This document shows, piece after piece, positions 1-64,000 of a stretch of DNA of 64,000 nucleotides. The notes under the pieces are model-generated. The model searched no databases. It was not told where the DNA came from and worked only from the letters and a program-made list of their open reading frames with translations. The stretch comes from a bacterium (lineage in GTDB: Bacteria > Fidelibacterota > UBA2242). Both the position numbers and the translations under genes were made by a program. The stretch is from contig JAHJGX010000253.1 in NCBI GenBank assembly GCA_018824205.1, positions 126-64,125 of the forward strand, in the 5' to 3' direction. The first letter of the stretch is position 1, and each line of letters opens with the position of its first letter.

Positions 1-14
1 TTTCAAACCTGGCC

Positions 15-512
15 GTGCCGGTGATTCTCTTCGTTGTGGTTGTCCTCGGCTTCTTTAAAAAGATAAAAGTCTACGAAACCTTTATCGACGGCGCCAAGGA
101 GGGATTTTCCGTTGCGATAAACATTATTCCCTACCTTGTTGCGATTCTGGTCGCAATTGGCATGTTCCGGGCTTCCGGCGCTATGGGCTTCTTTATTAAA
201 ATCCTGTCGCCCCTGACCAATCTGATCGGTATGCCCGCGGAAACCCTGCCCGTGGCCCTGATGCGTCCGCTGTCGGGTAGTGGATCTCTCGGTATCGTTA
301 CGGAACTGATGACCCAACACGGCCCCGACTCCTTTATCGGTCGGCTGGCGTCCACCATGTTCGGCAGTACGGAAACGACTTTTTATGTGATTGCCGTATA
401 CTTTGGCTCTATTGGTATCCGTAAGTCCCGTCATGCGATTGCATCGGGACTCATCGGCGATATGGCCGGTTTGCTGATGGCGGTTTTTATCTGTCAGATC
501 GTTTTTGGGTAA
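15..512 (+). CDS. spmB: SpmB-like nucleoside-recognition-domain inner membrane protein (spore maturation protein B homolog). The frame is open to the window edge, so the true start may lie just upstream.
   Basis: 165 aa hydrophobic ORF whose N-terminal FIDGAKEGF motif and size match the SpmB/nucleoside-recognition (Gate) family. GTG at 15 is reported as M, and there is no stop between position 3 and 15. Confidence 0.55.
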   Translation: MPVILFVVVVLGFFKKIKVYETFIDGAKEGFSVAINIIPYLVAILVAIGMFRASGAMGFFIKILSPLTNLIGMPAETLPVALMRPLSGSGSLGIVTELMTQHGPDSFIGRLASTMFGSTETTFYVIAVYFGSIGIRKSRHAIASGLIGDMAGLLMAVFICQIVFG

Positions 513-560
513 TAACAATCCGCAAGATGTAAGAAAACCTTCTGCCGACGAAACAAGAAA

Positions 561-720
561 CCATCCTAAATCTGTCTGAATTCCGTTCGCATCAGAAAAC
601 ACCCTTGATGGTTCCGTCATGATGGCGGCGCCATATAGACCGATATAAAAACAACGTTATTGAATAGCACCGATGCAATAATCTGAATATTCCACCAGTT
701 TATCACTGATTATCAGAATA
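561..720. repeat. R160 direct repeat, copy 1. The 160 bp unit is about 97% identical to 1596-1755 and contains the palindromes ATGGCGGCGCCAT and CTGATTATCAG.
   Basis: Direct comparison with 1596-1755 shows only 4 mismatches. Copy 1 ends exactly at the stop of the DUF2442 gene. Confidence 0.9.
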
Positions 721-943
721 TTTTTAAGTGTTTCTCAATAGTGTCAGCAGATAGATCAGCACCACAATCCCACTCTATAAAATATCCACCATTTATAATC
801 TTCTTAAATGCATTTTGATTTTTCAATTCTGTAAAAGCTTCATATTTTAAATATGGACTAACGTCAAAAATCCCTTCCCGTCCATCTTCTGATATGATGT
901 GTAGGGTGCGATCTTTGTTTGGTTTTATTTTTACTATTTTCAT
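713..943 (-). CDS. DUF2442 domain protein, the putative partner of the upstream DUF4160 gene in a TA-like pair
   Basis: 76 aa ORF with the DUF2442 signature (GGYFIEWDCGADLSADTI). It overlaps the upstream gene by ATGA at 940-943 and is AT-rich. Confidence 0.6.
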   Translation of the reverse strand: MKIVKIKPNKDRTLHIISEDGREGIFDVSPYLKYEAFTELKNQNAFKKIINGGYFIEWDCGADLSADTIEKHLKIF

Positions 944-1212
944 TGATCAAGTCCTTTAATTTTGAAAGGAGTTTTACCATTTACTGCAAGGTTCCAATCA
1001 GCCAGTAAATCTTCCTGATGAATTTCAATCCAGGCTACTACTAATTTTTGTTTCCTCGGAGATATTTTACCTGCAAGCAATTCACCATCAGGAATAGAAA
1101 AGACTGCCACTTCCTCCTGATATTCAGCGTGAATATGTGGAAGATTATGTTTTTCGATATCTCGAAAAAACATCCGAATTAAAATTCCATAAAACATTGA
1201 AATAGTTGGCAT
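940..1212 (-). CDS. DUF4160 domain protein, the first gene of a DUF4160/DUF2442 two-gene module
   Basis: 90 aa ORF with the DUF4160 hallmark (GILIRMFFRDIEKHNLPHIHAEY). An AGGAG SD precedes the ATG at 1212. Confidence 0.6.
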   Translation of the reverse strand: MPTISMFYGILIRMFFRDIEKHNLPHIHAEYQEEVAVFSIPDGELLAGKISPRKQKLVVAWIEIHQEDLLADWNLAVNGKTPFKIKGLDQ

Positions 1213-1370
1213 TTAAATCTCCTTGAAATTATTATCGATTCATTCATAAACCGTTTAAAATTAAATTTAATCTTAAAGCAATCAACTTTTTTTATTCTTT
1301 TATATGCTTTCTGTTTCACCTTTTTTTTCTGAATGAATTATTTTACTGCAAGATTTTCTCAATATAACGA

Positions 1371-1452
1371 TATAGTGAGTGGATTGATTCCATGTAACAT
1401 CCTCGCTATTTCAACGCTTACAAATTAAAAGATATTTCAAATTAAAACAAAT
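1371..1452. repeat. R82 direct repeat, copy 1; its second copy is at 3637-3720
   Basis: About 82 bp are near-identical between the two copies, with one A/G difference (TAT AG(A)GTGAGTGGATTGATTCCATGTAACATCCTCGCTATTTCAACGCTTACAAATTAAA[A/G]GATATTTCAAATTAAAACAAAT). Both copies lie upstream, in the minus-strand sense, of an AT-rich cargo gene. Confidence 0.9.
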
Positions 1453-1573
1453 AATGTTTTTATTTTCAAATAATATCAAGATTTTCGATTATCCTTCTTT
1501 TGCCGCATCCTTAAGGGAAGATAACCGTTGTTTTTTCTTTACATTTTTACAAGAATTTGAGAATTAAGAGACT

Positions 1574-1593
1574 AAAATAAAACTATTTGGTCA
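1574..1593. repeat. 20-mer AAAATAAAACTATTTGGTCA, identical to 8611-8630. The two copies bracket the 7 kb block from R160 copy 2 to the end of res.
   Basis: Exact 20/20 match read directly at both places. Confidence 0.85.
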
Positions 1594-1595
1594 AG

Positions 1596-1755
1596 CCATC
1601 CTAAATCTGTCTGAATTCCGTTCGTGTCAGAAAACACCCTTGATGGTTCCGTCATGATGGCGGCGCCATATAGACCGATATAAAAACAACGTTATTGAAT
1701 AGCACCGATGCAATAAACTGAATATTCCACCTGTTTATCACTGATTATCAGAATA
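1596..1755. repeat. R160 direct repeat, copy 2
   Basis: See 561-720. Confidence 0.9.
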
Positions 1756-1963
1756 ATTCAAAGCCGTGCAAATTCCAGTTAGGGGGCTTAGTTTCCCATC
1801 GGGACTCCGCTGATAGGAGCAACCCCTGCTTGTTCCAATGGAACTCCTCTGGAGCACTCTGACGCCGAATTAAAGATTTTCGGCCATCGTTATTTTATTT
1901 ATATGGCGTCAGGTGCGAAGCAGATTCGTTAGGTATAGTATGAATTAGCTAAAACAAGTTATT

Positions 1964-2761
1964 TCATAATGAATTATCTTGACTTGCAATAATAAGAACA
2001 CCATGCAAAAATATTTCCGTAGAATTGTGAATTTCATATCGATATATGCCTGGATTAACATATTCTCCTAAATAACTCTTAACATCCCATCGCTCCATAC
2101 TATCATTAAACTGAGAAGTGTGTAAAAGAGAATTAATAAATTCACCCTGTGAATTATAGATTACAATTGCACATGTATCTGGAAGATGAGAGAAGACTAT
2201 TATTTTATCTCCACGAGAGGCTTCTATAGTACTTGAGCCAAAATAAGGGTTTGGAAAAACATTAGGTGAAGTACCTACATTTGTTGTATCTAAAAAAAAG
2301 TTTAGATTTAAGTCCTTGAATAAATATCTATCGTAGATATCCATGATTCCTGATTCAATATGAAGTCTATTACTGTTTTTTAATTGAAAAATAGAATCAA
2401 TTCCATCTTGATAGCATACTTCTGTTTCTTTTATTATTGCTACTGTTTTATTCCTCTCATCGTACCAGATCGTTTGTTCTTCGTCATTAAATAGGAACAT
2501 TTTTGATAATTCAATTTTCTTTACTTCCAGTTCAACAATTTCGTCATACACCATTAAAGATTCATAAATAGAATCAGCTTCTAAACTAAGAATATTTAGA
2601 GAATCAGAAAAAGTAATAATTATTCCAGAATTTTCAGGTACTATTTCTTTATTAGCAATTGAGAATGTTAATGTAAGAAATTCTTTGTTTTCTAAAATAA
2701 TGTTGTCTTCACATGAAAATATGATGAGAATAATAAATAAAACACTGGATTTTTTTAACAT
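1964..2761 (-). CDS. AT-rich secreted lipoprotein with a T9SS CTD-like C-terminal domain
   Basis: Signal peptide with a lipobox (LIIFSC). The C-terminus NVFPNPYFGSSTIEASRGDKIIVFSHLP...VIYNSQGEF...GIYRYEI resembles the Por-secretion sorting domain. GC is very low relative to the flanks. Confidence 0.5.
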   Translation of the reverse strand: MLKKSSVLFIILIIFSCEDNIILENKEFLTLTFSIANKEIVPENSGIIITFSDSLNILSLEADSIYESLMVYDEIVELEVKKIELSKMFLFNDEEQTIWYDERNKTVAIIKETEVCYQDGIDSIFQLKNSNRLHIESGIMDIYDRYLFKDLNLNFFLDTTNVGTSPNVFPNPYFGSSTIEASRGDKIIVFSHLPDTCAIVIYNSQGEFINSLLHTSQFNDSMERWDVKSYLGEYVNPGIYRYEIHNSTEIFLHGVLIIASQDNSL

Positions 2762-2923
2762 ATATTACCCTTCTATTTCCGTATTATACCTAACGGTCAA
2801 GGTATGAGATACGGCGATTCACGAAGCGATTCGCTTTTGTTTTCCGACAATCTTCTGAAAAATCGGCAAACTTCAAATTCTTCGGACAGCTCAAGCCGTT
2901 ATCTCCATACCATAGATTTGTTA

Positions 2924-3616
2924 TTATAGTGATTCAACGATTTTATAATAATGGTCTTTTAGTAAATCAATAATTAAATATTCAAAAAATTCTGATAAAA
3001 ATACAGATTCTGTATAAACTTGGTTTTTGAATTCGTTAAACATAAAATTTTTGGTACTCGTAGAACCTAAATCATCAAGGTGCGATAGTGCTATGTCATA
3101 GGGTAAACAAAAAAAAGTATCTATAATTCTTTCTGAGGTACTTATCAAGATATAGTTTTCCTCTTCCTTTAAATTAGTATTATCGATATACTTTTTTACA
3201 ATATCTTCATCAAAATGGAATGATAATTTATTCCTAATTTCTTTTAATATCTTACAGAAATTATCAGGATTTTGATAATCATATTTATTTTTTAGATCAA
3301 TATATTTTTTAGAATTAACCTTTGATAATATTTTTTGAGGTATCTTTTTTTCAATATCTTTTTTGTATGTTTTTATAACTTCATATAAGGTTGATGATAA
3401 TAGGATTAATAAATCTACTGTATTTTTTGTATGGATTAATTTATCTGAAGATTCTTGTTGTAAATTATCTTCATAGATTCGCTTTAAGATAATTCTTAGT
3501 GCATTAATAAGTCTTGATATTTGTATTGATAATAAAAATTCACTTCTCTTAAACTTTAAAAGTTTATCATAATCTTTCACTTTGAGTTTAATATATGTCT
3601 TATCCATAAGAAACAT
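2924..3616 (-). CDS. Hypothetical K-rich alpha-helical protein with a possible HEPN-like Rx5H motif (EIRNKLSFHFDED)
   Basis: 230 aa ORF with very low GC and no signal peptide. An R-N-x4-H motif sits in the C-terminal half. It lies immediately downstream of mod and is separated from it by R82 copy 2. Confidence 0.35.
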   Translation of the reverse strand: MFLMDKTYIKLKVKDYDKLLKFKRSEFLLSIQISRLINALRIILKRIYEDNLQQESSDKLIHTKNTVDLLILLSSTLYEVIKTYKKDIEKKIPQKILSKVNSKKYIDLKNKYDYQNPDNFCKILKEIRNKLSFHFDEDIVKKYIDNTNLKEEENYILISTSERIIDTFFCLPYDIALSHLDDLGSTSTKNFMFNEFKNQVYTESVFLSEFFEYLIIDLLKDHYYKIVESL

Positions 3617-3636
3617 CTGTTTTAGTAAAATCTAGC

Positions 3637-3720
3637 TATAGAGTGAGTGGATTGATTCCATGTAACATCCTCGCTATTTCAACGCTTACAAATTAAAGGA
3701 TATTTCAAATTAAAACAAAT
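3637..3720. repeat. R82 direct repeat, copy 2
   Basis: See 1371-1452. It lies between the mod stop (3728) and the start of the hypothetical gene (3616). Confidence 0.9.
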
Positions 3721-3727
3721 TTGGATT

Positions 3728-5680
3728 TTACTTCAGAATTATAAGAGTCTCATCGCCTGAAATATTTCTGATCTTCATCCGCAACGGCTTTTTTTTATCA
3801 CTTAGGATTTTTCCATCCCAGAATTCTTTAGTTTTATTACCATCGACTATCAGATAACCGTTTTTATCAATCTTTAATTCCGTATCGCTCTTCCAGATAC
3901 CTTCTTTATTTGTGCAGTCCAGACTGATAAGTTCAATGAGTTCCAGACCTTCTTCGCTGATCTCAATAGGAGTATATTTTTTCCCGCTTTCTAATCGCTG
4001 TAATCGTCCCTTTTCGTTGAACTCATGAATCTTCTGGTTCAGGCGATCGCTGATAAACCGGGTGATTTCGATTTCGTACCTGGCATCTTTTTCTTCGATT
4101 CTATATTCAACAATATCATCCACCACAATATCGTGCAGTAAATTCTTTAAATCCTTCAGTTCAACTTCTATGGCAGTCGGATTATTATCCCTGATAAATT
4201 TCTCTATCTCCTTATAATCGTCGACATCCACATAATAGATAATCACTTTCTTGACGTCGATCTCAAGGATTTGCAATTCCTGGTTGATAATCTTATTGAT
4301 CAAAGGTTTATCCAGCACTTTTTCCGTATTATCTATCAGGTTCGGCACATATACCGGAATTGTACCAACTTTCGTGTCTTGAATAACTCCGAACCAGAAT
4401 TTCCCAACGCCCTCGATGTTCTTCTGCAATCCCGGAATCAGCTTTGCCAGTTTGTCCATGGTCTGGGCCGGGTTACGAAAAAGACTAATACCGTCTTTAA
4501 TCTCCACTATCTTAAACTCTGCTCCCGCCTCGATCAGTCGATCACGGGTCGTTTGTATGGAATTGATGCCAACGTCCACATGAATAAATTTCCGACCAAG
4601 ATCATGGGCTACTTTCGCTGTGACTCCACTGCCTCCAAAGAAATCTGCTACTATCATATTTCTATTACTACTTGCTCTAATGATGCGTTTCAATAATTCA
4701 GCTGGTTTTTGTGTTGTGTAACCAACATTTTCGTCTTCCTTAAATGCATATGTACCAATCCCAAAATCGTTATTGAATAATTCAGCAACATTATCCTTAC
4801 CTATCCAAGTATCCCACACAGGTTGCGGCTTTTTTAATCTCGCTTCTTCTATTGCTTCTTCTTTTGCTAAAGAGGAATTATTTGAAATATATGTTTTTAG
4901 AAAATTCTTGCCTCCTCGACTACTTTCTTGTCTTCTTGTGTAATACCATCCTTTAGAATCACGTTGAAGTGAATTCCTAACATAATCTCCATATCCTCTC
5001 CTAGCCGGGAACTCGAAATACGCATCCTTATGTTTATAAAATAAAATTGTTTCATGTGATTTAGGATATAACGCTCCAGCCCCCATAAGGCCACAGACCC
5101 AAATAATTTCCGAAAAATCATATCCTGGAAAAACTTCATCAAGTAAGACTTTTACATAATGAACAATATTCCAATCCAGATGGACGTATATACTGGCATT
5201 ATCACTCATCACGGATTTGATTGCCATCAGGTTTTCATACATCCAGTTCAGGTAATCTTCCTTTTTCCAGATGTCGCCGTACATTTTCTCTTCAAATGCC
5301 TTTAGTTCTTCTATTTCCAGTTCCTGCTTGGCTTCTTTGATCTTTTCGGCCAGTTTCGGATTACGACGGATATAGACTTTCCTGGCGTAATCGGCGCCGC
5401 TGGCAAAAGGCGGATCGATATAGACCAGGTCGACTTTTATATTCTGCTCTTTCAGGTAGGCGCAGGCAGAGACACACTCGCCCCGGATGATGAGATTCTC
5501 CGGATTGTCACCACGGGTCTCGACCGTCTCCAATTCATAATAAGGCATCCCGCGCTGAATTTTGGAAAACACTTTATCATTTTCCCGGTATTGCAGCAGG
5601 CGACGGGTGCGGGTAATATTATTCAGGACCGCCTGTCCTGCAACGGTATTGGGTTCGTAGGGGATATATTTTACCGGCAT
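3728..5680 (-). CDS. mod: Type III restriction-modification Mod subunit (beta-class N6-adenine DNA methyltransferase)
   Basis: DPPF motif IV ([13 protein letters not shown]) precedes the FxGxG motif I ([12 protein letters not shown]), which is the beta-class order. It is 650 aa and lies 3 bp from res. Confidence 0.85.
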
Positions 5681-5683
5681 ATT

Positions 5684-8584
5684 CTAATCCTTTAAAAACG
5701 TATTTATTTTTATATTGACCTTTGCAAGGTTTACATTCAACTCATCCGAATCCGGCAGGTACAAGAAATCAAATTTCTGATAGCCGAATTTTGCTTTGTT
5801 CTGTTTAAGGAAGCTGGTTTCAACGAATTTCTTTTTTCCGACAAAATCAGGTTTATGGGCAAACCCCTCGCCCTTGGTTTCAATGATAAGGGCTTTGTAA
5901 ATCTCTTTACCCTTGCGTTTAATAATCAGAAAATCGGGTGTGTATTCACCGCAATTATTCCAGGAATTCCGCTCTTTGATAAAACAGTTAATTTTAAAAC
6001 CCGTAAGGTTGCGGGCGCCGTTATAATAAACTTCAAGCTTATTTTCGATGAAGTCCTTCAGTGTCAGTATTTTCTCAAGAATATCTTTTTCAAATCCGCT
6101 CTGATGAAAGTCGTATGGAATATAATGAAACGTCCTGTCTTTATTCAAAACAGCCGGGGAAGGCACGGTATGATTTTTAAACTGTTCAAAAGGCATGACC
6201 ATATTACCCAAACCGGATTGAATCAACCCATTCTTATATGCTTCGTATGAAAATTTTAATTTATCATCGTCAATGCTAACGGGCTGTTTGCTCTTATCTA
6301 AATCAAGTATCTTATTCGTATCGTCTTTATCAGGATACAATTTGTCGTTTTTTTCAACATCAAGGAGTTTATCAATAATCAGCAGTTTTGCTTTTTCGGG
6401 GATGACTTCGCTTGTTGTCTGTAGCTCCCGTTTAATACTGAATGCCAGTCTGATCTGAGAATTAACCTGGTAAACATCATAAAGATCATTAAAAAATACC
6501 TGGTTGTCTTTCCGGTAAGTTATTGTTTCAAAAATACTGTTTAATATTTTACGATGCTTGTCTAAATCCGATAAAATAATCTGATGAAAACTCTCTTTGG
6601 AAATATCGAACAACCAATGATTAAAATTAGCAGTTTGCTGACCGGTCTCTCGGATGAATTCGCGGGTTGCCTGGTCGAGATTTTCGATCTCTCCGGTTCT
6701 GATCAGCGCTGTTATTCTATATTTATCGATATTATCCAGCAATTTCTTCAATTTTTTTACCGTATTCGGATTATCTTCCTGATCGATGAAAGTATAATTC
6801 ACCTTCAGCTGGCAGAATTCAATTTCCGGCAGTTGCAGATGTTCCATGCGTGAATGTCTAACTACCATTTCAAGTGCAGGATTTTTTCCCAGACTATTGA
6901 TCTCATCAATACTGGTATCCTGCTCTTTTTTCAGCTGACTGTTCAGCGTTTTTGCATTGAATTCATTCAGCCAGATGACTGCTGTTTCCTCTTTATCTTT
7001 TTCTACCTGACGCAAACAGCGGCAACTGGTTTGGAGAACCATATTTTTCGGGCAATCGCCCTTTTGGGAGAGAATGACTCCGGTCAGACTGCGACAGTCC
7101 CAGCCCTCTTTACCAATCTGAGCCAGCAAAATATAGCGTATGGTCTTTGATGCTTCCATTCCCGGAATATCGAGCGAGTTAAATAACAGTTTATTCTCTT
7201 TCGGGATTTTATGATTTTTATTACCGTCATGATTTTTCAGTATTTCTTCCGGACTAATATTTAGTGTACTTGTTAAAAACGGATGTACCTCCTCTTCCAG
7301 AGGATCAATATTGCCACAATAGATAGCAAGTTTCGCAATAGCGCCGTTTTCATATACTTTATCACCATATATTTCCTGAAAATCTCTGACGCCTTTCTCT
7401 ATTATTTGAAGTTTATTCAGATTCTCGGCAATTTTCACTTTGGGAACTTTTAAAAAGGATTTGATCGCCGATACAAGCGGATAATAATAGACCGTATTGG
7501 TTATTTGAGAAAACTGGATAAACTCATTTTCTGCAATTTGGATTTTATCAGAACTTTCCAAATAAGGCGTCCCGGAAAATCCAAGCACAGTCGTAATATT
7601 GCCGGTCTGATTCCATTTATTTACGACTTGACGCAATTTTATATCGCTGTCCGTGGCATGATGAACCTCATCAATAAAGATAGAAAGGTTTGGGATTTTA
7701 CTAATCGCATTTCTTAATTCATTGGCGTATTCGTCTTTTTCATCTTCGGTTTTTTCAAATAAGTGCTGTTGATCATCCAGATATACCCGGTTCAATATCA
7801 CTTTCTCGGCGTTTACGACAAATACCCGACCAAATGGATCATGCAGACAGGAACTGACTTTTTGAGCATTAGGATTTTCCGCTTTGGTACTTCTCTTCGC
7901 GGATTTCGGTTGATCCAGGACTTCAAATTTGATCAATCGTTTGATGTTGCTCGCCGCCGGTTCCGGAAGCACCCAGGTCGGGTCGAAGTTAGCAATATTT
8001 CTGAGACTCGGCCCGATCGATGATTTTAAACCGGATGGAATCAGTACCAGAAAATTATGTGCAAAGTGCTTGTTTTCAGGTTCATTTTGAGCATAGTACA
8101 GATTCAGATAAATAATCGCCGCCATCAGGAAGGTCTTGCCCGCTCCCATCGGCAGACTCATCAGGTAATCCGGATAATCAATATCATAAAAAATGCTTTT
8201 TATGATCTTATCATAATCCAATTTGTCCGGATTATTGATAATCAGTTTTGCCAGATTTGGCAATATTTCCTTCCCGTTATTTTTTTGTAGTGAAAAGTCA
8301 TATAACGCATGGGCGTTTCTATGGTTTTTCAGATAATCTCTGGCTGTTTCGTTGATATTCAGTTTTGATAAATCGGAACCATTGGTAAAAAAACCTTCGG
8401 AAAACAGTTTCCAGAGCGGTTTATTTTCACCTTTAATTTTTAGAAACAAATAAGTTTCAATGGCTTCAATCTGGGTGTCGCGCAGTTCACCTTTGTTGCG
8501 TATATATTTTATGATTTCTTTTATGGTACAATCTTCTGATTGCAGCCATAGATTCGTTTTGGATTTTATAATCTGATTCAGCAC
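5684..8584 (-). CDS. res: Type III restriction endonuclease Res subunit (SF2 helicase plus C-terminal PD-(D/E)xK nuclease)
   Basis: Walker A MGAGKT, the DEAH-box variant IDEVHH, a TPDF...ETKG nuclease motif at the C-terminus, and a length of 966 aa. Confidence 0.85.
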   Translation of the reverse strand: MLNQIIKSKTNLWLQSEDCTIKEIIKYIRNKGELRDTQIEAIETYLFLKIKGENKPLWKLFSEGFFTNGSDLSKLNINETARDYLKNHRNAHALYDFSLQKNNGKEILPNLAKLIINNPDKLDYDKIIKSIFYDIDYPDYLMSLPMGAGKTFLMAAIIYLNLYYAQNEPENKHFAHNFLVLIPSGLKSSIGPSLRNIANFDPTWVLPEPAASNIKRLIKFEVLDQPKSAKRSTKAENPNAQKVSSCLHDPFGRVFVVNAEKVILNRVYLDDQQHLFEKTEDEKDEYANELRNAISKIPNLSIFIDEVHHATDSDIKLRQVVNKWNQTGNITTVLGFSGTPYLESSDKIQIAENEFIQFSQITNTVYYYPLVSAIKSFLKVPKVKIAENLNKLQIIEKGVRDFQEIYGDKVYENGAIAKLAIYCGNIDPLEEEVHPFLTSTLNISPEEILKNHDGNKNHKIPKENKLLFNSLDIPGMEASKTIRYILLAQIGKEGWDCRSLTGVILSQKGDCPKNMVLQTSCRCLRQVEKDKEETAVIWLNEFNAKTLNSQLKKEQDTSIDEINSLGKNPALEMVVRHSRMEHLQLPEIEFCQLKVNYTFIDQEDNPNTVKKLKKLLDNIDKYRITALIRTGEIENLDQATREFIRETGQQTANFNHWLFDISKESFHQIILSDLDKHRKILNSIFETITYRKDNQVFFNDLYDVYQVNSQIRLAFSIKRELQTTSEVIPEKAKLLIIDKLLDVEKNDKLYPDKDDTNKILDLDKSKQPVSIDDDKLKFSYEAYKNGLIQSGLGNMVMPFEQFKNHTVPSPAVLNKDRTFHYIPYDFHQSGFEKDILEKILTLKDFIENKLEVYYNGARNLTGFKINCFIKERNSWNNCGEYTPDFLIIKRKGKEIYKALIIETKGEGFAHKPDFVGKKKFVETSFLKQNKAKFGYQKFDFLYLPDSDELNVNLAKVNIKINTFLKD

Positions 8585-8610
8585 GCTTTAATTTATCCTT
8601 AAATAACCAA

Positions 8611-8630
8611 AAAATAAAACTATTTGGTCA
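8611..8630. repeat. 20-mer AAAATAAAACTATTTGGTCA, copy 2, which marks the island boundary
   Basis: Exact match to 1574-1593. Confidence 0.85.
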
Positions 8631-8675
8631 TGTTCCAGAGTGCAACCCCGGAACAAAGTGGAAGGCGACAATAAT

Positions 8676-9497
8676 TTATTCGGATTCAGTCTCGTGTGGA
8701 TTCGGACTGTCCAGTTTCTTCGGGTCTTTCAGACGTGAAATAAGTCCCTGGTTCAGGACGCCCGCCTGGGCGCCGTCTACAATGCGATGATCAAAGGTGC
8801 CGGTCAGCGGCAGCATCTTGCGGATTTTAATTTCCCCGTTAATAACCACCGGTTTATCCTCGATCTTACCCATCGTAATTACCGCTGGAATCTTCCCAAT
8901 CGGAAAGAGCGCCACCATTCCATATGACAGACCGAAAGAGCCTATATTCGTGACCATAATACTGCCGAAGGGATCGGCCGGTATTTTCAGGAACGGAAAA
9001 GCAAATCCCAGATCGAAAATCCAGAACTTGATCAGGACAAACAGCATTCTCCGAAAAGGCCAGGGAATTTTCGACAGAATTCCCTTTGAAGCGAAAGCCC
9101 CGGATTCTTCACCACTGCGTTTCTGTTCGGCTTTTTTCCGGATAATCTCCGAGATTTCTCCCACGCCCAAATCTTGTGCATTGCGCACGATCAAACCGGT
9201 CATATCCTTGCCCTTGATGGAAACCGTGACAAATACATCGGCGTTGTCACGAAAGACCACATGTCCCCGGCGGACAAAACAGTTGACGTCGGGTGCATCT
9301 TCATAAAGAGTTCTGGCGACAGCCGCTGTAACAAAGTGGGTAATCGTCAGTCGGCGCCCTTTTTTACGTTCCTTTTCGATATAGTCCACAATATCCGTCA
9401 CGTCGGCGTCAAAGATACCGTAGATCCGGCTGTCCACCGGTTGTTTATACACGGCAATTGCGAGTTTCCGCCAGGCTGTTGTATATCGCTCTTCCAA
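8676..9497 (-). CDS. Stand-alone 2-oxoacid dehydrogenase acyltransferase (E2) catalytic-domain protein with no lipoyl domain
   Basis: A DHRIVDG active-site motif near the C-terminus, a length of 273 aa, and no lipoyl or E3-binding region. Confidence 0.6.
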   Translation of the reverse strand: MEERYTTAWRKLAIAVYKQPVDSRIYGIFDADVTDIVDYIEKERKKGRRLTITHFVTAAVARTLYEDAPDVNCFVRRGHVVFRDNADVFVTVSIKGKDMTGLIVRNAQDLGVGEISEIIRKKAEQKRSGEESGAFASKGILSKIPWPFRRMLFVLIKFWIFDLGFAFPFLKIPADPFGSIMVTNIGSFGLSYGMVALFPIGKIPAVITMGKIEDKPVVINGEIKIRKMLPLTGTFDHRIVDGAQAGVLNQGLISRLKDPKKLDSPNPHETESE

Positions 9498-9658
9498 AAT
9501 AGTCTCCTTGTAGTTTGTAAAATCCCTCGGAATCTAATTTAGCTAAATCCCGGTAAAAGTCGACATATTTTTAAATTCCCGGGTGGGTCATTACTTTTTC
9601 ATGGATATCGAAAGATCCGTTGCCTATTTTACCAGAGAATATTTTACAGGAGAATCCC

Positions 9659-10552
9659 ATGTTTCGAAAGTCCCTTTTTATCATCACGATAATCGTTGTC
9701 TCCCAACTCGGTCACGGTAAAGATCTGCCATCGTCGAAAAAGATATTTGAAATGTCAAATGTGGAAATCGACCAACTGCTGACTGAAACCAGTCAAAAAC
9801 AGATGACGATTACCGGGCGAATTAATTATTTCTCGGAAATGTTTCTGGATATGCCCTATGATCTGACCTGCACCGGCGACGGCCCTTACGCCCTTTATGA
9901 AACCCGTCCGCTGGTAAACTTTGACGAAACCAACTGTATGGTATTTTGCGAGCATGTTCTGGCCCTGTCTATCTCCGACAGCTGGGACAATTTTTTCAAT
10001 AACCTGCAGCAGCTTCGCTATAAAAATGGCATGATCGGCATGCGCAGCCGGAACCACTACACCATGGCGGACTGGCTGCCGGAAAACAGTTGGCTATTAG
10101 ACGATATTTCCCGGAAAGTGGGCGGCCAATACACGAAAACCACCACCCGCACAATTTCGCACAAAACATTTTTCCAGAAAAAGGGTATCAGCGATATGCG
10201 CTATGTCGGGCCCGATCGGGAAATGACCATTGACTATGTACCAAAAGAGGATTTACCGAAAGTCAAAAAGAACGTCAGGCCCGGCGATATTCTGGCGCTT
10301 ATCTTTGCCGACAAAACCGATATCTTTTCCGCCCACATGCTGATGATCGCCGAAAAGAACGGGAAATTATACATTCGCGAGTCATCCAGCAGTAAGATGA
10401 CAACCTTTGACACGCCCTACGATGAATGGGTCGAAAGTAAAAAAGACGCTGATCGTTATGTCGGGTTGTGTTTTATGCGGGTACGTGACGATCTGAACCT
10501 GCCCGGAAAAATCATCCTGCCCTGGAAAATTCCGCAACTGAAAAACCGGTAA
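9659..10552 (+). CDS. Secreted DUF1460 family protein, putatively a cell-wall-hydrolase-like protein
   Basis: Signal peptide MFRKSLFIITIIVV. The conserved Cys/His-containing block NCMVFCEHVLAL is typical of DUF1460. An AGGAGA SD lies 7 nt upstream of the ATG at 9659. Confidence 0.45.
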   Translation: MFRKSLFIITIIVVSQLGHGKDLPSSKKIFEMSNVEIDQLLTETSQKQMTITGRINYFSEMFLDMPYDLTCTGDGPYALYETRPLVNFDETNCMVFCEHVLALSISDSWDNFFNNLQQLRYKNGMIGMRSRNHYTMADWLPENSWLLDDISRKVGGQYTKTTTRTISHKTFFQKKGISDMRYVGPDREMTIDYVPKEDLPKVKKNVRPGDILALIFADKTDIFSAHMLMIAEKNGKLYIRESSSSKMTTFDTPYDEWVESKKDADRYVGLCFMRVRDDLNLPGKIILPWKIPQLKNR

Positions 10553-10687
10553 ACGAAACACTATTCGTTAAGCTCCGTACTAAACCGGAGTATTGGAGTG
10601 ATGGAGTACTGATACATCTGTTCACAGCTTTGTTCCTGATGTAAATACAATATTCCACTACTCCAGAATTCCATTTCTCCAATTCTG

Positions 10688-13111
10688 TTAGAACTTATAC
10701 CCGGCATTAAAGTAAAGCACCGTCTGTTTCTCGCCGGGCTGATAAGCGCTTTTTTCACCACGGCTGAGAATCAGTTCAACGGGACCCAATGGGCTTATGT
10801 ATTTTAGACCAACGCCATAGCCCATCATTGGGGCCGGTTTTAAACCAGGCTCCATGACATCGTTTTCATAGTCGATAACGATGTTACCGATCAGTGAAAA
10901 ATACAGATTTTTCCGTAATTCATAACGATAATCCAGCCGGGCTGCAGACAGCGTTGTCGCCAGTAACTGATTGTATCCCACGCCGATGCAGCTTTCAGGT
11001 CCGCCTTTTAAAATAAATTTATTCGTCAGGCTGTCCATATCCACAGAGCCGTAAAAACCATAGGCATGAAACGTATGTTTTTTCCCTAATGTCTTGTAAT
11101 AATCCATGGAAATATCCATACGAATATAACTACTGTTGTCGTACATATCCTGCAGACTTTTTTCATAATTTGCGTGCACCAGCATTCCGCTTCGCGGTAC
11201 AAACGTGTCGTCCAGCCGATCGATATTCGTGGAGATTTTCATTTTCCACAACTCATCTTTCCAGCTGGGAAATTTAAGGGGATCATTCCCCGCGACGATC
11301 GGGCGCATGTTCGCCCATTCATAATTCCAGGCGGCTTCCACATTCCAGTAATTTTTATACAGCATCCCCAAACCGAGACCGGCCTGGGCAGAGCGGTTTT
11401 TATAGGACGCTGATTTATTCCCGTCCTTATCATAAATGAATATCTCTATGTTTTCATAATCAATGTTTGCAAACGGGTACAGTGGAAAATTCATTGCCCG
11501 GGACGGGTAATAGGCATGAGAACTAATTTTCTCTTTGCCAATAAACTGGAATTCATTTTCAATCCTGAGTCCCGGTATCGGTTTATTCATAATTAAAAGA
11601 TTCATTGCAACGACGAGCTGGTAATAATTATCATAACGTAATCCGAGCCGGATTTTTAAATCCGGACTTTCCTTGACGTACAGGTTGAAACGCATACTAT
11701 TGGCGCCAACAGGCTCAACTTCATAGTAGATATTTTCAAAATAGCCCAAACTGTAGAGATAGGTAATCCGGTCTTCAATTTTAGAATGGATAAATATCTC
11801 TCCGGGTTTGACGCCCAGCAGCCGATAGATAAAATCAAAGGGCAGGGTCTCGTTCCCAAAAATATTAATCCCGTAAATAATGGGCCGTTTTTTCTCTTCC
11901 AGCATAATTTTCAGGTGAACTCTATTTTTACCCAAATCCTCAGACGTATAGCGCACCCAGTAAAAGTCGCCAGTGGTTTTTAGTTGCTCCATATAGATAT
12001 CCATAGAATCCGCAGAAAACTGGTCGCCCTCTTTAATTTTAACAATTTCCCGAATGGCAGTTTCGGGAATTGTGTGATTTCCGCTGAAACTAATTTCGGC
12101 GATTTGTACAATTGTGTCGGGCAATTCGCATTGCCGGTAAAAACGGTTGCTGCGGAGTTGATACTTTTCCTTGAGTTCAATGATCTGCGGTTCGGTTTCT
12201 TTGGCTGCTTTTTCACCGGCAGCGATAATCTGAACGACTTTATTGTTCACAAAATCAGCAGGCCCAAGTCCGTATAATTTTATGTCTACCAGGATATCGG
12301 CGTCACCGACATTGGCATTCAATGTTTTATCACGCAAAATATTGAAGGATTGTGATAATACATCGATCACACTGCGGATTTCCTGGCGCTCTTTATTCGG
12401 GTTGCCAACGGTGGAAGCAATCACGATGTCCGCACCCATCTCCCGGACAACATCCACCGGCAAATTATTCAGCAATCCGCCATCTACGAGTAGTGAATCC
12501 CCCCATTCCACGGGACTGAAAATACTCGGTACTGCCATGGTAGAGCGCATAGCTTTGGCCAACGAACCGCTTTTCAGGACCACTTCATTGCCGGTAATCA
12601 AATCCACTGCCATGCAACGGAACGGTATCTGCAAACTGTCAAAATCCGATACATCCGCATAGTCGAATACCAGTCTTGAAAAGAGCAGCATAATATTTTG
12701 CCCCACAATCGCACCGCCGGGACCAAGTGGCAGGAAATCTTTAATACCGAGCTCAAACTGGTATTTTTCCGCGTCTTGCTTTTGAAAATAGGGCAGCTTC
12801 CCGCGGGACGGTTGGTCGGTAAAGGTTTTTTGCCAATCCACTGTCCGGACGATCTGCTCGATCTCTTTGCCGGTATAGCCCACGGCATACAGGGCGCCGG
12901 CGATGCCGCCCATACTTGTACCGGCAATATAATCTATTGGAATCTGTAGTGAGTCCAGCACTTTCAAGGTACCGATGTGGGCAAATCCCATGGCCCCGCC
13001 GCCGGATAGAACCAGCCCGATTTTGGGGCGCTCGGCAGCATTAATCGGACTCAATACCAGGATACATAATCCAATCACCAAATAATGACGAAATGCTTTT
13101 AACTTTTGCAT
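10688..13111 (-). CDS. Patatin-like phospholipase fused to an Omp85/POTRA beta-barrel (a PlpD-like type Vd autotransporter)
   Basis: Signal peptide, oxyanion GGGAMG, the GTSMG lipase serine, and a C-terminal barrel ending in aromatic F. It is translationally coupled (TAATG) to the upstream lipoprotein gene. Confidence 0.8.
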   Translation of the reverse strand: MQKLKAFRHYLVIGLCILVLSPINAAERPKIGLVLSGGGAMGFAHIGTLKVLDSLQIPIDYIAGTSMGGIAGALYAVGYTGKEIEQIVRTVDWQKTFTDQPSRGKLPYFQKQDAEKYQFELGIKDFLPLGPGGAIVGQNIMLLFSRLVFDYADVSDFDSLQIPFRCMAVDLITGNEVVLKSGSLAKAMRSTMAVPSIFSPVEWGDSLLVDGGLLNNLPVDVVREMGADIVIASTVGNPNKERQEIRSVIDVLSQSFNILRDKTLNANVGDADILVDIKLYGLGPADFVNNKVVQIIAAGEKAAKETEPQIIELKEKYQLRSNRFYRQCELPDTIVQIAEISFSGNHTIPETAIREIVKIKEGDQFSADSMDIYMEQLKTTGDFYWVRYTSEDLGKNRVHLKIMLEEKKRPIIYGINIFGNETLPFDFIYRLLGVKPGEIFIHSKIEDRITYLYSLGYFENIYYEVEPVGANSMRFNLYVKESPDLKIRLGLRYDNYYQLVVAMNLLIMNKPIPGLRIENEFQFIGKEKISSHAYYPSRAMNFPLYPFANIDYENIEIFIYDKDGNKSASYKNRSAQAGLGLGMLYKNYWNVEAAWNYEWANMRPIVAGNDPLKFPSWKDELWKMKISTNIDRLDDTFVPRSGMLVHANYEKSLQDMYDNSSYIRMDISMDYYKTLGKKHTFHAYGFYGSVDMDSLTNKFILKGGPESCIGVGYNQLLATTLSAARLDYRYELRKNLYFSLIGNIVIDYENDVMEPGLKPAPMMGYGVGLKYISPLGPVELILSRGEKSAYQPGEKQTVLYFNAGYKF

Positions 13112-16100
13112 TATTTCCGCTCAAAAAATGTCAATACCGCCCGCATCACTTTATCGCGATCGGCCTTGTTCAGGATTGTTTCAAAAGGAAAACCGAATGC
13201 GACCACCCGGTGTTCTCCGGAATAAGCAACTGCGGCGCTGGTATTGTTTTCGCCGTATCTTAAGATCGTTATCGCCGTGGAATCCACCGGTTCAATAGCA
13301 TCGGGCGCCTCTGCCGCATAAATAAACGAATTCAATTCCGTATTAAACTGAAAAGATTCACCAAAAGCCATAAATGCTGGTTCCACCGAATATACCCCAC
13401 CGGTTTTCACGGCATAATTGGTCCGCCAGCAGTATTTCAAATTGTCCTTGACAAACTTAATGGATATTGAATCGTCCTGGACATAAATAAACGGATCGGT
13501 GGCAATGTAGGCGCCGGATATAAACAGATTCCCGCCGGACTGACAATACTCTGCCAGCTTCCGCTGCAATCCATGGGGATACACATCAAACTGTTTTGGT
13601 AAATAGGGCCTGGGTCCGTCAGTCAGTTTTTCCTCACCCATGATCAGATCAACTACTTTATACTTCGTGATGTCGAGATCGCCATCCATGACGGCTTCAT
13701 CGCTGACGGACACAAAACTGTAGCCGGCTGTAACTATCGATTTACCGTGGTTTATGACAAAATCATGGGTGTTCCCGGCCACTATTTTACATTCTGAATC
13801 CGCATAACTGGCGCCATGACCCGGCGAGTCATCATCCAGCCAGCGGGATTCGTCCAGAAAATCATACTGTTCGCCAATAAACCCGATATCATATCCATCC
13901 GGCACACCCTGGTCCCAGAAATTGGCAAACCCTAAATATTTCTCGGTTTCGATGGTGGCCGGCGGCGCAATTCGGTCAAAGCCATTGACAATTAATACCG
14001 GGTTTTTTAGACTGTCCATGTAACAAACCGAGAGAATCTCCGATGGAAAGCTTTCCCCGCCATCATTCAGAGCGGTGACTTTGTAACTGTAAATCACACC
14101 GGGTTTGATATATTTAAATGTAACAGCATTACTGTTGACCAGCCGTCCATTATCAAATCCGTTGTCCCCAATCCGGGTATATACGATATATTTATCGGCC
14201 TGCGCTGTCGGTTCCAACAGATCGGACGTCGGTCTCCATTTCAAGCGGACACTGTTTTTATCGACCAGTAACGCCTGGAAATGGTCCACCGGCAGCGGCT
14301 GTACAACATATTCCGTCTGGTATTCTGCGGCAATAAATCGCAAAAATGCTTTATAAATCGATCGACTCACGTCAAAACGAAACCGCGGATCATTGCCGAA
14401 TTTCATATCCAGAAAATTCTGGTGGGAGAGCAATTCCAGTAAGACGGCCGGAACATTGGGCCGCCAGACTTCGGAATAACCCCGGTCCCAAAGCGCCCGC
14501 CGGTTCCAGACCGGATCGTATTTGACTTTAATATCATCCACGATCTGTGTCTGTAAAATGTCTGCCAGGTCGCGGTTGGCCAAGCGGGATTGTCCATCAG
14601 GAAATTGATACGTCGTGTCGGCGCCGTCGGTATTGTAAATCGAAAGTGTTCCGATGACAATATCATTCCGGGTCTTGCCGGCATCAGTGTGAAACGCCAG
14701 CGACAGATCAACCGGAATTCCCAGCCCTTTGGTATCGGGATTTTTCGTCGGGCCAAAGGGTGCGCCTTTCAAATAATTCACCCATTCGCCCCGGCACTGA
14801 TAGTCATCGTTATAATCGATGGAATCGCCGTTCAGATTATAGACCAGTGTATCCGGCATACCGGCGTATTGCAGGTAATACCGGGCAGCTTCGGCATAAC
14901 GGGGCCGGCCGCTGATTTGACCGTTGCGGGAAATATTACCCATCCCTCCACCGAAACGGACCGCGTCTACTGTGATTATTCCGTCGGGGTTTTGACTCTT
15001 ATTGGAAACTATAACTTTCCCGGTTTCCGGATTTTTACCGGCCTTAAACTTAAATGTCCCGAGATGAATCCAGGTACCGCTGCCGATCTTTTGATTGACC
15101 AGAAATTCAGTTTTACCACCGGTATGAAAAACCGTATACCTGACATCGTCAATACTGTTTGCCAACGATTTGTAGGCAATCGTAACCGCATAATTTCCCG
15201 TTTCCGGAATATCGGGAACGAATTCAACGGCAGCGGTTTCAATTGTATCCGCCCTAAAATATCGATATGTGCCTTGTAGAAACGGGTTCTGTCCCGATTC
15301 ATAGGGCGGTGTACCGATTGCAAATCCACTGGAATCCGCGCCTGAATAAAAAACGATACTGCTGTCCTGAAGATTCTCAATATAATCACACCCGACTCTG
15401 CTGGAGTCATTATCCACAATTATTTCTTTAGTCTGAAAATCACGTTCCCGGGGAACAAACACATTTGCTCCGGCATTTTCCAGCATGGGAATCAGATAGG
15501 GAACTGTAAAGGACATGGGAAACAGATCTTCCACGATCTGAAATACCCGCGCCCGTTGCCATTCCCAGCGGTTGAGTTTGTTTTCATAATACCAGCCGTG
15601 ACTGTGCCAGAGAGCAATATTCCGCTGATACAGCCCGGCGGTTGGCCGCCAGGGGTTGCTGATATTGCGGACGATCGGCGCTGTCTTCTCTGTTTTTTGC
15701 ACCATTCGGGTTTGATCCATTTTGGCAATATCTGACCGATAGTAGTTGGGAACCAGTTCCTCCACCGGAAACTTCTTCGAATAAATCTGCAAATCATAAT
15801 TCCGGTAACGCCGCCCCAGTTCCTTCCGCAAAGCATCATAGACCTGCCGGGCATTTTCTTCCCGATAAGGAACCTGCCCCAGAATCCAGTTATAGTAGAC
15901 ATCGATCTCTTTTTCCTGTTTATTTACCAAAACACTGTCCACCCGCAATCTGTGGGACACGCTGACCGGCACACCTTTGCGGACACAATTCCGGGCAAAC
16001 TTTTCGGCTTTTTTATGAATTGATTTTGTCGCATGATCCATTTTTTGGTAATCATAACTGGGTTTCTGAACCGACATCGTTGCACAACCAGCCAAATACA

Positions 16101-16119
16101 GACAAGCGAATACAAACAT
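13111..16119 (-). CDS. Large lipoprotein with an FN3 domain and an Amidase_3 (MurNAc-L-Ala amidase)-like region
   Basis: Lipobox MFVFACLYLAGC, which is why the start is called at 16119 rather than at the TTG at 16167. An FN3 block (SVRLKWRPT...YSYKVTALNDGGES) is present. The C-terminal PAVLLELLSHQNFLD resembles the PAVLVExGF end of amidase_3. Confidence 0.5.
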   Translation of the reverse strand: MFVFACLYLAGCATMSVQKPSYDYQKMDHATKSIHKKAEKFARNCVRKGVPVSVSHRLRVDSVLVNKQEKEIDVYYNWILGQVPYREENARQVYDALRKELGRRYRNYDLQIYSKKFPVEELVPNYYRSDIAKMDQTRMVQKTEKTAPIVRNISNPWRPTAGLYQRNIALWHSHGWYYENKLNRWEWQRARVFQIVEDLFPMSFTVPYLIPMLENAGANVFVPRERDFQTKEIIVDNDSSRVGCDYIENLQDSSIVFYSGADSSGFAIGTPPYESGQNPFLQGTYRYFRADTIETAAVEFVPDIPETGNYAVTIAYKSLANSIDDVRYTVFHTGGKTEFLVNQKIGSGTWIHLGTFKFKAGKNPETGKVIVSNKSQNPDGIITVDAVRFGGGMGNISRNGQISGRPRYAEAARYYLQYAGMPDTLVYNLNGDSIDYNDDYQCRGEWVNYLKGAPFGPTKNPDTKGLGIPVDLSLAFHTDAGKTRNDIVIGTLSIYNTDGADTTYQFPDGQSRLANRDLADILQTQIVDDIKVKYDPVWNRRALWDRGYSEVWRPNVPAVLLELLSHQNFLDMKFGNDPRFRFDVSRSIYKAFLRFIAAEYQTEYVVQPLPVDHFQALLVDKNSVRLKWRPTSDLLEPTAQADKYIVYTRIGDNGFDNGRLVNSNAVTFKYIKPGVIYSYKVTALNDGGESFPSEILSVCYMDSLKNPVLIVNGFDRIAPPATIETEKYLGFANFWDQGVPDGYDIGFIGEQYDFLDESRWLDDDSPGHGASYADSECKIVAGNTHDFVINHGKSIVTAGYSFVSVSDEAVMDGDLDITKYKVVDLIMGEEKLTDGPRPYLPKQFDVYPHGLQRKLAEYCQSGGNLFISGAYIATDPFIYVQDDSISIKFVKDNLKYCWRTNYAVKTGGVYSVEPAFMAFGESFQFNTELNSFIYAAEAPDAIEPVDSTAITILRYGENNTSAAVAYSGEHRVVAFGFPFETILNKADRDKVMRAVLTFFERK

Positions 16120-16238
16120 GGTTATTTTTATCACATTTTGATTACTCTTTCTCACAAAATTCTCCAAAACAAAAATAACGACAATAACTAATCACCTAAA
16201 GTTAAGATGAATTGGATTCAGGATAAAGGATAAATACC
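16085..16238. repeat. R150 copy 1, comprising the promoter and 5' coding end of the lipoprotein gene. It is duplicated at 19733-19873.
   Basis: TTACTCTTTCTCACAAAATTCTCC...ACAATAACTAATCACCTAAAGTT...AGGATAAAG.ATAAATAC is shared at about 85% identity. Confidence 0.8.
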
Positions 16239-16514
16239 ACGTTGGCTATATTGAAATTAAACACTTAAGGCAGTCAATCAGCCGAATCTATATTTCATCA
16301 ATGACTTATCGGATATGTCGTTCAAGATATAGAATAAAAATTTTGATAAAATGAAATATCTATAGTTAGATACCAGAAAAGTTACTAATTAGCGCGTTTT
16401 TTATTCAGTTGGATACACATTTTAGAAAACAATTTTACTGAACATATTTTTTCGCCGACCTATTGACAATCATAATACAAATCGCTACAATGATATTCAG
16501 AGTAAAAGAAGATT

Positions 16515-17210
16515 GTGAATATGTGCTGCAGGGAAACATTAATAACCAGTTTTTTCAGAGAAGCACTTATCTGTGATTTAGTACGATCCTGTCGATCAAA
16601 ACTCTGTTGTCTTTTCATATTGATAATTCTGCGTCAAATTAACGGTCAGACCTTCAATATACAGGGAAACGTCTCCAGTTCATTGTTGCCGGTCAGGTTT
16701 GCGGCGGTGACTTTTATTAATCAGAATGATACAAGGCAAAGATTCTCTACAGTTACTGATTCACTGGGCAATTACCGGTTGAGCGTCACGACTGCCATTG
16801 ATCACCTTGATTTTATCCTTCCATCTACTGTTGAATTAGCCCAAAACTATCCCAATCCGTTTTCAGGGACAACATTAATATCCTATCAACTCAATAAGTC
16901 AGCGGAAGTGAGTATTAAGATTTATAATCTACTTGGGCGGGAAGTGAGAGAATTGAAAGCCACACCCCATATAGCCGGTGCGTATGGTTTATTATGGGAT
17001 GGCAGAGACGGTCACGGCAAGCGGGTTGCTCCGGGAGTCTATTTCTGTCAATTGCATACTGGTAATGAAATCAAAGTAAAGAAAATGCTTTATGGCATAG
17101 GCGGGACGGATATCAAAGCTGTTACGGTGGTACCTTTGCCGATCACTAGAATGAAAGGAGGTTCAATCTATGAAGCGACGATTCTTTATAGTTATCATTT
17201 TTACAGTTGA
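16515..17210 (+). CDS. T9SS C-terminal sorting domain protein
   Basis: C-terminal LAQNYPNPFSGTTLISYQL...IKIYNLLGREV...GVYFCQL...KKMLY. The N-terminal start is uncertain. Confidence 0.6.
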   Translation: MNMCCRETLITSFFREALICDLVRSCRSKLCCLFILIILRQINGQTFNIQGNVSSSLLPVRFAAVTFINQNDTRQRFSTVTDSLGNYRLSVTTAIDHLDFILPSTVELAQNYPNPFSGTTLISYQLNKSAEVSIKIYNLLGREVRELKATPHIAGAYGLLWDGRDGHGKRVAPGVYFCQLHTGNEIKVKKMLYGIGGTDIKAVTVVPLPITRMKGGSIYEATILYSYHFYS

Positions 17211-18504
17211 AATTTTGCTTTACAATCTCTCATACTCACAATGGTCGTATCTCGGATTAGGAGGAAAAACAATAGAGGTGTTACGTGCTCACAATGGCTT
17301 CCTGTACGCAGGTACTAGTAACGGTGTCTTTAGAAAGCGTATTGACTCCCCTGACACTACGTGGATTTCACTCGGCCTGGAATCCAAACACGCAAAAGCG
17401 CTTCTGATTCTTGACAATTCAACGTTCATCGCTAGTATTCTAATTACAGGGTTTGGTAATGATACAATATCTTTATTTAAATCTATCGATACCGGTGTGA
17501 ACTGGTTTCCATATCAGAATGGCTTTGGCAGCAGCGCTGATGGTTTTGACGAAAACAAACAAGTATTGTCTCTCGATATGTTGCAATCCCAGCCCGAAAT
17601 CATGTTTGCCGTTGGAGGAGCGGTGGCAAAGTCCACCGACGGTGGTATAAATTGGCGTAGAGTGTGTGGTGACCACTGGAATGTTTTGAGATTTACTTTC
17701 ATCAAAATCGACGCAAATAGACCAAATGTGATATGAGCAGGTGGTGAAACTTTTTTCTTTGCACCGTTCCTTCTGAAATCTACTATATTTGGTGAATCTT
17801 GGCAACATGTTGCTAACATCTCATGGGACGATGCGTGCCTTTCAATAGCACTCCATTCCTCTGATTCCAATATCGCGTATGTAGGAATGCTAATGGGAGC
17901 TGTCCTTAAAACAGATGATGGAGGGGATAATTGGTTTCCCGTTCTTGCCCCTTCTGAACCGCCTGCTTTTGTAGGTCTCGCCTTGAGCAGAGATACAATT
18001 CTGTACGCGTCCGGTTCTACTGGAGAGCCTAAAAGACTATTATTTTACAGATCATCCAATGAGGGGTTATCATGGGATACTATTGCACATACTAACAAAC
18101 TAACAAATGGTGTAAATGAACTTTTGGTATTACAAAATGAAGGTGTTGACAATATTTTCTTTGGCACCTGGGGTGATGGCGTTTTCAGCTATGCTAATGT
18201 TATTACTGCTGTGGATGATGCAACGGGCCGCACCGTGCCAAGCGCATTCTCACTGCGACAAAACTATCCGAACCCATTCAACTCTGAAACTATCATTCGA
18301 TTCAATGTTGCGCGGTCGTCGCATGTCAAGATAAATGTTTTTGATACGCTTGGCAGGAGAGTCCAGACAATTGTGGAGACTTATCTTACTCCTGGACAGT
18401 ATTCAATAAAGTTTGCTTCGCGTAGTCTGTCAACGGGAGTCTATTTTTATAGAATGAACGCTGATGGATTTGTTGACACGAAGAAATTTGTCTTGGTCCG
18501 ATAG
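17170..18504 (+). pseudogene. BNR/Ycf48-like repeat protein with a T9SS CTD, interrupted by an in-frame TGA at 17734-17736
   Basis: ORFs 17170-17736 and 17887-18504 are in the same frame. The sequence reads continuously PNVI*AGGETFFF, and W is the expected residue at that position in BNR repeats. The CTD is at the C-terminus (QNYPNPFNSETIIRF). Confidence 0.6.
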
Positions 18505-18859
18505 CATGGGCACTTCGGCTAACACACCGAACAAGGTCGCTCACTTTGTAAAAAAGGATCATTGTGGTCATTCAAGGCTTTTGCTCGAAAGGAAAATGAG
18601 TCATTCAAAACTCACAAAGCATTGCATCGTTTGGCGAGACGACAGGGTATACATGTGATTGGTCAACGAGAATAGATTTTTCTATACGGATTCGATCTCT
18701 GTCAATGGAAGACTCTGGATGATGAGGAAGGATGTCTCGGACAAACAACAATTGATTTTTGACTATTTTTGATTGAAAGGAGGTGATCGAGATATGAATG
18801 GAAAAGAATAACGAAAACTTACTGTATTGACAACCTTTCTTAAATAAGGAGAAAATAAC

Positions 18860-19729
18860 ATGAAGAAACTTAGACTTTTAAATCTCAGTGGGAGCATTGC
18901 AGGAACGTTCCTCATTCTGATGTGGATGCTTGGGGGCGGAACTGCTTTGACCCAAACTTTCAATGACCTTGATCGGGAGATATTGGTTTACATACAACCA
19001 TCAATATTGGAATTTCCAGCCGGTGAGAGAGACGCTGTGCTCGTAGAACGCCTTACAATTAAATCCTTACCACTTCACCAAGTATTCAGCCAATTTAATA
19101 TAGATAGACTCGTAAAAGCATTCACTGACTTCAGCGAAACCGACACTATTAGAACTTCCGAAGATGGAAGACTTGTGAGCGTTCCGAGATTCTCGAGAAT
19201 CTTCAGAATTCAAGTGTCCGATAAATCGAAAATAGACTCAGTCATTGCTGCTCTTTCAAGAGTGCCCGGAATATTGTTTGCAGAGAAGAACATGGACGCC
19301 AAGTTGTTTGCTGACCCAACATACACGAACCAGTGGCATTTGAATAACACTGGTCAAGGTGGCGGTACTTCTGGTGTAGATATCAATGCAGTTCCAGGGT
19401 GGGATGTCACAACGGGCAGTTCCAGTATCATTGTTGCGGTAGTTGACGGCGGCGTTGAATCTCATGAAGATTTTCATACCGTCCAGTTGATTCCAGGTTA
19501 TACAGCAAGAACTGGTGGAGACGGATCACCTGCTCCGGGTAATACTAACTGGGCCAGACACGGTCAGTGTGTTGCTGGTATCTCTGCTGCAGCTTTTAAT
19601 ACCTTTGGCGTACGCGGTGTAACTGACAATGTTAAAATTATGCCGATTCGCATAGGCGATGCTGGTGCATCGTTTAGTGATATCGCAGCTGCCATAGATA
19701 CGGCATGGACTCGTGGCGCACCCGACTAA
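18860..19729 (+). pseudogene. Subtilisin-like S8 peptidase truncated after the His block, so the catalytic Ser region is missing
   Basis: Signal peptide, Asp block VAVVDGGV and His block HGQCVAG are present, but there is no GTSMA-type Ser motif. The ORF terminates inside the duplicated R150 copy. Confidence 0.6.
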
Positions 19730-19732
19730 AAA

Positions 19733-19873
19733 CAAACCAGCCAATACGAAGGAAAATATTTTAAGGGCGTTTTGCTTACTCTTTCTCACAAAATTCTCCG
19801 AAACAAAAAAATTACAACAATAACTAATCACCTAAAGTTTAGATGATTTCAATTCAGGATAAAGAATAAATAC
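19733..19873. repeat. R150 copy 2, an ectopic duplicate of the lipoprotein promoter and 5' end that is fused to the 3' end of the S8 gene
   Basis: See 16085-16238. It creates the chimeric antisense ORF 19526-19831, whose N-terminus ENFVRKSKQNALKIFSFVLAGLFLVGCAT mirrors that of the lipoprotein. Confidence 0.8.
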
Positions 19874-19881
19874 GTCTGAAA

Positions 19882-20649
19882 TCAGAACGGTATTGAAAGG
19901 GTAACAAAATAGGGAACAACCGATTTTGAGACATCGCCGGTCGTTTCTTTTTCAGACAACTTTTGTTCCTGATAGTCATAAATCAGCCAGGCAACTCCAC
20001 TGCCCAGCAGACCGCCGGCAATCACATCGGATACAAAGTGACGGTTGTCCGTAATGCGTGAATAACCCACATACGCAGCCAGGGCATGGCTCCCGGCTGC
20101 ATAAATCCATTGTCCGGTTTTATTTCCGCTGCCGGAACCAAAATGATCCAGCACATACAGCGAACTATAACTGGCAATGGCAAAGCTGATCGAGGAATGC
20201 CCCGATGGAAAGGATTTATTCGCATCAAAAATATCTTCTTCCGGATAATTGCTTAAACACGGGCGCTCTCGGCCGATAATGTTTTTTACCACGTTGGTGA
20301 ATAAATAGGTGGCCGATAGTGTCTCGACCAATCCTTTGGAGTGATGGTAGGCGGATGGATTCAGCCAGCCGTCAGTGTTCGGAGTCAGGCCAATTCCCAG
20401 CGCCGTCACACCGGCCGCAGCATAGAGTTTTGAGCTCGAAATAGTGTTTTCATGATAGGGTTTATCGGTTGGGTTTTTGTAAATGGTCCTGCTGCTCCAG
20501 GCCGGTTGGCCATCAAGCCATTTCGCGGTATAAAACACAAGTCCGCCGGCGCCCCACTCCGCCAGTTCCGGAAAAAATCTGATCGGTTCGGCGGCGGATA
20601 CAGTTATTTTAAAACCAATCAGAAGAATCAAAACCCAGATCAATCGCAT
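19882..20649 (-). CDS. PAP2 family (phosphatidic acid phosphatase type 2) secreted phosphatase
   Basis: Motifs KNIIGRERP, PSGHS and SRITDNRHFVSDV, plus a signal peptide. Confidence 0.8.
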   Translation of the reverse strand: MRLIWVLILLIGFKITVSAAEPIRFFPELAEWGAGGLVFYTAKWLDGQPAWSSRTIYKNPTDKPYHENTISSSKLYAAAGVTALGIGLTPNTDGWLNPSAYHHSKGLVETLSATYLFTNVVKNIIGRERPCLSNYPEEDIFDANKSFPSGHSSISFAIASYSSLYVLDHFGSGSGNKTGQWIYAAGSHALAAYVGYSRITDNRHFVSDVIAGGLLGSGVAWLIYDYQEQKLSEKETTGDVSKSVVPYFVTLSIPF

Positions 20650-20656
20650 GAATTTA

Positions 20657-21475
20657 TCACTTTTTTCCTAGCAGCTTCAGAAGTACATCGGGATGGTCGG
20701 TAATGATACCGTCTATCCCGACCTCGATCATTCGCAGCATCTCCGCTTCATCGTTCACTGTCCAGACGAGCACTTCGTAGCCGTGACGGTGCCATCGTTT
20801 CACCTTGTGCTTCCTGATGCGAACCCGCTCCTCAGCGATGATTGCGGGTTTGACCTTGCCGCGGAACAACAGGCGACGCAGCACAACTTTTTCAAAAAGA
20901 CTCAGATCTTCGTCCTTGAATGTTCCCGTGAGCATGCCCCGGCGAATATCGGGATTCTTCTCTTGAAGACGAACCAGCATATAAGGATTGAACGCGGTGA
21001 CAAAAACCTGATCGACCAGGCCCGCCCTTTCTATCTCGGCCACCACCGCATCTGCCAGAGGCTCGTGTGGCGTGCGATCTTTGATCTCAATATCAATCGG
21101 GACCAAGCCGCCAAAACGCTCAAGTACCTCCCGCAAAGTTGGAATCCGCTCACCGGCAAACTCTTCACCAAACCAGCTTCCTGCATCTAGCAATTTGATC
21201 TCCGCCAGTGACAAGTCGCCAATCTCTCCACTGCCATCGGTTGTCCTGTCAACAGTATCGTCATGGATAATCACCACTTCGCTGTCACTCGAAAGCGTAA
21301 CATCCAGCTCAAAACCGACCCCAAGGTCGGCTGCCGCCTGAAATGCAGCCATAGTATTCTCGGGAGCAATACCGGAAAAACCGCGGTGGGCAATCACCTG
21401 AATATCACCGGCCCAGATAAATGTTACGAGCAGGAAAATGATTAATGCTATTCTGAGTATGTTTTTGGATTTCAT
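20657..21475 (-). CDS. Glycerophosphodiester phosphodiesterase (GlpQ/UgpQ family), secreted
   Basis: VIAHRGFSG...ENT and GFELDV...IIHDDTVDRTT motifs. A signal peptide follows M at 21475. Confidence 0.8.
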   Translation of the reverse strand: MKSKNILRIALIIFLLVTFIWAGDIQVIAHRGFSGIAPENTMAAFQAAADLGVGFELDVTLSSDSEVVIIHDDTVDRTTDGSGEIGDLSLAEIKLLDAGSWFGEEFAGERIPTLREVLERFGGLVPIDIEIKDRTPHEPLADAVVAEIERAGLVDQVFVTAFNPYMLVRLQEKNPDIRRGMLTGTFKDEDLSLFEKVVLRRLLFRGKVKPAIIAEERVRIRKHKVKRWHRHGYEVLVWTVNDEAEMLRMIEVGIDGIITDHPDVLLKLLGKK

Positions 21476-21623
21476 GTTAGCCTCCTTTGTAAAGATAGGA
21501 ATATTGGCTGCATCGGGCAAGCCTATTTATAAAAACATGCTGGGATGTTTGGATACAGCAAGCGCAAACGGGCTGCCAATAAATTCTGTTTGATAGTGAT
21601 TTTATCGGTAGAAAAAGCAGGGT

Positions 21624-21773
21624 TTACTCTACCGGTTTGTAAAAACAAACTTTTGGAGATTCCACCTTGCCCTGATCTTTCAGGGTCTTGATTGCTTTGG
21701 CTACCTGGGCTTTATCCACATTAATCATCTCGGCAATGTCACCCGCCTTCACTGGTTTTCCCGCTTTTTTCAT
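21624..21773 (-). CDS. Small (49 aa) putative winged-helix DNA-binding protein
   Basis: Translates to MKKAGKPVKAGDIAEMINVDKAQVAKAIKTLKDQGKVESPKVCFYKPVE, which is HTH-like. It is below the ORF-track length cut-off. Confidence 0.3.
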   Translation of the reverse strand: MKKAGKPVKAGDIAEMINVDKAQVAKAIKTLKDQGKVESPKVCFYKPVE

Positions 21774-22622
21774 GGCTTCCAGTACTTTGTGTTCTAATTC
21801 CATCTCTTACTCCTGTAATTAATTATTTACACATTAATCTATTTTAACTATTTGATCGGCAAAAGACAACGTCATTACGATTATTGAATATAAGCTCTGT
21901 TATAACTATCATCGCTTTCATAATTATGATAATTGCCCGGATGAATTACATGAACCTTGCAAATACCGACACTCCCTTTTTTTAGAATAAAGATCTACTT
22001 GAACAGTTTTGCCAAATGCACGGAAACTGGACTGTTTCTGGTCTCCCTGGTAATTTTAATCGTAATTACCGGTTTAATTGTTGTATTTCAGTCATTAAAA
22101 GCCGCGTCTGCCAACCGGGTGGATTCAATTAAATATAAGTAATTATTGATCTCCGGCAAACGCTTTCTGGCACCTCGATAACGACGGCGTTTTCTGGTTG
22201 AGATATCAGTCACTCTGGGAATACCCGTTTTCTCGTCACTATTCCCCCTAAAATAACGTCTTTGGAGCATTTTTACCAAAACTCAACTTAGATCTTCCTG
22301 GCTGTGCCCTGAAAAGTCAGGTTTTTTATCCCGGCGGCACTGCAGAGCAGTCTAATCATAACCCCGCCTCTCATTACGATGCTGAGAATCACCAGGCGCA
22401 CAGCAATACTGGAATATCATAGCTGGTAGAATTAATATATTCGATATCTACAAAATAGATCCTTAATAATTTCAGCGATACGGTGTATGCTTTTAAAAAT
22501 TTCTAAAATATTCTATTTTTATTGTAAAATGAAATCACTGTAATTAAATTTACAACAGCTTCTTGAAAATATGTTTTTATACTAATCCCATAACAACAAA
22601 CCCATAAAAGAAGGAGTTTAAA

Positions 22623-23060
22623 ATGAATGCTAAAAAAATGGTTATCTTAATGACTGTGTTTTTAGTTTCTTTTTTTACTGTTTTGGCTCAAACTGAAAAA
22701 AAAGTCGATGATCCATTAGAATGTTTGAAAAAGGATCTTAATCTGACCGAACAGCAGGTTAAACTGATTAAGCCCGTCTGGGAAAAAGCTGCGGCGGATA
22801 TCAAAGCCCTAAAGAGCAAAGCAACCATGGAAAAGCCGGTCGACAAAAATTCGATACAAAAGATCGAGGAAGATCGGGAAGCTCAAACCGTAAATATTCT
22901 TACTCCTGAACAAAAAATGAAGTACAAAGAGATGAAACTGAAAGAGGCTGAAAAACCAAAATGTTCTCAAGCACCGGCACCCGCACCGGAAAAGCTAAAA
23001 GAGGCTGATAAGGCAAAGTGTCCTCAGGCACCCGCACCAGCACCGGAAAAGAAGAAATAA
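22623..23060 (+). CDS. Secreted LTXXQ-motif (Spy/CpxP-like) periplasmic protein with a C-terminal tandem repeat
   Basis: Signal peptide, an LNLTEQQ motif and an AAGGAG SD. A 57 bp tandem duplication encodes KLKEAEKPKCSQAPAPAPEK twice. Confidence 0.5.
   Translation: MNAKKMVILMTVFLVSFFTVLAQTEKKVDDPLECLKKDLNLTEQQVKLIKPVWEKAAADIKALKSKATMEKPVDKNSIQKIEEDREAQTVNILTPEQKMKYKEMKLKEAEKPKCSQAPAPAPEKLKEADKAKCPQAPAPAPEKKK
22945..23058 (+). repeat. Two 57 bp units in tandem within the coding sequence
   Basis: CTGAAAGAGGCTGAAAAACCAAAATGTTCTCAAGCACCGGCACCCGCACCGGAAAAG is followed by a near-copy. Confidence 0.8.
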
Positions 23061-23090
23061 TCTCAAATTGATTAAAACATTTGAAGTTAA

Positions 23091-23126
23091 AGGCTGTTCA
23101 TGATTATGAGCAGCCTTTAATTTTCT
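23091..23126 (+). terminator. Candidate rho-independent terminator
   Basis: AGGCTGTTCA-TGATTA-TGAGCAGCCT hairpin followed by TTAATTTTC. Confidence 0.5.
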
Positions 23127-23493
23127 TTCGTCGCAATGCTCCCGGCCTGAGGAGAAAAACAAGCTTTTACATTTTCAATAGCTGACGCCTTTGTTCTATG
23201 AGCGAAGTAAAAATTTCTTTCGTTACTTCCGGGAGAAAACTCTTCTTAATAAGTTCATACCACCGATCAAATGAATACGAAAATCTTGCCGGTCAAGTAT
23301 AAACCGGCAATGTTCAAGGATTTTTACTGGAATAAAAGTAAAACATGGAGAATAATCAGATATTTTGCAGGATAATTAGAAATACAGCAATAATTGCTGT
23401 TAAAACAGTATTTATCTTGCTTCGTTATAACTTGGTAATCTGATAAAATAACTTTTCGCAAAGTTGCTTTATACAATGTTTCACCATTAAGTA

Positions 23494-23655
23494 TTTAGGA
23501 GTAGCCCCGGATTTTAATCCGGGGACCTGTTGAAGTGGTTGAGGAGGGGGAGCTACGACTTCTTATCCCCGCATTAAAATGCGGGGTTACCCTTTGCTTT
23601 GGCGGAATTCATCCTCAAATTGAAACATGGGGCTGCTCCTAAATCATCATTCGTT
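23494..23655 (+). repeat. Structured intergenic element, copy A. It has 15-16 bp terminal inverted repeats (ATTTAGGAGTAGCCCC / GGGGCTGCTCCTAAAT) and internal GC-clamped hairpins.
   Basis: Its 5' module is shared with copy C, and its 3' module with copies B and C. Hairpins CCCCGGA-TTTTAA-TCCGGGG and CCCCGCAT-TAAA-ATGCGGGG are present. Confidence 0.8.
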
Positions 23656-23749
23656 AATCCTTGTTATTAGATCAAATCCATACATTTTACTATTGACCTG
23701 TTCCTTGCAATTCATTACATTTACTCATCGTTAACAATGAGTTATTGAA

Positions 23750-24367
23750 ATGAAATGGCAAGACTTCCTCAAACGGTTCGGCAACGAGATTATCTTTGAA
23801 TCCGGCAGTATTTCTGTCGGAGAGGCAAGAAGCCGCAACATTCAGAATAGATTATACCAGTGGGTGATGCAAGGAAAGCTCATTAAACTCCGCAGGGGCA
23901 TTTATACATTTTGCGCACCCTATCGAAAAGAAACGCCATCAAGCGAATTGATTGCAAACCGGCTGGTGTACCCGTCATATATTTCACTGACTTATGCTCT
24001 CTTTTTTTACAATCTCATTCCTGAAGGCGTCTTTACAGTTACAAATGTCACGACGGATCGCGGGCAATTTTTCACCAATCCATTCGGAAGATTCCGTTAT
24101 CATCATATCAGCGCGGATTATTTCTGGGGGTATTATCTCCTGGATCAGGGATCGCATCAAATTTCGATTGCCTACCCCGAAAAAGCCATTCTTGATTTTT
24201 TCTACTTTCTGAAAGGTGATATATCTTCAGACAGAATCACAGAAATGAGGTTTCAAAACCTGGATCAACTTTCGGCAGAAAGGATGATCGATTATCTCCG
24301 AAAGTTTAATCGTCCAAAACTATATCGAATAATGCAGTTAGCGCCCTTTAATAAATTTATCAAATAA
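23750..24367 (+). CDS. abiEi: AbiEi-family antitoxin/transcriptional regulator of a type IV TA abortive-infection system
   Basis: The N-terminal wHTH block QWVMQGKLIKLRRGIYTF is typical of AbiEi_4. It lies 15 bp upstream of the AbiEii gene. Confidence 0.7.
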   Translation: MKWQDFLKRFGNEIIFESGSISVGEARSRNIQNRLYQWVMQGKLIKLRRGIYTFCAPYRKETPSSELIANRLVYPSYISLTYALFFYNLIPEGVFTVTNVTTDRGQFFTNPFGRFRYHHISADYFWGYYLLDQGSHQISIAYPEKAILDFFYFLKGDISSDRITEMRFQNLDQLSAERMIDYLRKFNRPKLYRIMQLAPFNKFIK

Positions 24368-24381
24368 GGTTCGGATTTTAC

Positions 24382-25182
24382 TTGAAACAACATGCTATCG
24401 AGATTGCGAAACACGTTCCAACAGGATTCCATCGACAAAACCTTTTGAGAGAATATCTGCAAGCCGAGATTTTATATGCAATGCAGCGATCGGGCGCTTT
24501 TCTGAATCTCGCTTTTGTCGGCGGCACAGCCCTGCGGTTTTTATATCAACTTCCCCGATATTCTGTTGATCTGGATTTTTCTCTCGAAAACACCCAAAAT
24601 TATGATTTTCCGAAACTTATCAAAAAAATTGAATCCCGATTGATCAAAGCCGGATATAGATTTTCATCAACAGCAAAAATTGATCGCACCGTACAATCCA
24701 TGACAGTAAAATTTGAAGATCTGTTACAGGAAGCCGGTTTGGCTGCTCAATCAAATCAAAAACTATCCATTAAAATTGAAATCGACCGTAATCCTCCCGC
24801 AGGCGCTGACACCGATTCTACGATTATCCGCAAACACTTCTTTTTACATTTGTGGCATCATCATATCTCTTCCCTTTTTTCAGGAAAAATACACGCCCTG
24901 CTGACCCGCAAATGGACAAAAGGCCGAGATATTTACGATTTGATCTGGTATCTCACTTTAACGAATAAAGTCGGTCCCAATTTTACTCATCTGAATAATG
25001 CACTTGTACAGACCAGGTGGAAAGAACAGCCGTTGACGCCGCAAAACTGGAAGATGTTTATCGCTGACTATCTAAAAAAGCTGGAATGGGACAGTGTCGT
25101 CGATGACGTTCGGGATTTCCTGGAGAATCCGGAAGATGTGGATTTGCTGGATCGGAATAATGTGATGAGATTGTTGATATAA
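24382..25182 (+). CDS. abiEii: AbiEii/AbiGii-family nucleotidyltransferase toxin (DUF1814)
   Basis: LAFVGGTALRFLY...RYSVDLDFS is a nucleotidyltransferase motif, and the length is 266 aa. Confidence 0.75.
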   Translation: MKQHAIEIAKHVPTGFHRQNLLREYLQAEILYAMQRSGAFLNLAFVGGTALRFLYQLPRYSVDLDFSLENTQNYDFPKLIKKIESRLIKAGYRFSSTAKIDRTVQSMTVKFEDLLQEAGLAAQSNQKLSIKIEIDRNPPAGADTDSTIIRKHFFLHLWHHHISSLFSGKIHALLTRKWTKGRDIYDLIWYLTLTNKVGPNFTHLNNALVQTRWKEQPLTPQNWKMFIADYLKKLEWDSVVDDVRDFLENPEDVDLLDRNNVMRLLI

Positions 25183-25240
25183 ATATAGTTTCAAACTACG
25201 AATTACACTAATTTTACCAATTAGTTTTGACCAGCGCTGT

Positions 25241-25335
25241 AAACCACTGAAGTGGGTGAGGAAGGTAGTGGTCTGGTTTCTCTTTCCCCATGTTGAAACA
25301 TGGGGCTACTCCTAAATCATCATTCATCCGTTCCG
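25241..25335 (+). repeat. Structured intergenic element, copy B. It is partial and carries only the 3' module.
   Basis: AACCACTGAAGTGGGT hairpin, a purine-rich linker, CCCCATGTT-GAA-ACATGGGG hairpin, and the right TIR GGGGCTACTCCTAAATCATCATTC. Confidence 0.8.
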
Positions 25336-25435
25336 GGAGGGAGCCCCAGAATGAAAGATGGTATTATTTTGCTATTATAAAATCAATGGAGATCAACCAA
25401 ACCTTGCGAAGGTTCGGAACCTTCGCAAGGTTGCT

Positions 25436-27409
25436 TTATTTCTTCCCAGTATCAAAAACAGGAATGTTGGTTGTGCTGGTGCTTTTTGAAGGAACACTGT
25501 AAGACCTCATTGGAGTTAAATTCTCAAGATTGTATAAAACTATAAATATTCTTGCCTCAAAGTCTGAAGGTTTTCCATGACCACCAAATGTTGATGGATT
25601 CATTATATGGTTTGGATAAGTACTATGCTCTATAAACATGAGTTGGTGACCTGTTTCATGTGAAACCATCCGTGTTACATTTTCAATCTCCAAAGGTTCA
25701 TAATCAGGAAGACCTCTTAATCTGACAATTCCTTTTTTTGGCAGAAAATTTTCATAAATCATTGATGAATAAGCTGCGCCAGGGCCGTAATTATATTTCA
25801 TCCTTCCTCCTGTTTCTGGATTTAAATCTACTTCTGTAAAAACCTCAAATGGTTCAATATTCATCTCTTCTGCTGCCTTTTGCACTGCCTTATTCCAGCT
25901 GTCAAAGCCTTTCCAGACGCTGTCAGCATATGCTGCTCCTCTTCCTTCAAAAATGTCATAAGCACCTGTTGTATCCAGATAGGTTCTGTTTAGCCAGCAG
26001 CTTACTGGCAGATTATTCCATCTCCTGATATCAAAAACAGGTGCTGTATCTAATTTAGTCAGGAATTTGAAGAAACTCAACAAATCCTCACCAGTAACCG
26101 GATCAGTATACTGTTCAATCATCTGTGTTACATCTATGTTTGTGTTTCCATTTACTCCCATGTCTTTGTCATAATTATAATAGCCTGCTTTTTTTACTGA
26201 AAATGTTTTCTCTCCTGGGCTTCTTACCTTTAACTCAAAATATCCAGAATCTGAAAATGCAGTTGCAGTGCCAAAAGAAACAACAGCAGAATCAACACCA
26301 AACATATTAGGAACCTGCTTAAGAAAGCCGGAAAGCAAATAAAAACCGGTTTCAGCACCAGAAGAATTGCTTACAGAAGAAACATTGCCCTTTTCATCCA
26401 AAGCTTTAATAGCAGCATAGATTGTGTCAGAGATGTCAGAATAAATATTCATAGTCTGCACTGAACCAGCATTAAAAGGAACAGGTTCGCCATTAACATC
26501 AACTGAAGAATTCCAATTAGAGGAATCAATAGGAACAGAATTAATTCTCACAACATAAGCAGATGCTTTTCCAACATTGCCATCATCTCCAGGAGCTGTC
26601 CACTGAAGAGCAATAGCACCAACATTAGAAGTGGAAACATTCAAGTCATTAACAACAGCAGGAGACACATCATCAAAAAGTGAAGCCAGAACAGTAAACG
26701 CAGTGTCATTCAGAAGATGAATCGTCCGTGAAACAGTTTCAATCTTCGGACTTGTTGAGTCGGTATTCTCAAACGTAAGTTGACATTCATTGGGAAAAGA
26801 ATGAAGTGATTTGGCAAGCGGTTGTTTCAGCGGCTTACCGGCGCTGACATAAGTGGAATGATTACCACCTCCTTCCATACAGAGACACTTGCGGCTGCGC
26901 GTCCCCGCCGGAGTTTGCAGTTGAATGATATAGACGCCGCTGGCGACGGCGCGCCCGGTTTTGCCCGTGCCGTTCCAGTATATTGTATGATTAGCTGCGG
27001 AATACAGCCGATCAGTAAGGGTTACGACATGGCTGCCCGTGATGGAATATATTGAAATTTTCACCGGTAACGGTTTGTCCAATGAAAACGGAATGCAGGT
27101 TCCGGGATTGAAGGGATTGGGATAATTTTGATACAGCTGAAAGCTCCGTGGAACATCGGGCGTATCGTCGACGGACAGCGCCATATTTTGAAAGAAGGCA
27201 ACGCCGTTGCTGTCGGTGATGGCGTTAAGAGTTTCACCGGTCCAGCTGTTCTGCAGGGTTCCCAGGGCATTGTGCACCGGCTGATTGTCGGCTGACAGCG
27301 TTACCTGCACATCGGCGGTCTGTGCCGGCAGGAAGCCGGACGTCAGGACCAGCAGGAACATCAGAATAATGATAAATGCCGGCGGTCCGCGGGACCGGCT
27401 ATGGGACAT
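25436..27409 (-). CDS. Secreted protein with an internal (N-proximal) T9SS CTD-like domain followed by FN3-like and HExxH zincin regions; it is a possible fusion
   Basis: Signal peptide after M at 27409. QNYPNPFNPGTCIPF...ISIYSITGSHV...GVYIIQLQ lies at residues about 140-215. FN3-like blocks follow, and HETGHQLMFIEH is at the C-terminus. Confidence 0.5.
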   Translation of the reverse strand: MSHSRSRGPPAFIIILMFLLVLTSGFLPAQTADVQVTLSADNQPVHNALGTLQNSWTGETLNAITDSNGVAFFQNMALSVDDTPDVPRSFQLYQNYPNPFNPGTCIPFSLDKPLPVKISIYSITGSHVVTLTDRLYSAANHTIYWNGTGKTGRAVASGVYIIQLQTPAGTRSRKCLCMEGGGNHSTYVSAGKPLKQPLAKSLHSFPNECQLTFENTDSTSPKIETVSRTIHLLNDTAFTVLASLFDDVSPAVVNDLNVSTSNVGAIALQWTAPGDDGNVGKASAYVVRINSVPIDSSNWNSSVDVNGEPVPFNAGSVQTMNIYSDISDTIYAAIKALDEKGNVSSVSNSSGAETGFYLLSGFLKQVPNMFGVDSAVVSFGTATAFSDSGYFELKVRSPGEKTFSVKKAGYYNYDKDMGVNGNTNIDVTQMIEQYTDPVTGEDLLSFFKFLTKLDTAPVFDIRRWNNLPVSCWLNRTYLDTTGAYDIFEGRGAAYADSVWKGFDSWNKAVQKAAEEMNIEPFEVFTEVDLNPETGGRMKYNYGPGAAYSSMIYENFLPKKGIVRLRGLPDYEPLEIENVTRMVSHETGHQLMFIEHSTYPNHIMNPSTFGGHGKPSDFEARIFIVLYNLENLTPMRSYSVPSKSTSTTNIPVFDTGKK

Positions 27410-27622
27410 CAGCGGGATTTTTGAATGGCGAACGCGGAGGCGTTGTTTCACGCGGGGCAGAGCATACCAGCGTCCCTTGCCGTTCAGCAAATCCAGGTTG
27501 GGCATCTCCCGCAGGGATTCCCATACTACTGCTTTCAGATTGCTTTCGAGGTTACCGGCCATAATCTGTTATTATAGCCGATAAAATCATTAGTTTCAAT
27601 GAATTTATCACACAATTGAATC

Positions 27623-27770
27623 TTTAGGAGTAGCCCCGGATTTTAATCCGGGGACCTGCCATCAACTCTACACGCCTGAACCGTTTCAACGGTTTACAAA
27701 AAACCACTGAAGTGGTTGAGGAGGGGGTGGCATGGTTTCTCATTCCCCGTGTTGAAACATGGGGCTACTC
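27623..27770 (+). repeat. Structured intergenic element, copy C. It is followed by two further hairpins (to about 27835).
   Basis: Same 5' module as copy A, an extra AACCGTT-TCA-ACGGTT hairpin, AACCACT-GA-AGTGGTT, and CCCCGTGTT-GAA-ACATGGGG, which carries a G-U wobble relative to copy B. Confidence 0.8.
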
Positions 27771-27807
27771 TTACCTCAGACGCCCTTGTCTGAGGGATTT
27801 ACAACAA

Positions 27808-27993
27808 TCAAGAGTGATTGTTGTACGTTTCCAACTCATCACAATCCGCACCGCAACTGTCTTTCATCAGGCAGGAATCACAGACCGATTGCGGCTTTTT
27901 TACTGTTTTATAAAACCGTTTAAACAGCGCAATTACACTGGCAATAACCACAACTGCAACAATAATAATTTGCCAGCTCACTTTACCCTCCAA
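27808..27993 (-). CDS. FeoB-associated Cys-rich small membrane protein
   Basis: 61 aa with one TM helix and a C-terminal CDSCLMKDSCGADC cluster. It lies immediately downstream of feoB and overlaps it. Confidence 0.6.
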   Translation of the reverse strand: MEGKVSWQIIIVAVVVIASVIALFKRFYKTVKKPQSVCDSCLMKDSCGADCDELETYNNHS

Positions 27994-30139
27994 ATCCCAG
28001 CAAACTGCCTATTTGGTAGATTCCAACAGCCAAAACAAATGCTACCAGCAACGTGTAACCCGCCTGAAACGCCGGCCACTTCCAGGAACCCAATTCCTTT
28101 TTGACCATAGCCAATGTTGCCAGACAGGGAATATAGACCATAATAAATATCATCAGAGCAAGCGCTATAAGCGGTGAATATGCGGGATCCTGACTTAATT
28201 TATCCTTTACAAAAAAATCGACATGCGCCTGACTATCGGACGCATCATAGTCCATGCCGTAGAGAATTCCCAGCGTTGAAATAATCACCTCTTTGGCGGC
28301 GACCCCGGCCACCAGACTAACACCGATTTTCCAATCAAAACCGGCCCATTTCAGAATCGGTTCAAGTCCTTTACCGAGCCGGCCACCAAAACTATATTCT
28401 ACAGATGGAGTATTATTTCTATAAACATCCACCCCTTCCGTCGGCGGTTTTGGGTAGGAAAGTAAAAACCAGACTACGATCGAAGCCGCCAGAATAACAG
28501 TGCCGGCTTTTTTAATATATTCTGACGATTTCTCCCACATGTGAATTATCACATTCTTGAACAATGGGCGGCGGTAAGGCGGTAGTTCCATCACAAAGGG
28601 AGTCTGTTCACCGCGAAACAGCGATCTCTTGAATATCAGCGCCAGTACAAAGGCCATTAGCCATCCAAAGAGCCAGACATTCCAGAAAATCAGCGTCGAA
28701 TTTTCCGGGAAAAATGCCGCCACCAGCATCGCTACGACCGGCGCTTTAGCCCCGCACATCATCAGCGGCGACACCAGAATCGTCACGATCCGGTCTTTCC
28801 GATTGGCCAGCACGCGAGCGCTCATAATTCCCGGTACAGCGCAGCCGGTGGATATCATAAATGGAATAAAACTGCGGCCGTGCAGACCAAAAATATGCAA
28901 AAACTTATCCATGACAAAGGCAGCCCGGGACATGTAGCCGGTATCTTCCAAAAATGAAAGTCCCATAAACAGTAATATTACCAGCGGCAAAAAGGTCAGA
29001 ACGCCGCCAACCCCGTTAATTATCCCATTGGTCAACAGATCCTGAAGCACACCGACTGGCATTATGTCCGTTAATAATTTCGAAAGCTGTCCGCATCCCG
29101 CAGAGATTCCGTCGGAAAGCGGGTTTCCCAGTGCGAATGTAATTTGATAAATAACAAACATGACTGCAAAAAAGATCGGTATTCCCAGGTAGCGGTTGAG
29201 CACAATCCGATCAATCTGTTCAGTAATATCAATAACTTTTCTCTTTCGGAATTGTATTACCGTCTCTTTTATTGCTCCGTGAATATAGGCATAGCGCTGT
29301 TCGCCGATTACCACTTCGGAATCTTCACTGTAATGTTTCTCCAGCCACTGTCGCCATTCGGTTGTAACGCTGAAAACCATATCCGCAAACTGATGCTCGT
29401 TCTTAATTTTTCGCTCGGCGTCCCGGTCTTTTTCCAGTAATTTAATCGCAATCCAGTGCATGGAGTAACGCTGTTTAAATTTGTCATCCAACTCCAGTGT
29501 ATCAATGACCGCATTATGAGCTAGTTCCACGATCTTCCCATAATTCAAATGCCGCTTGTTGGATTCCAGTTCGCCACCGGCAACCTTTATTGCCACATCC
29601 AGCAATAAATCAATCCCGGCGCCTGTATTTCCAACCGTTTTAACAAAAGGAATCCCTAAAATTGTGGACAGCTGTTCGCCGTTAATATGAATTCCCTTTT
29701 CTTCAGCCTCGTCAGTCATATTTAAAGCACCGACAATCGGTACTCCCAACTCCTGAAACTGCAGCAGAAGATACAGGTGCCGATCCAGATTGGAGGAATC
29801 CAGAACATCAACGATAACATCGGGCTTTTCGTTCAATACAAAATCCCTGGAGACAATCTCTTCGATTGAGTAGGCGCTCAGGCTGTAGGTTCCCGGCAAA
29901 TCTATAAATTCAATATTCTTTCCGTCAATACTAATCATCCCGGACTTTTTTTCCACCGTTACACCGGGATAATTCCCGATATGCTGGCGCTGCCCGGTCA
30001 GAGCATTAAATATACTGGTCTTCCCGGAATTTGGATTACCTGCCAGGGCAATTCTGATAATGTTCTTATTTTCAGGATGATTACCGCGTCCAAAGCGCCG
30101 ACGCATCCGGCGCGGAGCCTGGGGGCCGGGTGCATTCAT
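27983..30139 (-). CDS. feoB: Ferrous iron transporter FeoB
   Basis: G-protein motif GNPNSGKTSIFNALTG and a polytopic membrane domain. The start codon overlaps the feoA stop. The true start is possibly the internal M12. Confidence 0.9.
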   Translation of the reverse strand: MNAPGPQAPRRMRRRFGRGNHPENKNIIRIALAGNPNSGKTSIFNALTGQRQHIGNYPGVTVEKKSGMISIDGKNIEFIDLPGTYSLSAYSIEEIVSRDFVLNEKPDVIVDVLDSSNLDRHLYLLLQFQELGVPIVGALNMTDEAEEKGIHINGEQLSTILGIPFVKTVGNTGAGIDLLLDVAIKVAGGELESNKRHLNYGKIVELAHNAVIDTLELDDKFKQRYSMHWIAIKLLEKDRDAERKIKNEHQFADMVFSVTTEWRQWLEKHYSEDSEVVIGEQRYAYIHGAIKETVIQFRKRKVIDITEQIDRIVLNRYLGIPIFFAVMFVIYQITFALGNPLSDGISAGCGQLSKLLTDIMPVGVLQDLLTNGIINGVGGVLTFLPLVILLFMGLSFLEDTGYMSRAAFVMDKFLHIFGLHGRSFIPFMISTGCAVPGIMSARVLANRKDRIVTILVSPLMMCGAKAPVVAMLVAAFFPENSTLIFWNVWLFGWLMAFVLALIFKRSLFRGEQTPFVMELPPYRRPLFKNVIIHMWEKSSEYIKKAGTVILAASIVVWFLLSYPKPPTEGVDVYRNNTPSVEYSFGGRLGKGLEPILKWAGFDWKIGVSLVAGVAAKEVIISTLGILYGMDYDASDSQAHVDFFVKDKLSQDPAYSPLIALALMIFIMVYIPCLATLAMVKKELGSWKWPAFQAGYTLLVAFVLAVGIYQIGSLLGFGG

Positions 30140-30393
30140 TATATCTCTTCAACGTTAATCAGTTTTGCTTCAGAGCGTCGTAACGACACCATAGCTCCTT
30201 TGATTTCAATTTCGATTGGGTCCTTTAAGAGCGCCTTCCGAATGACGCAGCCGGTTTGATTTTTAATAAAACCAATGTCCAGCAACCGTCGGCGAATCTC
30301 TCCGGCAGCGGTTATTTTGGCCACTTTGAATTTTTTCCCCGAGACAATTTGGGAGAGATTAGTAACCGTTCTTTCTGTAATATCTGTGTTCAT
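30139..30393 (-). CDS. feoA: FeoA family protein
   Basis: 84 aa SH3-like FeoA domain (IEIKGAMVSLRRSEAKLI). Confidence 0.8.
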   Translation of the reverse strand: MNTDITERTVTNLSQIVSGKKFKVAKITAAGEIRRRLLDIGFIKNQTGCVIRKALLKDPIEIEIKGAMVSLRRSEAKLINVEEI

Positions 30394-30404
30394 GTTTCCT
30401 GGAT

Positions 30405-31163
30405 TTAATTGGATTGTTCAATAGCAACTTCTATCATATTGGCTGCTTTTATATCTAATTCCACGGAACATCCGTCGCTTAGAATACGATACGGACTCTC
30501 GGCATCACCCTTTTCTTCAAGTACAAATGCACTTCCCGGCAATAATCCTTTTTCAATGATCCGACGCCGAAGTTCCGTATCCGGGCCAAGCATTACAACC
30601 TGGCCCTTTTGCCCGCGATTCAGTTTTGCAAGGAGAGTGTGAACTGTACTTTTTCCCATCTGATGCGGAAAATTACTGGTTACAAAGCAGGATTTGCATT
30701 CAGGATCGATTTCAGACATTCCCTCGGCCGACCGAACACAATTTTTTAACAGATGAAGAGTCAATTGATCGTTTTTCTTACATTCACTTAAAAACTGGTA
30801 AAGCAAAATCAATCGATCAAGCGTTGCAACGCTGAGATGGTGTTCCAGTTCACAGGCTTCCTTCTCCGCAATACTATTTTCAATACCAAGCACATCGATA
30901 AAAAAGTTTTTTAGGAACATATTCTTGCTGCTCAAGCGGTGAGCTGCAGTTTCACCAGCAGGAGTTAATTCCACAAATTCCCGGACCGAATACTGGACGA
31001 AGTCCTCTTTCGACAGTTTGCGCATCGCTTCGGTGACCGACGGCATACTGACCCCTTTCCGGCGGGCGATTTCCTTGATCCGCGCAACTTTTTTTTCATT
31101 GATCAAATCCAGAACGATTTTCAGGTAATCCTGCTGGCTTTCCGATAATATTGTCTGGGTCAT
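30405..31163 (-). CDS. DtxR/MntR-family metal-dependent repressor with a C-terminal FeoA-like domain
   Basis: N-terminal wHTH (SQQDYLKIVLDL...RIKEIARRKGVSMPSVTEAMRKL) and a C-terminal FeoA-like block (LLPGSAFVLEEKG...ILSDGCSVELD). Confidence 0.75.
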   Translation of the reverse strand: MTQTILSESQQDYLKIVLDLINEKKVARIKEIARRKGVSMPSVTEAMRKLSKEDFVQYSVREFVELTPAGETAAHRLSSKNMFLKNFFIDVLGIENSIAEKEACELEHHLSVATLDRLILLYQFLSECKKNDQLTLHLLKNCVRSAEGMSEIDPECKSCFVTSNFPHQMGKSTVHTLLAKLNRGQKGQVVMLGPDTELRRRIIEKGLLPGSAFVLEEKGDAESPYRILSDGCSVELDIKAANMIEVAIEQSN

Positions 31164-31243
31164 ACGCCCTCCTTTTTATGCGCCCCTAAATTAGTTAGGC
31201 CTGCCTAATTTACCAAGACAAATCGTTTTATGATGATAAATTT

Positions 31244-34200
31244 ATGCTTTTACTCATTGCATTACTCAGGGACTTTCTATATTTTCAAATATTCAAAAAT
31301 ATTGGAGCTGTTTTGGATTTTTCAGATATAATAGAACGGGGATTAATACTTTTTGACGGGGCTATGGGCACCCAGATACATGACCTTAATCCGAGTGACG
31401 CCGATTGGGATGATCGTAATGGCTGTTCCGAAGTATTAAACCTCACAATCCCGGAAAAAATTCAACACATCCATGAAAACTACCTTGCCGCCGGCTCCGA
31501 CGTCATCGAAACCAATACTTTTGGCGGCAATAAAATTGTATTGTCGGAATTTGACCTCGGTGACCGGGTAGTGGAAATCAATCGCAAGGCCGCCGAAGTT
31601 GCCCGGCGGGCCGCGCAAAAATATTCCACCCCGGACAAACCCCGTTTTGTCGCCGGTGACATTGGTCCCGGAACCAAACTTGTCACTCTGGAACAAACCG
31701 ATTTCGATACAATGCATGAATCCTATGCCCTTCAGGTCCGGGGATTGATCCAGGGAGGCGTAGACCTGTTCATTATTGAAACCTGTCAGGACCCGCTACA
31801 GATTAAGGCGGCGCTCACTGCGGTAGACGACGAATTAAAATCCGCCGGACTGAAGCTGCCCCGAATTGTCTCCATTACTATTGAAACCAACGGCTCCATG
31901 CTGATTGGCACGGATATCGCCGCGGCATTAGCAATTCTCGAACCTTTTCAGATCGATGTCATTGGCATCAATTGTGCCACCGGGCCGGAGCAGATGCGAC
32001 CCTACGTCAAGCAAATTTGCCAGTCTTTTCACGGGCCGGTTCTTGTACAACCAAACGCCGGTCTGCCACAAATGGTCAACGGCGAAATGATTTATACCTT
32101 GTCGATTGAAGAATACGTAACTGTTTTATCCGGTTTTGTCGAAAAATATGGCGTTCAGATCGTTGGTGGTTGCTGTGGCACTACGCCGGAATTTATCCGT
32201 GCCCTGGCGGCTAAAATACCAACACTGACCGCCGCCAAACGAAACCCTGTTTTAATACCGGCTGTCGCCTCAGTTTTTTCCGCCCAGGAGCTGCACCAGG
32301 ACCCGGCCCCATTTTTTGTCGGTGAGCGATCTAACACAAATGGCAGCAAGCAGTTTCGCGAATGTCTGCTGGCCAATGACTGGGATTGCATTGTCAATAT
32401 CTCCAAGCAGCAGGAATTGACCGGGGCACACGGTCTTGACCTTTGCGTTGCGTATACCGGCCGGAATGAAACGGCAGATATGCGGGAAGCGGTCACACGG
32501 ATTGTCCGGCAGGTGGATTTGCCGATATTTATTGACTCCACTGATGTCACCGTCATCGAGAACGCATTGAAACTGATTGGCGGACGGGCAGTTATAAACT
32601 CCATCAACCTTGAGGATGGAGAAGACCGCTCCCGGCAAGTCTGCCGACTGGCAAAACGCTTCGGAGCGGCCGTCATTGCACTGACTATCGATGAAGTCGG
32701 CATGGCCCATGAGATCGATAAAAAGGTCGCCATCGCAAAACGGATCTATGACATTGCCGTCAATCAGAACGGACTGCGCTCCCAGGATTTAATATTCGAT
32801 ATGTTGACCTTCACACTGGGCAGCGGCGATGAGTCCCTCAAAGAGGCCGGTAAAAATACGATTGCGGCAATTAAGGCGGTAAAAGATGAACTGCCAGGTG
32901 TTTATACAATTCTCGGCGTATCCAATATCTCCTTCGGGCTACATCCCGGTTCCCGCGAGATTCTTAATTCCGTTTTTCTGAATGAAGCCATAATCGCCGG
33001 CCTGGATATGGCAATCGTCAATGTTCAAAAAATCATGCCGCTCTATAAAATCGATCAGGCGGATGTGGATATTTGTCTTGACCTGATCTATAACCGCGGC
33101 AACAATGCCCTCTATACATTTATCGACCATTTTGACAAGAAGGCCGGCGTTAAGAAAATGAAGTCCGTTGAGGACGATACGACTCCCGTCGACGAAAAAA
33201 TCAGACAGCGTATCATTCAGGGAAATCGCGTCGGTCTGGACAAACTGCTTACCGAAGCTCTTGAAAACACCAGGGCTATTGACATTATTAATAACTGGCT
33301 GATCCCGGCGATGAAAGTTGTCGGCGATCTGTTCGGCTCCGGGAAAATGCAGCTGCCCTTTGTCCTGCAATCCGCGGAAGTAATGAAATTTGCAGTCGGG
33401 AAAATTGAATCTTTCCTTGATAAAACAGACACTGAAGTACAAACCAGTATTGTTCTGGCTACGGTTCGCGGCGACGTCCATGATATCGGCAAAAACCTGG
33501 TGGACATTATTCTGAGTAATAATGGCTATAAAGTGTACAATCTCGGCATTAAATGTGAAATCGAAACGATGCTCCAGAAGGCCAGCGAGGTTCACGCAGA
33601 TGCGATTGGAATGAGCGGATTACTGGTCAAATCAACGACCGTGATGAAGGAAAATCTGGAATTGATGAAGCAACGCAATATCAGTATTCCGGTTTTGTTG
33701 GGAGGCGCCGCTCTGACCCGCGGTTTTGTGGATGACATTTGTGCGCCAATTTCCGATGGACCGGTTGTATATTGCCCCGACGCCTTTGCCGGGCTGGACA
33801 CAATGAGCCTGATAAAAGAAAAAAACTGGTCGGCACTGAAACCGGATAAAGACAAAAGACAAAGGAAAGAGGAAAGAGTAATACCGAAGACGCCAATCGT
33901 TCAGCATGCAGAATTCCGACGCGATATTGACATTCCGGCGCCACCTTTCTGGGGTGTAAAATATGTCACAGATGTCGACCTGGATGCTGTTTTCGCATTT
34001 TTAACGGAATCCGTACTCTTTCGGGGACGCTGGGGGTATCGACGGGGCAAATTATCCCGTGAGGAATATGACGAATTAATTGAAACCCGTGTACGTCCCG
34101 AATTTGATACTCTGAAACAGCGCTGCAAAGACGAAAAGCTGCTGATCCCTCAGGTTGCTTACGGCTATTTCCCCTGTAACAGCGTTGGGGAAGCGGTAAT

Positions 34201-34726
34201 TATTTTTGATCCAAATTCTAATCTTGAAATTGAGCGGCTACATTTTCCGCGACAAAAAAAGAAACCCAATCGCTCGATCGCTGATTTTTTCCTGCCTCTG
34301 GATTCCGGAAAAAAAGATATCATAGCCCTGCAGGTCGCGACCGTCGGAAATGAGGCACACAAGGAGGCCCGGCGTTTATATAATGAGAATCACTATAAGG
34401 ACTATCTGCTTTTTCATGGGCTGAGCGTAGAGACCGCCGAAGCACTGGCGGAATACTGGCATCAACAGATTCGGATTGAATTAAAAATCACGGAAGAGGA
34501 CGGCGCCGGTATCGATGATTTCGTTGTTCAGAAATATCGCGGTTCCCGTTATTCCTTTGGATACCCGGCCTGTCCGGATTTATCGGAAAACAATAAAATC
34601 CTGTCCTTGCTGGATTCCCTGCAAATCGGTGTTTCTGCAACAGACAGTTATCAGATGGTTCCCGAACAAACCACCTCGGCCTTTGTGGTGCATCATCCGC
34701 AAGCCAAATATTTCACTTTAGAATAA
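31244..34726 (+). CDS. metH: Cobalamin-dependent methionine synthase MetH
   Basis: Hcy-binding GAMGT, a pterin-binding module, the B12-binding DVHDIGKN motif, and the AdoMet activation domain, for 1160 aa in total. An alternative TTG start at 31313 has a GGAG SD. Confidence 0.9.
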   Translation: MLLLIALLRDFLYFQIFKNIGAVLDFSDIIERGLILFDGAMGTQIHDLNPSDADWDDRNGCSEVLNLTIPEKIQHIHENYLAAGSDVIETNTFGGNKIVLSEFDLGDRVVEINRKAAEVARRAAQKYSTPDKPRFVAGDIGPGTKLVTLEQTDFDTMHESYALQVRGLIQGGVDLFIIETCQDPLQIKAALTAVDDELKSAGLKLPRIVSITIETNGSMLIGTDIAAALAILEPFQIDVIGINCATGPEQMRPYVKQICQSFHGPVLVQPNAGLPQMVNGEMIYTLSIEEYVTVLSGFVEKYGVQIVGGCCGTTPEFIRALAAKIPTLTAAKRNPVLIPAVASVFSAQELHQDPAPFFVGERSNTNGSKQFRECLLANDWDCIVNISKQQELTGAHGLDLCVAYTGRNETADMREAVTRIVRQVDLPIFIDSTDVTVIENALKLIGGRAVINSINLEDGEDRSRQVCRLAKRFGAAVIALTIDEVGMAHEIDKKVAIAKRIYDIAVNQNGLRSQDLIFDMLTFTLGSGDESLKEAGKNTIAAIKAVKDELPGVYTILGVSNISFGLHPGSREILNSVFLNEAIIAGLDMAIVNVQKIMPLYKIDQADVDICLDLIYNRGNNALYTFIDHFDKKAGVKKMKSVEDDTTPVDEKIRQRIIQGNRVGLDKLLTEALENTRAIDIINNWLIPAMKVVGDLFGSGKMQLPFVLQSAEVMKFAVGKIESFLDKTDTEVQTSIVLATVRGDVHDIGKNLVDIILSNNGYKVYNLGIKCEIETMLQKASEVHADAIGMSGLLVKSTTVMKENLELMKQRNISIPVLLGGAALTRGFVDDICAPISDGPVVYCPDAFAGLDTMSLIKEKNWSALKPDKDKRQRKEERVIPKTPIVQHAEFRRDIDIPAPPFWGVKYVTDVDLDAVFAFLTESVLFRGRWGYRRGKLSREEYDELIETRVRPEFDTLKQRCKDEKLLIPQVAYGYFPCNSVGEAVIIFDPNSNLEIERLHFPRQKKKPNRSIADFFLPLDSGKKDIIALQVATVGNEAHKEARRLYNENHYKDYLLFHGLSVETAEALAEYWHQQIRIELKITEEDGAGIDDFVVQKYRGSRYSFGYPACPDLSENNKILSLLDSLQIGVSATDSYQMVPEQTTSAFVVHHPQAKYFTLE

Positions 34727-34737
34727 GGAAGTATTCC

Positions 34738-34896
34738 GTGGATAAATGCATATGTACCAATTGCGGCTATATTTATGACCCCGAGATTGGCGATGACGAA
34801 AGCGGAATATTGCCGGGAACTGCTTTTGACAATTTGCCGGATGATTGGATTTGCCCGGTCTGCTATGTAAACAAAAGCAATTTCGATGAACTTTAA
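34738..34896 (+). CDS. rub: Rubredoxin
   Basis: Translates to VDKCICTNCGYIYDPEIGDDESGILPGTAFDNLPDDWICPVCYVNKSNFDEL, with CxxCG...CPxC motifs. GTG start with an AAGGAAG SD. It is absent from the ORF track because it is shorter than 60 aa. Confidence 0.8.
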   Translation: MDKCICTNCGYIYDPEIGDDESGILPGTAFDNLPDDWICPVCYVNKSNFDEL

Positions 34897-34917
34897 AACA
34901 TTAAAAACACTATATCG

Positions 34918-35790
34918 GTGAGCATTCTTCAGTCGAAAAAACAAGTCCTGATAATATGTCTGTTTATTCTGTGCCCGTTGCCCAAGTCCAGTTCATTTAA
35001 TTATAATAATTATCAAACTACTTTCGGTTACTGGAACGATAATATTATCTACCAGAATTTTTTAAAAAACATTCTTAAAGTAGGTTCAGATGATTTTGTC
35101 ACCACCTGCCTGTGGTCGCAGGTAGCATATATGCATGCAAAAAGATGGTGGATATTTGATCTCTATTACAATGTTCTGACCAATAAATCGGCTAATTATC
35201 GCTTTGATCTGATTACAAGTCGGATATCAGTGGAGAAAGACATGCCCGGGGCCCTCTACCAGATTGGTACCGGTTTTGTGTTTCGTGGAAATTATGGCGG
35301 TGAATTAATTCAAAACGGCTATCATCAGCTTGGGGGTTACAGTATCATTGATTTGCCCTATCCTGAACATACCGCTATTGGCTGGCTGTTTTTGATAAAA
35401 GCAGAGCCTTACCTCATTAATAACAATCTGCAAATTTTAAAATTGTCTTTCTGTAATGCGTATCGCACTGCCGCAGGTCCGAGTAATTTTCAGGCCGGAA
35501 TTAATACCAGTTATCAATTTGATATAAACAATTCACCAATCTCTCTCCACGCTCAGGGTCGTCTGGGATATATTTGGTATTATTATCTGGACAATCTGGT
35601 CGATCCACTCTTTGACAAGGGGCTTGGTTATACTCTGATGATTACAGGTACATACCGAAATCGCTACGGGATTTCCATCTGGAGGACAGAAAACCAATAT
35701 GGTCAGCATAATCCCCATTATGGATTGTCCTTTTCGCTCAAACCAAAAGGGCGGCGACTGTTGAGAATCAGTGACATCATGGTTCCCTGA
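34918..35790 (+). CDS. Hypothetical Tyr/Gly-rich, putatively outer-membrane protein
   Basis: ORF with an N-terminal hydrophobic segment and composition consistent with a beta-barrel. Confidence 0.35.
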   Translation: MSILQSKKQVLIICLFILCPLPKSSSFNYNNYQTTFGYWNDNIIYQNFLKNILKVGSDDFVTTCLWSQVAYMHAKRWWIFDLYYNVLTNKSANYRFDLITSRISVEKDMPGALYQIGTGFVFRGNYGGELIQNGYHQLGGYSIIDLPYPEHTAIGWLFLIKAEPYLINNNLQILKLSFCNAYRTAAGPSNFQAGINTSYQFDINNSPISLHAQGRLGYIWYYYLDNLVDPLFDKGLGYTLMITGTYRNRYGISIWRTENQYGQHNPHYGLSFSLKPKGRRLLRISDIMVP

Positions 35791-35883
35791 TCAGATAATC
35801 CCAAAAAAGTTCTTGACAACCAACCAAACAACACTTACATTATTAGTGTATTAGTTGCTTAATACACTAAACGGGAGCCAATT

Positions 35884-36726
35884 ATGATTGAATTAACAAA
35901 TCTGAGTTTCGCCTACAAAAACAAAGCCCCGCTGTTTGACCGGCTGAGCCTGAAAATTACCGAAGGCAACATTTATGGCCTGCTGGGAAAAAACGGCGCC
36001 GGCAAGACAACGCTGCTGAAAATCATCTGCGGACTATTGTTTCCCCAGCAAGGAACTTGCAATGTTCTCGGTTTTGCGCCCCAGAAACGATCCGCCGATA
36101 TGCTCAAGGAAATCTATTTCATTCCCGAGGAATTTTACACGCCGGCGCTCAAGATTAACGAGTATGTTCTTCTCTATGCCCCGTTTTATCCGAATTTTGA
36201 CCCTCAGGCCCTTGAGAATTATATCGCCACCTTTGACCTGCCGACCAACGAGCAGTTAACCTCGCTGTCGTACGGACAAAAGAAAAAATTCCTCATTGCT
36301 TTTGGTCTGGCCACAAACATCCGGCTGCTGATCCTCGATGAACCCACCAATGGCCTCGATATTCCCAGCAAAAGCCAGTTCCGAAAACTGCTGGCGGCCG
36401 CCATGGATGAAAACAGGACCATTATCATTTCAACCCATCAGGTCCGGGACATCGGGAATCTGATCGATCCTATTATTATTCTGGATAATGGTAAAATCAT
36501 TTTTAATCAAACCACCGAATCGATTTCCCGAAAATTGTCCGTTAAACTCCAAAAAACCGAGCCTGATGAAACAGATGCTCTCTACTCCGAAAAAACACTC
36601 GGTGGCTATGTGGTCATCAACGAAAATCGCGGTGAAACCGACAGCAATCTGGACATCGAATTACTGTTCAACGCCGTAATCAACAATCAGCAACACATGA
36701 GCGAACTCTTCGCCCGGGAGGCATAA
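35884..36726 (+). CDS. ABC transporter ATP-binding protein
   Basis: Walker A GKNGAGKTT, signature LSYGQKKK, and Walker B LILDEPT. Confidence 0.85.
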   Translation: MIELTNLSFAYKNKAPLFDRLSLKITEGNIYGLLGKNGAGKTTLLKIICGLLFPQQGTCNVLGFAPQKRSADMLKEIYFIPEEFYTPALKINEYVLLYAPFYPNFDPQALENYIATFDLPTNEQLTSLSYGQKKKFLIAFGLATNIRLLILDEPTNGLDIPSKSQFRKLLAAAMDENRTIIISTHQVRDIGNLIDPIIILDNGKIIFNQTTESISRKLSVKLQKTEPDETDALYSEKTLGGYVVINENRGETDSNLDIELLFNAVINNQQHMSELFAREA

Positions 36727-37503
36727 ATGAAACCAAACAGAATTTTTAATTTTAACCGTTTTCTGCTGCTGCTTCGCAACGATCTGTTCCGCAACTATCG
36801 GACCCTGCTGATCGGGGCCGGGACCGTTGCCGCAATCTATTTTGTCGCCACCCTGACCCCTATGATTTTTTCCCGTGAAAACATCGGCTATGATTTTAAT
36901 ACCGGGTTCTTTCCAACGGTTCTATACATTTGCGGCTTTCTGCTCAGTGCGGCAGCCTTTGGTGAAATTCATCATACACAAAAAAATACCGCCTTTTTCA
37001 TGTTGCCGGCCACCACTTTCGAAAAATTTACCAGCCGTCTATTATTAACAACAATCGGGTACCTTGTTATCAGCGTTGTTTTTTATTTCATTCTGAACAT
37101 GCTATCCCTGCTCCTCTCGGCGCTGTTCATTAACTCGGGATTCCCGGTATTTAATCCCTTTTCCGAAGATATGCTGATGGCAATAGCTATTTATTTAATC
37201 ACCCAGTCCATCTTTCTGTTTGGGAGTATTTTCTTTAAAAATCACGCCTTCATGAAAACCGGTCTTTCTTTATTTGGGCTTTCCGTGGTAATTGGTATTT
37301 TCGCCTCCATTGTATTCCGGATTGTTTACCACGACTTCTTCGATCACATGCGTTTTATGGACAATTATATGGCCAGTGATTTTATTTACCTTGAAAACTT
37401 TGGGGAAACATTACTATCGATCGTCAAACACATTTTCTGGTTTGTTCTGGCCCCCTATTTTTGGATAGTTGCCTATTTCCGGCTGAGTGAAAAGGAGGTG
37501 TAA
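36727..37503 (+). CDS. Polytopic membrane protein, probably the permease partner of the ABC ATPase
   Basis: About 6 predicted TM segments. The start abuts the ATPase stop. Confidence 0.5.
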   Translation: MKPNRIFNFNRFLLLLRNDLFRNYRTLLIGAGTVAAIYFVATLTPMIFSRENIGYDFNTGFFPTVLYICGFLLSAAAFGEIHHTQKNTAFFMLPATTFEKFTSRLLLTTIGYLVISVVFYFILNMLSLLLSALFINSGFPVFNPFSEDMLMAIAIYLITQSIFLFGSIFFKNHAFMKTGLSLFGLSVVIGIFASIVFRIVYHDFFDHMRFMDNYMASDFIYLENFGETLLSIVKHIFWFVLAPYFWIVAYFRLSEKEV

Positions 37504-37505
37504 CA

Positions 37506-37858
37506 TGGAGTTTGAAAAGGAACAAGCCATCTATCTCCAGATCGCTGACCTGATTTGTGAAAACATCCTGTCCGGAGAATGGACCGAAGAGGAGCGAATT
37601 CCATCTGTCCGCGAACTGGCCGTTGCGACAGAGGTCAACCCAAATACAGCGATGCGCAGCTACGCCTGGCTTCAGGAAAAAGGCATTATTCAGAACCGTC
37701 GTGGAATCGGGTATTTCGTCTCCGGCGGTGCCGTAGAAAAAACCAGAACGTTGAAGAAAGAAGAGTTTATCAATAACCAGCTTCCCCAACTTTTCAAGAC
37801 GATGGACCTGCTTAATATCCGTTTTGATGAACTGAAAACATTATACGACAATCACTAA
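37506..37858 (+). CDS. GntR-family (YtrA-subfamily-like) transcriptional regulator
   Basis: HTH IPSVRELAVATEVNPNTAMRSYAWLQEKG and a short effector domain, for 117 aa. Confidence 0.7.
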
Positions 37859-37873
37859 TGACCGGAGTTTGCA

Positions 37874-38575
37874 ATGAAAAACAGCAATATAATTTTACTA
37901 ACAACCATTCTCACGATACTCGTTATCGTCACCGGCCTGATCGTCAGCAGCCGGATAATGATCACCAGGATTCCCGATCGGACAACGAAATATTCAGACG
38001 AGGACTTCACTTCGACAACACTGGATCTGGTCAATTTTGACGCCATTGAAACCAGTGGCATCTGGCAGGTCGAATTACAGCAGGGCAATGATTACTCCGT
38101 CACATTGTATTATCCGGAACCAGAAGCCGACGAAATCAATGTCTACATCTGGGATAATCAACTCCATCTGGAGAATGACATGAAATGGCAGCGTCAGCAC
38201 ACACTGTTCCGGGCAACGATTACGATGCCGGAGCTGAGCAGCCTTAGAACTGAAGAGGGCGCATCCATTACATTTAATAATTTTAATTGCACTGATCTCG
38301 ACATCAAAATTACCGGTGCCGCAGAAATCAACGCCCGAAATTCGAGAATTGAGAACCTTAAATTACGCTGTGACGGTGCCGCAGACGCCAATTTCAAGGA
38401 TTCCGAGGTGGTAAACGCCAAAGTTAATATTAATGGCGCCAGCCGGATTACTCTGACAATGGGCGGTGGTAAATTGACCGGAAGCGCCCATGGCGCTTCC
38501 TCTATCGTGTACTACGGAGAGGTTTCCACACAAGATATTGCCACAGCCGGCGCTGTTTCCATTCGCCGTCGCTGA
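37874..38575 (+). CDS. DUF2807/DUF4097 (GIN-domain, putative adhesin-like beta-helix) membrane-anchored protein
   Basis: N-terminal TM segment, then repetitive ITGAAEINARNS / RCDGAADANFKDS / NINGASRITL strands. Confidence 0.5.
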   Translation: MKNSNIILLTTILTILVIVTGLIVSSRIMITRIPDRTTKYSDEDFTSTTLDLVNFDAIETSGIWQVELQQGNDYSVTLYYPEPEADEINVYIWDNQLHLENDMKWQRQHTLFRATITMPELSSLRTEEGASITFNNFNCTDLDIKITGAAEINARNSRIENLKLRCDGAADANFKDSEVVNAKVNINGASRITLTMGGGKLTGSAHGASSIVYYGEVSTQDIATAGAVSIRRR

Positions 38576-38659
38576 AAATATTGGCAAAAAATTATATTTT
38601 AAGCGCTCACAATTACCCTTAATAGTTGTGATTCCCGTCAGAAAGTTCAGTCAATTCGC

Positions 38660-38688
38660 TTGACATTGACGGGATTTTTCAATAACAT
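38660..38688 (+). promoter_or_regulatory. Candidate sigma70-type promoter (TTGACA-17-TAACAT) upstream of rdgB
   Basis: Sequence read directly. It sits inside a hairpin-forming region (CCCGTCA...TGACGGG). Confidence 0.3.
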
Positions 38689-38731
38689 TTTTGGCGTTTT
38701 TGATTGGATATAAAATATCAGTAAAATTATC

Positions 38732-39340
38732 ATGAAACTATTAATTTCATCAAATAATCGGGACAAGATAAAAGAAATTCGTTCCATATTTCAGCTGCCT
38801 AATGTCGAGCTGGTCACCCTGGAAAGTATTCCCAATGCACCCGAAGTTGTGGAAGATGGGAACACCCTGTATGAAAACGCATTAAAGAAGGCGTCTATGC
38901 TATACGAATTTTCAGGGTTGCCTACTATCTCCGATGACACCGGTCTCGAAGTTGATGCTTTGAATGGCCGGCCCGGTGTCTATTCGGCCCGGTTTGCCGG
39001 CGAGAACGCCACTTATGATGACAATGTGGAAAAAATGATCCGTGAAATGCAATCAGTGTCGATAAAAAACCGGACTGCCCGGTTCCGGACGGTGGCGGTT
39101 TTTTATCACCCGGACTTGTTGATTCACGAGGAAGGTGTGATCGAAGGAACTATTTTATCCGAAAAGCGCGGTATCGGCGGTTTTGGATACGATCCTATCT
39201 TTTACGTTCCCGGAAAGAAGAAAACCCTGGCCGAGCTGAGCCACGACGAAAAGAATGCCATCAGCCATCGGAGCCAGGCATTTTCACGTCTATATAAATC
39301 GCTGTTAAAGCAGCTCCCGTCAATAACCGATATTAACTGA
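38732..39340 (+). CDS. rdgB: Non-canonical purine NTP pyrophosphatase (RdgB/HAM1)
   Basis: ISDDTGLEVDALNGRPGVYSARFAG motif, with a length of 202 aa. Confidence 0.85.
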   Translation: MKLLISSNNRDKIKEIRSIFQLPNVELVTLESIPNAPEVVEDGNTLYENALKKASMLYEFSGLPTISDDTGLEVDALNGRPGVYSARFAGENATYDDNVEKMIREMQSVSIKNRTARFRTVAVFYHPDLLIHEEGVIEGTILSEKRGIGGFGYDPIFYVPGKKKTLAELSHDEKNAISHRSQAFSRLYKSLLKQLPSITDIN

Positions 39341-39405
39341 GGTGTCGTTAAACAAACTTGCTACGGCTTTCTTAAGTAATTGAACCTATATTAACATTTT
39401 TTGGA

Positions 39406-42400
39406 GTGACGACACTGTATCGTATCGGGAAATTTGCATATACACTGATTTTATCAGTTTTACTTTTTTCACAAGTATTTGCTCAGCAGGAAACTGCCGA
39501 GGCGAAGGGCGTAGCATTTCCCTTACAAGTGGACTGGCTTTCATACCGTTTCTCATCGATCAAAATTGATCCGCCGCATGGCTTATCCTTGCTGTCACCC
39601 TATGCAACCCAGTCTAACAAGACAGTCCTGAAAATTAACTATGCCTCCCGGTTAAAATTTGACACCCAGTTGGATTACACCGGCCGGAATCTCATTTTTA
39701 CAGAGGCGTATGACGAAATACCGGGACCAATTCCACGGGGAATCTCTCTGGAATCCTATTTTCAGACAAAGTCCAATTACTATTTGCGCAATGAGCTCCG
39801 GAGTCTTTGCAGTAAAGGATTTGCAGAAGAAAAATCCGCGGCCCGCTCCGAAAAACTGGAACTGATCGGCGCCGATATCGCCGGTCAGCGGGTTTCTCTG
39901 CGGGTTTCCGGAAACGTCAATATAAACGGTCGTCTGCAAAACCAACAGCAGTCCCAGGTCCGTACCGGTTATAACGCCGGTTCATCCACCACCTTTATCG
40001 TGGATCAGAAGCAGCAGCTGAACATTGAAGGCAAAATCGGTGACCGCATCAGCATTCTCGTCGATCAGGACAGTGAACGTGACTTCGATTTTGAAAACAA
40101 CCTGAAAATCATCTATACCGGACAAGAAGACGATATCGTTCAGAAAGTTGAAGCCGGTAACATTTCCCTCTCGCTGCCGGGAACCCAGTATGTGACATTT
40201 TCCGGAACGAACAATGGCCTGTTCGGTTTGAAGGCGCTCATGAAGCTGGGGGCCATCGACATAACCACCATCGCCAGTGTGGAAAAAGGGAAAAAAGAAA
40301 AACTGAGTGTTGATGGTGGCGCTCAGAAAACCAACAATTTTATCAGAGACTACAACTATCGTACAAACACCTATTTCTTTCTGGACCATGAATTCCGAAG
40401 CACACTTTATGATGGGTTTGAGGAAAATGGTGGGCGGTTTAATTTAACAAACCGAACTGTCGCAGATCTGGAGGTGTATAAATCGATAGTCACTGAAGTT
40501 GCCGGCAGTATGTACGGATACGCCTATGTGAACCCGAACAACCCAGACCAGGACACCTCCTATATTGAACAGCGTATATTTCAACGTTTAACCCTAGATC
40601 AGGATTACTCGGCTTCCCTGGACTTGGGATTCATTCGTCTGAACACACAGGTGCAGGATGACGAAATTATAGCCGTTGTGTATCGGATAAATGGTTCAGA
40701 TGAGAGCTATGGCGACTGGCAGGCAAAAGATACAAGTGATATTAAACTAAAGCTGATCAAGCCCAAACAGAACAGACCGAGCCATCCCTGTTGGGACCTG
40801 GAATTTAAAAACGTCTATTACCTCGGAACCACCGGTATCAACGATGTGGGTTTTGAGTTAAGCCTGGTCTATATCTACGGTGAAACCGGCGAAGTGGAAC
40901 GTGACCCGGTCGACGGCGAAACATTCCTACAAAAATTTGGCCTGGACACCAAGGACAAGTCCGGTAACCCCACGCCTGACAATGTCGTTGATCTGGATAA
41001 TCCGGCCATCATTAATCTGCAGTCCGGGGAGTTGTGGTTTCCCTATCTGCGCCCGTTTCAGTATGATTCCACTGATTCCAACACCGGTCAGAATCCGGAT
41101 TTAAATAACCTGTACAACTGCTCGGCCATGTACGACAGCAACCGCAATAATCAAACGGCGATTAACCAGGATTCGAAATTTAAAATTGTTTTTAAATATG
41201 AAAACCGCAGCTCCGTCATCAATCTCGGCGCGATGGTAATCGACGGCAGCGAATCGGTCACGCTGGGTAGTCAGACCCTGGTCCGGGGCATTGACTATAC
41301 CATCGATTATTTCACCGGTACTTTAACATTATTGAACCAAGACGCAATGAGTCCCGATGCCAAGCTCGATGTAAAATACGAGCGCAATCAGTTTTTTCAA
41401 CTGGATAAGAAAACCATATTGGGCGCCCGGGCCCAATATGACTTTGGCGATAATTCCTTCATCGGTGGTACGGCACTTTACTTCAGCCAATCGGTCGTCG
41501 ATGAGAAAGTGGATGTCGGCTATGAACCGATGCGGAACTTCGTCTGGGATATAAACGGCCGGGTTAACCAGGATCTGAATTTTCTGACACGGGCAGTAAA
41601 CTGGCTTCCATTAATCCAGACCGACAAAGCGTCTTTAATCACGATTGAGGGTGAAATCGCCCAGGTGCGCCCCAATCCGAACACACTCAGCAACGACGCT
41701 ACCGGTGATCCAAACGGGGTTGGTTTTATCGACGATTTCGAAGGCTCAAAACGAATTACATCACCACCAATTATGCAGCGTTACTGGGCCCCTTCTTCGG
41801 CCCCGCTCGGAAAAAGTGAAAACCAGCGCGGTTTCTTTTTCTGGTACAACCCCTACGGTGGTGTGTCGACCACAAACATCTGGCCCAATAAAGAGGTCAG
41901 TACCCAGGCCCAGAACAACCTCACCGAAATTATGGTGCTGGCGCTCGACCCGGATTGGTCAATTGCCGTCGCTGACGACATGTCGCCAAGAGAAGAGGCC
42001 TGGGGTGGCATCACCTATGCGTTTCCTACCAGCTATTACGACCAGTCCAAAACCAAATTCATGGAGATCTGGGTCTGGGGCCAGGCTGGCCGGATGCATG
42101 TGGACATGGGCTATATCAGCGAAGATTACATACCCAACAAGAAACTCAATACCGAGGACAAACCCGAGGCCGGCTTTACCCTTGGAAACGGTCTTCTGGA
42201 CGAGGATACCGAAGATACCGGTATCGACGGTGTATTTGATATCGACGAATATATTATCAATAGTTTCGACGAAACGATACCCTATGGTGATGATCGGCTG
42301 ACAAACTATAAACGCAGTCTTACAGATCCACACAGCGACAATTGGAAATGGACCGAAGGATCGTCCAATTATCGCCATATCAACGGTACTGAAAAAAGCG

Positions 42401-45400
42401 CTAAGGATGCCAGCGGCTATGTTCCCGACTCCGAAGATCTGAACCGCAATTATGTGGTCGATCTAACCAATGATTACTACACAATCGATTTTTCCCTGAA
42501 CGACTGGGTTGACGATGAATACGTCGCCGGCCGGACCCAACATGATAACGGCGATCCTACCGGCTGGAAATTATACCGCATTCCATTGAACGAATTTCAG
42601 AAAGCCGGCAGTGACGGCGATGTCAGCTGGCAAACCGTTGAGGCCTGCCGTATCTGGATCGACGGGGTCAGCGGCGAAGAATCCGTCATGATCGCCAAGA
42701 TTGAAATGGTTGGCAATGAATGGGAAGAGCTGGGAGTCGGAGATGGTGAGGATGGCGAATTTAAAAAAAACAACGAGGTGTTTAGCATCAGTGTGCTGAA
42801 TACCGAAGACAATTCCGACACATACGACGCTCCCGAGGGGGTCAGGGGTGAATATGACGCCGTGAATGAGATTCAGATGAAAGAGCAGTCCCTGGTCATG
42901 TGGTTCAACAGTAGTCAGGGACTCCGGCCGGGCGAGGTGGCGGCGGCCAAAAAAGTACTGCTCGAAGAGGCCAGTTTTATTACCTATAAAAAAATGAAAC
43001 TCTACATCAATGGTAATAACCTGCATTCCCGCACAAAAAACTATGATAAAGGAGAAAAGACACCATTGCAGTTCTTTGTCAAGTTTGGCGTCATTAACGA
43101 CGAAAATAACATCTATAACTACTATGAATACCGCCAGCCTATCTACCCTGGCTGGGATGAGAAAAATGATCTGGAAATCGATTTCGACTTTCTGACCAGC
43201 CTGAAAGGCTACGCCACAGAAAAAGAATTCGATGAAAATTACACAAATAATTCCGGGCTGAAACAGTACACCATCACTCACGATGGTAAGGGCGGCGTAC
43301 TGAAGCGACACTGGAAAGAGGTCAAAAACGGAAATTATACGGGTAAGGAAATCCTGATTATTGGAAGCCCTACTATTTCAAAAGTCAAACGGATTGACAT
43401 GGGTATTATCAACCAGAAATACGCTCTGGACGATTTCAACCAGTCAGCTCCGCTGCCCCGTTATGACAATACGATGTATGGCGAAATCTGGTTGGACGAA
43501 CTCCGCCTGTCCGACGTGCGTCGCGACGCCGGGATTGCCTACCGTGGCTCTGTATCATTGACAGTGGCGGATCTGGCAAAGCTGAATGTTGGTATTGACA
43601 AAAAAGACGCGGATTTTCATACCGTTGAGCAACGTCCCAATCTGCAAACAACCGGACTAAATAACACCCAAAACCTGTCCGTCCGGGGAAGTGTCAACCT
43701 GGACAAATTAACACCCGTCAAATGGGGTTTAAGCCTGCCGGTATCCGGTTCTTATTCAAACCAGTACAGTGCTCCGAAATTTCTACCCAACTCCGATATT
43801 CTGGCGGGAGACAGTCCCCCGGACAGCGTTCTGAGTCTGTCGGAATCCTATGGGGTCAACATCTCTTACGGCAAGCGCAGTTCCGATTTCTGGCTGACAA
43901 AATACACCATTGACCAGATCAAGGTATCGGCCAACGCCCAGTGGTCAAATAGATCCACAGTAACTATCCGAAAGAACGAGTCCGAATCCTACAAGGGCAG
44001 CATTTCCTATAAGGTCCCTTTTGGCCGGAACAATTTTTTTCAACCCTTTAAATGGATTCAAAAGGTACCTTACCTGGGCGACCGCCTGGGCGAGCTGCGC
44101 TGGTACTACACACCCAGCAACCTGGATTTTTCAATGGACGCCGCGGAAAGTAAATCAATAAATATTCCCCGTATAGGCGGTATAGATAAAATAACCGAAC
44201 CTTATGATTTCGGCATGAATCGTTCAATCACCGGCGGTTATAAAGTGTTTGATAATCTCAACCTGAATTATTCACGAAAAACAAAAAGCACTCTCGTTGA
44301 CTTTCGGGACGATAAGCTCAAAGCGATCCAGGAACTCAATCCCGGCACACCGATCAATATCAATGAAAGCTACTCGGCATCCTTTTCTCCCAAAATATTT
44401 GACTGGTTTACACCCAGTTTGAGCTACAACGCCAATTACACCTGGAGCGAACCGGCAAACAGCAACACAAAAAGTATCGATCAACTCAGTAATCAGAATC
44501 GGATTTCCAGTTCCTTCAGTCTCAGTCCGGCCGCCATTATGAAAACCTTTTATACGCCCAAATCGACATCAAAAACATCCCGTAAGTCCCCCGGTGATAC
44601 AAGCACACCCACGGGCCGTAGCGGCCGTAATGCCAAACCGGACGCTGCTCCGGAACCAGCCGAAGAGAACGCCAAAGAAGCCAAAAAGGAGATACAACTT
44701 CTGGAATATTTATATAAAGCTTTAGACCGCATACAGCCACTCCAGGTCAGTTACTCCACCAGCCGAAGCAACAATAATAAAGGCCGGATTGGTGAACCCG
44801 ACCTCCTTTACCGGATGGGACTCAGTTCCGATCCGGGCCTGGATACGATTGCTACAGAAGCCGGGGCTTATCCTGATAATGTCTCTATTAATTCCGACGC
44901 CAGCCTGCGCAGCGGAATTAAACTATCCAACAGTATTAATACCACGTTTTCTTACGGCCAGAATATGTCCTGGTCTGAGTCACAAGGCAGTAAAAACCGC
45001 AATCTGACCCGTGACTATATCACATTTGACAACTCCGGTAAGGACGGTATTCCTTTTCCGAGTTGGACTCTGAATATATCACAGATTGAAAAAATCGCTT
45101 TTCTGGCCAAGGTCTTTAAAAAATTGTCCCTGGACCATGGATTCTCAGGCAAAGAATCGATTGTCTATCGCAACGGGAATGTCGAAAGTTCAACCTATAA
45201 GCTGTATTTTCAACCCCTGTTTGGTCTATCGATGCAGTTTAAAAACAACATCAGTTCCACGGTCCGTATGACTATGGGGCAAACAATCACCAACCGGCCA
45301 AACGGCGGCGCTAATATCGTCAGCGATCAAAGCATCAACGCTTCCATGAATTATCAGAAAAAGGGCGGGTTCACCATACCCTTGCCCTTCCTGCGAAATA

Positions 45401-45663
45401 AGCGGCTGGAAAACAATATCAATTTTACGATGGCCTTTGACTACAGCACGTCTCTTTCAAAAGGTAAGAATTCGGCGGAAGAGAAATTTGCCACCCAGAA
45501 TGAAAACCGAACCTGGAAAATCGAACCGCGCATCAGCTATTCCTTTACCCAGAAAGTCACCGGCGGCCTTTTCTACTCGTACGGCGAAAGTTTTAACGCC
45601 AGGACCGGTAAACGCATCACCCGCAACGGCGGTTTTGACGTCAACATCGCCATCAGGGGTTAA
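39406..45663 (+). CDS. sprA: T9SS translocon/gliding motility protein SprA (Sov)
   Basis: 2085 aa with a signal peptide, and a giant beta-barrel whose size and architecture are typical of SprA. GTG start. Confidence 0.75.
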   Translation: MTTLYRIGKFAYTLILSVLLFSQVFAQQETAEAKGVAFPLQVDWLSYRFSSIKIDPPHGLSLLSPYATQSNKTVLKINYASRLKFDTQLDYTGRNLIFTEAYDEIPGPIPRGISLESYFQTKSNYYLRNELRSLCSKGFAEEKSAARSEKLELIGADIAGQRVSLRVSGNVNINGRLQNQQQSQVRTGYNAGSSTTFIVDQKQQLNIEGKIGDRISILVDQDSERDFDFENNLKIIYTGQEDDIVQKVEAGNISLSLPGTQYVTFSGTNNGLFGLKALMKLGAIDITTIASVEKGKKEKLSVDGGAQKTNNFIRDYNYRTNTYFFLDHEFRSTLYDGFEENGGRFNLTNRTVADLEVYKSIVTEVAGSMYGYAYVNPNNPDQDTSYIEQRIFQRLTLDQDYSASLDLGFIRLNTQVQDDEIIAVVYRINGSDESYGDWQAKDTSDIKLKLIKPKQNRPSHPCWDLEFKNVYYLGTTGINDVGFELSLVYIYGETGEVERDPVDGETFLQKFGLDTKDKSGNPTPDNVVDLDNPAIINLQSGELWFPYLRPFQYDSTDSNTGQNPDLNNLYNCSAMYDSNRNNQTAINQDSKFKIVFKYENRSSVINLGAMVIDGSESVTLGSQTLVRGIDYTIDYFTGTLTLLNQDAMSPDAKLDVKYERNQFFQLDKKTILGARAQYDFGDNSFIGGTALYFSQSVVDEKVDVGYEPMRNFVWDINGRVNQDLNFLTRAVNWLPLIQTDKASLITIEGEIAQVRPNPNTLSNDATGDPNGVGFIDDFEGSKRITSPPIMQRYWAPSSAPLGKSENQRGFFFWYNPYGGVSTTNIWPNKEVSTQAQNNLTEIMVLALDPDWSIAVADDMSPREEAWGGITYAFPTSYYDQSKTKFMEIWVWGQAGRMHVDMGYISEDYIPNKKLNTEDKPEAGFTLGNGLLDEDTEDTGIDGVFDIDEYIINSFDETIPYGDDRLTNYKRSLTDPHSDNWKWTEGSSNYRHINGTEKSAKDASGYVPDSEDLNRNYVVDLTNDYYTIDFSLNDWVDDEYVAGRTQHDNGDPTGWKLYRIPLNEFQKAGSDGDVSWQTVEACRIWIDGVSGEESVMIAKIEMVGNEWEELGVGDGEDGEFKKNNEVFSISVLNTEDNSDTYDAPEGVRGEYDAVNEIQMKEQSLVMWFNSSQGLRPGEVAAAKKVLLEEASFITYKKMKLYINGNNLHSRTKNYDKGEKTPLQFFVKFGVINDENNIYNYYEYRQPIYPGWDEKNDLEIDFDFLTSLKGYATEKEFDENYTNNSGLKQYTITHDGKGGVLKRHWKEVKNGNYTGKEILIIGSPTISKVKRIDMGIINQKYALDDFNQSAPLPRYDNTMYGEIWLDELRLSDVRRDAGIAYRGSVSLTVADLAKLNVGIDKKDADFHTVEQRPNLQTTGLNNTQNLSVRGSVNLDKLTPVKWGLSLPVSGSYSNQYSAPKFLPNSDILAGDSPPDSVLSLSESYGVNISYGKRSSDFWLTKYTIDQIKVSANAQWSNRSTVTIRKNESESYKGSISYKVPFGRNNFFQPFKWIQKVPYLGDRLGELRWYYTPSNLDFSMDAAESKSINIPRIGGIDKITEPYDFGMNRSITGGYKVFDNLNLNYSRKTKSTLVDFRDDKLKAIQELNPGTPININESYSASFSPKIFDWFTPSLSYNANYTWSEPANSNTKSIDQLSNQNRISSSFSLSPAAIMKTFYTPKSTSKTSRKSPGDTSTPTGRSGRNAKPDAAPEPAEENAKEAKKEIQLLEYLYKALDRIQPLQVSYSTSRSNNNKGRIGEPDLLYRMGLSSDPGLDTIATEAGAYPDNVSINSDASLRSGIKLSNSINTTFSYGQNMSWSESQGSKNRNLTRDYITFDNSGKDGIPFPSWTLNISQIEKIAFLAKVFKKLSLDHGFSGKESIVYRNGNVESSTYKLYFQPLFGLSMQFKNNISSTVRMTMGQTITNRPNGGANIVSDQSINASMNYQKKGGFTIPLPFLRNKRLENNINFTMAFDYSTSLSKGKNSAEEKFATQNENRTWKIEPRISYSFTQKVTGGLFYSYGESFNARTGKRITRNGGFDVNIAIRG

Positions 45664-45664
45664 T

Positions 45665-46585
45665 ATGCGAAAAATACTTACCATATCAGTTTTATTAATT
45701 TCTATCGCCTGTAGCCGACAGAAAACAGCTTTTAACGGAGAAAAAGCATTTACCTATCTTCAGGAACAGTGCAATATCGGGTACCGGCATCCCGGTTCAC
45801 CGGGACATCGGAAAGCGTTGGAATATTACCGGAATTTCTTTGCTGAATTGGCCGACACCCTCGTTCTCCAGACATTTGTTCAGGAAATTCCTGATGATAA
45901 CGTCTTTTTCACACTGACAAATGTAATCGCCGGTTTCAATCCCGGCGGAGAGAATCCGCTGCTTATCGGGGCCCATTGGGACACCCGCCCACGCGCCGAT
46001 CACGACCCGGATCCTAGTAAACGCTCCAGTCCGATTCTGGGAGCCAACGACGGCGCCAGCGGCGTTGCCGTGCTCATGCATCTGGGAGAACTGCTCAGGA
46101 AGAAGCAGCCCGATCGGGCAATCTACCTGGTCCTGTTTGACGGTGAGGATTATGGTTATTCCGGTTCCCTGGACTACTACTGTATGGGATCGGAATACTT
46201 CGCGAAAAACCTGCCCATTCCAAAACCAAGCGAAGCGATTATTGTTGACATGATTGGCGACAAGGAACTGAGTATTCCCATCGAACGACAATCGTATAAA
46301 AGTCATCCCGAACTGGTGAAAACACTTTGGGGGCTGGCAAAGAAACGGGGCTATTCCGAATTTCAGCATAAATTCGGCGGCTATATTCATGACGATCATG
46401 TAATGCTGATTGAACATGCCGGAATTCCGTCGGTCGATCTGATTGATTTCGAATACCCGAACAGGTATCAGAATTTCTGGCACACCAGCATGGACACGCC
46501 GGATAAATGCAGTCCGCATAGTCTTGAAGTCGTTGGACAGGTGCTTTACGATTATATTTACCCAACTGGGGATACTGCAGAGTGA
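45665..46585 (+). CDS. M28-family peptidase / glutaminyl-cyclase-like lipoprotein
   Basis: Lipobox LISIACS, plus GAHWDTRPRADHD and LVLFDGEDYG metal-binding blocks of the M28/QC fold. The ATG is 1 nt after the sprA stop. Confidence 0.65.
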   Translation: MRKILTISVLLISIACSRQKTAFNGEKAFTYLQEQCNIGYRHPGSPGHRKALEYYRNFFAELADTLVLQTFVQEIPDDNVFFTLTNVIAGFNPGGENPLLIGAHWDTRPRADHDPDPSKRSSPILGANDGASGVAVLMHLGELLRKKQPDRAIYLVLFDGEDYGYSGSLDYYCMGSEYFAKNLPIPKPSEAIIVDMIGDKELSIPIERQSYKSHPELVKTLWGLAKKRGYSEFQHKFGGYIHDDHVMLIEHAGIPSVDLIDFEYPNRYQNFWHTSMDTPDKCSPHSLEVVGQVLYDYIYPTGDTAE

Positions 46586-46589
46586 AAAA

Positions 46590-47420
46590 ATGAATAAACA
46601 GTGGTTGCGATATGAATTTCCAAAAGGAGACTACGATCATGAGATTTTAGTGGCGCTGCTCTCCGACATTCCCTGTCTTGGACTTATAGAAAAAGACAGT
46701 ACGATCGACGCTTACTTCAATACCGACGAAGAAAATGACATGGATCAACAGATTCAGGCAATACTGCAGTTGTTTCCGGGCTCAAAAATCAAAACCGTCA
46801 AAACTTTTATACAAAATGAAGACTGGCACCTCAACTGGCAGGATTACTTTAAACCGATCCGGATCAGTCCGAATATTGCAATCTATCCTCACTGGGAAAC
46901 ATATCACGGCCCGGAGCCGATACAGATCGCCATCATTCCAGGAATGGCTTTCGGCACCGGGACACACGCCACGACCCAGATGGCCCTGAAATTACTAGAA
47001 AAAACAATCCGGCCGGGCATGACCATTCTGGATGCCGGTTGCGGCGGCGGAATACTGACTATCGCGGCGCTTAAACTGGGGGCCGGTTTCGTTGACGCCT
47101 GGGATATTGACCCGGACATTGAAGACAATTTTCTGGAACAGATGGAACTTAACGGCATTCGGGACCGTTTTAAACTCACCATTGGAGATGTCACGCAGCA
47201 CACCGATTACAATTTTGATCTTGTTCTCAGTAACATTGAAAGGAAGCCCAACCTGGCACTTTTACATAATATAGATAAGCACGGAAAAGTGCCCCCATGT
47301 ATTTTTACCGGCATTCTGAAAGATGAATATGCCATATTTAAGGCGAATGTGCTAAATTACGGTTTGGTTTTTAAGGATGAGATGTTTCAGGACGAATGGG
47401 CGGCACTGGCAACGGAGTAA
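46590..47420 (+). CDS. prmA: Ribosomal protein L11 methyltransferase PrmA
   Basis: FGTGTHATT and LDAGCGGGIL motifs. Confidence 0.8.
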   Translation: MNKQWLRYEFPKGDYDHEILVALLSDIPCLGLIEKDSTIDAYFNTDEENDMDQQIQAILQLFPGSKIKTVKTFIQNEDWHLNWQDYFKPIRISPNIAIYPHWETYHGPEPIQIAIIPGMAFGTGTHATTQMALKLLEKTIRPGMTILDAGCGGGILTIAALKLGAGFVDAWDIDPDIEDNFLEQMELNGIRDRFKLTIGDVTQHTDYNFDLVLSNIERKPNLALLHNIDKHGKVPPCIFTGILKDEYAIFKANVLNYGLVFKDEMFQDEWAALATE

Positions 47421-47421
47421 C

Positions 47422-48516
47422 ATGAACAGACACGTTTTTATCATAATGATCATACTGCTGGCGCTGGCGGCCTGTATCAATACCACCCAGCAGGAGTCTG
47501 CAACAGACCCTGTTATTGAATCGGTAACGCTCAATTATTCCCAGGCAAATAAATCCCTGTTTATCTCTGCCGAGGTTATTGATCCGCAGGGACGTGATAA
47601 CATCGCCTCGGTGGCTTTTCGTCTCTATCACAAAGATTTACTAAACGTTGCCGAAGAATCCCTTTTTCCGGATACTGTTCTGTCCAATAGTGGACCGCCG
47701 TTAGACATAATTCAGGAGGATAATTTCTTTTCCTATTTACTCGATTCGACCACATTTGTAGGCAACGAAGATTCGTTTTGGGTCAGGGTCACCGTTCAGG
47801 CTTTTGATAAAGACGGAAACAGTAGCGAAATAGAAGAACGAGAAGATGAGTTCAAACCCAACAGCCGACCGGAACTTTTTCTATTTGATTCACCAAGTAA
47901 TTATGAAAAAGGTGATACGGTCATTTTTAAGGTACGCGCTACAGATCCTCAGGGTGTAAGCGATATTAGTTCTGTTTATTTTAGTGTTCTCCAACCAAAT
48001 GGTAATTATAAAGGTGATTGGGAATTAGTCGATAACGGATTGCCTTTTAATGCAAATCTATGGATAGAGCAATATTTTGGTGATGAAATTGCTCACGATG
48101 GTATTTATACTAACACGATCATTATCAATAAAGATAATGAACTGCAAGGTAAATATACCTTTTATTTTATGGCTCGGGATATTCATGGTAGTCAAAGTGA
48201 CACAACAGAAAAAATCATTACCGTTCCCGGTGTTCACCTCCTGTCACCAAATTGGGCAGACACATTACGACCGTATCAGACATATACAATAACCTGGGAA
48301 AGCGCCTATGTCAATAAAGTAACTATCCAATACACTACCAATGCTAATTCATCGCCTCCCAATTATCAAACCATTACAACAGAGTTTGCGGTAACGGGCT
48401 CCTATGATTGGGAAATTCCCTATGAAAATTCCGCAAACTGTAAAATTCAAATCTTTGATGCCGACAGTACCTTTCGCTATGACACCAGCGATAACAGTTT
48501 TACCATTAAACCATGA
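47422..48516 (+). CDS. Hypothetical lipoprotein with Ig/FN3-like repeats
   Basis: Lipobox LALAAC and beta-rich repeats. Confidence 0.4.
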   Translation: MNRHVFIIMIILLALAACINTTQQESATDPVIESVTLNYSQANKSLFISAEVIDPQGRDNIASVAFRLYHKDLLNVAEESLFPDTVLSNSGPPLDIIQEDNFFSYLLDSTTFVGNEDSFWVRVTVQAFDKDGNSSEIEEREDEFKPNSRPELFLFDSPSNYEKGDTVIFKVRATDPQGVSDISSVYFSVLQPNGNYKGDWELVDNGLPFNANLWIEQYFGDEIAHDGIYTNTIIINKDNELQGKYTFYFMARDIHGSQSDTTEKIITVPGVHLLSPNWADTLRPYQTYTITWESAYVNKVTIQYTTNANSSPPNYQTITTEFAVTGSYDWEIPYENSANCKIQIFDADSTFRYDTSDNSFTIKP

Positions 48517-50888
48517 TCAAACGATTCACAATTAGTATATTACTTTTATCAATGACCCTTTTCGGTCAGGCGTTTCGTCTGTCAAAACCGTTTCTGAATG
48601 ATTCCACACTTGTTTACGAGGGTTTGGGTAGCAACGGTGTTACCCAGATCGCATTTCAGGGAGATTCGCTAACCTGGTTTGCCACTGGTGGCGGGTTGAG
48701 CAAAACATCTGATTTCGGTAGATCGTTCTCTAGTTACTATGGTGGCGATTTTAACATGCCTCGTGGTGGAATTTCTGCGCTTGCCACGCTTGATTCGGTA
48801 ATATGGGTAGCTGGCGTTTTTGATTCCAAAACCGACTTAGGTTCACAGCAAACCGGCGGTGGTCTTGCATATTCAAAAGATTATGGAGAAACATGGACGT
48901 ACGTGCCCCAGCCACAGGATGTTATCGTTTCAGTTTTGAATATGTCTGGTTCACCTGGCGATGTTATCGACGTTCCATTACGACTAACAAACGTTGATGA
49001 TAAAAGTATTCAATCCTATGAAATAGAAATTATTTATGACTCTGCTGAATTAACATTTGCAGGTATATCCCAAGAAAATACAATAGCTGAATCCTGGAAA
49101 GATCCAGATGTTACGCTATTAAAAGATAAACTTATTATTCGGAATTCCAGTGATTTTCCTTTGACAATGAAAGATTCCGATGATAATTCAGACAATCTTC
49201 TGTTTTTGAAATTCCAATGTGATAACACGTCTTTAGCAAAATCAATAATACGATTCGCAAATATTGTTTTTAATCAAGGAAATCCAATTGCTGATTGGAA
49301 ATCCGCTACATTTACAATTAACAGTGATTCAACCGGTAATCTGTTCCGTATACCGGATGCCTCTTATTATGCGAGCTCAATCTCCTCCCTACCTGTATTT
49401 TTTAATCCTGTCACACAAGTTAAAATAAATTCTGTTAAAATAATTTTTTGTTTTGATCCCGAAGTGGTTACACTATTAAATGCTAAAAAGGGTCCGGTTT
49501 TCGATGATGATTGGAATTTGACAACGCAAACAATTGAAAATGGAAAAATCACAGTTACAATATCCAGTCAAGATTCTCTGACCTTGAGCTCTGATGTTGA
49601 ATTACTCACTCTTTCAGTTTTCTCAAGGGATAACGACAATCAAACTTCACGCATATGCATTGATGATGTTCGTTTAAATGGTGAAGTAATAAACAAAATC
49701 ATTGATAACGCGTTAATTTTCGTCGTTCCACAAAACCCCTATTACAAAGAAAGAGTTGAGTTTCAATCAATTACCACACCAATCAACAACACTACATGGG
49801 ATATTTCTCTCTGTAAAATTGATGACGATTCCATATATGTTTATATCACCAGTTGGGCCGGTGGATTACGCCGTAGTCGGAATTATGGCGCTACCTGGCA
49901 ACGCCTTCCCCTTCCTAGTGACGAAGAAAATATGCTCATTTGTGGCGAAGTAATAGATTACGATATCGATCCCCGTGACCCGCCGGTAGGAAATCATAAC
50001 CATAAAGGTTTCAGTGTTCTCGCCGATAGCAACACCATCTGGGTCGGGACGGCCAATGGTGTCAATCTAGGTGTTATTGAGCTCGATGGCTGTATCAGCT
50101 GGCAAAAATATAACGCTCAGAATTCAAATCTGTCCGGCAATTTCATTATTGCCTTGGCCCGGCAATATTACAATGGCCAGGAAACAATCTGGGTCGGCGC
50201 ATTAACGGCAGAGAGCGGCAACGAAATACGGGCTGTCAACAAAACCACTGACAGCGGATTAAGCTGGACCCGAACGCTTGTCGGTGAACGGATTTACAAC
50301 TTTGCCTTTGACGGACCAACGGTGTATGTCTGCACAGAGCGCGGACTTTTTAAATCCCTTGATGGTGAAAACTGGGCGCTTTACGATCCGGCTGTGGATA
50401 CGGATAAAAATGAATATCTCTTTTCCGAAGACGTATATGCCGCCGGTGTAGATTCTCGTAAAGATACAACTTATTTGTGGCTGGGTACTTCCGATGGAAT
50501 CGCTAAAACGGCCAATGACGGTATCAGCTGGTCGACCTATCGTCAGTACCTTTCTACCAGCCAGGCCGGTCAACCGGAAATATACGCCTACCCAAATCCC
50601 TTTGCCCCGAATTTCCACAATGTCACCGGTGGTGATGGTCATGTTCGAATTCAGTATTATTTGGAAGATAATGCAATTGTAAAACTGGAAATATACGATT
50701 TTGCCATGGATCGGGTGTATTCCAGTGAATTCCAATCCATAGAGCATCCCGGAGACAATTCAATAGTCTGGAACGGTCGCAATCGTGCCGGTGATATTGT
50801 TGCCAACGGGACCTATTTTTGCAAGTTAACCATCAAAGAAAACGATAAGGAGACGGCGCACTGGACAAAGCTTATCGTTGTAAAATAA
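48513..50888 (+). CDS. Secreted BNR/Ycf48-like repeat protein with a cohesin-like module and a T9SS CTD
   Basis: Repeated S/TxDxGxTW-like blocks and a C-terminal YAYPNPFAPN...LEIYDFAMDRV...GTYFCKL. Confidence 0.6.
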   Translation: MIKRFTISILLLSMTLFGQAFRLSKPFLNDSTLVYEGLGSNGVTQIAFQGDSLTWFATGGGLSKTSDFGRSFSSYYGGDFNMPRGGISALATLDSVIWVAGVFDSKTDLGSQQTGGGLAYSKDYGETWTYVPQPQDVIVSVLNMSGSPGDVIDVPLRLTNVDDKSIQSYEIEIIYDSAELTFAGISQENTIAESWKDPDVTLLKDKLIIRNSSDFPLTMKDSDDNSDNLLFLKFQCDNTSLAKSIIRFANIVFNQGNPIADWKSATFTINSDSTGNLFRIPDASYYASSISSLPVFFNPVTQVKINSVKIIFCFDPEVVTLLNAKKGPVFDDDWNLTTQTIENGKITVTISSQDSLTLSSDVELLTLSVFSRDNDNQTSRICIDDVRLNGEVINKIIDNALIFVVPQNPYYKERVEFQSITTPINNTTWDISLCKIDDDSIYVYITSWAGGLRRSRNYGATWQRLPLPSDEENMLICGEVIDYDIDPRDPPVGNHNHKGFSVLADSNTIWVGTANGVNLGVIELDGCISWQKYNAQNSNLSGNFIIALARQYYNGQETIWVGALTAESGNEIRAVNKTTDSGLSWTRTLVGERIYNFAFDGPTVYVCTERGLFKSLDGENWALYDPAVDTDKNEYLFSEDVYAAGVDSRKDTTYLWLGTSDGIAKTANDGISWSTYRQYLSTSQAGQPEIYAYPNPFAPNFHNVTGGDGHVRIQYYLEDNAIVKLEIYDFAMDRVYSSEFQSIEHPGDNSIVWNGRNRAGDIVANGTYFCKLTIKENDKETAHWTKLIVVK

Positions 50889-50893
50889 CCGGA

Positions 50894-51820
50894 ATGAAGC
50901 GTTTACAATACACATTACTGCTTCTGATCAGTTTTACCATTTTTAGCTCCGCAGATACCGGTGATAATGCAGGTTATGCCGGTTCCTTTTTACGAATGGG
51001 ACTTGGGGCCCGGTCGCTGGCGATGGGCAATGCCGGGGTTGCAGACAGTGAAAACGGATTTGCGGCCTACTATAATCCAGCCGGTCTCTCATATCTGAAA
51101 GACCGACATCTGTCAACAACCTATTATTTCCTCAGCCTCGACCGTCAATTGCATTATGTTGGACTCGCCTTTCCACTGAAACCAAGCGCGGGAATTTCTG
51201 TTGCTTGGATGCACGCCGGGGTCACCGATATTCAAGGCCGGACTTTCACCGGTATCCCTGACGAGGTTTACGATACCGGCGAAAATGTCGTTTACCTGTC
51301 CTTTTCCAACGCTTTTCACCGCCGTATTTCAGTTGGTTTAAATTTCAAAATACTAAGTCACAGCATGCTCGACCTGACCGGCAGCGGTCTCGGATTTGAC
51401 ATCGGCGTATTACTGAAACCTTTTGACCGTATCTCCATTGGTATTCTTTTAAAAGATATTGGCGCCAGTTACACCTGGAACACCCAGGATCTTTTTGGTG
51501 ATCGGGGTGGCAATTATACCGATACATTTCCACAAATTTTAAAAATCGGCCTGGCCTACAGTCATAATTCCACCTTCGCTTTCATCGGTGATGTCGAACT
51601 TTCCGATAAACAGGATTACCGGGTACATTTTGGCGGTGAGTACCTTGTCGGCGATATTCTTTTCCTGCGAATGGGCCTGGACAACATCAATCCTACATTC
51701 GGCGCCGGCCTGGCCTATGGATTTATGAAAGACATTCAAACCCAGATTGATTACAGCGCCATGATCGGCCTTGTCGGCGAGGGCAGCACTCACGTCTTCT
51801 CCTGGGAATTCAAGTTTTAA
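50894..51820 (+). CDS. PorV/PorQ-like T9SS outer-membrane beta-barrel protein
   Basis: Signal peptide and an N-terminal GARSLAMGNAGVA...YNPAGL motif of the PorV family. Confidence 0.5.
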   Translation: MKRLQYTLLLLISFTIFSSADTGDNAGYAGSFLRMGLGARSLAMGNAGVADSENGFAAYYNPAGLSYLKDRHLSTTYYFLSLDRQLHYVGLAFPLKPSAGISVAWMHAGVTDIQGRTFTGIPDEVYDTGENVVYLSFSNAFHRRISVGLNFKILSHSMLDLTGSGLGFDIGVLLKPFDRISIGILLKDIGASYTWNTQDLFGDRGGNYTDTFPQILKIGLAYSHNSTFAFIGDVELSDKQDYRVHFGGEYLVGDILFLRMGLDNINPTFGAGLAYGFMKDIQTQIDYSAMIGLVGEGSTHVFSWEFKF

Positions 51821-51837
51821 ACATCGCAGGTATATTA

Positions 51838-52737
51838 ATGAAACAAAAATCTCTGGTATTCACACTATTATTTTCTATGTTTTTTTATCCCATAAACGCC
51901 GAGCTGCTGAACAGCGGAATGTCCTTTTTACAGATTCCATCTTCTGCGCAGTCGGCGGCCACAATGACGGTGTTTTCGCAGTCCAGCCAGTCGCCGCTGG
52001 CCATATTTGAAAACCCCGTTGGAATCGGAAATACACAGACGACGTTTGCACTTTCCCATCATTTCTGGTTTTCAGATATCAACATTGATGTTTTGGCATT
52101 TTCAATGCCCTTCAGAAAGTTCAGTGTGGGTTTCGGATTGAACTATGTCCGAATCCCCGGTGTGGAAATTCGTGAAACACCGACCGATGAGCCACTTGCT
52201 AATGTAGAGCCGCAATACCTGGCCGCAGCGGCAGCGTATACCTGGTCACCTCTCCCGAAGGTTACCATAGGAATCACCGGTAAATTTCTCTATGAGCATC
52301 TGTATACATACACCGATAATGGCGTCGCATTCGACGTCGCCGCCCGCTGGAATGCACCCAGCATGCTGGACATCTCTTTCAGGCTGCAAAACATCGGATA
52401 TCTTCATTCCGGCATCGATGAAAACCGATTGCCGGGGACTCTTACTATTGGCATCGTTCGACCTGAAATATTTGAGGGCAATAATCTGAACGGGGCAATT
52501 GGTTTGAACCTTGGTTCAAATATGGTTTCCGGCGAAGCATTCGCCCAGGTCGGGGCAGAGTTGGACTATCGGGATATTCTTTCGGTCCGGAGTGGTTTCG
52601 CCCATATCGGTTCCGAAAACCGGGAGTCAATCGGTTTCGGGATCCACCTGGACCGCTTTACATTTGATTACGCTTATTTGTTTATGCCGGAGGGGTTTAA
52701 TAATCCCCATATCTTAACGATTAGCTACCGCCCCTGA
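51838..52737 (+). CDS. PorQ/PorV-like outer-membrane beta-barrel protein, a paralog of the preceding gene
   Basis: Signal peptide and an analogous N-terminal motif (SFLQIPSSAQSAATM...FENPVGIG). Confidence 0.45.
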   Translation: MKQKSLVFTLLFSMFFYPINAELLNSGMSFLQIPSSAQSAATMTVFSQSSQSPLAIFENPVGIGNTQTTFALSHHFWFSDINIDVLAFSMPFRKFSVGFGLNYVRIPGVEIRETPTDEPLANVEPQYLAAAAAYTWSPLPKVTIGITGKFLYEHLYTYTDNGVAFDVAARWNAPSMLDISFRLQNIGYLHSGIDENRLPGTLTIGIVRPEIFEGNNLNGAIGLNLGSNMVSGEAFAQVGAELDYRDILSVRSGFAHIGSENRESIGFGIHLDRFTFDYAYLFMPEGFNNPHILTISYRP

Positions 52738-52748
52738 TTTGATATCTT

Positions 52749-52937
52749 CTATTCCAATCGAAATTCTATCGGAATAACTATATAGACGCCAACACTGATA
52801 TCACGCTGTTTTGCGGGTTTAAATTTTGTTTTTCGGACTGCGTCTATTGCCGCCTCATCAAGACCGGTTTTAGGGATACCCTGGACCACCCAACACTCTC
52901 CCACATTACCTTTTTCGTCAATATATGCAGCAACCAA
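52749..52937 (-). pseudogene. TonB C-terminal domain remnant
   Basis: VAAYIDEKGNVGECWVVQGIPKTGLDEAAIDAVRKTKFKPA...IEFRL matches the TonB C-terminal domain consensus. There is no TM or Pro-rich N-terminal part upstream. Confidence 0.55.
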
Positions 52938-53104
52938 TACGGTGCCGGAAATCTCAGCTTCTCGTGCAATTTCTATGTGAATGTTATGAATATTTTTATT
53001 TAAATCAACAACTTTATAACACTAACGTTTACTGCTTTCTATTGTATAACCCCTTATTATCCTGTACATTTATGGCTCGTTATTTTAAAAGGATTACAAT
53101 ACAA

Positions 53105-54919
53105 ATGCGTAAAAATAAATTCAGAAATATTGCCATCATCGCCCATGTGGACCATGGTAAAACCACACTGGTAGATGGAATGCTCAAACAGAGCGGCATC
53201 TTCCGGGAAAATCAAACCGTGGAAACCCGGATCATGGACAACATGGACCTGGAGCGGGAACGGGGCATTACCATAAACGCCAAAAACACAGCGATCTGGT
53301 ACAAAGACACCAAGATCAACATTATTGATACTCCCGGGCATGCGGATTTCGGCGGCGAAGTCGAACGCGGCCTGAATATGGTGGATGGCGCCATCCTGCT
53401 GGTCGATGCCAGTGAAGGCCCGCTGCCTCAAACCAGGTTTGTTGTGAAAAAAGCACTTGCTAAACAGCTGTCCATGATTCTGGTGATCAACAAAATCGAC
53501 CGCCGTGACGCACGCATTAAGGAAGTAATCAATGAGGTCTACGATCTTTTTATCGACCTGGGCGCCAGTGAAGAGCAGATTGAATTTCCGATTCTGTATA
53601 CACAGGCCAAGTTAGGTGAAGCCCATCGCAGCCTGGGTGATGGTTCCGTAAACCTGCAGCCGTTATTTGAAACCATTGTCGAGACGATTCCCGGACCGAT
53701 TGTGGATGATGAAAAAACTACTCAGTTTCTGATCACAAACCTGGATTATGATCCCTATGTTGGTCAAATCGCTATCGGCCGCATAAGCAACGGTCACCTG
53801 GAAATGAACCGCAATTATTCGCTGTGTTGTGAAACTACAATTGTAAACAACATCAAGTTCTCAGCATTATACACCTTTGAAGGTCTGAAAAAAACCAGCG
53901 TGGAAAAGGTTGAGGCCGGTGATATTATCGCCCTGGCCGGTGTTCCGAATATACATATCGGCGATACCATTTCGTCCGCTGAAAATCCGGTTCCCCTTCC
54001 CAGAATTCAGGTTGACGAACCGACTATTTCCATGCTGTTTTACGTCAATACCAGCCCCCTCGCCGGCAATGAATCCAGCTATCTCACGTCACGGCAATTG
54101 AAAGAACGGCTTGAACGGGAAACATTGCGCAATGTCTCCATGCGGGTCAAACCGGTCAAGGGCCGGGCCGATGTATTTGAAGTTTGCGGCCGGGGCGAGC
54201 TGCAAATGGCGGTGCTGATTGAAACCATGCGGCGCGAAGGCTACGCCCTGATGGTATCCAAACCGCGGGTCATTACAAAAATTATCGACGGAAAAAAGCA
54301 TGAACCTGTTGAGCGGGTATTTATCGATGTTCCCGATGTATTTATCGGTGTCGTCACTGAAGGTCTGTCCAAGCGCAAAGGCCGCATGACAAATTTGATT
54401 AATCCCGGTCACGGACGCGTTAACCTGGAAATCCTGATTCCCACCCGTGGTCTGATTGGATTTCGCAGTCAGTTTTTAACAGAAACCAAGGGAACCGGCG
54501 TAATGAACACCCTTTTTGAGAGTTACGAACCCTGGTTTGGACCGATTCCCCAGCGTCAGTCCGGGGCGCTCGTGGCCGACCGCAATGGCAGAGTAACCGC
54601 CTATGCCAGTTTTGGCATGGTGGATCGTGGCGAGCTGTTTATCGGGCCGGGAACCGAGGTCTATCGCGGAATGATTATCGGCGAACGAAACCGCCAGCAA
54701 GACCTGGACATCAATATCACCAGAGAAAAGAAATTGACCAATATGCGGGCAGCTTCTGCCGACGCAACCATCACCCTGCGCCCGCCACGCATGCTGTCGC
54801 TGGATCAGTCGATTGAATTTATTGCTGAGGACGAACTGGTGGATGTATCCCCCATGTCGGTGCGCTTACGAAAAATGGAACTTGACCCAAATCTGCGGAA
54901 AAGGTTTTCTTCCGATTAA
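53105..54919 (+). CDS. typA: Translational GTPase TypA/BipA
   Basis: [18 protein letters not shown] and DTPGHADF G-motifs. Confidence 0.9.
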
Positions 54920-54922
54920 CAA

Positions 54923-55297
54923 TTACGTTTCCCGGCTGGAATAATCACTCAGCCGCTCAATGACAAACGCTCTTACTATCGGATCTATCGTATAGCTGGC
55001 ATCAAAAAAATGCTGTAAAATCGGGTCTCTTTCAAAGCTTCCATCGGGAATGAGAATCGGGGTCATTTTGTGATATCTTTCACGCCCTTCCCCATCATCA
55101 ACGCCTTTATGTGTATAACCACCTGTTTGCTGCCAGGTCAGGGCTTTTTCGCCAGGTCCTTTGTCATAGCACAACTGAAAGCCCAGTATTGTATTTTCCG
55201 GAGTCTGCCAGACAATCAGATCGAAGTACTCATCGGTAAACCAACGGCGAAAAGGTTCTCCATCGACTTGCCGGGCATTTTTAAGTTCCGTGAGCAT
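54923..55297 (-). CDS. Hypothetical protein
   Basis: 124 aa ORF with coding-like composition and no recognizable motif. Confidence 0.3.
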   Translation of the reverse strand: MLTELKNARQVDGEPFRRWFTDEYFDLIVWQTPENTILGFQLCYDKGPGEKALTWQQTGGYTHKGVDDGEGRERYHKMTPILIPDGSFERDPILQHFFDASYTIDPIVRAFVIERLSDYSSRET

Positions 55298-55383
55298 GAA
55301 TGATGTTTTCTTTTGTTCCGGGTTAATATAAAAAAACCAGCGGTTTCCCGTAGGGTTTATTTTTTCAACGTGATCGTAGTCAC

Positions 55384-57495
55384 TTAAAGATTCTCAACGA
55401 TCAGGTTCAGATCAAATTCCCGGATTTCACCCGGTTTTAGGCTGACATTAATTGTGGGAACGATGACCGAGCTCTGGTAAACCCGTTCGAATCCAGCCTC
55501 TGACAACGATACGGTTTCCACTGGAAAATACCAGAATTCGTCTGTACCTTTCGCTTTCAGAATCAATCGGAATTTATCCCATTCATTGACCACTGACATT
55601 GAAGAAATATCGGTTAAAATACCGTGACTATTCAGCGCCGGATTTTCCAGTTTTTTCCCATCGGCCATATAATACCGGTCCGGCGTATTACCACCCAGCA
55701 TCGCAAAATTGAATTCCGTCCCAAAACGGAAGCTGTTTTCCTTTTCACCGGTATTGTTCAGGCGATAATGAATCTTTAATACGGACTTTTCGTAGATAAT
55801 TGTTTTCTCAATCCGGAATTTCTGCCAGTTCGCCCATCCATCCCGACTGAAACGAATTGTTTTCTGCTTTTTATCCACAGAACAGTTATAAAGTCCCTGA
55901 ATAAAATCGCTGTCTTCATAGTATTCACCATTGCGGAACTGATCAAATGTGACCGTCGGATTAATGATATGGTCCAGCAGATTCTTACGGGGATACTGGT
56001 CGTATTTCAGATAGTTCTCCAGCCCTTCTTCTTTGGCCATCACATTGTCATGGATCGAGCCGTTGGCAGAATCTGACCCGGCCTTGAGTACCTTGCGGTG
56101 ATAAGCTTCCCGGTAGCGCTTCAGACTGTTTAATACGTTATAGGATTTGTCCAGCAGTGACAATTCAGTCATCATGGCGCCACGGTGAGGAGCGAACACA
56201 GTCAGGATATTATCGGAGGTGATCAGCAATTCCTTGTCGCCATCGACGTCGATATCCAATTCCGCCACATGGAAAGCCGAACGTTTTTCAATTTTGTTCA
56301 AGATCTGTTCGCATTTGAGTAATTCACCATACAGCGCGTGCCGCAGGTGGGGCAGGTAAAGCCCGCCGAAAATTCCATGCCAGTAAGCGCAGTTACACAT
56401 GCTTCGCCAGAGATGATCGCGGGCATTCTGCAGATCTTTTTTATCTGCGGAGACCACTTTTTCACTGTCGATTCCATGATAGCGGTCGGACAGATGCTGC
56501 ATCTTTTTCTGAATCCAGTTGGCCTCATCGTATTTGAACAGAAAATTGCGCCAGATACCGCCTTTGATAAAGGGTTTGACCTCGTCGCCACGTTCCTGAT
56601 TATCAAATTCCTTGACCAGATCACTAAATTTCTCGCCGGCCTCCCAGGGCAAAGACCACTCACTCATTTCGAAATAGGATGCCGTCGGCAGGTAGATCCG
56701 GCCTTTGGGTGAATGCCCGGAATAGTAATCCGCAAAGGTTTGAGTCTTCAGCCAGTCACTGTTTTCTTCCAGTGTTTTCATAAAACCACGGAGCCAGCCC
56801 TGTTCGAATACTGTCTCATATGTTCCGGGCCAGACCCCGAATTTTTCGCCATCATCGGCCATAACGATTGCATTGTTGGCATCATCGGTAACATATTGAC
56901 GCAGATGGTCGATCGTTTCCTGGGGATCTTTAAATGGAATTGCGTAGCGCAGTTTCTGGCTGATCGGAAAAATCGACAGTCCATAGCCCTGTTCTTCGGT
57001 AATAAAATGACCGGTCAGGTCCTTTTCCATTTTCCCGGTTCCCAGAAAATGATAATCGTCCACGGTAATGTATTTAATCCCGGCCTCGGCGATCGGTTTT
57101 GCCAGGGATGGTTCCCAGACCCGCTCGGTCAGCCAGAGCCCTTTGGGCTCATATCCGAAACGCTGGCGAATATAGTCGTTCATCATTTTAATCTGACCGA
57201 CTTTATCCACATCGGGAATAACGGCCAAAACCGGCTCAAAAAAACCGCCGCTGATGATTTCGACGTTCCCGCGTTTTACCATTCTGGCGACCCGGTCCAG
57301 ATATTCCGGATGATATTTTTCCAGCCATTCCAGCAGACAACCGCTGAAATGAAACGTCAGGGCAATCGACGGAAAATCTTCAGCCACTTCCACAAAGGGC
57401 AGATAGCTGTGCCGGTAGGCGTGCTCGACGACAAAGTCAAAGTTGCCTACCGGCTGATGATTATGTATTCCAAAAATAAAATTTACTGTTTTCAA
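55384..57495 (-). CDS. Glycoside hydrolase family 57 enzyme (alpha-amylase / 4-alpha-glucanotransferase type)
   Basis: N-terminal FGIHNHQP, WLTERVWEP and ITVDDYHF blocks characteristic of GH57. Confidence 0.8.
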   Translation of the reverse strand: MKTVNFIFGIHNHQPVGNFDFVVEHAYRHSYLPFVEVAEDFPSIALTFHFSGCLLEWLEKYHPEYLDRVARMVKRGNVEIISGGFFEPVLAVIPDVDKVGQIKMMNDYIRQRFGYEPKGLWLTERVWEPSLAKPIAEAGIKYITVDDYHFLGTGKMEKDLTGHFITEEQGYGLSIFPISQKLRYAIPFKDPQETIDHLRQYVTDDANNAIVMADDGEKFGVWPGTYETVFEQGWLRGFMKTLEENSDWLKTQTFADYYSGHSPKGRIYLPTASYFEMSEWSLPWEAGEKFSDLVKEFDNQERGDEVKPFIKGGIWRNFLFKYDEANWIQKKMQHLSDRYHGIDSEKVVSADKKDLQNARDHLWRSMCNCAYWHGIFGGLYLPHLRHALYGELLKCEQILNKIEKRSAFHVAELDIDVDGDKELLITSDNILTVFAPHRGAMMTELSLLDKSYNVLNSLKRYREAYHRKVLKAGSDSANGSIHDNVMAKEEGLENYLKYDQYPRKNLLDHIINPTVTFDQFRNGEYYEDSDFIQGLYNCSVDKKQKTIRFSRDGWANWQKFRIEKTIIYEKSVLKIHYRLNNTGEKENSFRFGTEFNFAMLGGNTPDRYYMADGKKLENPALNSHGILTDISSMSVVNEWDKFRLILKAKGTDEFWYFPVETVSLSEAGFERVYQSSVIVPTINVSLKPGEIREFDLNLIVENL

Positions 57496-57512
57496 TTAGA
57501 CAAACGCCTCAT

Positions 57513-58526
57513 TTACATCTTGTCGATCATCAACTGAACAAGATCGACAACCCGGCAGGTGTATCCGTATTCGTTATCGTACCAGCCGGAAACCTTGACC
57601 ATACCTTCGGGTAAAACCATTGTCATCTTGGAGTCAAAAATAACGGAATAGGGTTCGCCGATCACATCGGTGGATACGAACTCATCTTCTGTATACAACA
57701 TAATGCCTTTGAGCGGACCGTCTGCGGCCTTTTTCATCGCAGCATTAATATCTTCAACCGTGGCCGGTTTTTCGAGCTCAAGGATCAATTCGGTTAGTGA
57801 ACCGTCGGGAGTTGGTACGCGATAAGCTACACCGCCCATTTTTCCTTTTACCTGGGGAATGACTTTTCCGATGGCTTTGGCGGCGCCGGTAGATGTGGGA
57901 ATTACCGACATCGCGGCAGCGCGGGCCCTTCTGAGATCGCTGTGCGGAGCATCCAGCAGGTTCTGGTCCATGGTATAGGCATGAATTGTCAGCAGAAAAC
58001 CCTGTTTGATTCCCCAGTTGTCAACGATAACTTTCGCCATAGGAGCGGCACAGTTGGTAGTGCAGGAAGCGTTGGATACAATTTCCTCGGTGCCTTTATA
58101 ATCGTCGGTATTCACACCCAGAACAATCGTTCCGTCGATCTCGTCCTTGGCCGGTACAGTCAAAATAACTTTTTTCGCGCCGGCGGCCAGGTGAGCGGCG
58201 ATCTGGACCCTTTTCCGGAAAACACCGGTAGCTTCAATGACAATATCCACACCCAGTTCTTTCCAGGGCAGCTGGGCCGGATCTTTTTCGGCGTACACCG
58301 GGATTTTCTTACCGTCAACAACAATAGAATTTCCATCGACTTCGACGGTTCCCGGAAATTTACGATGTACCGAATCGTGTTTCAGTAAGGCGCCCAGTGT
58401 TTTAGCGTCGGTCAAATCGTTGATCGCAACGACTTCCCAATCTTTTCCCAACTCCTTAGATGCACGTATAAAAGCTCTCCCTATTCGTCCAAAACCATTA
58501 ATAGCCAGTTTAGTTGCCATTTTCAA
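57513..58526 (-). CDS. gap: Glyceraldehyde-3-phosphate dehydrogenase
   Basis: NGFGRIGR NAD-binding motif and SCTTNCAAP catalytic Cys. Confidence 0.9.
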   Translation of the reverse strand: MKMATKLAINGFGRIGRAFIRASKELGKDWEVVAINDLTDAKTLGALLKHDSVHRKFPGTVEVDGNSIVVDGKKIPVYAEKDPAQLPWKELGVDIVIEATGVFRKRVQIAAHLAAGAKKVILTVPAKDEIDGTIVLGVNTDDYKGTEEIVSNASCTTNCAAPMAKVIVDNWGIKQGFLLTIHAYTMDQNLLDAPHSDLRRARAAAMSVIPTSTGAAKAIGKVIPQVKGKMGGVAYRVPTPDGSLTELILELEKPATVEDINAAMKKAADGPLKGIMLYTEDEFVSTDVIGEPYSVIFDSKMTMVLPEGMVKVSGWYDNEYGYTCRVVDLVQLMIDKM

Positions 58527-58816
58527 ACTCCTTTTGGTTTAGTTTTTCAATTTGTACAATTATTCTCTGTTTTAAGTGTAACTCCGTCATGAGTCAACGG
58601 AAACGAATTTAGGTTTTTCCATAAACTTTTACAAGGAAATCATCACAGTCGGTGTGGCGCGTCTTAACGGAAGAAGCGGAAATCCAAAAGCGTCCGCTGT
58701 GGATTGCAACGGAGGCTTTGCGTGAATTGAAAAGTGATGTCGTTCAGAAGTGTTCGAAATGCTGATTATCTTATTTAATCAATAACCTAACAGAATCCCT
58801 TTCGGGAAACGAAACA

Positions 58817-58987
58817 ATCCTCCTGGCCGAGAACGAAGATATGGTCCGCAATCTTGTGGCGGAAAAATTGACGATAATTCATCCCGGACTTAGGGTGATT
58901 TATATGTCCGGATATATGGACTATGTCATCACTCGACACGACATCTTATCGGACAGTGTGTGTTTTTACAAAAACCGTTCACAATGA
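58817..58987 (+). pseudogene. Response-regulator receiver domain remnant with an internal deletion
   Basis: ILLAENEDMVRNLVAEKL (receiver N-terminus) is joined directly to IHPGLRVIYMSGYMDYVITRHDILSDSVCFYKN (receiver C-terminus), and the central ~70 residues including the phospho-acceptor Asp are missing. The frame is open from 58766 and has no ATG or GTG start. Confidence 0.5.
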
Positions 58988-59145
58988 ATGTTTTATTAAA
59001 AGAGGTCCGCAGAGTAATAGATACCGAAAATGAGTGAAGTCGGGGGTACTGACTGTGGCCGCTTGTTCGCAGCTTCAATTGAGATTCAGGAACAGTGAAA
59101 CGAATATATCACTGAGCAGTATTGGCGGATTAAGTCACACTTTAA

Positions 59146-60450
59146 TCATTTTTGCGGTTTGCCGGGTGTGTTTTTAAATGTGCGCTCAGGCAGATCTTCA
59201 TTCTGCTTGTCAATAATAATATTGGGGCCGGACGGATTTTTTTGAATGTCAAATTCATCATACAGCTCTCCGGTTACGGTGTATGATTTAAAATTTAAAA
59301 CATCTTCCTCAACACGAATGACATGATACAACTGGGTGTTCTCGGCACTGCGAGTCATCCAGCGGTCGTCAGTTAAATCATACTGTTTAGGACCGCTGAC
59401 GGATACAACGTAGACAATACCGTCTTCTGCATCAATATTACCCCCCCGGGCATAGGTGTGGTCATGACCATTAAGGACGAGATCAACAGCATATTTTCGA
59501 AAAAGGGGCTGCCAGCTACGGCGAATTTCTTCCTGGTCGCGGCCACGGGCGCCGGAATAAATCGGATGATGGAATGATACCACGGTCCAGCGGTTTGAGT
59601 TATTTTCAGAAATTTTTTCAATCCATTTGGCTTGATCTCCGATGAGTTCATTTGAATTCAGTACAATTACCCGCACCCCCTGAAAATCGATGAAATAATT
59701 ACTCTCAGTCAGTTTAATAATACCGTTTTCAGGCAGGGTGAACTGGGGAAACCAGTAGGGTGTAATTTGCCGTTTTTCGCTTAGTTTATGGTAATATTCA
59801 TGATTTCCGACGACCGGAATCGAGGGAACCATAGCGTTTATCCAGCCGGCCGCTTTGAACCACTTACTCCATTGTGTATAAGAATCGGCATTGGAGACCA
59901 GATCGCCGCCGTGAATGATAAAACGGCTGTCCGGTGCGGTGCCGTAGGCGGCCCGGATTGCCCGTGACCAGAGAGACAGCAGGGCGTTTTGTCCGTCACC
60001 TAAATAGATAAATGTAAAGGGTTGAGGTTTTTCACTGGCCGTTCGAAATTGGAACCATTCGCTCCAGTTTTCTTCCGAGCCGACGCGGTAAGCGTACAGA
60101 GTATTGGCCTTGAGGCCATCGAATGTCGCCGAATGATAATTTGCGGAATAATTCTCAACTACAAATGATTCAGTGACCGCATTGATTCCTTTGGAATAGT
60201 ATGTAAAATTCGGTGACGCCTCGGCCTCTGCAATTTCAGCCCAGGATTGTTTTATCGACGTATCTGTTCGCCAGGTCACGGATTGCGTATTTACCGGATT
60301 GTCGCTCCAGGTTAATATCACATGGTCCGGAATTTTAGTCGGGAAAGGATTGTGGGCAGCATCGGTCCAGTCCGCGGCGTTTATTATCATTAAATTTTGC
60401 ACTAGTAGTAAAACAGCAAAACCAATGATATTTCGAAAAGATTTTCTCAT
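59146..60450 (-). CDS. Secreted metallophosphoesterase (purple acid phosphatase-like)
   Basis: GDGQN, GGDLV and VVGNHE calcineurin-like motifs, plus a signal peptide. Confidence 0.8.
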   Translation of the reverse strand: MRKSFRNIIGFAVLLLVQNLMIINAADWTDAAHNPFPTKIPDHVILTWSDNPVNTQSVTWRTDTSIKQSWAEIAEAEASPNFTYYSKGINAVTESFVVENYSANYHSATFDGLKANTLYAYRVGSEENWSEWFQFRTASEKPQPFTFIYLGDGQNALLSLWSRAIRAAYGTAPDSRFIIHGGDLVSNADSYTQWSKWFKAAGWINAMVPSIPVVGNHEYYHKLSEKRQITPYWFPQFTLPENGIIKLTESNYFIDFQGVRVIVLNSNELIGDQAKWIEKISENNSNRWTVVSFHHPIYSGARGRDQEEIRRSWQPLFRKYAVDLVLNGHDHTYARGGNIDAEDGIVYVVSVSGPKQYDLTDDRWMTRSAENTQLYHVIRVEEDVLNFKSYTVTGELYDEFDIQKNPSGPNIIIDKQNEDLPERTFKNTPGKPQK

Positions 60451-60539
60451 GGATAATAGCCTTTCTTTTAAAAAGATTTCAATAGTGTGTAGCCGGTTAT
60501 GTTTTTCTAACGAAAATCATGCAATAAAAAATCGGGTGT

Positions 60540-61082
60540 TTACAGGATAAAAACAACTGCTGCAACGACAGTTGTCCAGAGCCCCTTTTTATCTCCCTGC
60601 GCCGATTGGGTGAGCTGGCTGGTACGGATAATCATTCCGCTGGAATGATAAATTTGCTTCCGTTCGTCCCAGGCCTGCTCAGGATCAAACTCAATTCCCC
60701 GGGTCGTCGCCAGCATGGTGGCGGCCAGGTCCTCGGCGTAATCGCCGGCCACTTCATCGGTTTGCCCGAATGAGTGGTGTTCGGAAATATAGCCATAAGC
60801 ATCGGCGTCGGAGGGTATGGCGATCCCCACAGATGCGGCGATCAGACGGTTTGGTTCATTGGTTGAGTTTTTGGACATCACGACAAACGTAATCTGGCCG
60901 GGCTTAAGCATTTGCACCCCATTTTTCTTCGAAACTTTTTTACAGCCGGGCGGCAGAATGCTGGAAACCGTCACCAGGTTACATTGCTGAATACCGGCAT
61001 TCCGAAGGGCTAATTCAAAGGACTGTAAATAATCTTTGTGTCGTCCTTTACCTTTGGTAATGAAATAATATTTAGGTATCAT
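60540..61082 (-). CDS. pdaD: Pyruvoyl-dependent arginine decarboxylase
   Basis: [10 protein letters not shown] self-cleavage Ser-Ser site and 180 aa. Confidence 0.75.
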
Positions 61083-61225
61083 GGTGCTCTTCCTTCAATT
61101 GATCCGTTCAAATTGTTACAGCCAGAATTTACACACTTTTATTATTGGGAAAAGATGTTTATTCGTTCAACAGACGCTGTCATGGTCACCGTGCTTTTGC
61201 CAGTTCTATCCGACGAATGAATTCA

Positions 61226-63241
61226 TCAATAATGATTTGATACAAGATTTTCTATCAGATGATCTGCAGGAATGAACGGCAACGTAATATGCCCGTCATT
61301 CCGATGCTGTTTATTCCATAGCGCCGCAGTCTCAACGGCGTTCGGATTGCGCGCCCAGTTGCGCCGGGCAACTCCGCCCATGACGTCCCAGGAAAGACCT
61401 TTCCGGATTATCTCATTCGCCCGTTCGGAACCGTCGAGTAAAATGCCATTGCCCCCATTGCTGGAACGACCGATCCCGACCCCGCCGCCGTTTGATAAAA
61501 CCACCAGGGTCATACCCCGGGCAATATTTCCACCGAAACACTGGACCGACATATCGGCTGTCGTACGGCTGCCGTCATAGATATTGGCCGTTTCCCGAAA
61601 CGGTGAATCGGTGCCGGAAACATCGTGGTGGTCACGACCAAGCAGGACCGGGCCAATTTCCCCCTTGCGGATCATGTCATTGAATTTCAGGGCGATGCGG
61701 ATACGGCCCTCTTCGTCGGCATAAAGAATGCGGCATTTTGTACCAACCACCAGATTGTTCTCTTCGGCAGTTTTAATCCAGTGATAATTGTCCCGATGCA
61801 GTGAACTCAGCGCCGGATCTATACAGGATATGGTAGCCTGATCAGTTTTCCGCAAATCTTCATCATCACGGCTCAGGCAGACCCAGCGAAACGGCCCAAA
61901 TCCTTTATCAAAACAGAGTGGTCCCATAATGTCTTCCACATAAGACGGCCAGATAAAGCCTTCGGACGTATCGGTTTTGTTGTGGGCGATTTCATTAACT
62001 CCGGCATTGAAAACCGACGCCATAAAACTATTTCCATAATCCCAGAAGTGGGATCCTCTTTCAGTGAGCGTTTTTATGACGCGGTAATGACGTTCCAGGG
62101 ACTGATCAACGAGTTGACGAAATTTTTCCGGGTTGAATTGAATCAAGCTGCGGCCGTCATCAAAACTTATCCCTGCCGGTGTATATCCGCCTTCATAAAC
62201 CGCATGACAGGAGGTCTGGTCGGAAACGAGTTCAACGTTGATATTGTTCTCGGCAATATATTCCAACAAATCGACAATGTTTCCGTGATAGGCGATGGAA
62301 ACCGCTTTGCCGTTGGTTTTATAGTCACGCATCCAGGAAGCAATCTGATCGAGACTGTCGCTGACTTCAGTGACCCAGCCCTGTTCATGGCGGGTCTTGA
62401 TCCGGCTGTAATCAACCTCGGCAATAACCCCGATACCACCGGCGATTTCCACTGCTTTGGCCTGGGCGCCGGACATGCCGCCAAGCCCGGAGCTGACGAA
62501 AAAGATTCCTTTCAAATCACGGTCTTCCGGAATGCCGAGATACTTACGTCCGGCATTTAAAAGAGTGATATAGGTACCGTGAACGATACCCTGAGGCCCG
62601 ATATACATCCAGCCGCCAGCCGTCATCTGGCCGTAGTTGGAAACGCCCATGGCCGCCAGTTTTTTAAAATGCTCGGAATTGTCCCATTCCCCAACAATCA
62701 GACCGTTGGTGGAAATGACCCGCGGCGCGGAAGGGCTTGATGGAAAAAGACCAACCGGGTGACCGGAACTGACGACCAGCGTCTGCTCTTCAGTCATGTT
62801 TTCTAGATATTGTTTGATCAGCAGATACTGCATCCAATTTTGGCATACCTGACCGGTTTCACCATAAGTGACCAGTTCGTAGGGATAAAGAGCAACGTCA
62901 AAATCAAGGTTATTATCGATATTGACCTGTAGTGCCCGGGCTGCCAGAATACCTTTGTACCGATCAACCGGCTTGCCCCAGATACGGCCTTCCGGACGGT
63001 AGCGATAGCCATAGATTCGCCCCATGGTTTTCAATTCATTCAGAAATTCCGGAGCCAGTTCTGCATGCAATTCTTCCGGGATATACCGCAGGGCATTCTT
63101 CAGGGCAATGATTGTTTCATTTTTACTTAGATTGAAGCCGCGGCTCGGCGCCCGCCGAATCCCCTTGATAAATTCTTTTTTTGGAGGCAGTTCGACTAGC
63201 AATTTAATGTTCATAGCTCCGGCAATATCTCTGTTATGCAT
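61226..63241 (-). CDS. hutU: Urocanate hydratase (long form)
   Basis: GQMTAGGWMYIGPQGIVHGT and GLGGMSGAQ NAD-binding motifs. Confidence 0.8.
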   Translation of the reverse strand: MHNRDIAGAMNIKLLVELPPKKEFIKGIRRAPSRGFNLSKNETIIALKNALRYIPEELHAELAPEFLNELKTMGRIYGYRYRPEGRIWGKPVDRYKGILAARALQVNIDNNLDFDVALYPYELVTYGETGQVCQNWMQYLLIKQYLENMTEEQTLVVSSGHPVGLFPSSPSAPRVISTNGLIVGEWDNSEHFKKLAAMGVSNYGQMTAGGWMYIGPQGIVHGTYITLLNAGRKYLGIPEDRDLKGIFFVSSGLGGMSGAQAKAVEIAGGIGVIAEVDYSRIKTRHEQGWVTEVSDSLDQIASWMRDYKTNGKAVSIAYHGNIVDLLEYIAENNINVELVSDQTSCHAVYEGGYTPAGISFDDGRSLIQFNPEKFRQLVDQSLERHYRVIKTLTERGSHFWDYGNSFMASVFNAGVNEIAHNKTDTSEGFIWPSYVEDIMGPLCFDKGFGPFRWVCLSRDDEDLRKTDQATISCIDPALSSLHRDNYHWIKTAEENNLVVGTKCRILYADEEGRIRIALKFNDMIRKGEIGPVLLGRDHHDVSGTDSPFRETANIYDGSRTTADMSVQCFGGNIARGMTLVVLSNGGGVGIGRSSNGGNGILLDGSERANEIIRKGLSWDVMGGVARRNWARNPNAVETAALWNKQHRNDGHITLPFIPADHLIENLVSNHY

Positions 63242-63282
63242 TATGAATTCCTTTGATTCCCATAATTAAAACCATTTAATCT

Positions 63283-63900
63283 TTATTTGGGTAGTAACTC
63301 CTGAACCCTGGCCTGAATGGTACCGTTTTCCAGATACTGGTAGAGATTTTTACCGGGACACAGGGTTTCGGTGTAATCTTTATGGCCTTTGATATCGTAG
63401 AGCGGAACATGAAAACGTTCGACCAAGTAGGCGGTCAGTTCAATAATCGATTTCATCTGTTCTTGGTTGACCGTGGCGTTTTCGTAATTGCCCATGAGAC
63501 AGATCAATGCATGGCCGCGCGGGTCATAATCCGTATTGGTGGCGCCGGGATAGTTGATTGGCCGGGTTTCATAAATTGTGCCCGACGGTGCAATCATAAA
63601 GTGGTATGGAATATCAATCCATTTTTTTTCGGTGCGGCTCCAGTTCTGCAAATTCCGAATATGTTCAACCGGATCTTTATCAGGAGGATAATCAACACCA
63701 CCGTGGTGGATAGTTATTTTAGTGATTTCATGTTGTAGTAAAATGGTTTTCAGTGGTTTCCAGTCCCAGTCGGCTCGTCGGACAACCCCCAGTTTTTCCG
63801 GGTACTTGAGTTCCTGGATATCGATACCTTTTTTGATAGGGACAGTACATGAACTGATGCACAGAACCAGAGACAGTGTCATTATTGGTCGGATATGCAT
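63283..63900 (-). CDS. N-acetylmuramoyl-L-alanine amidase (Amidase_2/PGRP domain) lipoprotein
   Basis: Lipobox CISSC, plus ITIHH, the zinc-ligand H/C blocks and GHKDYTETLCPG. Confidence 0.7.
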   Translation of the reverse strand: MHIRPIMTLSLVLCISSCTVPIKKGIDIQELKYPEKLGVVRRADWDWKPLKTILLQHEITKITIHHGGVDYPPDKDPVEHIRNLQNWSRTEKKWIDIPYHFMIAPSGTIYETRPINYPGATNTDYDPRGHALICLMGNYENATVNQEQMKSIIELTAYLVERFHVPLYDIKGHKDYTETLCPGKNLYQYLENGTIQARVQELLPK

Positions 63901-64000
63901 TAGTAAACCTTTCTGGAAAATACGAATTAAAGTTACTTAATTCAAAACACCGTTACAACCGAAAGATCATGTCGAAGCATGTGATTTCTTGTGGAAGCAT

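Follow-up and report, generated by a model that had tools for sequence, protein, structure and literature searches.

The interval between an E2-like gene and spmB in this uncultured marine bacterium (Marinimicrobia) holds two versions of one locus, placed head to tail. The interval is, on balance, probably a defence and toxin–antitoxin (TA) hotspot of the chromosome, located between convergent core genes in one Marinimicrobia clade, where cargo is exchanged by recombination at conserved edges and where one additive event stacked two alleles. The hotspot is small, AT-rich and bordered by two conserved housekeeping genes. Genome plasticity at this locus is real, yet fairly ordinary in kind.

Organization of the E2–spmB interval

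The features of the interval are listed below, in the coordinates of the window (the whole 64-kb stretch of DNA that was analysed).

3..512, plus strand: 3' part of spmB (Gate/nucleoside-recognition domain; Pfam PF07670, E 1.3e-15), right-hand core flank
558..723, minus strand: R160 copy a (D1a), right edge of unit 2, from repeat comparison
713..943, minus strand: DUF2442 protein, dhiA-like antitoxin candidate of cargo 2 (Pfam PF10387, E 2e-13; weak NCBIfam DhiA match)
940..1212, minus strand: DUF4160 protein, dhiT-like toxin candidate of cargo 2 (Pfam PF13711, E 5.6e-25)
1361..1465, minus strand: R82 copy a (D2a), 5' of cargo 2, from repeat comparison
1466..1573, minus strand: unit-2 spacer, 20-mer to R82
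1574..1593, minus strand: 20-mer copy 2, start of unit 2, exact repeat
1593..1596, no strand assigned: tandem junction, at which R160 copy b ends and the 20-mer begins (minus strand ...TTTAGGATGG-CT-TGACCAAATAG...)
1593..1758, minus strand: R160 copy b (D1b), right edge of unit 1, from repeat comparison
1759..1963, minus strand: 3' flank of the CTD265 gene, richer in GC; the T9SS cargo gene of locus L112 has the start of this sequence in its own 3' flank, and part of it is deleted in L097
1964..2761, minus strand: CTD265, predicted lipoprotein of cargo 1 (lipobox ...IIFSC; sub-threshold T9SS C-terminal sorting domain)
2924..3616, minus strand: hyp230, helical, HEPN-like protein of cargo 1 with a conserved IRNKxxFH (Rx5H) motif
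3629..3733, minus strand: R82 copy b (D2b), from the mod stop to cargo 1; the discrete element proper spans about 3629–3727
3728..5680, minus strand: mod, N6-adenine DNA methyltransferase of the Type III kind (Pfam N6_N4_Mtase 3.1e-35; PADLOC MTase_III 4.6e-41)
5684..8584, minus strand: res, 966 aa, SF2 helicase (ResIII) domain and a weak C-terminal endonuclease signal
8585..8675, minus strand: E2–res intergenic region, left edge of the island, 91 nt, containing 20-mer copy 1 (8611–8630)
8676–9497, minus strand: E2-like gene (2-oxoacid dehydrogenase acyltransferase catalytic domain only; Pfam PF00198), left-hand core flank

The spmB gene ends at 512 on the plus strand and is therefore convergent with the minus-strand cargo; its product shares 81–96% amino acid identity with SpmB of the fetched loci L001–L010. 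A 205-aa minus-strand ORF (3..620) is spurious, being antisense to spmB, so that R160 sits in a 3'/3' intergenic region. The minus-strand gene order proposed in the initial annotation (E2-like, res, mod, hyp230, CTD265, DUF4160, DUF2442) agrees with these coordinates. The cargo had also been described as more AT-rich than flanks of about 50% GC, and the windowed profile bears this out: GC passes from about 0.48–0.52 in the flanks to 0.20–0.45 inside the island, with a minimum (0.20–0.30) on hyp230/CTD265. An inverted repeat, GTTCCGG..(C/T)TGGAAC, precedes 20-mer copy 1 in the E2–res intergenic region and is interpreted here as the terminator of E2.

The central target-recognition region (TRD) of mod, at about 4717–5128, is swapped between strains, and both ends of the gene are 90–100% identical. 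The res-then-mod operon order is identical in L108–L110, and res, which is too divergent, matches none of the PADLOC Type III REase models. In cargo 2, the DUF4160 gene overlaps the DUF2442 gene by 4 nt; the DUF4160 protein has 4120 homologues at E<=1e-10 and scores 87.5 bits against NCBIfam toxin_DhiT, whose cut-off is 100.

Three direct-repeat families are present, as had been noted, with slightly different lengths, and all are far above chance. R160 (558–723 versus 1593–1758) measures 166 nt at 96.4% identity (blastn, E 5e-76), R82 (1361–1465 versus 3629–3733) 105 nt at 90.5%, with a core of 83 nt at 97.6%, and the 20-mer AAAATAAAACTATTTGGTCA is exact at 1574–1593 and 8611–8630 (0 matches expected in 100 shuffles, two mismatches allowed). 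The 64-kb window contains no further copy of any of them. They form an X..Y|X..Y tandem, in which unit 1 consists of the 20-mer, res-mod, R82, hyp230+CTD265 and R160, and unit 2 of the 20-mer, the spacer, R82, the dhiTA-like TA pair and R160. Since one locus is present as two stacked versions, the three repeat families are the parts common to both. The idea that the repeats partition the island into cassettes thus holds in that they are tied to variable cargo, but there is no many-cassette array. The spacer (1466–1573) has no detectable similarity to res-mod or to any other fetched sequence. Regarding R160, other species share the spmB-proximal 45–52 nt only (558–609 in copy a); the distal part (about 115 nt, 610–723) was seen only in copy b and in contigs of closely related strains.

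It is highly improbable that the tandem is an assembly artefact, produced by an assembler that joined the hotspot alleles of two strains. The DNA does come from a metagenome, contigs in many assemblies break off within the island, and alternative alleles co-occur in a single sample (JGI 3300032737 yielded both L097 and L111). Against this, the junction string (40–80 nt) is exact in L081–L085 and collinear in L087, L097 and L098, and the junction recurs in at least seven independent assemblies (NCBI, ENA, JGI) at 97–100% identity with strain-level SNPs, which indicates that it is not an artefact. It lies inside contigs from at least seven samples and several assemblers, including contigs of 19.5 kb and 87.8 kb, with 97–100% identity around it, and its sequence is unique and is no shared k-mer path. 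The layout appears to be fixed within this species: every spanning contig has the junction or a consistent arrangement at 97–100% identity, and the sole differences seen are changes around R160 in L097/L098 and the mod TRD swap.

Variation of the locus among relatives

The initial annotation proposed that modules are swapped here between conserved flanks, and the comparison of the interval in Marinimicrobia MAGs and contigs, set beforehand, revealed the predicted variation. The interval is empty (about 40–100 nt) in four related species (L003, L004, L005, L008), contains other genes in L001/L002, and carries only the restriction–modification (R-M) genes in the genome of L006 and L113. In L007 and L010, res-mod is deleted and a 43-aa mod remnant remains. 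Other relatives have different genes following mod. R82 stands 5' of five unrelated cargo sets; in the relatives it is followed by HEPN-like+Fic in L007, by YefM-YoeB in L010, where R82 itself is truncated, by a protein of 269 aa in L111 and by a T9SS protein of 480 aa in L112. The defence or addiction cargo across alleles comprises R-M, dhiTA-like, YefM-YoeB, Fic/SoFic and HEPN-like genes, and part of the cargo is not defensive: CTD265 and the proteins of L112 and L001/L002 are surface or secreted proteins.

The edges of the island are younger than its flanks. The E2–res intergenic region of the window is 95–98% identical to those of L007, L010 and L111, versus 74–83% for the E2 coding sequence. 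With L007 and L010, identity reaches 87–90% in both the mod pseudogene remnant and the R160-proximal segment (R82, 89%, with L007 only), compared to 74–79% in E2 and 76–84% in spmB. With L111, it is 91–96% in res and 96% in R82, versus about 80% in E2. Edges at 87–98% in lineages whose flanking core genes are at about 75–84% indicate horizontal transfer of the island into one site. The core relatives nearest to this genome (L001, L002, L003) have no island.

Copies of R82, R160 and the 20-mer occur only at this locus, none being found outside it in the window, the 113 fetched loci or viral contigs. Because relatives differ in gene content here and the repeats go with the variable cargo, the locus is neither constant among relatives nor a set of simple local duplications unrelated to cargo. 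The reported absence of integrases and transposases also stands: precomputed Pfam calls include no such domain in contigs matching the window from 1 to about 62 kb.

Possible origins of the tandem array

According to the favoured explanation, the hotspot would gather horizontally acquired, AT-rich addiction and defence modules, along with some surface proteins, between conserved non-coding edges: the 91-nt intergenic region after E2 (with the 20-mer), the approximately 95-nt R82 after mod and the spmB-proximal R160. Cargo would be exchanged between lineages, most likely by homologous recombination, with these edges and the adjacent gene ends as arms. The stacking would most likely result from a single additive event, anchored by homology on the spmB/R160 side and closed by an illegitimate join at GGATGG|CT|TGACC, either through homology-facilitated illegitimate recombination or through Campbell-type integration of a circularised fragment, and not by replacement of an allele. 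Losing an R-M or TA module carries its own penalty, so that addition would be favoured over replacement. Deletion between the direct repeats would also allow the array to collapse into any one of three alleles with a single unit. Neither such a deletion product nor a donor-type single-unit allele (E2, 20-mer, spacer, R82, dhiTA, R160, spmB) was recovered among the fetched loci, and both absences count against this explanation. So do several other observations. The E2 genes of lineages that share the island diverge by about 20% in nucleotides, which should strongly suppress RecA-mediated exchange, and in three lineages identity jumps about 25 nt before the E2 stop and not at scattered points inside E2.

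Such an abrupt rise is exactly what a defined element end predicts, and the whole island, or the segment from R82 through cargo to R160, could be a non-autonomous cassette or element that moves site-specifically, is mobilised by a recombinase or transposase whose gene lies elsewhere, and was inserted twice in succession. Consistent with this, R82 is a discrete element, sharply bounded at each end, and occurs only where there is cargo (it is absent from L113, where cargo is absent); in five alleles whose cargo is unrelated, the position of its 3' end agrees to within about 2 nt, which is not obviously expected of random illegitimate introductions. Where R82 starts and R160 ends, a possible 20-nt terminal inverted repeat can be recognised (score 24 versus 12.4±2.6 in shuffles, p ~0.003), R160 copy b ends and the tandem junction falls exactly at this motif, and the island occupies a single site in lineages about 20% diverged. 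However, the inverted-repeat statistic is modest and follows several comparisons made by eye, no recombinase is present over about 60 kb, there is neither a third core (att-type) repeat copy nor a target duplication at the island ends, and the motifs have no other copy in the window or any fetched locus. In addition, R82 and R160 have no significant fold or covariation, and L010 breaks R82 at a different point. This origin is the least likely of those considered for the array apart from an artefact, even if the sharp shared boundary of R82 and the weak terminal inverted repeat are left unexplained by recombination at conserved edges. Slightly less improbable is a history in which one ancestral unit (20-mer to R160 end) was duplicated in tandem, in situ, by unequal or illegitimate crossing-over, and in which one copy then lost res-mod and one copy had its cargo replaced through R82/R160 recombination. 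It predicts exactly the X..Y|X..Y geometry, res-mod deletions are known at the locus (L007/L010), and relatives document cargo replacement between R82 and the right flank. Yet it needs at least three further events, the spacer resembles neither res-mod nor the unit-1 sequence after the 20-mer to any detectable degree, and the two R160 copies diverge by 4% and the two R82 copies by 10%, even though gene conversion would tend to make neighbouring repeats alike.

R82 might also be conserved through function, as a putative promoter and leader of the downstream gene and not merely as a recombination arm; this proposal, which is compatible with the favoured explanation, is a tentative one. The window and L111 share 96% identity in R82, against 83–91% in the adjacent 3' half of mod, R82 always lies directly 5' of the first cargo gene in a constant orientation, and in the alignment every copy has GAGGA, 6 nt and an ATG that opens a mini-ORF (MESIHSLY..), plus two TTTAATTTG motifs. 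But a sigma-70 scan detects no promoter conserved between both copies, R82 and the start of the cargo are separated by variable distances (12, 148, 60 nt), and a segment travelling with exchanged cargo equally predicts high identity.

Comparison with known systems

Core defence hotspots without mobile-element hallmarks, whose content may move by recombination in conserved flanks, have been described (PMC10250203). As in cDHS1 of Pseudomonas aeruginosa (PMC10250203) and the defence-island hotspots of E. coli (PMC10121019), the same two core genes always enclose a variable region of low GC that is empty in some genomes and holds different defence or TA systems in others, with no consistent mobile-element hallmark, and for which transfer via conserved flanks is proposed. 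The E2–spmB locus differs in that it is much smaller (0–8 kb), belongs to an uncultured marine phylum, contains internal conserved non-coding segments (E2–res intergenic region, R82, R160), stacks two alleles in tandem, and has surface or T9SS proteins among its cargo.

The displacement arrays of orphan T6SS effector–immunity, Rhs and CDI modules are additive and have been explained by homology-facilitated illegitimate recombination (PMC5361080). There too, new modules lie beside old ones, anchor copies are repeated, and selection for retention of the old module has been proposed as the driver; however, those arrays repeat a 5' coding region as anchor and keep immunity genes, whereas the E2–spmB locus has non-coding anchors, keeps R-M and TA modules, and comprises two units only. 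Integron cassette arrays also consist of co-oriented modules, each with a conserved non-coding element, and the new stack beside the old. Unlike them, the E2–spmB locus has no intI and no attC-like structured inverted repeats, and its conserved elements are direct repeats 5' (R82) and 3' (R160) of cargo at a single locus.

The R-M genes resemble Type III systems with allelic Mod target-recognition domains: mod best matches Type III Mod models, its central region is replaced between strains and its partner is a 966-aa helicase-nuclease, but res is too divergent for the PADLOC Type III REase models. The gene order of EcoP1I/EcoP15I is the opposite of the res-then-mod order seen here. Lastly, cargo 2 resembles dhiTA of Dickeya dadantii (PMC8198452), a DUF4160/DUF2442 pair with the toxin gene first and a 4-nt overlap, although the candidate pair scores below the NCBIfam equivalog cut-offs and its predicted antitoxin has 76 aa, compared to a model of 160 positions.

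Layout of the island and its recurrence

The interval next to spmB carries the three families of direct repeats that the initial annotation had claimed (R160, R82 and a 20-mer); they measure 166, 105 and 20 nt. Their positions are listed below with those of the genes.

Features of the island and its flanks (window coordinates, strand, description)
ends at 512, plus: spmB, Gate domain
558–723 and 1593–1758: R160, copies a and b, 166 nt, 96.4% identity
713–943, minus: DUF2442 gene
940–1212, minus: DUF4160 gene
1361–1465 and 3629–3733: R82, copies a and b, 105 nt, 90.5% identity (97.6% over an 83-nt core)
1574–1593 and 8611–8630: 20-mer, exact copies
1964–2761, minus: CTD265, predicted lipoprotein
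2924–3616, minus: hyp230, HEPN-like candidate
3728–5680, minus: mod
5684–8584, minus: res
8676–9497, minus: E2-like acyltransferase

The 20-mer repeat is beyond chance (0 matches in 100 shuffles, with 2 mismatches allowed). None of the three families has a further copy in the 64-kb window, and none occurs away from the E2–spmB site among the 113 fetched loci. A high-copy element was considered and rejected: a metagenome scan with a 23-mer from the spmB-proximal part of R160 returned the same locus alone, the collection being evidently incomplete for this lineage. The GC content is 0.20–0.45 inside the island and about 0.5 in the flanks, which agrees with the AT-richness noted earlier.

On the minus strand, a first unit (20-mer, res, mod, R82, hyp230, CTD265, 205 nt, R160) directly abuts a second one (20-mer, 108-nt spacer, R82, DUF4160, DUF2442, R160), which is followed by spmB. 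At the junction, R160 copy b runs directly into the second 20-mer (...TTTAGGATGG-CT-TGACCAAATAG...). This geometry, X..Y followed immediately by X..Y, differs from an attL-attM-attR arrangement with three equal repeats. The repeat families are the parts common to two head-to-tail versions of one locus. The spacer of the second unit was considered as a decayed remnant of mod, and this was rejected: the similarity score is no better than that of shuffles.

A minus-strand ORF at 3..620 (205 aa from its ATG) was rejected as spmB, being antisense to the real gene. It matches no family, and its translation is rich in arginine, glycine and histidine; such a spurious ORF could mislead annotation around R160. 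Since spmB is on the plus strand and ends at 512, R160 lies in a 3'/3' intergenic region and not at a gene start.

Recurrence of the tandem was sought by exact-protein look-ups in NCBI, ENA and JGI assemblies. All three sources gave the same arrangement (contigs of three MAGs in the case of NCBI, metagenomes in that of JGI), and the literal junction string is present in five contigs (L081–L085). An 87.8-kb contig (L087) is collinear through the junction at 97.6–98.4% identity, and two contigs of close strains (L097 and L098) at about 97%. The junction is thus identical in independent contigs that show strain-level differences around it, which makes an assembly artefact very unlikely, and this explanation was rejected. 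The tandem layout appears to be fixed within the species: every recovered junction-spanning contig has it, and the only within-species differences seen are changes around R160 in L097/L098 and a swap of the target-recognition region of mod.

In L097 and L098, R160 copy a is replaced from about 35 nt past the DUF2442 stop codon (window ~680 downwards) by other, non-homologous DNA, followed by a GC-rich, long-palindromic element of about 275 nt (L098 950–1236, L097 2260–2383). This MITE-like element folds as a single long imperfect hairpin (−110 kcal/mol, z = −5.6) and has no Rfam or viral-contig match. Both contigs end inside it, L098 near its end. The segment at 1735–1838 of the window is missing from L097. 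Two other short contigs (L103 and L104), from different samples and assemblers, begin at the identical nucleotide, which lies 68 nt before DUF4160. The coincidence points to a branch in the assembly graphs, with more than one upstream sequence present in those populations.

The E2–spmB interval in related genomes

Relatives were Marinimicrobia (Neomarinimicrobiota/Fidelibacterota) MAGs retrieved by the E2-like protein. The E2-like gene and spmB are convergent neighbours in the nine closest species, and the content between them differs. The convergent pair is found in L001–L005, L007, L008 and L010; in the genome represented by L006 and L113, the two genes also bracket the region, on two contigs. 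Three further alleles (L111, L112 and L113) were obtained via mod homologues.

Content of the E2–spmB interval in relatives
L003, L004, L005, L008: empty, ~40–100 nt
L001: 445-aa lipoprotein gene, opposite strand
L002: 415-aa lipoprotein gene, opposite strand, and two further genes
L007: E2–res intergenic region, 43-aa remnant of the mod 3' end, R82, HEPN-like protein and Fic (SoFic-type)
L010: deletion remnant as in L007, truncated R82, YefM-YoeB
L111: E2, res, mod with a different target-recognition region, R82, 269-aa protein
L112: res, mod, R82, 480-aa T9SS-sorted protein
L113 (same MAG as L006): res, mod, 120 nt, spmB; no R82, R160 or cargo

Besides the four empty sites, there are at least seven different fillings of the interval, and five unrelated cargo sets are each preceded by R82. 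L007 and L010 have a common res-mod deletion joint, and in both the spmB-proximal 45–52 nt of R160 also lie 3' of the cargo. The distal 115 nt of R160 were found only in both units of this species and in close relatives (e.g., L103, L104 and L097). The proposed hotspot, in which R82 and R160 frame alternative cargo, is thus recovered in the relatives, with the refinement that outside the species only the R160-proximal 45–52 nt are shared. The cargo is enriched in defence or addiction genes and candidates (R-M, dhiTA-like, YefM-YoeB, Fic/SoFic, HEPN-like), and also includes lipoproteins and T9SS proteins. In L113 (2660–2740), a 20-nt direct repeat, TCCCAAAGGGAATCTTCGAT, occurs within the last mod codons and again just past the stop codon, where homology to the R82-bearing alleles ends.

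Parts of the island are more conserved than the genes on either side. Between the window and L007/L010, identity is 95–98% in the E2–res intergenic region, 87–90% in the pseudogenised mod remnant and 87–90% in the R160-proximal part, against 74–79% in the E2 and 76–84% in the spmB coding sequence; R82 is 89% identical in L007 and truncated in L010. Similarly, the window and L111 share 91–96% identity in res and 96% in R82, and about 80–83% in E2. In each of the three lineages, the identity starts to rise some 25 nt ahead of the E2 stop codon. The island is absent from the closest core relatives (L001–L003). Neutral sequence, such as the remnant of a pseudogene or an intergenic region that has lost the gene downstream of it, is therefore more alike than the adjoining core genes. 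It follows that the island is younger than the host lineages, has been exchanged horizontally and has arrived at the same site every time.

Restriction-modification, toxin-antitoxin and other cargo

The mod product best matches Type III methyltransferase models (PADLOC MTase_III, 4.6e-41; Pfam N6_N4_Mtase). Its central region (residues ~185–325, window ~4717–5128) is 12–30% identical to the L087 allele, versus 84–100% elsewhere in the protein, and further variants of 621–628 aa are present in L111, L112 and L113. The pattern resembles an exchange of alleles of the target-recognition domain. Several assemblies have repeated contig breaks within mod, in keeping with strain heterogeneity in this gene.

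The res product has a ResIII helicase domain (139–341, E 4e-8, above the cut-off) and a sub-threshold RE_endonuc/TnsA-like signal at its C-terminus (874–922), with no PADLOC REase match and no sequence relative in the PDB. In canonical Type III systems such as EcoP1I and EcoP15I, mod precedes res, whereas here res precedes mod. The order is the same in the homologous operons L108–L110, which hold the closest mod relatives outside the clade and lack both R82 and the intergenic region. L108 has an AAA_15 ATPase gene and a 267-aa gene inserted between res and mod. In the Logan contigs L109 (595–14501) and L110, the res-mod homologues (~68% nucleotide identity) are part of an element that also carries genes for a Bacteroidota-type tyrosine integrase, an HTH controller-like protein and DUF3987, and that adjoins YhcG-like and pAgo (Piwi) genes.

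In the second unit, the DUF4160 gene precedes the DUF2442 gene and overlaps it by 4 nt (940–943); both are assigned by Pfam matches. This organization matches that of dhiTA, in which the toxin gene comes first and overlaps the next (PMC8198452). However, the pair scores below the NCBIfam equivalog cut-offs (87.5 bits versus 100 for DhiT, 19 versus 200 for DhiA), and we regard it as a relative of the dhiTA family and not an equivalog. Homologues of DUF4160 at ~80% identity number thousands, across phyla.

In hyp230, the Rx4-6H motif (IRNKxxFH) has an invariant R128 and an H134 that is conserved in at least 90% of 40 family members. The protein was rejected as a homologue of the 223-aa HEPN-like protein of L007 (BLASTP E 0.4). 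A hyp230 homologue travelling with R82 was also rejected, the 59%-identical relative (L105) lying in an unrelated context that lacks R82. In the translation of CTD265 a lipobox can be read, and its match to a T9SS sorting domain is sub-threshold. Downstream of it, a GC-richer 205-nt segment (1759–1963) has no Rfam match. Its similarity to the E2 flank and to other local sequence does not exceed that of shuffles, and an origin as a copy of either was rejected. In L112, 25 nt are visible between the gene of the unrelated 480-aa T9SS protein and the contig end, and these match the first ~25 nt of the segment.

Far from the island, an AbiEii/AbiEi-like pair (23750–25182, plus strand) forms a second addiction or abortive-infection module. 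The AbiEii gene (PF08843, E 4e-23) is preceded by a gene whose 205-aa product matches AbiEi_4 faintly.

Exchange of cargo at a fixed site

The cargo is most likely exchanged by homologous recombination, the conserved edges serving as arms. The tandem is then best explained by one additive event, in which an R-M-less allele was attached to an R-M-bearing one through homology at the spmB/R160 end and through an illegitimate join at GGATGG-CT-TGACC. The route may have been homology-facilitated illegitimate recombination, which has been proposed for the displacement arrays that T6SS effector-immunity modules form (PMC5361080), or a circular fragment may have integrated in the Campbell manner. Each unit carries a putatively addictive module (R-M in one, the dhiTA-like pair in the other), so that replacing a module would come at a cost and adding one would be tolerated; we infer that this favoured addition. 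The direct repeats would permit three deletion outcomes, each a clean single-unit allele: 1035 nt would be lost between the R160 copies, 2268 nt between the R82 copies and 7037 nt between the 20-mers. No such deletion product was observed.

Alternatively, R82 and the end of R160 could be the termini of a small non-autonomous cassette, or the whole island an element targeting the E2–spmB terminator region, with a recombinase acting in trans. R82 is indeed a discrete element of ~95 nt, which is missing where cargo is missing (L113), and its 3' end (..CTCTATAGCTAG) coincides within ~2 nt in five alleles, L010 excepted. The start of R82 (ATCC-AAATTTGTTTTAATT) resembles the reverse complement of the R160 end (ATCCTAAATCTGTCTGAATT) at 16 of 20 positions with one gap (p ~0.003 versus shuffles), and R160 copy b stops exactly at this possible inverted-repeat motif. 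All R82 copies (window a and b, L007, L111 and L112) keep GAGGA, 6 nt and ATG, and two TTTAATTTG motifs 22 nt apart. The ATG opens a mini-ORF of 9–16 codons, which begins MESIHSLY and lies in the 3' part of R82 (window 3629–3665 and 1361–1400, minus strand); judging from the sequence, it may belong, with the motifs, to a promoter and its leader, or be what is left of the 5' end of an ancestral gene. Moreover, flanks that differ by 20% should seldom recombine. The discrete R82, its sharp boundary, the mini-ORF, the inverted resemblance and the diverged flanks keep a site-specific mechanism in play.

We nevertheless consider this mechanism improbable. The window and the fetched loci contain no dispersed copies of the repeats, the ends show no target-site duplication, and Pfam recorded no integrase or transposase domain for the genes over window 1 to ~62 kb, as had been stated at the outset. 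Comparison of filled sites with the empty site of L005 gave no common core or end duplication, and an att-type triple repeat or target duplication was rejected. The window has no tRNA or tmRNA gene as a target, and Rfam (E<=1; window 1–10000 and L097/L098) gave no match, and a structured RNA or tRNA as the target was rejected. R82, the distal part of R160 and the 20-mer have no exact match in viral contigs, and a phage or viral origin was rejected.

Exchange by homologous recombination through the edges thus remains the preferred reading. To our knowledge, Marinimicrobia/SAR406 is a streamlined, uncultured marine lineage about whose mobile DNA little is known, and the locus provides a clean, small example of turnover of defence and addiction modules in it. 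The island is younger than its hosts yet always at one site, with no resident recombinase, and the two alleles side by side are consistent with addictive modules being added and not replaced. The E2–spmB interval and R82 also offer annotation handles for new cargo in the clade (e.g., the hyp230 family, or the 269-aa protein found in L111). Should a site-specific mechanism underlie the sharp boundary of R82, the locus would become considerably more interesting: it would represent integron-like cassette exchange that lacks a resident integrase, across Marinimicrobia lineages ~20% apart in core genes.

The locus differs from known mobile systems in several respects. In integrons, the integrase gene is next to the array, whereas the genes of the window region have no Phage_integrase domain. 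The attC sites of integrons are imperfect inverted repeats that fold at the 3' end of the cassette; in contrast, R160 and R82 have no significant fold on either strand (z −0.2 to −2.0), and the consensus fold of five R82 copies shows 0 compensatory pairs and no covariation. Transposons and MITEs have multiple dispersed copies, target-site duplications and a transposase, none of which was found here (window and fetched loci). The evidence supports the initial interpretation, with refinements, and the best-supported description is that of a core-gene-flanked defence and toxin-antitoxin hotspot, akin to those described in Pseudomonas and E. coli (PMC10250203; PMC10121019).

Follow-up and report, generated by a model that had tools for sequence, protein, structure and literature searches.

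The 64-kb stretch of DNA analysed here (the window) contains three hairpin-rich intergenic elements, copies A, B and C, placed around a toxin-antitoxin module and a gene for a secreted zincin, and the question raised by this locus is what kind of element they are. In a preliminary description they were likened to small modular intergenic repeats of the MITE/BOX/Correia type or to a structured regulatory RNA, and were not recognised as any known family. We consider that copies A, B and C probably form a local cluster of GTAG-tagged REP sequences in inverted pairs (REPIN- or BIME-like). REPs and REPINs, the latter reportedly treated by Bertels and Rainey (2011), are an already known kind of element, found here in a lineage with sparse sampling for GTAG REPs.

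The sequence was re-read on the + strand, on which all three copies were found as described, with nothing similar elsewhere in the window. Copy A starts with ATTTAGGAGTAGCCCC at 23493–23508, one base before the start given previously. Copy C has the corresponding start CTTTAGGAGTAGCCCC at 27622–27637, but its first base is unlike that of A. The ends are GGGGCTGCTCC in A, GGGGCTACTCC in B and GGGGCTACTCTT in C; that of C departs from the ...CTCC ending that had been proposed for all three. Every hairpin claimed was present: h1, CCCCGGATTTTAATCCGGGG, at 23505–23524 (A) and 27634–27653 (C); CCCCGCATTAAAATGCGGGG at 23567–23586 (A); CCCCATGTTGAAACATGGGG at 25286–25305 (B); CCCCGTGTTGAAACATGGGG at 27745–27764 (C), with one G.T pair; and h2, AAACCACTGAAGTGGTT, at 27701–27717 in C, with one mismatch in B and only its 3′ half left in A. 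The extra hairpin of copy C was located at 27678–27697. Two corrections apply to C: the repeat around it reaches a further hairpin at 27774–27796, and its left arm (27623–27697) is the reverse complement of the right-arm unit of ∼75 nt (nhmmer, E = 1e-8). Chance does not account for these repeats: the 16-mer end motif occurred five times (0.33 expected; 0 of 100 shuffles), and the 27-mer and 26-mer modules had 0 matches in shuffled sequence.

What had been described as a terminal inverted repeat followed by a GC-clamped hairpin is a single 26-nt unit, GAGTAG-CCCC-N3-TTTYAA-N3-GGGG. Hairpin h1 and the reverse complement of h3b (the 3′ arm) align as GAGTAGCCCC-NNN-TTTYAAY-NN-GGGG with compensated stems, in agreement with the structure-preserving substitutions noted earlier. 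Of the six units present, four are intact; in another the foot reads GTAA, and the last has decayed (GCAG foot). A search of the 64 kb with covariance model R1 and filters off returned these six only, with scores of 42–46 bits for four units, 26.6 bits for one and 13.2 bits for one. In four of the six, GTAG lies directly at the foot of the 20-nt palindrome.

Copy A opens with unit A-left (23493–23528, + strand; R1 45.8 bits, E = 5e-14), in which the GAGTAG foot (23499–23504) is followed by the hairpin CCCCGGA-TTTTAA-TCCGGGG (23505–23524). The linker module of the ∼75-nt unit, consisting of the 3′ half of h2 and the GAGGAGGGGG box, follows at 23531–23550 (+), as delimited by repeat families D3/D4 and the unit alignment. 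Unit A-mid (23563–23598, − strand; 26.6 bits, E = 3e-7) is inverted, with a degenerate GTAA foot and the hairpin CCCCGCAT-TTTA-ATGCGGGG (23567–23586); this subtype is also present in the related contigs L001 and L047. Unit A-right (23609–23652, −; 13.2 bits) is the decayed one: its foot reads GCAG, its stem is reduced to the 3′ half, and it carries the shared tail CTCCTAAATCATCATTC. Positions 23620–23652 of A-right are a 33-nt direct repeat of 25293–25325 in B-right (32 of 33 positions match).

Copy B carries the h2 hairpin AAACCAC-TGAA-GTGGGT and a GAGG box at 25241–25261 (+; from the sequence and the unit alignment), followed by unit B-right (25282–25325, −; 45.4 bits, E = 7e-14) with a GAGTAG foot, the hairpin CCCCATG-TTTCAA-CATGGGG (25286–25305) and the tail of A-right. 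In copy C, unit C-left (27622–27657, +; 46 bits) has the same sequence as A-left and, together with 12 nt upstream, is a 48-nt direct repeat of 23482–23529 (repeat family D2, 92 % identical). The spacer of the C doublet (27658–27740, +) holds h4 (27678–27697), h2 (27701–27717) and a GAGG box, and its left half pairs with the right according to the minimum-energy fold and nhmmer. Unit C-right (27741–27776, −; 42.1 bits) has a GAGTAG foot and the hairpin CCCCATG-TTTCAA-CACGGGG (27745–27764). An outer hairpin, CCTCAGAC-N6-GTCTGAGG, was read from the sequence at 27774–27796, 3 nt outside the foot of C-right; by a survey of upstream hairpins it is the counterpart of a second hairpin found in most relatives (the Acido-Lenti-1 architecture). 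A leader peptide in copy C (GAGGAGG...ATG) was rejected because the ATG is missing from A and B.

On the REP reading, the basic unit of ∼26 nt would consist of the GAGTAG foot, a 7-bp stem opening with CCCC and the TTTYAA loop, embedded in this lineage in a ∼75-nt module of REP, linker and h2 hairpin. Copy C would then consist of two such modules in inverted order whose GTAG feet point outwards, the arrangement known as a REPIN or head-to-head dimer; copy A a BIME-like cluster (trimer) of a left REP, an inverted REP of a second subtype and a decayed third unit; and copy B a lone right arm. Published accounts of GTAG REPs cover their pairing into head-to-head dimers (REPINs) and their grouping into BIME-like clusters (Di Nocera 2013, PMC3733652; Quentin 2018, PMC6006769; Nunvar 2010, PMC2817692). 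The unit agrees with the definition given there and its arrangement with such dimers and clusters, contrary to the initial view that it belonged to no known family. A REP is a 20–40-nt imperfect palindrome forming a stem-loop (stems of 7–9 bp in the window), whose stem has a conserved 5′ GT[AG]G directly at its foot (four GTAG, one GTAA and one GCAG here), and is extragenic and arranged in inverted dimers or clusters; all six units lie between ORFs, and the C doublet, the A trimer and about 12 dimers in relatives show this arrangement. REPs are further characterised by numerous copies scattered over a genome and by a matching RAYT/TnpA-REP gene, present once and set between REPs of its own family (a REPtron). 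Very similar REPs are known from Pseudomonas mendocina, GTAGCCCGGATGCAATCCGGG (Nunvar 2010, PMC2817692), and from Ignavibacterium, GTAGGACAGGATTCATCCTGTC, and Emticicia, GTAGGACAGGTTTTCAACCTGTC (Quentin 2018, supplement, PMC6006769); REPs of subclass 2.4 have three G-C pairs at the foot (Quentin 2018, PMC6006769).

The likeness to GTAG REPs extends from the tetranucleotide at the foot of a GC-footed palindrome of 20–26 nt to subfamilies set apart by compensatory stem changes, to singletons, trimers and tandem clusters, and to an intergenic position, mostly after genes. As in REPINs, the inverted dimers have their GTAG feet outside, enclose a structured spacer of 20 to more than 100 nt and fold into one long hairpin. 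Unlike other GTAG REPs, the 6-nt TTTYAA loop and the CCCC foot are conserved across many phyla, and many relatives add a second small hairpin 3–9 nt outside the foot. The host belongs to an uncultured lineage of the FCB group; within that group, reports of GTAG REPs are limited to a few Bacteroidota and Ignavibacterium.

The comparison with MITE/BOX-type modular palindromic repeats was borne out in general form, since the elements share with MITEs, BOX and Correia elements a small, non-coding, modular and intergenic build, inverted ends and strong hairpin potential. Unlike the duplex end of a DDE transposon, however, the supposed terminal inverted repeat folds on itself into a hairpin that has a tetranucleotide at its foot, and its sequence bears no resemblance to BOX or Correia elements. 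No target-site duplication was visible at A, at C or at the related locus L041, and no transposase ORF recurs beside the units; a MITE derived from a DDE transposon was accordingly rejected.

The search for copies elsewhere that had been proposed for these elements proved productive. A degenerate pattern search yielded 36 further units at 35 loci in MAGs of at least eight phyla, including Planctomycetota, Myxococcota, Chlamydiota, Bacteroidota, Armatimonadota, Alphaproteobacteria and Hydrogenedentota. At least 12 copies were found in one Planctomycetota MAG, and five each in another MAG and in a Polyangium MAG; many of the 36 units lie at contig ends. No protein recurs beside the units across the 35 loci. 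Because the pattern fixed GAGTAG, CCCC, the loop and GGGG, the conservation of these parts among the 36 matches is not independent evidence, which comes from the stems, the partner arms and the flanks only. The three free stem pairs were paired in 106 of 108 cells, with four, four and two pair types, and the covariation test suggested in the preliminary description gave a strong result, with a score of 0.389 against 0.108 in shuffles (0 of 500); sliding the partners made the pairing collapse. Across the 36 units 99.2 % of stem cells were paired. The hairpin structure is under selection. At about 12 of the relatives' loci an inverted partner lies 100–240 nt away, head-to-head or tail-to-tail and often of another stem subtype, an arrangement already described for GTAG REPs, and these partner arms, which were outside the constraint of the pattern, carry GTAG or ATAG. 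The occurrence of a CCCC-foot/TTTYAA-loop hairpin with covarying stems from Planctomycetota to Chlamydiota and Bacteroidota points to a shared mode of recognition by an enzyme.

Strong covariation is also what would be seen if the elements were structured RNA genes or cis-elements, either an sRNA like Acido-Lenti-1 or a 5′ or 3′ UTR regulating AbiE, the zincin or feoB. The Acido-Lenti-1 RNA motif is said to go back to Weinberg in 2010. In Rfam it is the family RF01687, labelled "Gene; sRNA" and represented by a two-hairpin model with a gathering score of 37 bits. About 10 of the cross-phylum relatives exceed this threshold on the opposite strand (38.6–55.5 bits), which also counts against the claim that no known family is involved. 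The window copies themselves match neither RF01687 nor any other Rfam family: nothing reached a gathering threshold, and only noise was returned at E ≤ 10. Hairpin 1 of Acido-Lenti-1 with its CUA is the reverse complement of (G/A)TAG plus the REP hairpin, and the strand modelled in Rfam is the opposite one; read on the other strand, the RF01687 seeds run hairpin, linker, (G/A)TAG, REP hairpin. Some seeds (R. baltica, soil) share the GGGUUGAAACCC core with the REP units, and seeds occur many per genome and in 192-nt tandem arrays. Unlike Acido-Lenti-1, the window copies have no hairpin 2 at the distance that the model expects; an outer hairpin is present at C-right alone, and it has 8 bp and a 6-nt loop, against 5 bp and a 3-nt loop in the Rfam motif.

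Folding as RNA gave one long imperfect and very stable hairpin each for A (z = −5.5) and C (z = −6.8), copy A lies ∼100 nt upstream of abiEi, and C-right tolerates a G.T pair on the + strand, all of which would suit an RNA. Folding as DNA gave z = −3.2 (A) and −4.6 (C), and the fold of B alone is unexceptional (z = −1.6). Against the earlier suggestion of a structured regulatory RNA, units occur on both strands within a single element, they may precede a gene, follow it or be antisense to it, and neither here nor at the 35 other loci is any gene consistently associated with them. Only the hairpin and the foot are conserved among relatives, the spacers being different. The wobbles are strand-neutral (two A.C and one G.T on the GTAG strand), and many RF01687 seeds have an A.C mismatch on the Rfam strand that is a G.U on the other. 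Inverted dimers in many copies, like tandem arrays, are what DNA repeats typically show, and the assignment of RF01687 is itself a prediction without experiments. An RNA function of this kind is therefore judged quite unlikely.

The history of the cluster was followed in relatives of the same lineage. All 11 contigs of the same species show the identical arrangement, and no empty site for any window copy was found among them. In the 92–95 % identical relative L001, copy A is unchanged and two tandem 186-nt units stand in place of copy B; the B region, like the zincin gene, has been replaced or has diverged. A 1-kb tract across copy A is 100 % identical to L001 and attests to a recent homologous exchange across this copy. 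More distant relatives (L047–L049, 88 % FeoB identity) carry a REP-plus-linker unit at another locus, where its neighbours are a TetR gene and a HipBA module, and L050 has a decayed copy at the position of the L047 unit, adjoining the TetR gene. Copy number in the lineage appears low: the 64 kb hold a single cluster, a 22-kb stretch from a relative holds a single unit, and two further loci of 22 kb hold none, in contrast to classical REPs, of which there are hundreds (>100) per genome. A 22-mer of the h3b (3′) arm, used as query, had no match in the GTDB species representatives; the JGI metagenome collection gave one true match (L001) and two chance matches (L002 and L003), which were discarded as family members, the motif on the other strand being AGGAG-N7-ATG, a ribosome-binding site and start codon. 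No match was found in the viral contigs searched, and a literature search with sequence strings returned primers only.

These data bear on whether A, B and C might be immobile, functionless scars, left by the local segmental duplication and decay of a single ancestral REP doublet. The single cluster, the near-uniqueness of the h3b arm in public metagenomes, the arrangement common to all strains of the species, the identical tract shared with L001 and the decay seen in A-right and L050 would all be accommodated. On the other hand, although the surrounding DNA has diverged from L001 by 5–8 %, four units have stayed intact, their stems being fully paired or interrupted by wobbles only and their GAGTAG foot exact, and related units occur at unrelated loci in relatives. 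Such an origin, which appears unlikely, is compatible with the units being REPs and concerns present activity only.

As GTAG-tagged REPs, the units would be non-autonomous DNA elements. A HUH/Y1 enzyme (RAYT/TnpA-REP), whose single gene would lie elsewhere in the genome, would bind and cut their hairpins as single-stranded DNA, guided by the tetranucleotide next to the stem. They would spread slowly, persist, decay and rearrange, and compensatory stem changes would be kept because the hairpin, and not its sequence, is recognised. Searches by tblastn, with Pfam and with a RAYT HMM built from 11 published RAYT/TIRYT sequences detected no RAYT/Y1 transposase, either in the window or across ∼0.5 Mb of loci that are related or carry REPs, a difference from other GTAG REPs, and no integrase, tyrosine or serine recombinase or transposase is encoded in the 64-kb window. 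Because none of these enzymes was found, we infer mobilisation from the family. Homologues of the R. baltica RAYT RB11751 were located in three Planctomycetes REPtrons, flanked by GTAG REPs other than the window family.

Between A and B lies a type IV toxin-antitoxin pair (23750–25182, +), AbiEi at 23750–24367 (weak NCBIfam match, 29 bits) and AbiEii at 24382–25182 (Pfam, 4e-23). The gene between B and C (25436–27562, −) encodes a 708-aa secreted protein with an Ig/T9SS-sorting-like domain (residues 147–225) and the zincin motif HETGH at residue 635. Beyond C, an ORF for a Cys-rich small membrane protein of 61 aa (27808–27993, −) is situated downstream of feoB; it has 63 % identity to the ORF after feoB in L047, and the gene order shared with relatives ends with it, copy C starting right after it. 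The nearest named FeoB to that of the host is from Fidelibacterota (77 % identity). No homologue of an LTXXQ-like neighbour was found outside the species.

At this locus the units might be passive passengers; they might provide stable hairpins at transcript ends, B lying between convergent genes and C after the feoB operon; or they might offer short homologies for gain and loss of DNA, C being exactly where synteny with relatives ends. A role of the copies as recombination sites had been raised before and is plausible in so far as REP arms recur as direct repeats on either side of AbiE (33 nt) and of AbiE plus zincin (48 nt), although neither a recombinase nor an empty site was found. A parallel comes from two Pirellulales MAGs, one with a single REPIN (L022) and the other with two REPINs flanking a 2563-nt M56-peptidase insert (L042), a polymorphism that lends some support to the idea of recombination joints. 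We tentatively regard it as possible that REP/REPIN arms are joints of accessory gene gain and loss, by REPIN exchange or through an HUH enzyme, with recurrent REPIN-bracketed cassettes in defence and accessory islets of several phyla. Candidates for such cassettes are, at this locus, the AbiE module and the gene for the zincin and, in the Pirellulales MAG, that for the M56 peptidase.

The same observations could be put down to sites of a site-specific recombinase, integron attC-like or dif/Xer-like, with 7-bp inverted arms and a 6-nt spacer, at which the AbiE and zincin cassettes were inserted. Two accessory gene blocks lie between the copies, C coincides with the break in synteny after the feoB operon, the island has a GC content of 0.30–0.43 compared with 0.45–0.53 in the flanks, and the changes around B in L001 and the one or two REPINs in L022 and L042 could be read in this way. 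This explanation is nevertheless highly improbable. The arms covary freely between genomes with loop and foot fixed, which fits recognition of a hairpin and not of duplex half-sites. There is no integrase in the window, R′′/R′ boxes of attC are lacking, and the two supposed cassettes are oppositely oriented, one being 2.1 kb long. The two REPINs of L042 are 79 % identical over 166 nt, with a near-identical core of ∼54 nt, which suits homologous exchange between dispersed repeats. Readings as attC, dif or IS200/IS605 ends were rejected because no recombinase or transposase was found, the stems covary, and the arms are inverted and not co-oriented.

With the elements placed among the GTAG-tagged REPs, a candidate for a new structured RNA or a new mobile element is struck off. 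As a by-product of the reading of REP arms as joints, what Rfam lists as the Acido-Lenti-1 "sRNA" would correspond to the other strand of REP arms and not to an RNA gene. The analysis links a curated Rfam family to REP-type DNA repeats, which bears on its annotation. The bracketed toxin-antitoxin module and the one-versus-two REPIN polymorphism provide a concrete, testable case of REP-mediated gene turnover.

Sequence inspection of 23300-28000 located three hairpin-rich intergenic repeats on the + strand, copy A (23493-23655), copy B (25241-25335) and copy C (27622-27776), at the places given in the preliminary description. The end motifs and hairpins claimed there were found with small corrections: copy C starts with CTTTAGG, not ATTTAGG, and ends in ...CTACTCTT, and the linker-side hairpin (h2) of copy B is present with one mismatch. 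The end 16-mer was matched five times (0.33 expected, far beyond chance), and the longer modules did not occur in shuffled sequence. Nothing else like these copies was detected in the 64 kb window by motif search or with R1, a covariance model of the repeat unit, run with filters off. A and C each fold as one long imperfect hairpin (RNA z = -5.5 and -6.8; DNA z = -3.2 and -4.6, respectively); the fold of B by itself is unremarkable.

The terminal inverted repeat and the neighbouring GC-clamped hairpin, previously described as separate parts, are a single unit. The left hairpin (+ strand) aligns with the right hairpin (- strand) as GAGTAG-CCCC-NNN-TTTYAAY-NN-GGGG, and the stems are compensated between the two (GGA/TCC versus ATG/CAT). 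With R1 (filters off), six units were identified in the window. Four are intact: A-left (23493-23528, +, 45.8 bits), B-right (25282-25317, -, 45.4 bits), C-left (27622-27657, +, 46.0 bits) and C-right (27741-27776, -, 42.1 bits). A-mid (23563-23598, -, 26.6 bits) has the foot GTAA, and A-right (23609-23644, -, 13.2 bits) has the foot GCAG and has lost half of its stem. In the window lineage the unit sits in a module of ~75 nt (h2 hairpin, GAGG-rich linker, unit), which was found in A, B and C, twice in a relative (L001) and once in a more distant one (L047). Reverse-complemented, this module matches the left arm of C (E = 1e-8), so that C is a genuine inverted doublet, its GTAG feet on the outer sides; A is a trimer of units and B a lone arm. 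Outside the C-right foot, at a distance of 3 nt, is an extra hairpin (27774-27796).

Published GTAG repetitive extragenic palindromes (REPs) are palindromes of 20-40 nt with GT[AG]G at the foot, fall into subfamilies set apart by complementary changes in the stem, and occur as singletons, as head-to-head or tail-to-tail dimers with often structured spacers of 20-100 bp, and as clusters (Di Nocera 2013, PMC3733652; Quentin 2018, PMC6006769). The features of the window units are those of this definition, and the elements were therefore classed as REP units: C as a REPIN (inverted REP pair), A as a BIME-like trimer and B as a singleton. The REP of P. mendocina, GTAGCCCGGATGCAATCCGGG, is very near the window unit in sequence (Nunvar 2010, PMC2817692), as are those of Ignavibacterium album and Emticicia, with TTCA/TTTTCAA loops (Quentin 2018, PMC6006769). 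By analogy, we infer that the unit would form a single-stranded hairpin, that its stem and foot would be recognised by a HUH-Y1 enzyme (RAYT/TnpA-REP) encoded elsewhere, and that units would spread slowly within the genome and decay. No RAYT gene was found in the window or in ~0.5 Mb of related and REP-bearing loci; planctomycete RAYT genes that were fetched are flanked by GTAG REP dimers of other families.

The strict right-arm 22-mer had no match in GTDB species representatives, and in the metagenome collection it matched L001 only, plus two chance matches. A generalised pattern that constrained foot, loop and CCCC/GGGG clamp and allowed any base at three stem pairs retrieved 36 units (35 loci) in MAGs of many phyla and none in viral contigs. 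One Planctomycetota MAG carries at least 12 units, another MAG five and a Polyangium MAG five; single units were found in Pirellulales, Phycisphaera, Parachlamydiaceae, Cytophagaceae, Prolixibacteraceae, Armatimonadota, Alphaproteobacteria and Hydrogenedentota. Pairing at the three free stem positions holds in 106 of 108 cells (4, 4 and 2 pair types), with a covariation score far above that of shuffles, and sliding the partners abolishes it. The preliminary view of a modular small palindromic repeat with structure-preserving changes is borne out. An inverted partner, often of a different stem subtype, lies 100-240 nt away in about a dozen loci; orientation is head-to-head in most genomes and tail-to-tail in Polyangium, with feet GTAG or ATAG. 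Full elements of the type found at locus L041 are long palindromes with two hairpins per arm. Of 36 arms, 23 have a folding dG of -4 kcal/mol or lower in the 30 nt beyond the foot (control mean -2.7). Comparison of flanking proteins of the 35 loci revealed no recurrent family beside the copies. A 14-tRNA gene array (L043, 167-2347) lies directly beside a unit in a Polyangium MAG.

The Rfam search proposed earlier gave no match for the window copies (gathering threshold; none relevant at E <= 10). Ten sites in the cross-phylum relatives score 38.6-55.5 bits with Acido-Lenti-1 (RF01687; gathering score 37): L013 293-338, L026 2251-2296, L012 6495-6540, L046 1443-1488, L031 5926-5971, L033 4568-4613, L045 3379-3425, L014 3813-3858, L039 6983-7028 and L034 1861-1906. 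The matches lie on the strand opposite the GTAG foot; hairpin 1, CUA, the 12-nt linker and hairpin 2 of the model are the reverse complement of outer hairpin, linker, (G/A)TAG and REP hairpin. Dozens of seed sequences come from one genome each (Lentisphaera araneosa, Koribacter versatilis), some of them in tandem arrays at 192-nt spacing, and the seed also includes R. baltica and soil sequences with the same GGGUUGAAACCC core. Many seed sequences have an A.C mismatch on the Rfam strand where the other strand would give G.U. The matches and these seed features give the REP family a known curated relative. The window copies fail RF01687 membership because the second hairpin is missing or of other geometry. 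The original description reported only covariation, no gene association and occasional nearness to group II introns (Weinberg 2010); a group II intron (Rfam domains D1-D4, D5/6) at L014 5450-6330, in a Planctomycetota MAG, lies ~1.5 kb from a REPIN and echoes that proximity. Although catalogued as an 'sRNA', Acido-Lenti-1 is multi-copy and forms tandem arrays as DNA repeats do, and it resembles REP-type repetitive DNA more than a gene for an sRNA. The structured regulatory RNA considered earlier for the window copies is not favoured. On sequence grounds, the elements, at first not recognised as any known family, are not a new kind and are assigned as GTAG REP/REPINs of an uncultured FCB-group bacterium, related to Acido-Lenti-1.

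Copy A follows an LTXXQ-like ORF (22623-23060, +), for which no homologue was found beyond the source species; AbiEi/AbiEii (23750-25182, +) lie between A and B, and the gene for a 708-aa secreted HEXXH protein (zincin; 25436-27562, -) between B and C. A 61-aa Cys-rich ORF (27808-27993, -) follows C, and FeoB, FeoA and a DtxR-like repressor come next. GC of 21.6-26.7 kb is below that of the flanks, and the whole 64 kb codes for no integrase, no transposase and no Y1/HUH enzyme. The closest named homologues of FeoB are from Fidelibacterota (77 % identity), then KSB1. In relatives with 82-88 % FeoB identity, MetH, DtxR, FeoA, FeoB and the small ORF are kept in synteny, which stops directly past the 61-aa ORF, at the site of C. 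In composition, the 708-aa ORF is a mosaic (5' third, 26.7-27.6 kb, GC 0.50-0.58; remainder 0.35-0.43), with a T9SS sorting/FlgD-Ig-like domain at residues 147-225 rather than at the C-terminus and HETGH at residue 635 as its sole peptidase sign; gene callers place its start later (641-657 aa). A second palindrome family is represented by a perfect 33-nt double hairpin, 2x AACCTTSSGAAGGTT, at 25400-25432, just past the stop of this ORF, by an 18-nt remnant upstream of copy A (23455-23472) and by a near-identical double hairpin at L050 18980-19012 (relative, 82 % FeoB identity). The window also holds a second defence locus, a type III restriction-modification pair (3728-8584, -; N6_N4 DNA methylase, then ResIII helicase/nuclease).

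The arrangement is the same in 11 same-species contigs (99.3-100 % identical), none of which offers an empty site. Many same-species contigs have an end in A, B or C, as repeats that break assemblies would produce; independent assemblies (L007, L008-L011, L055, L057) start at 23500 (A) or end at 25229-25369 (B) or 27652 (C). MAGs of this lineage probably under-represent the repeats, since assemblies break there. L001 (92-95 % identical) retains copy A exactly within a 1-kb tract (23190-24209) of 100 % identity (otherwise 90-95 %), which spans A and most of abiEi and points to recent recombination between lineages. A tandem pair of 186-nt units (h3a subtype) occupies the place of B in L001, whose zincin gene is far more diverged (73 % identity). 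In L047-49, also of this lineage, a unit adjoins a TetR gene and a HipBA module, and L050 has a decayed unit at the corresponding position beside the TetR gene. The HTH-HipB/HipA toxin-antitoxin module of L047 (19162-20650; 88 % FeoB identity), adjoining the unit at 18790-18825, is a second instance, besides AbiE, of such a module next to this repeat.

In the window, a direct repeat of REP arm sequence (23620-23652/25293-25325, 32 of 33 identical) flanks AbiE, and another (23482-23529/27611-27658, 92 % identical) flanks AbiE, B and the zincin gene. Two Pirellulales MAG loci (L022 and L042, ~90 % identical) differ in the presence of a 2563-nt segment with an M56/BlaR1-like peptidase, located between NUDIX and ArsR genes. 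L042 has two direct REPIN copies (2856-3043, 5607-5775) around this insert; at the corresponding place L022 has a single, hybrid REPIN (4022-4189) that switches from one copy to the other within the ~54-nt shared arm. From sequence comparison, the case fits gain or loss via exchange between REPINs, by homologous recombination or enzyme-mediated joining, which it does not tell apart, and it lends some independent support to the idea that REPs may act as recombination sites. The significance is modest: one REP hairpin type conserved across phyla, a REP reading of an Rfam 'sRNA', and gene polymorphisms bracketed by REPINs.
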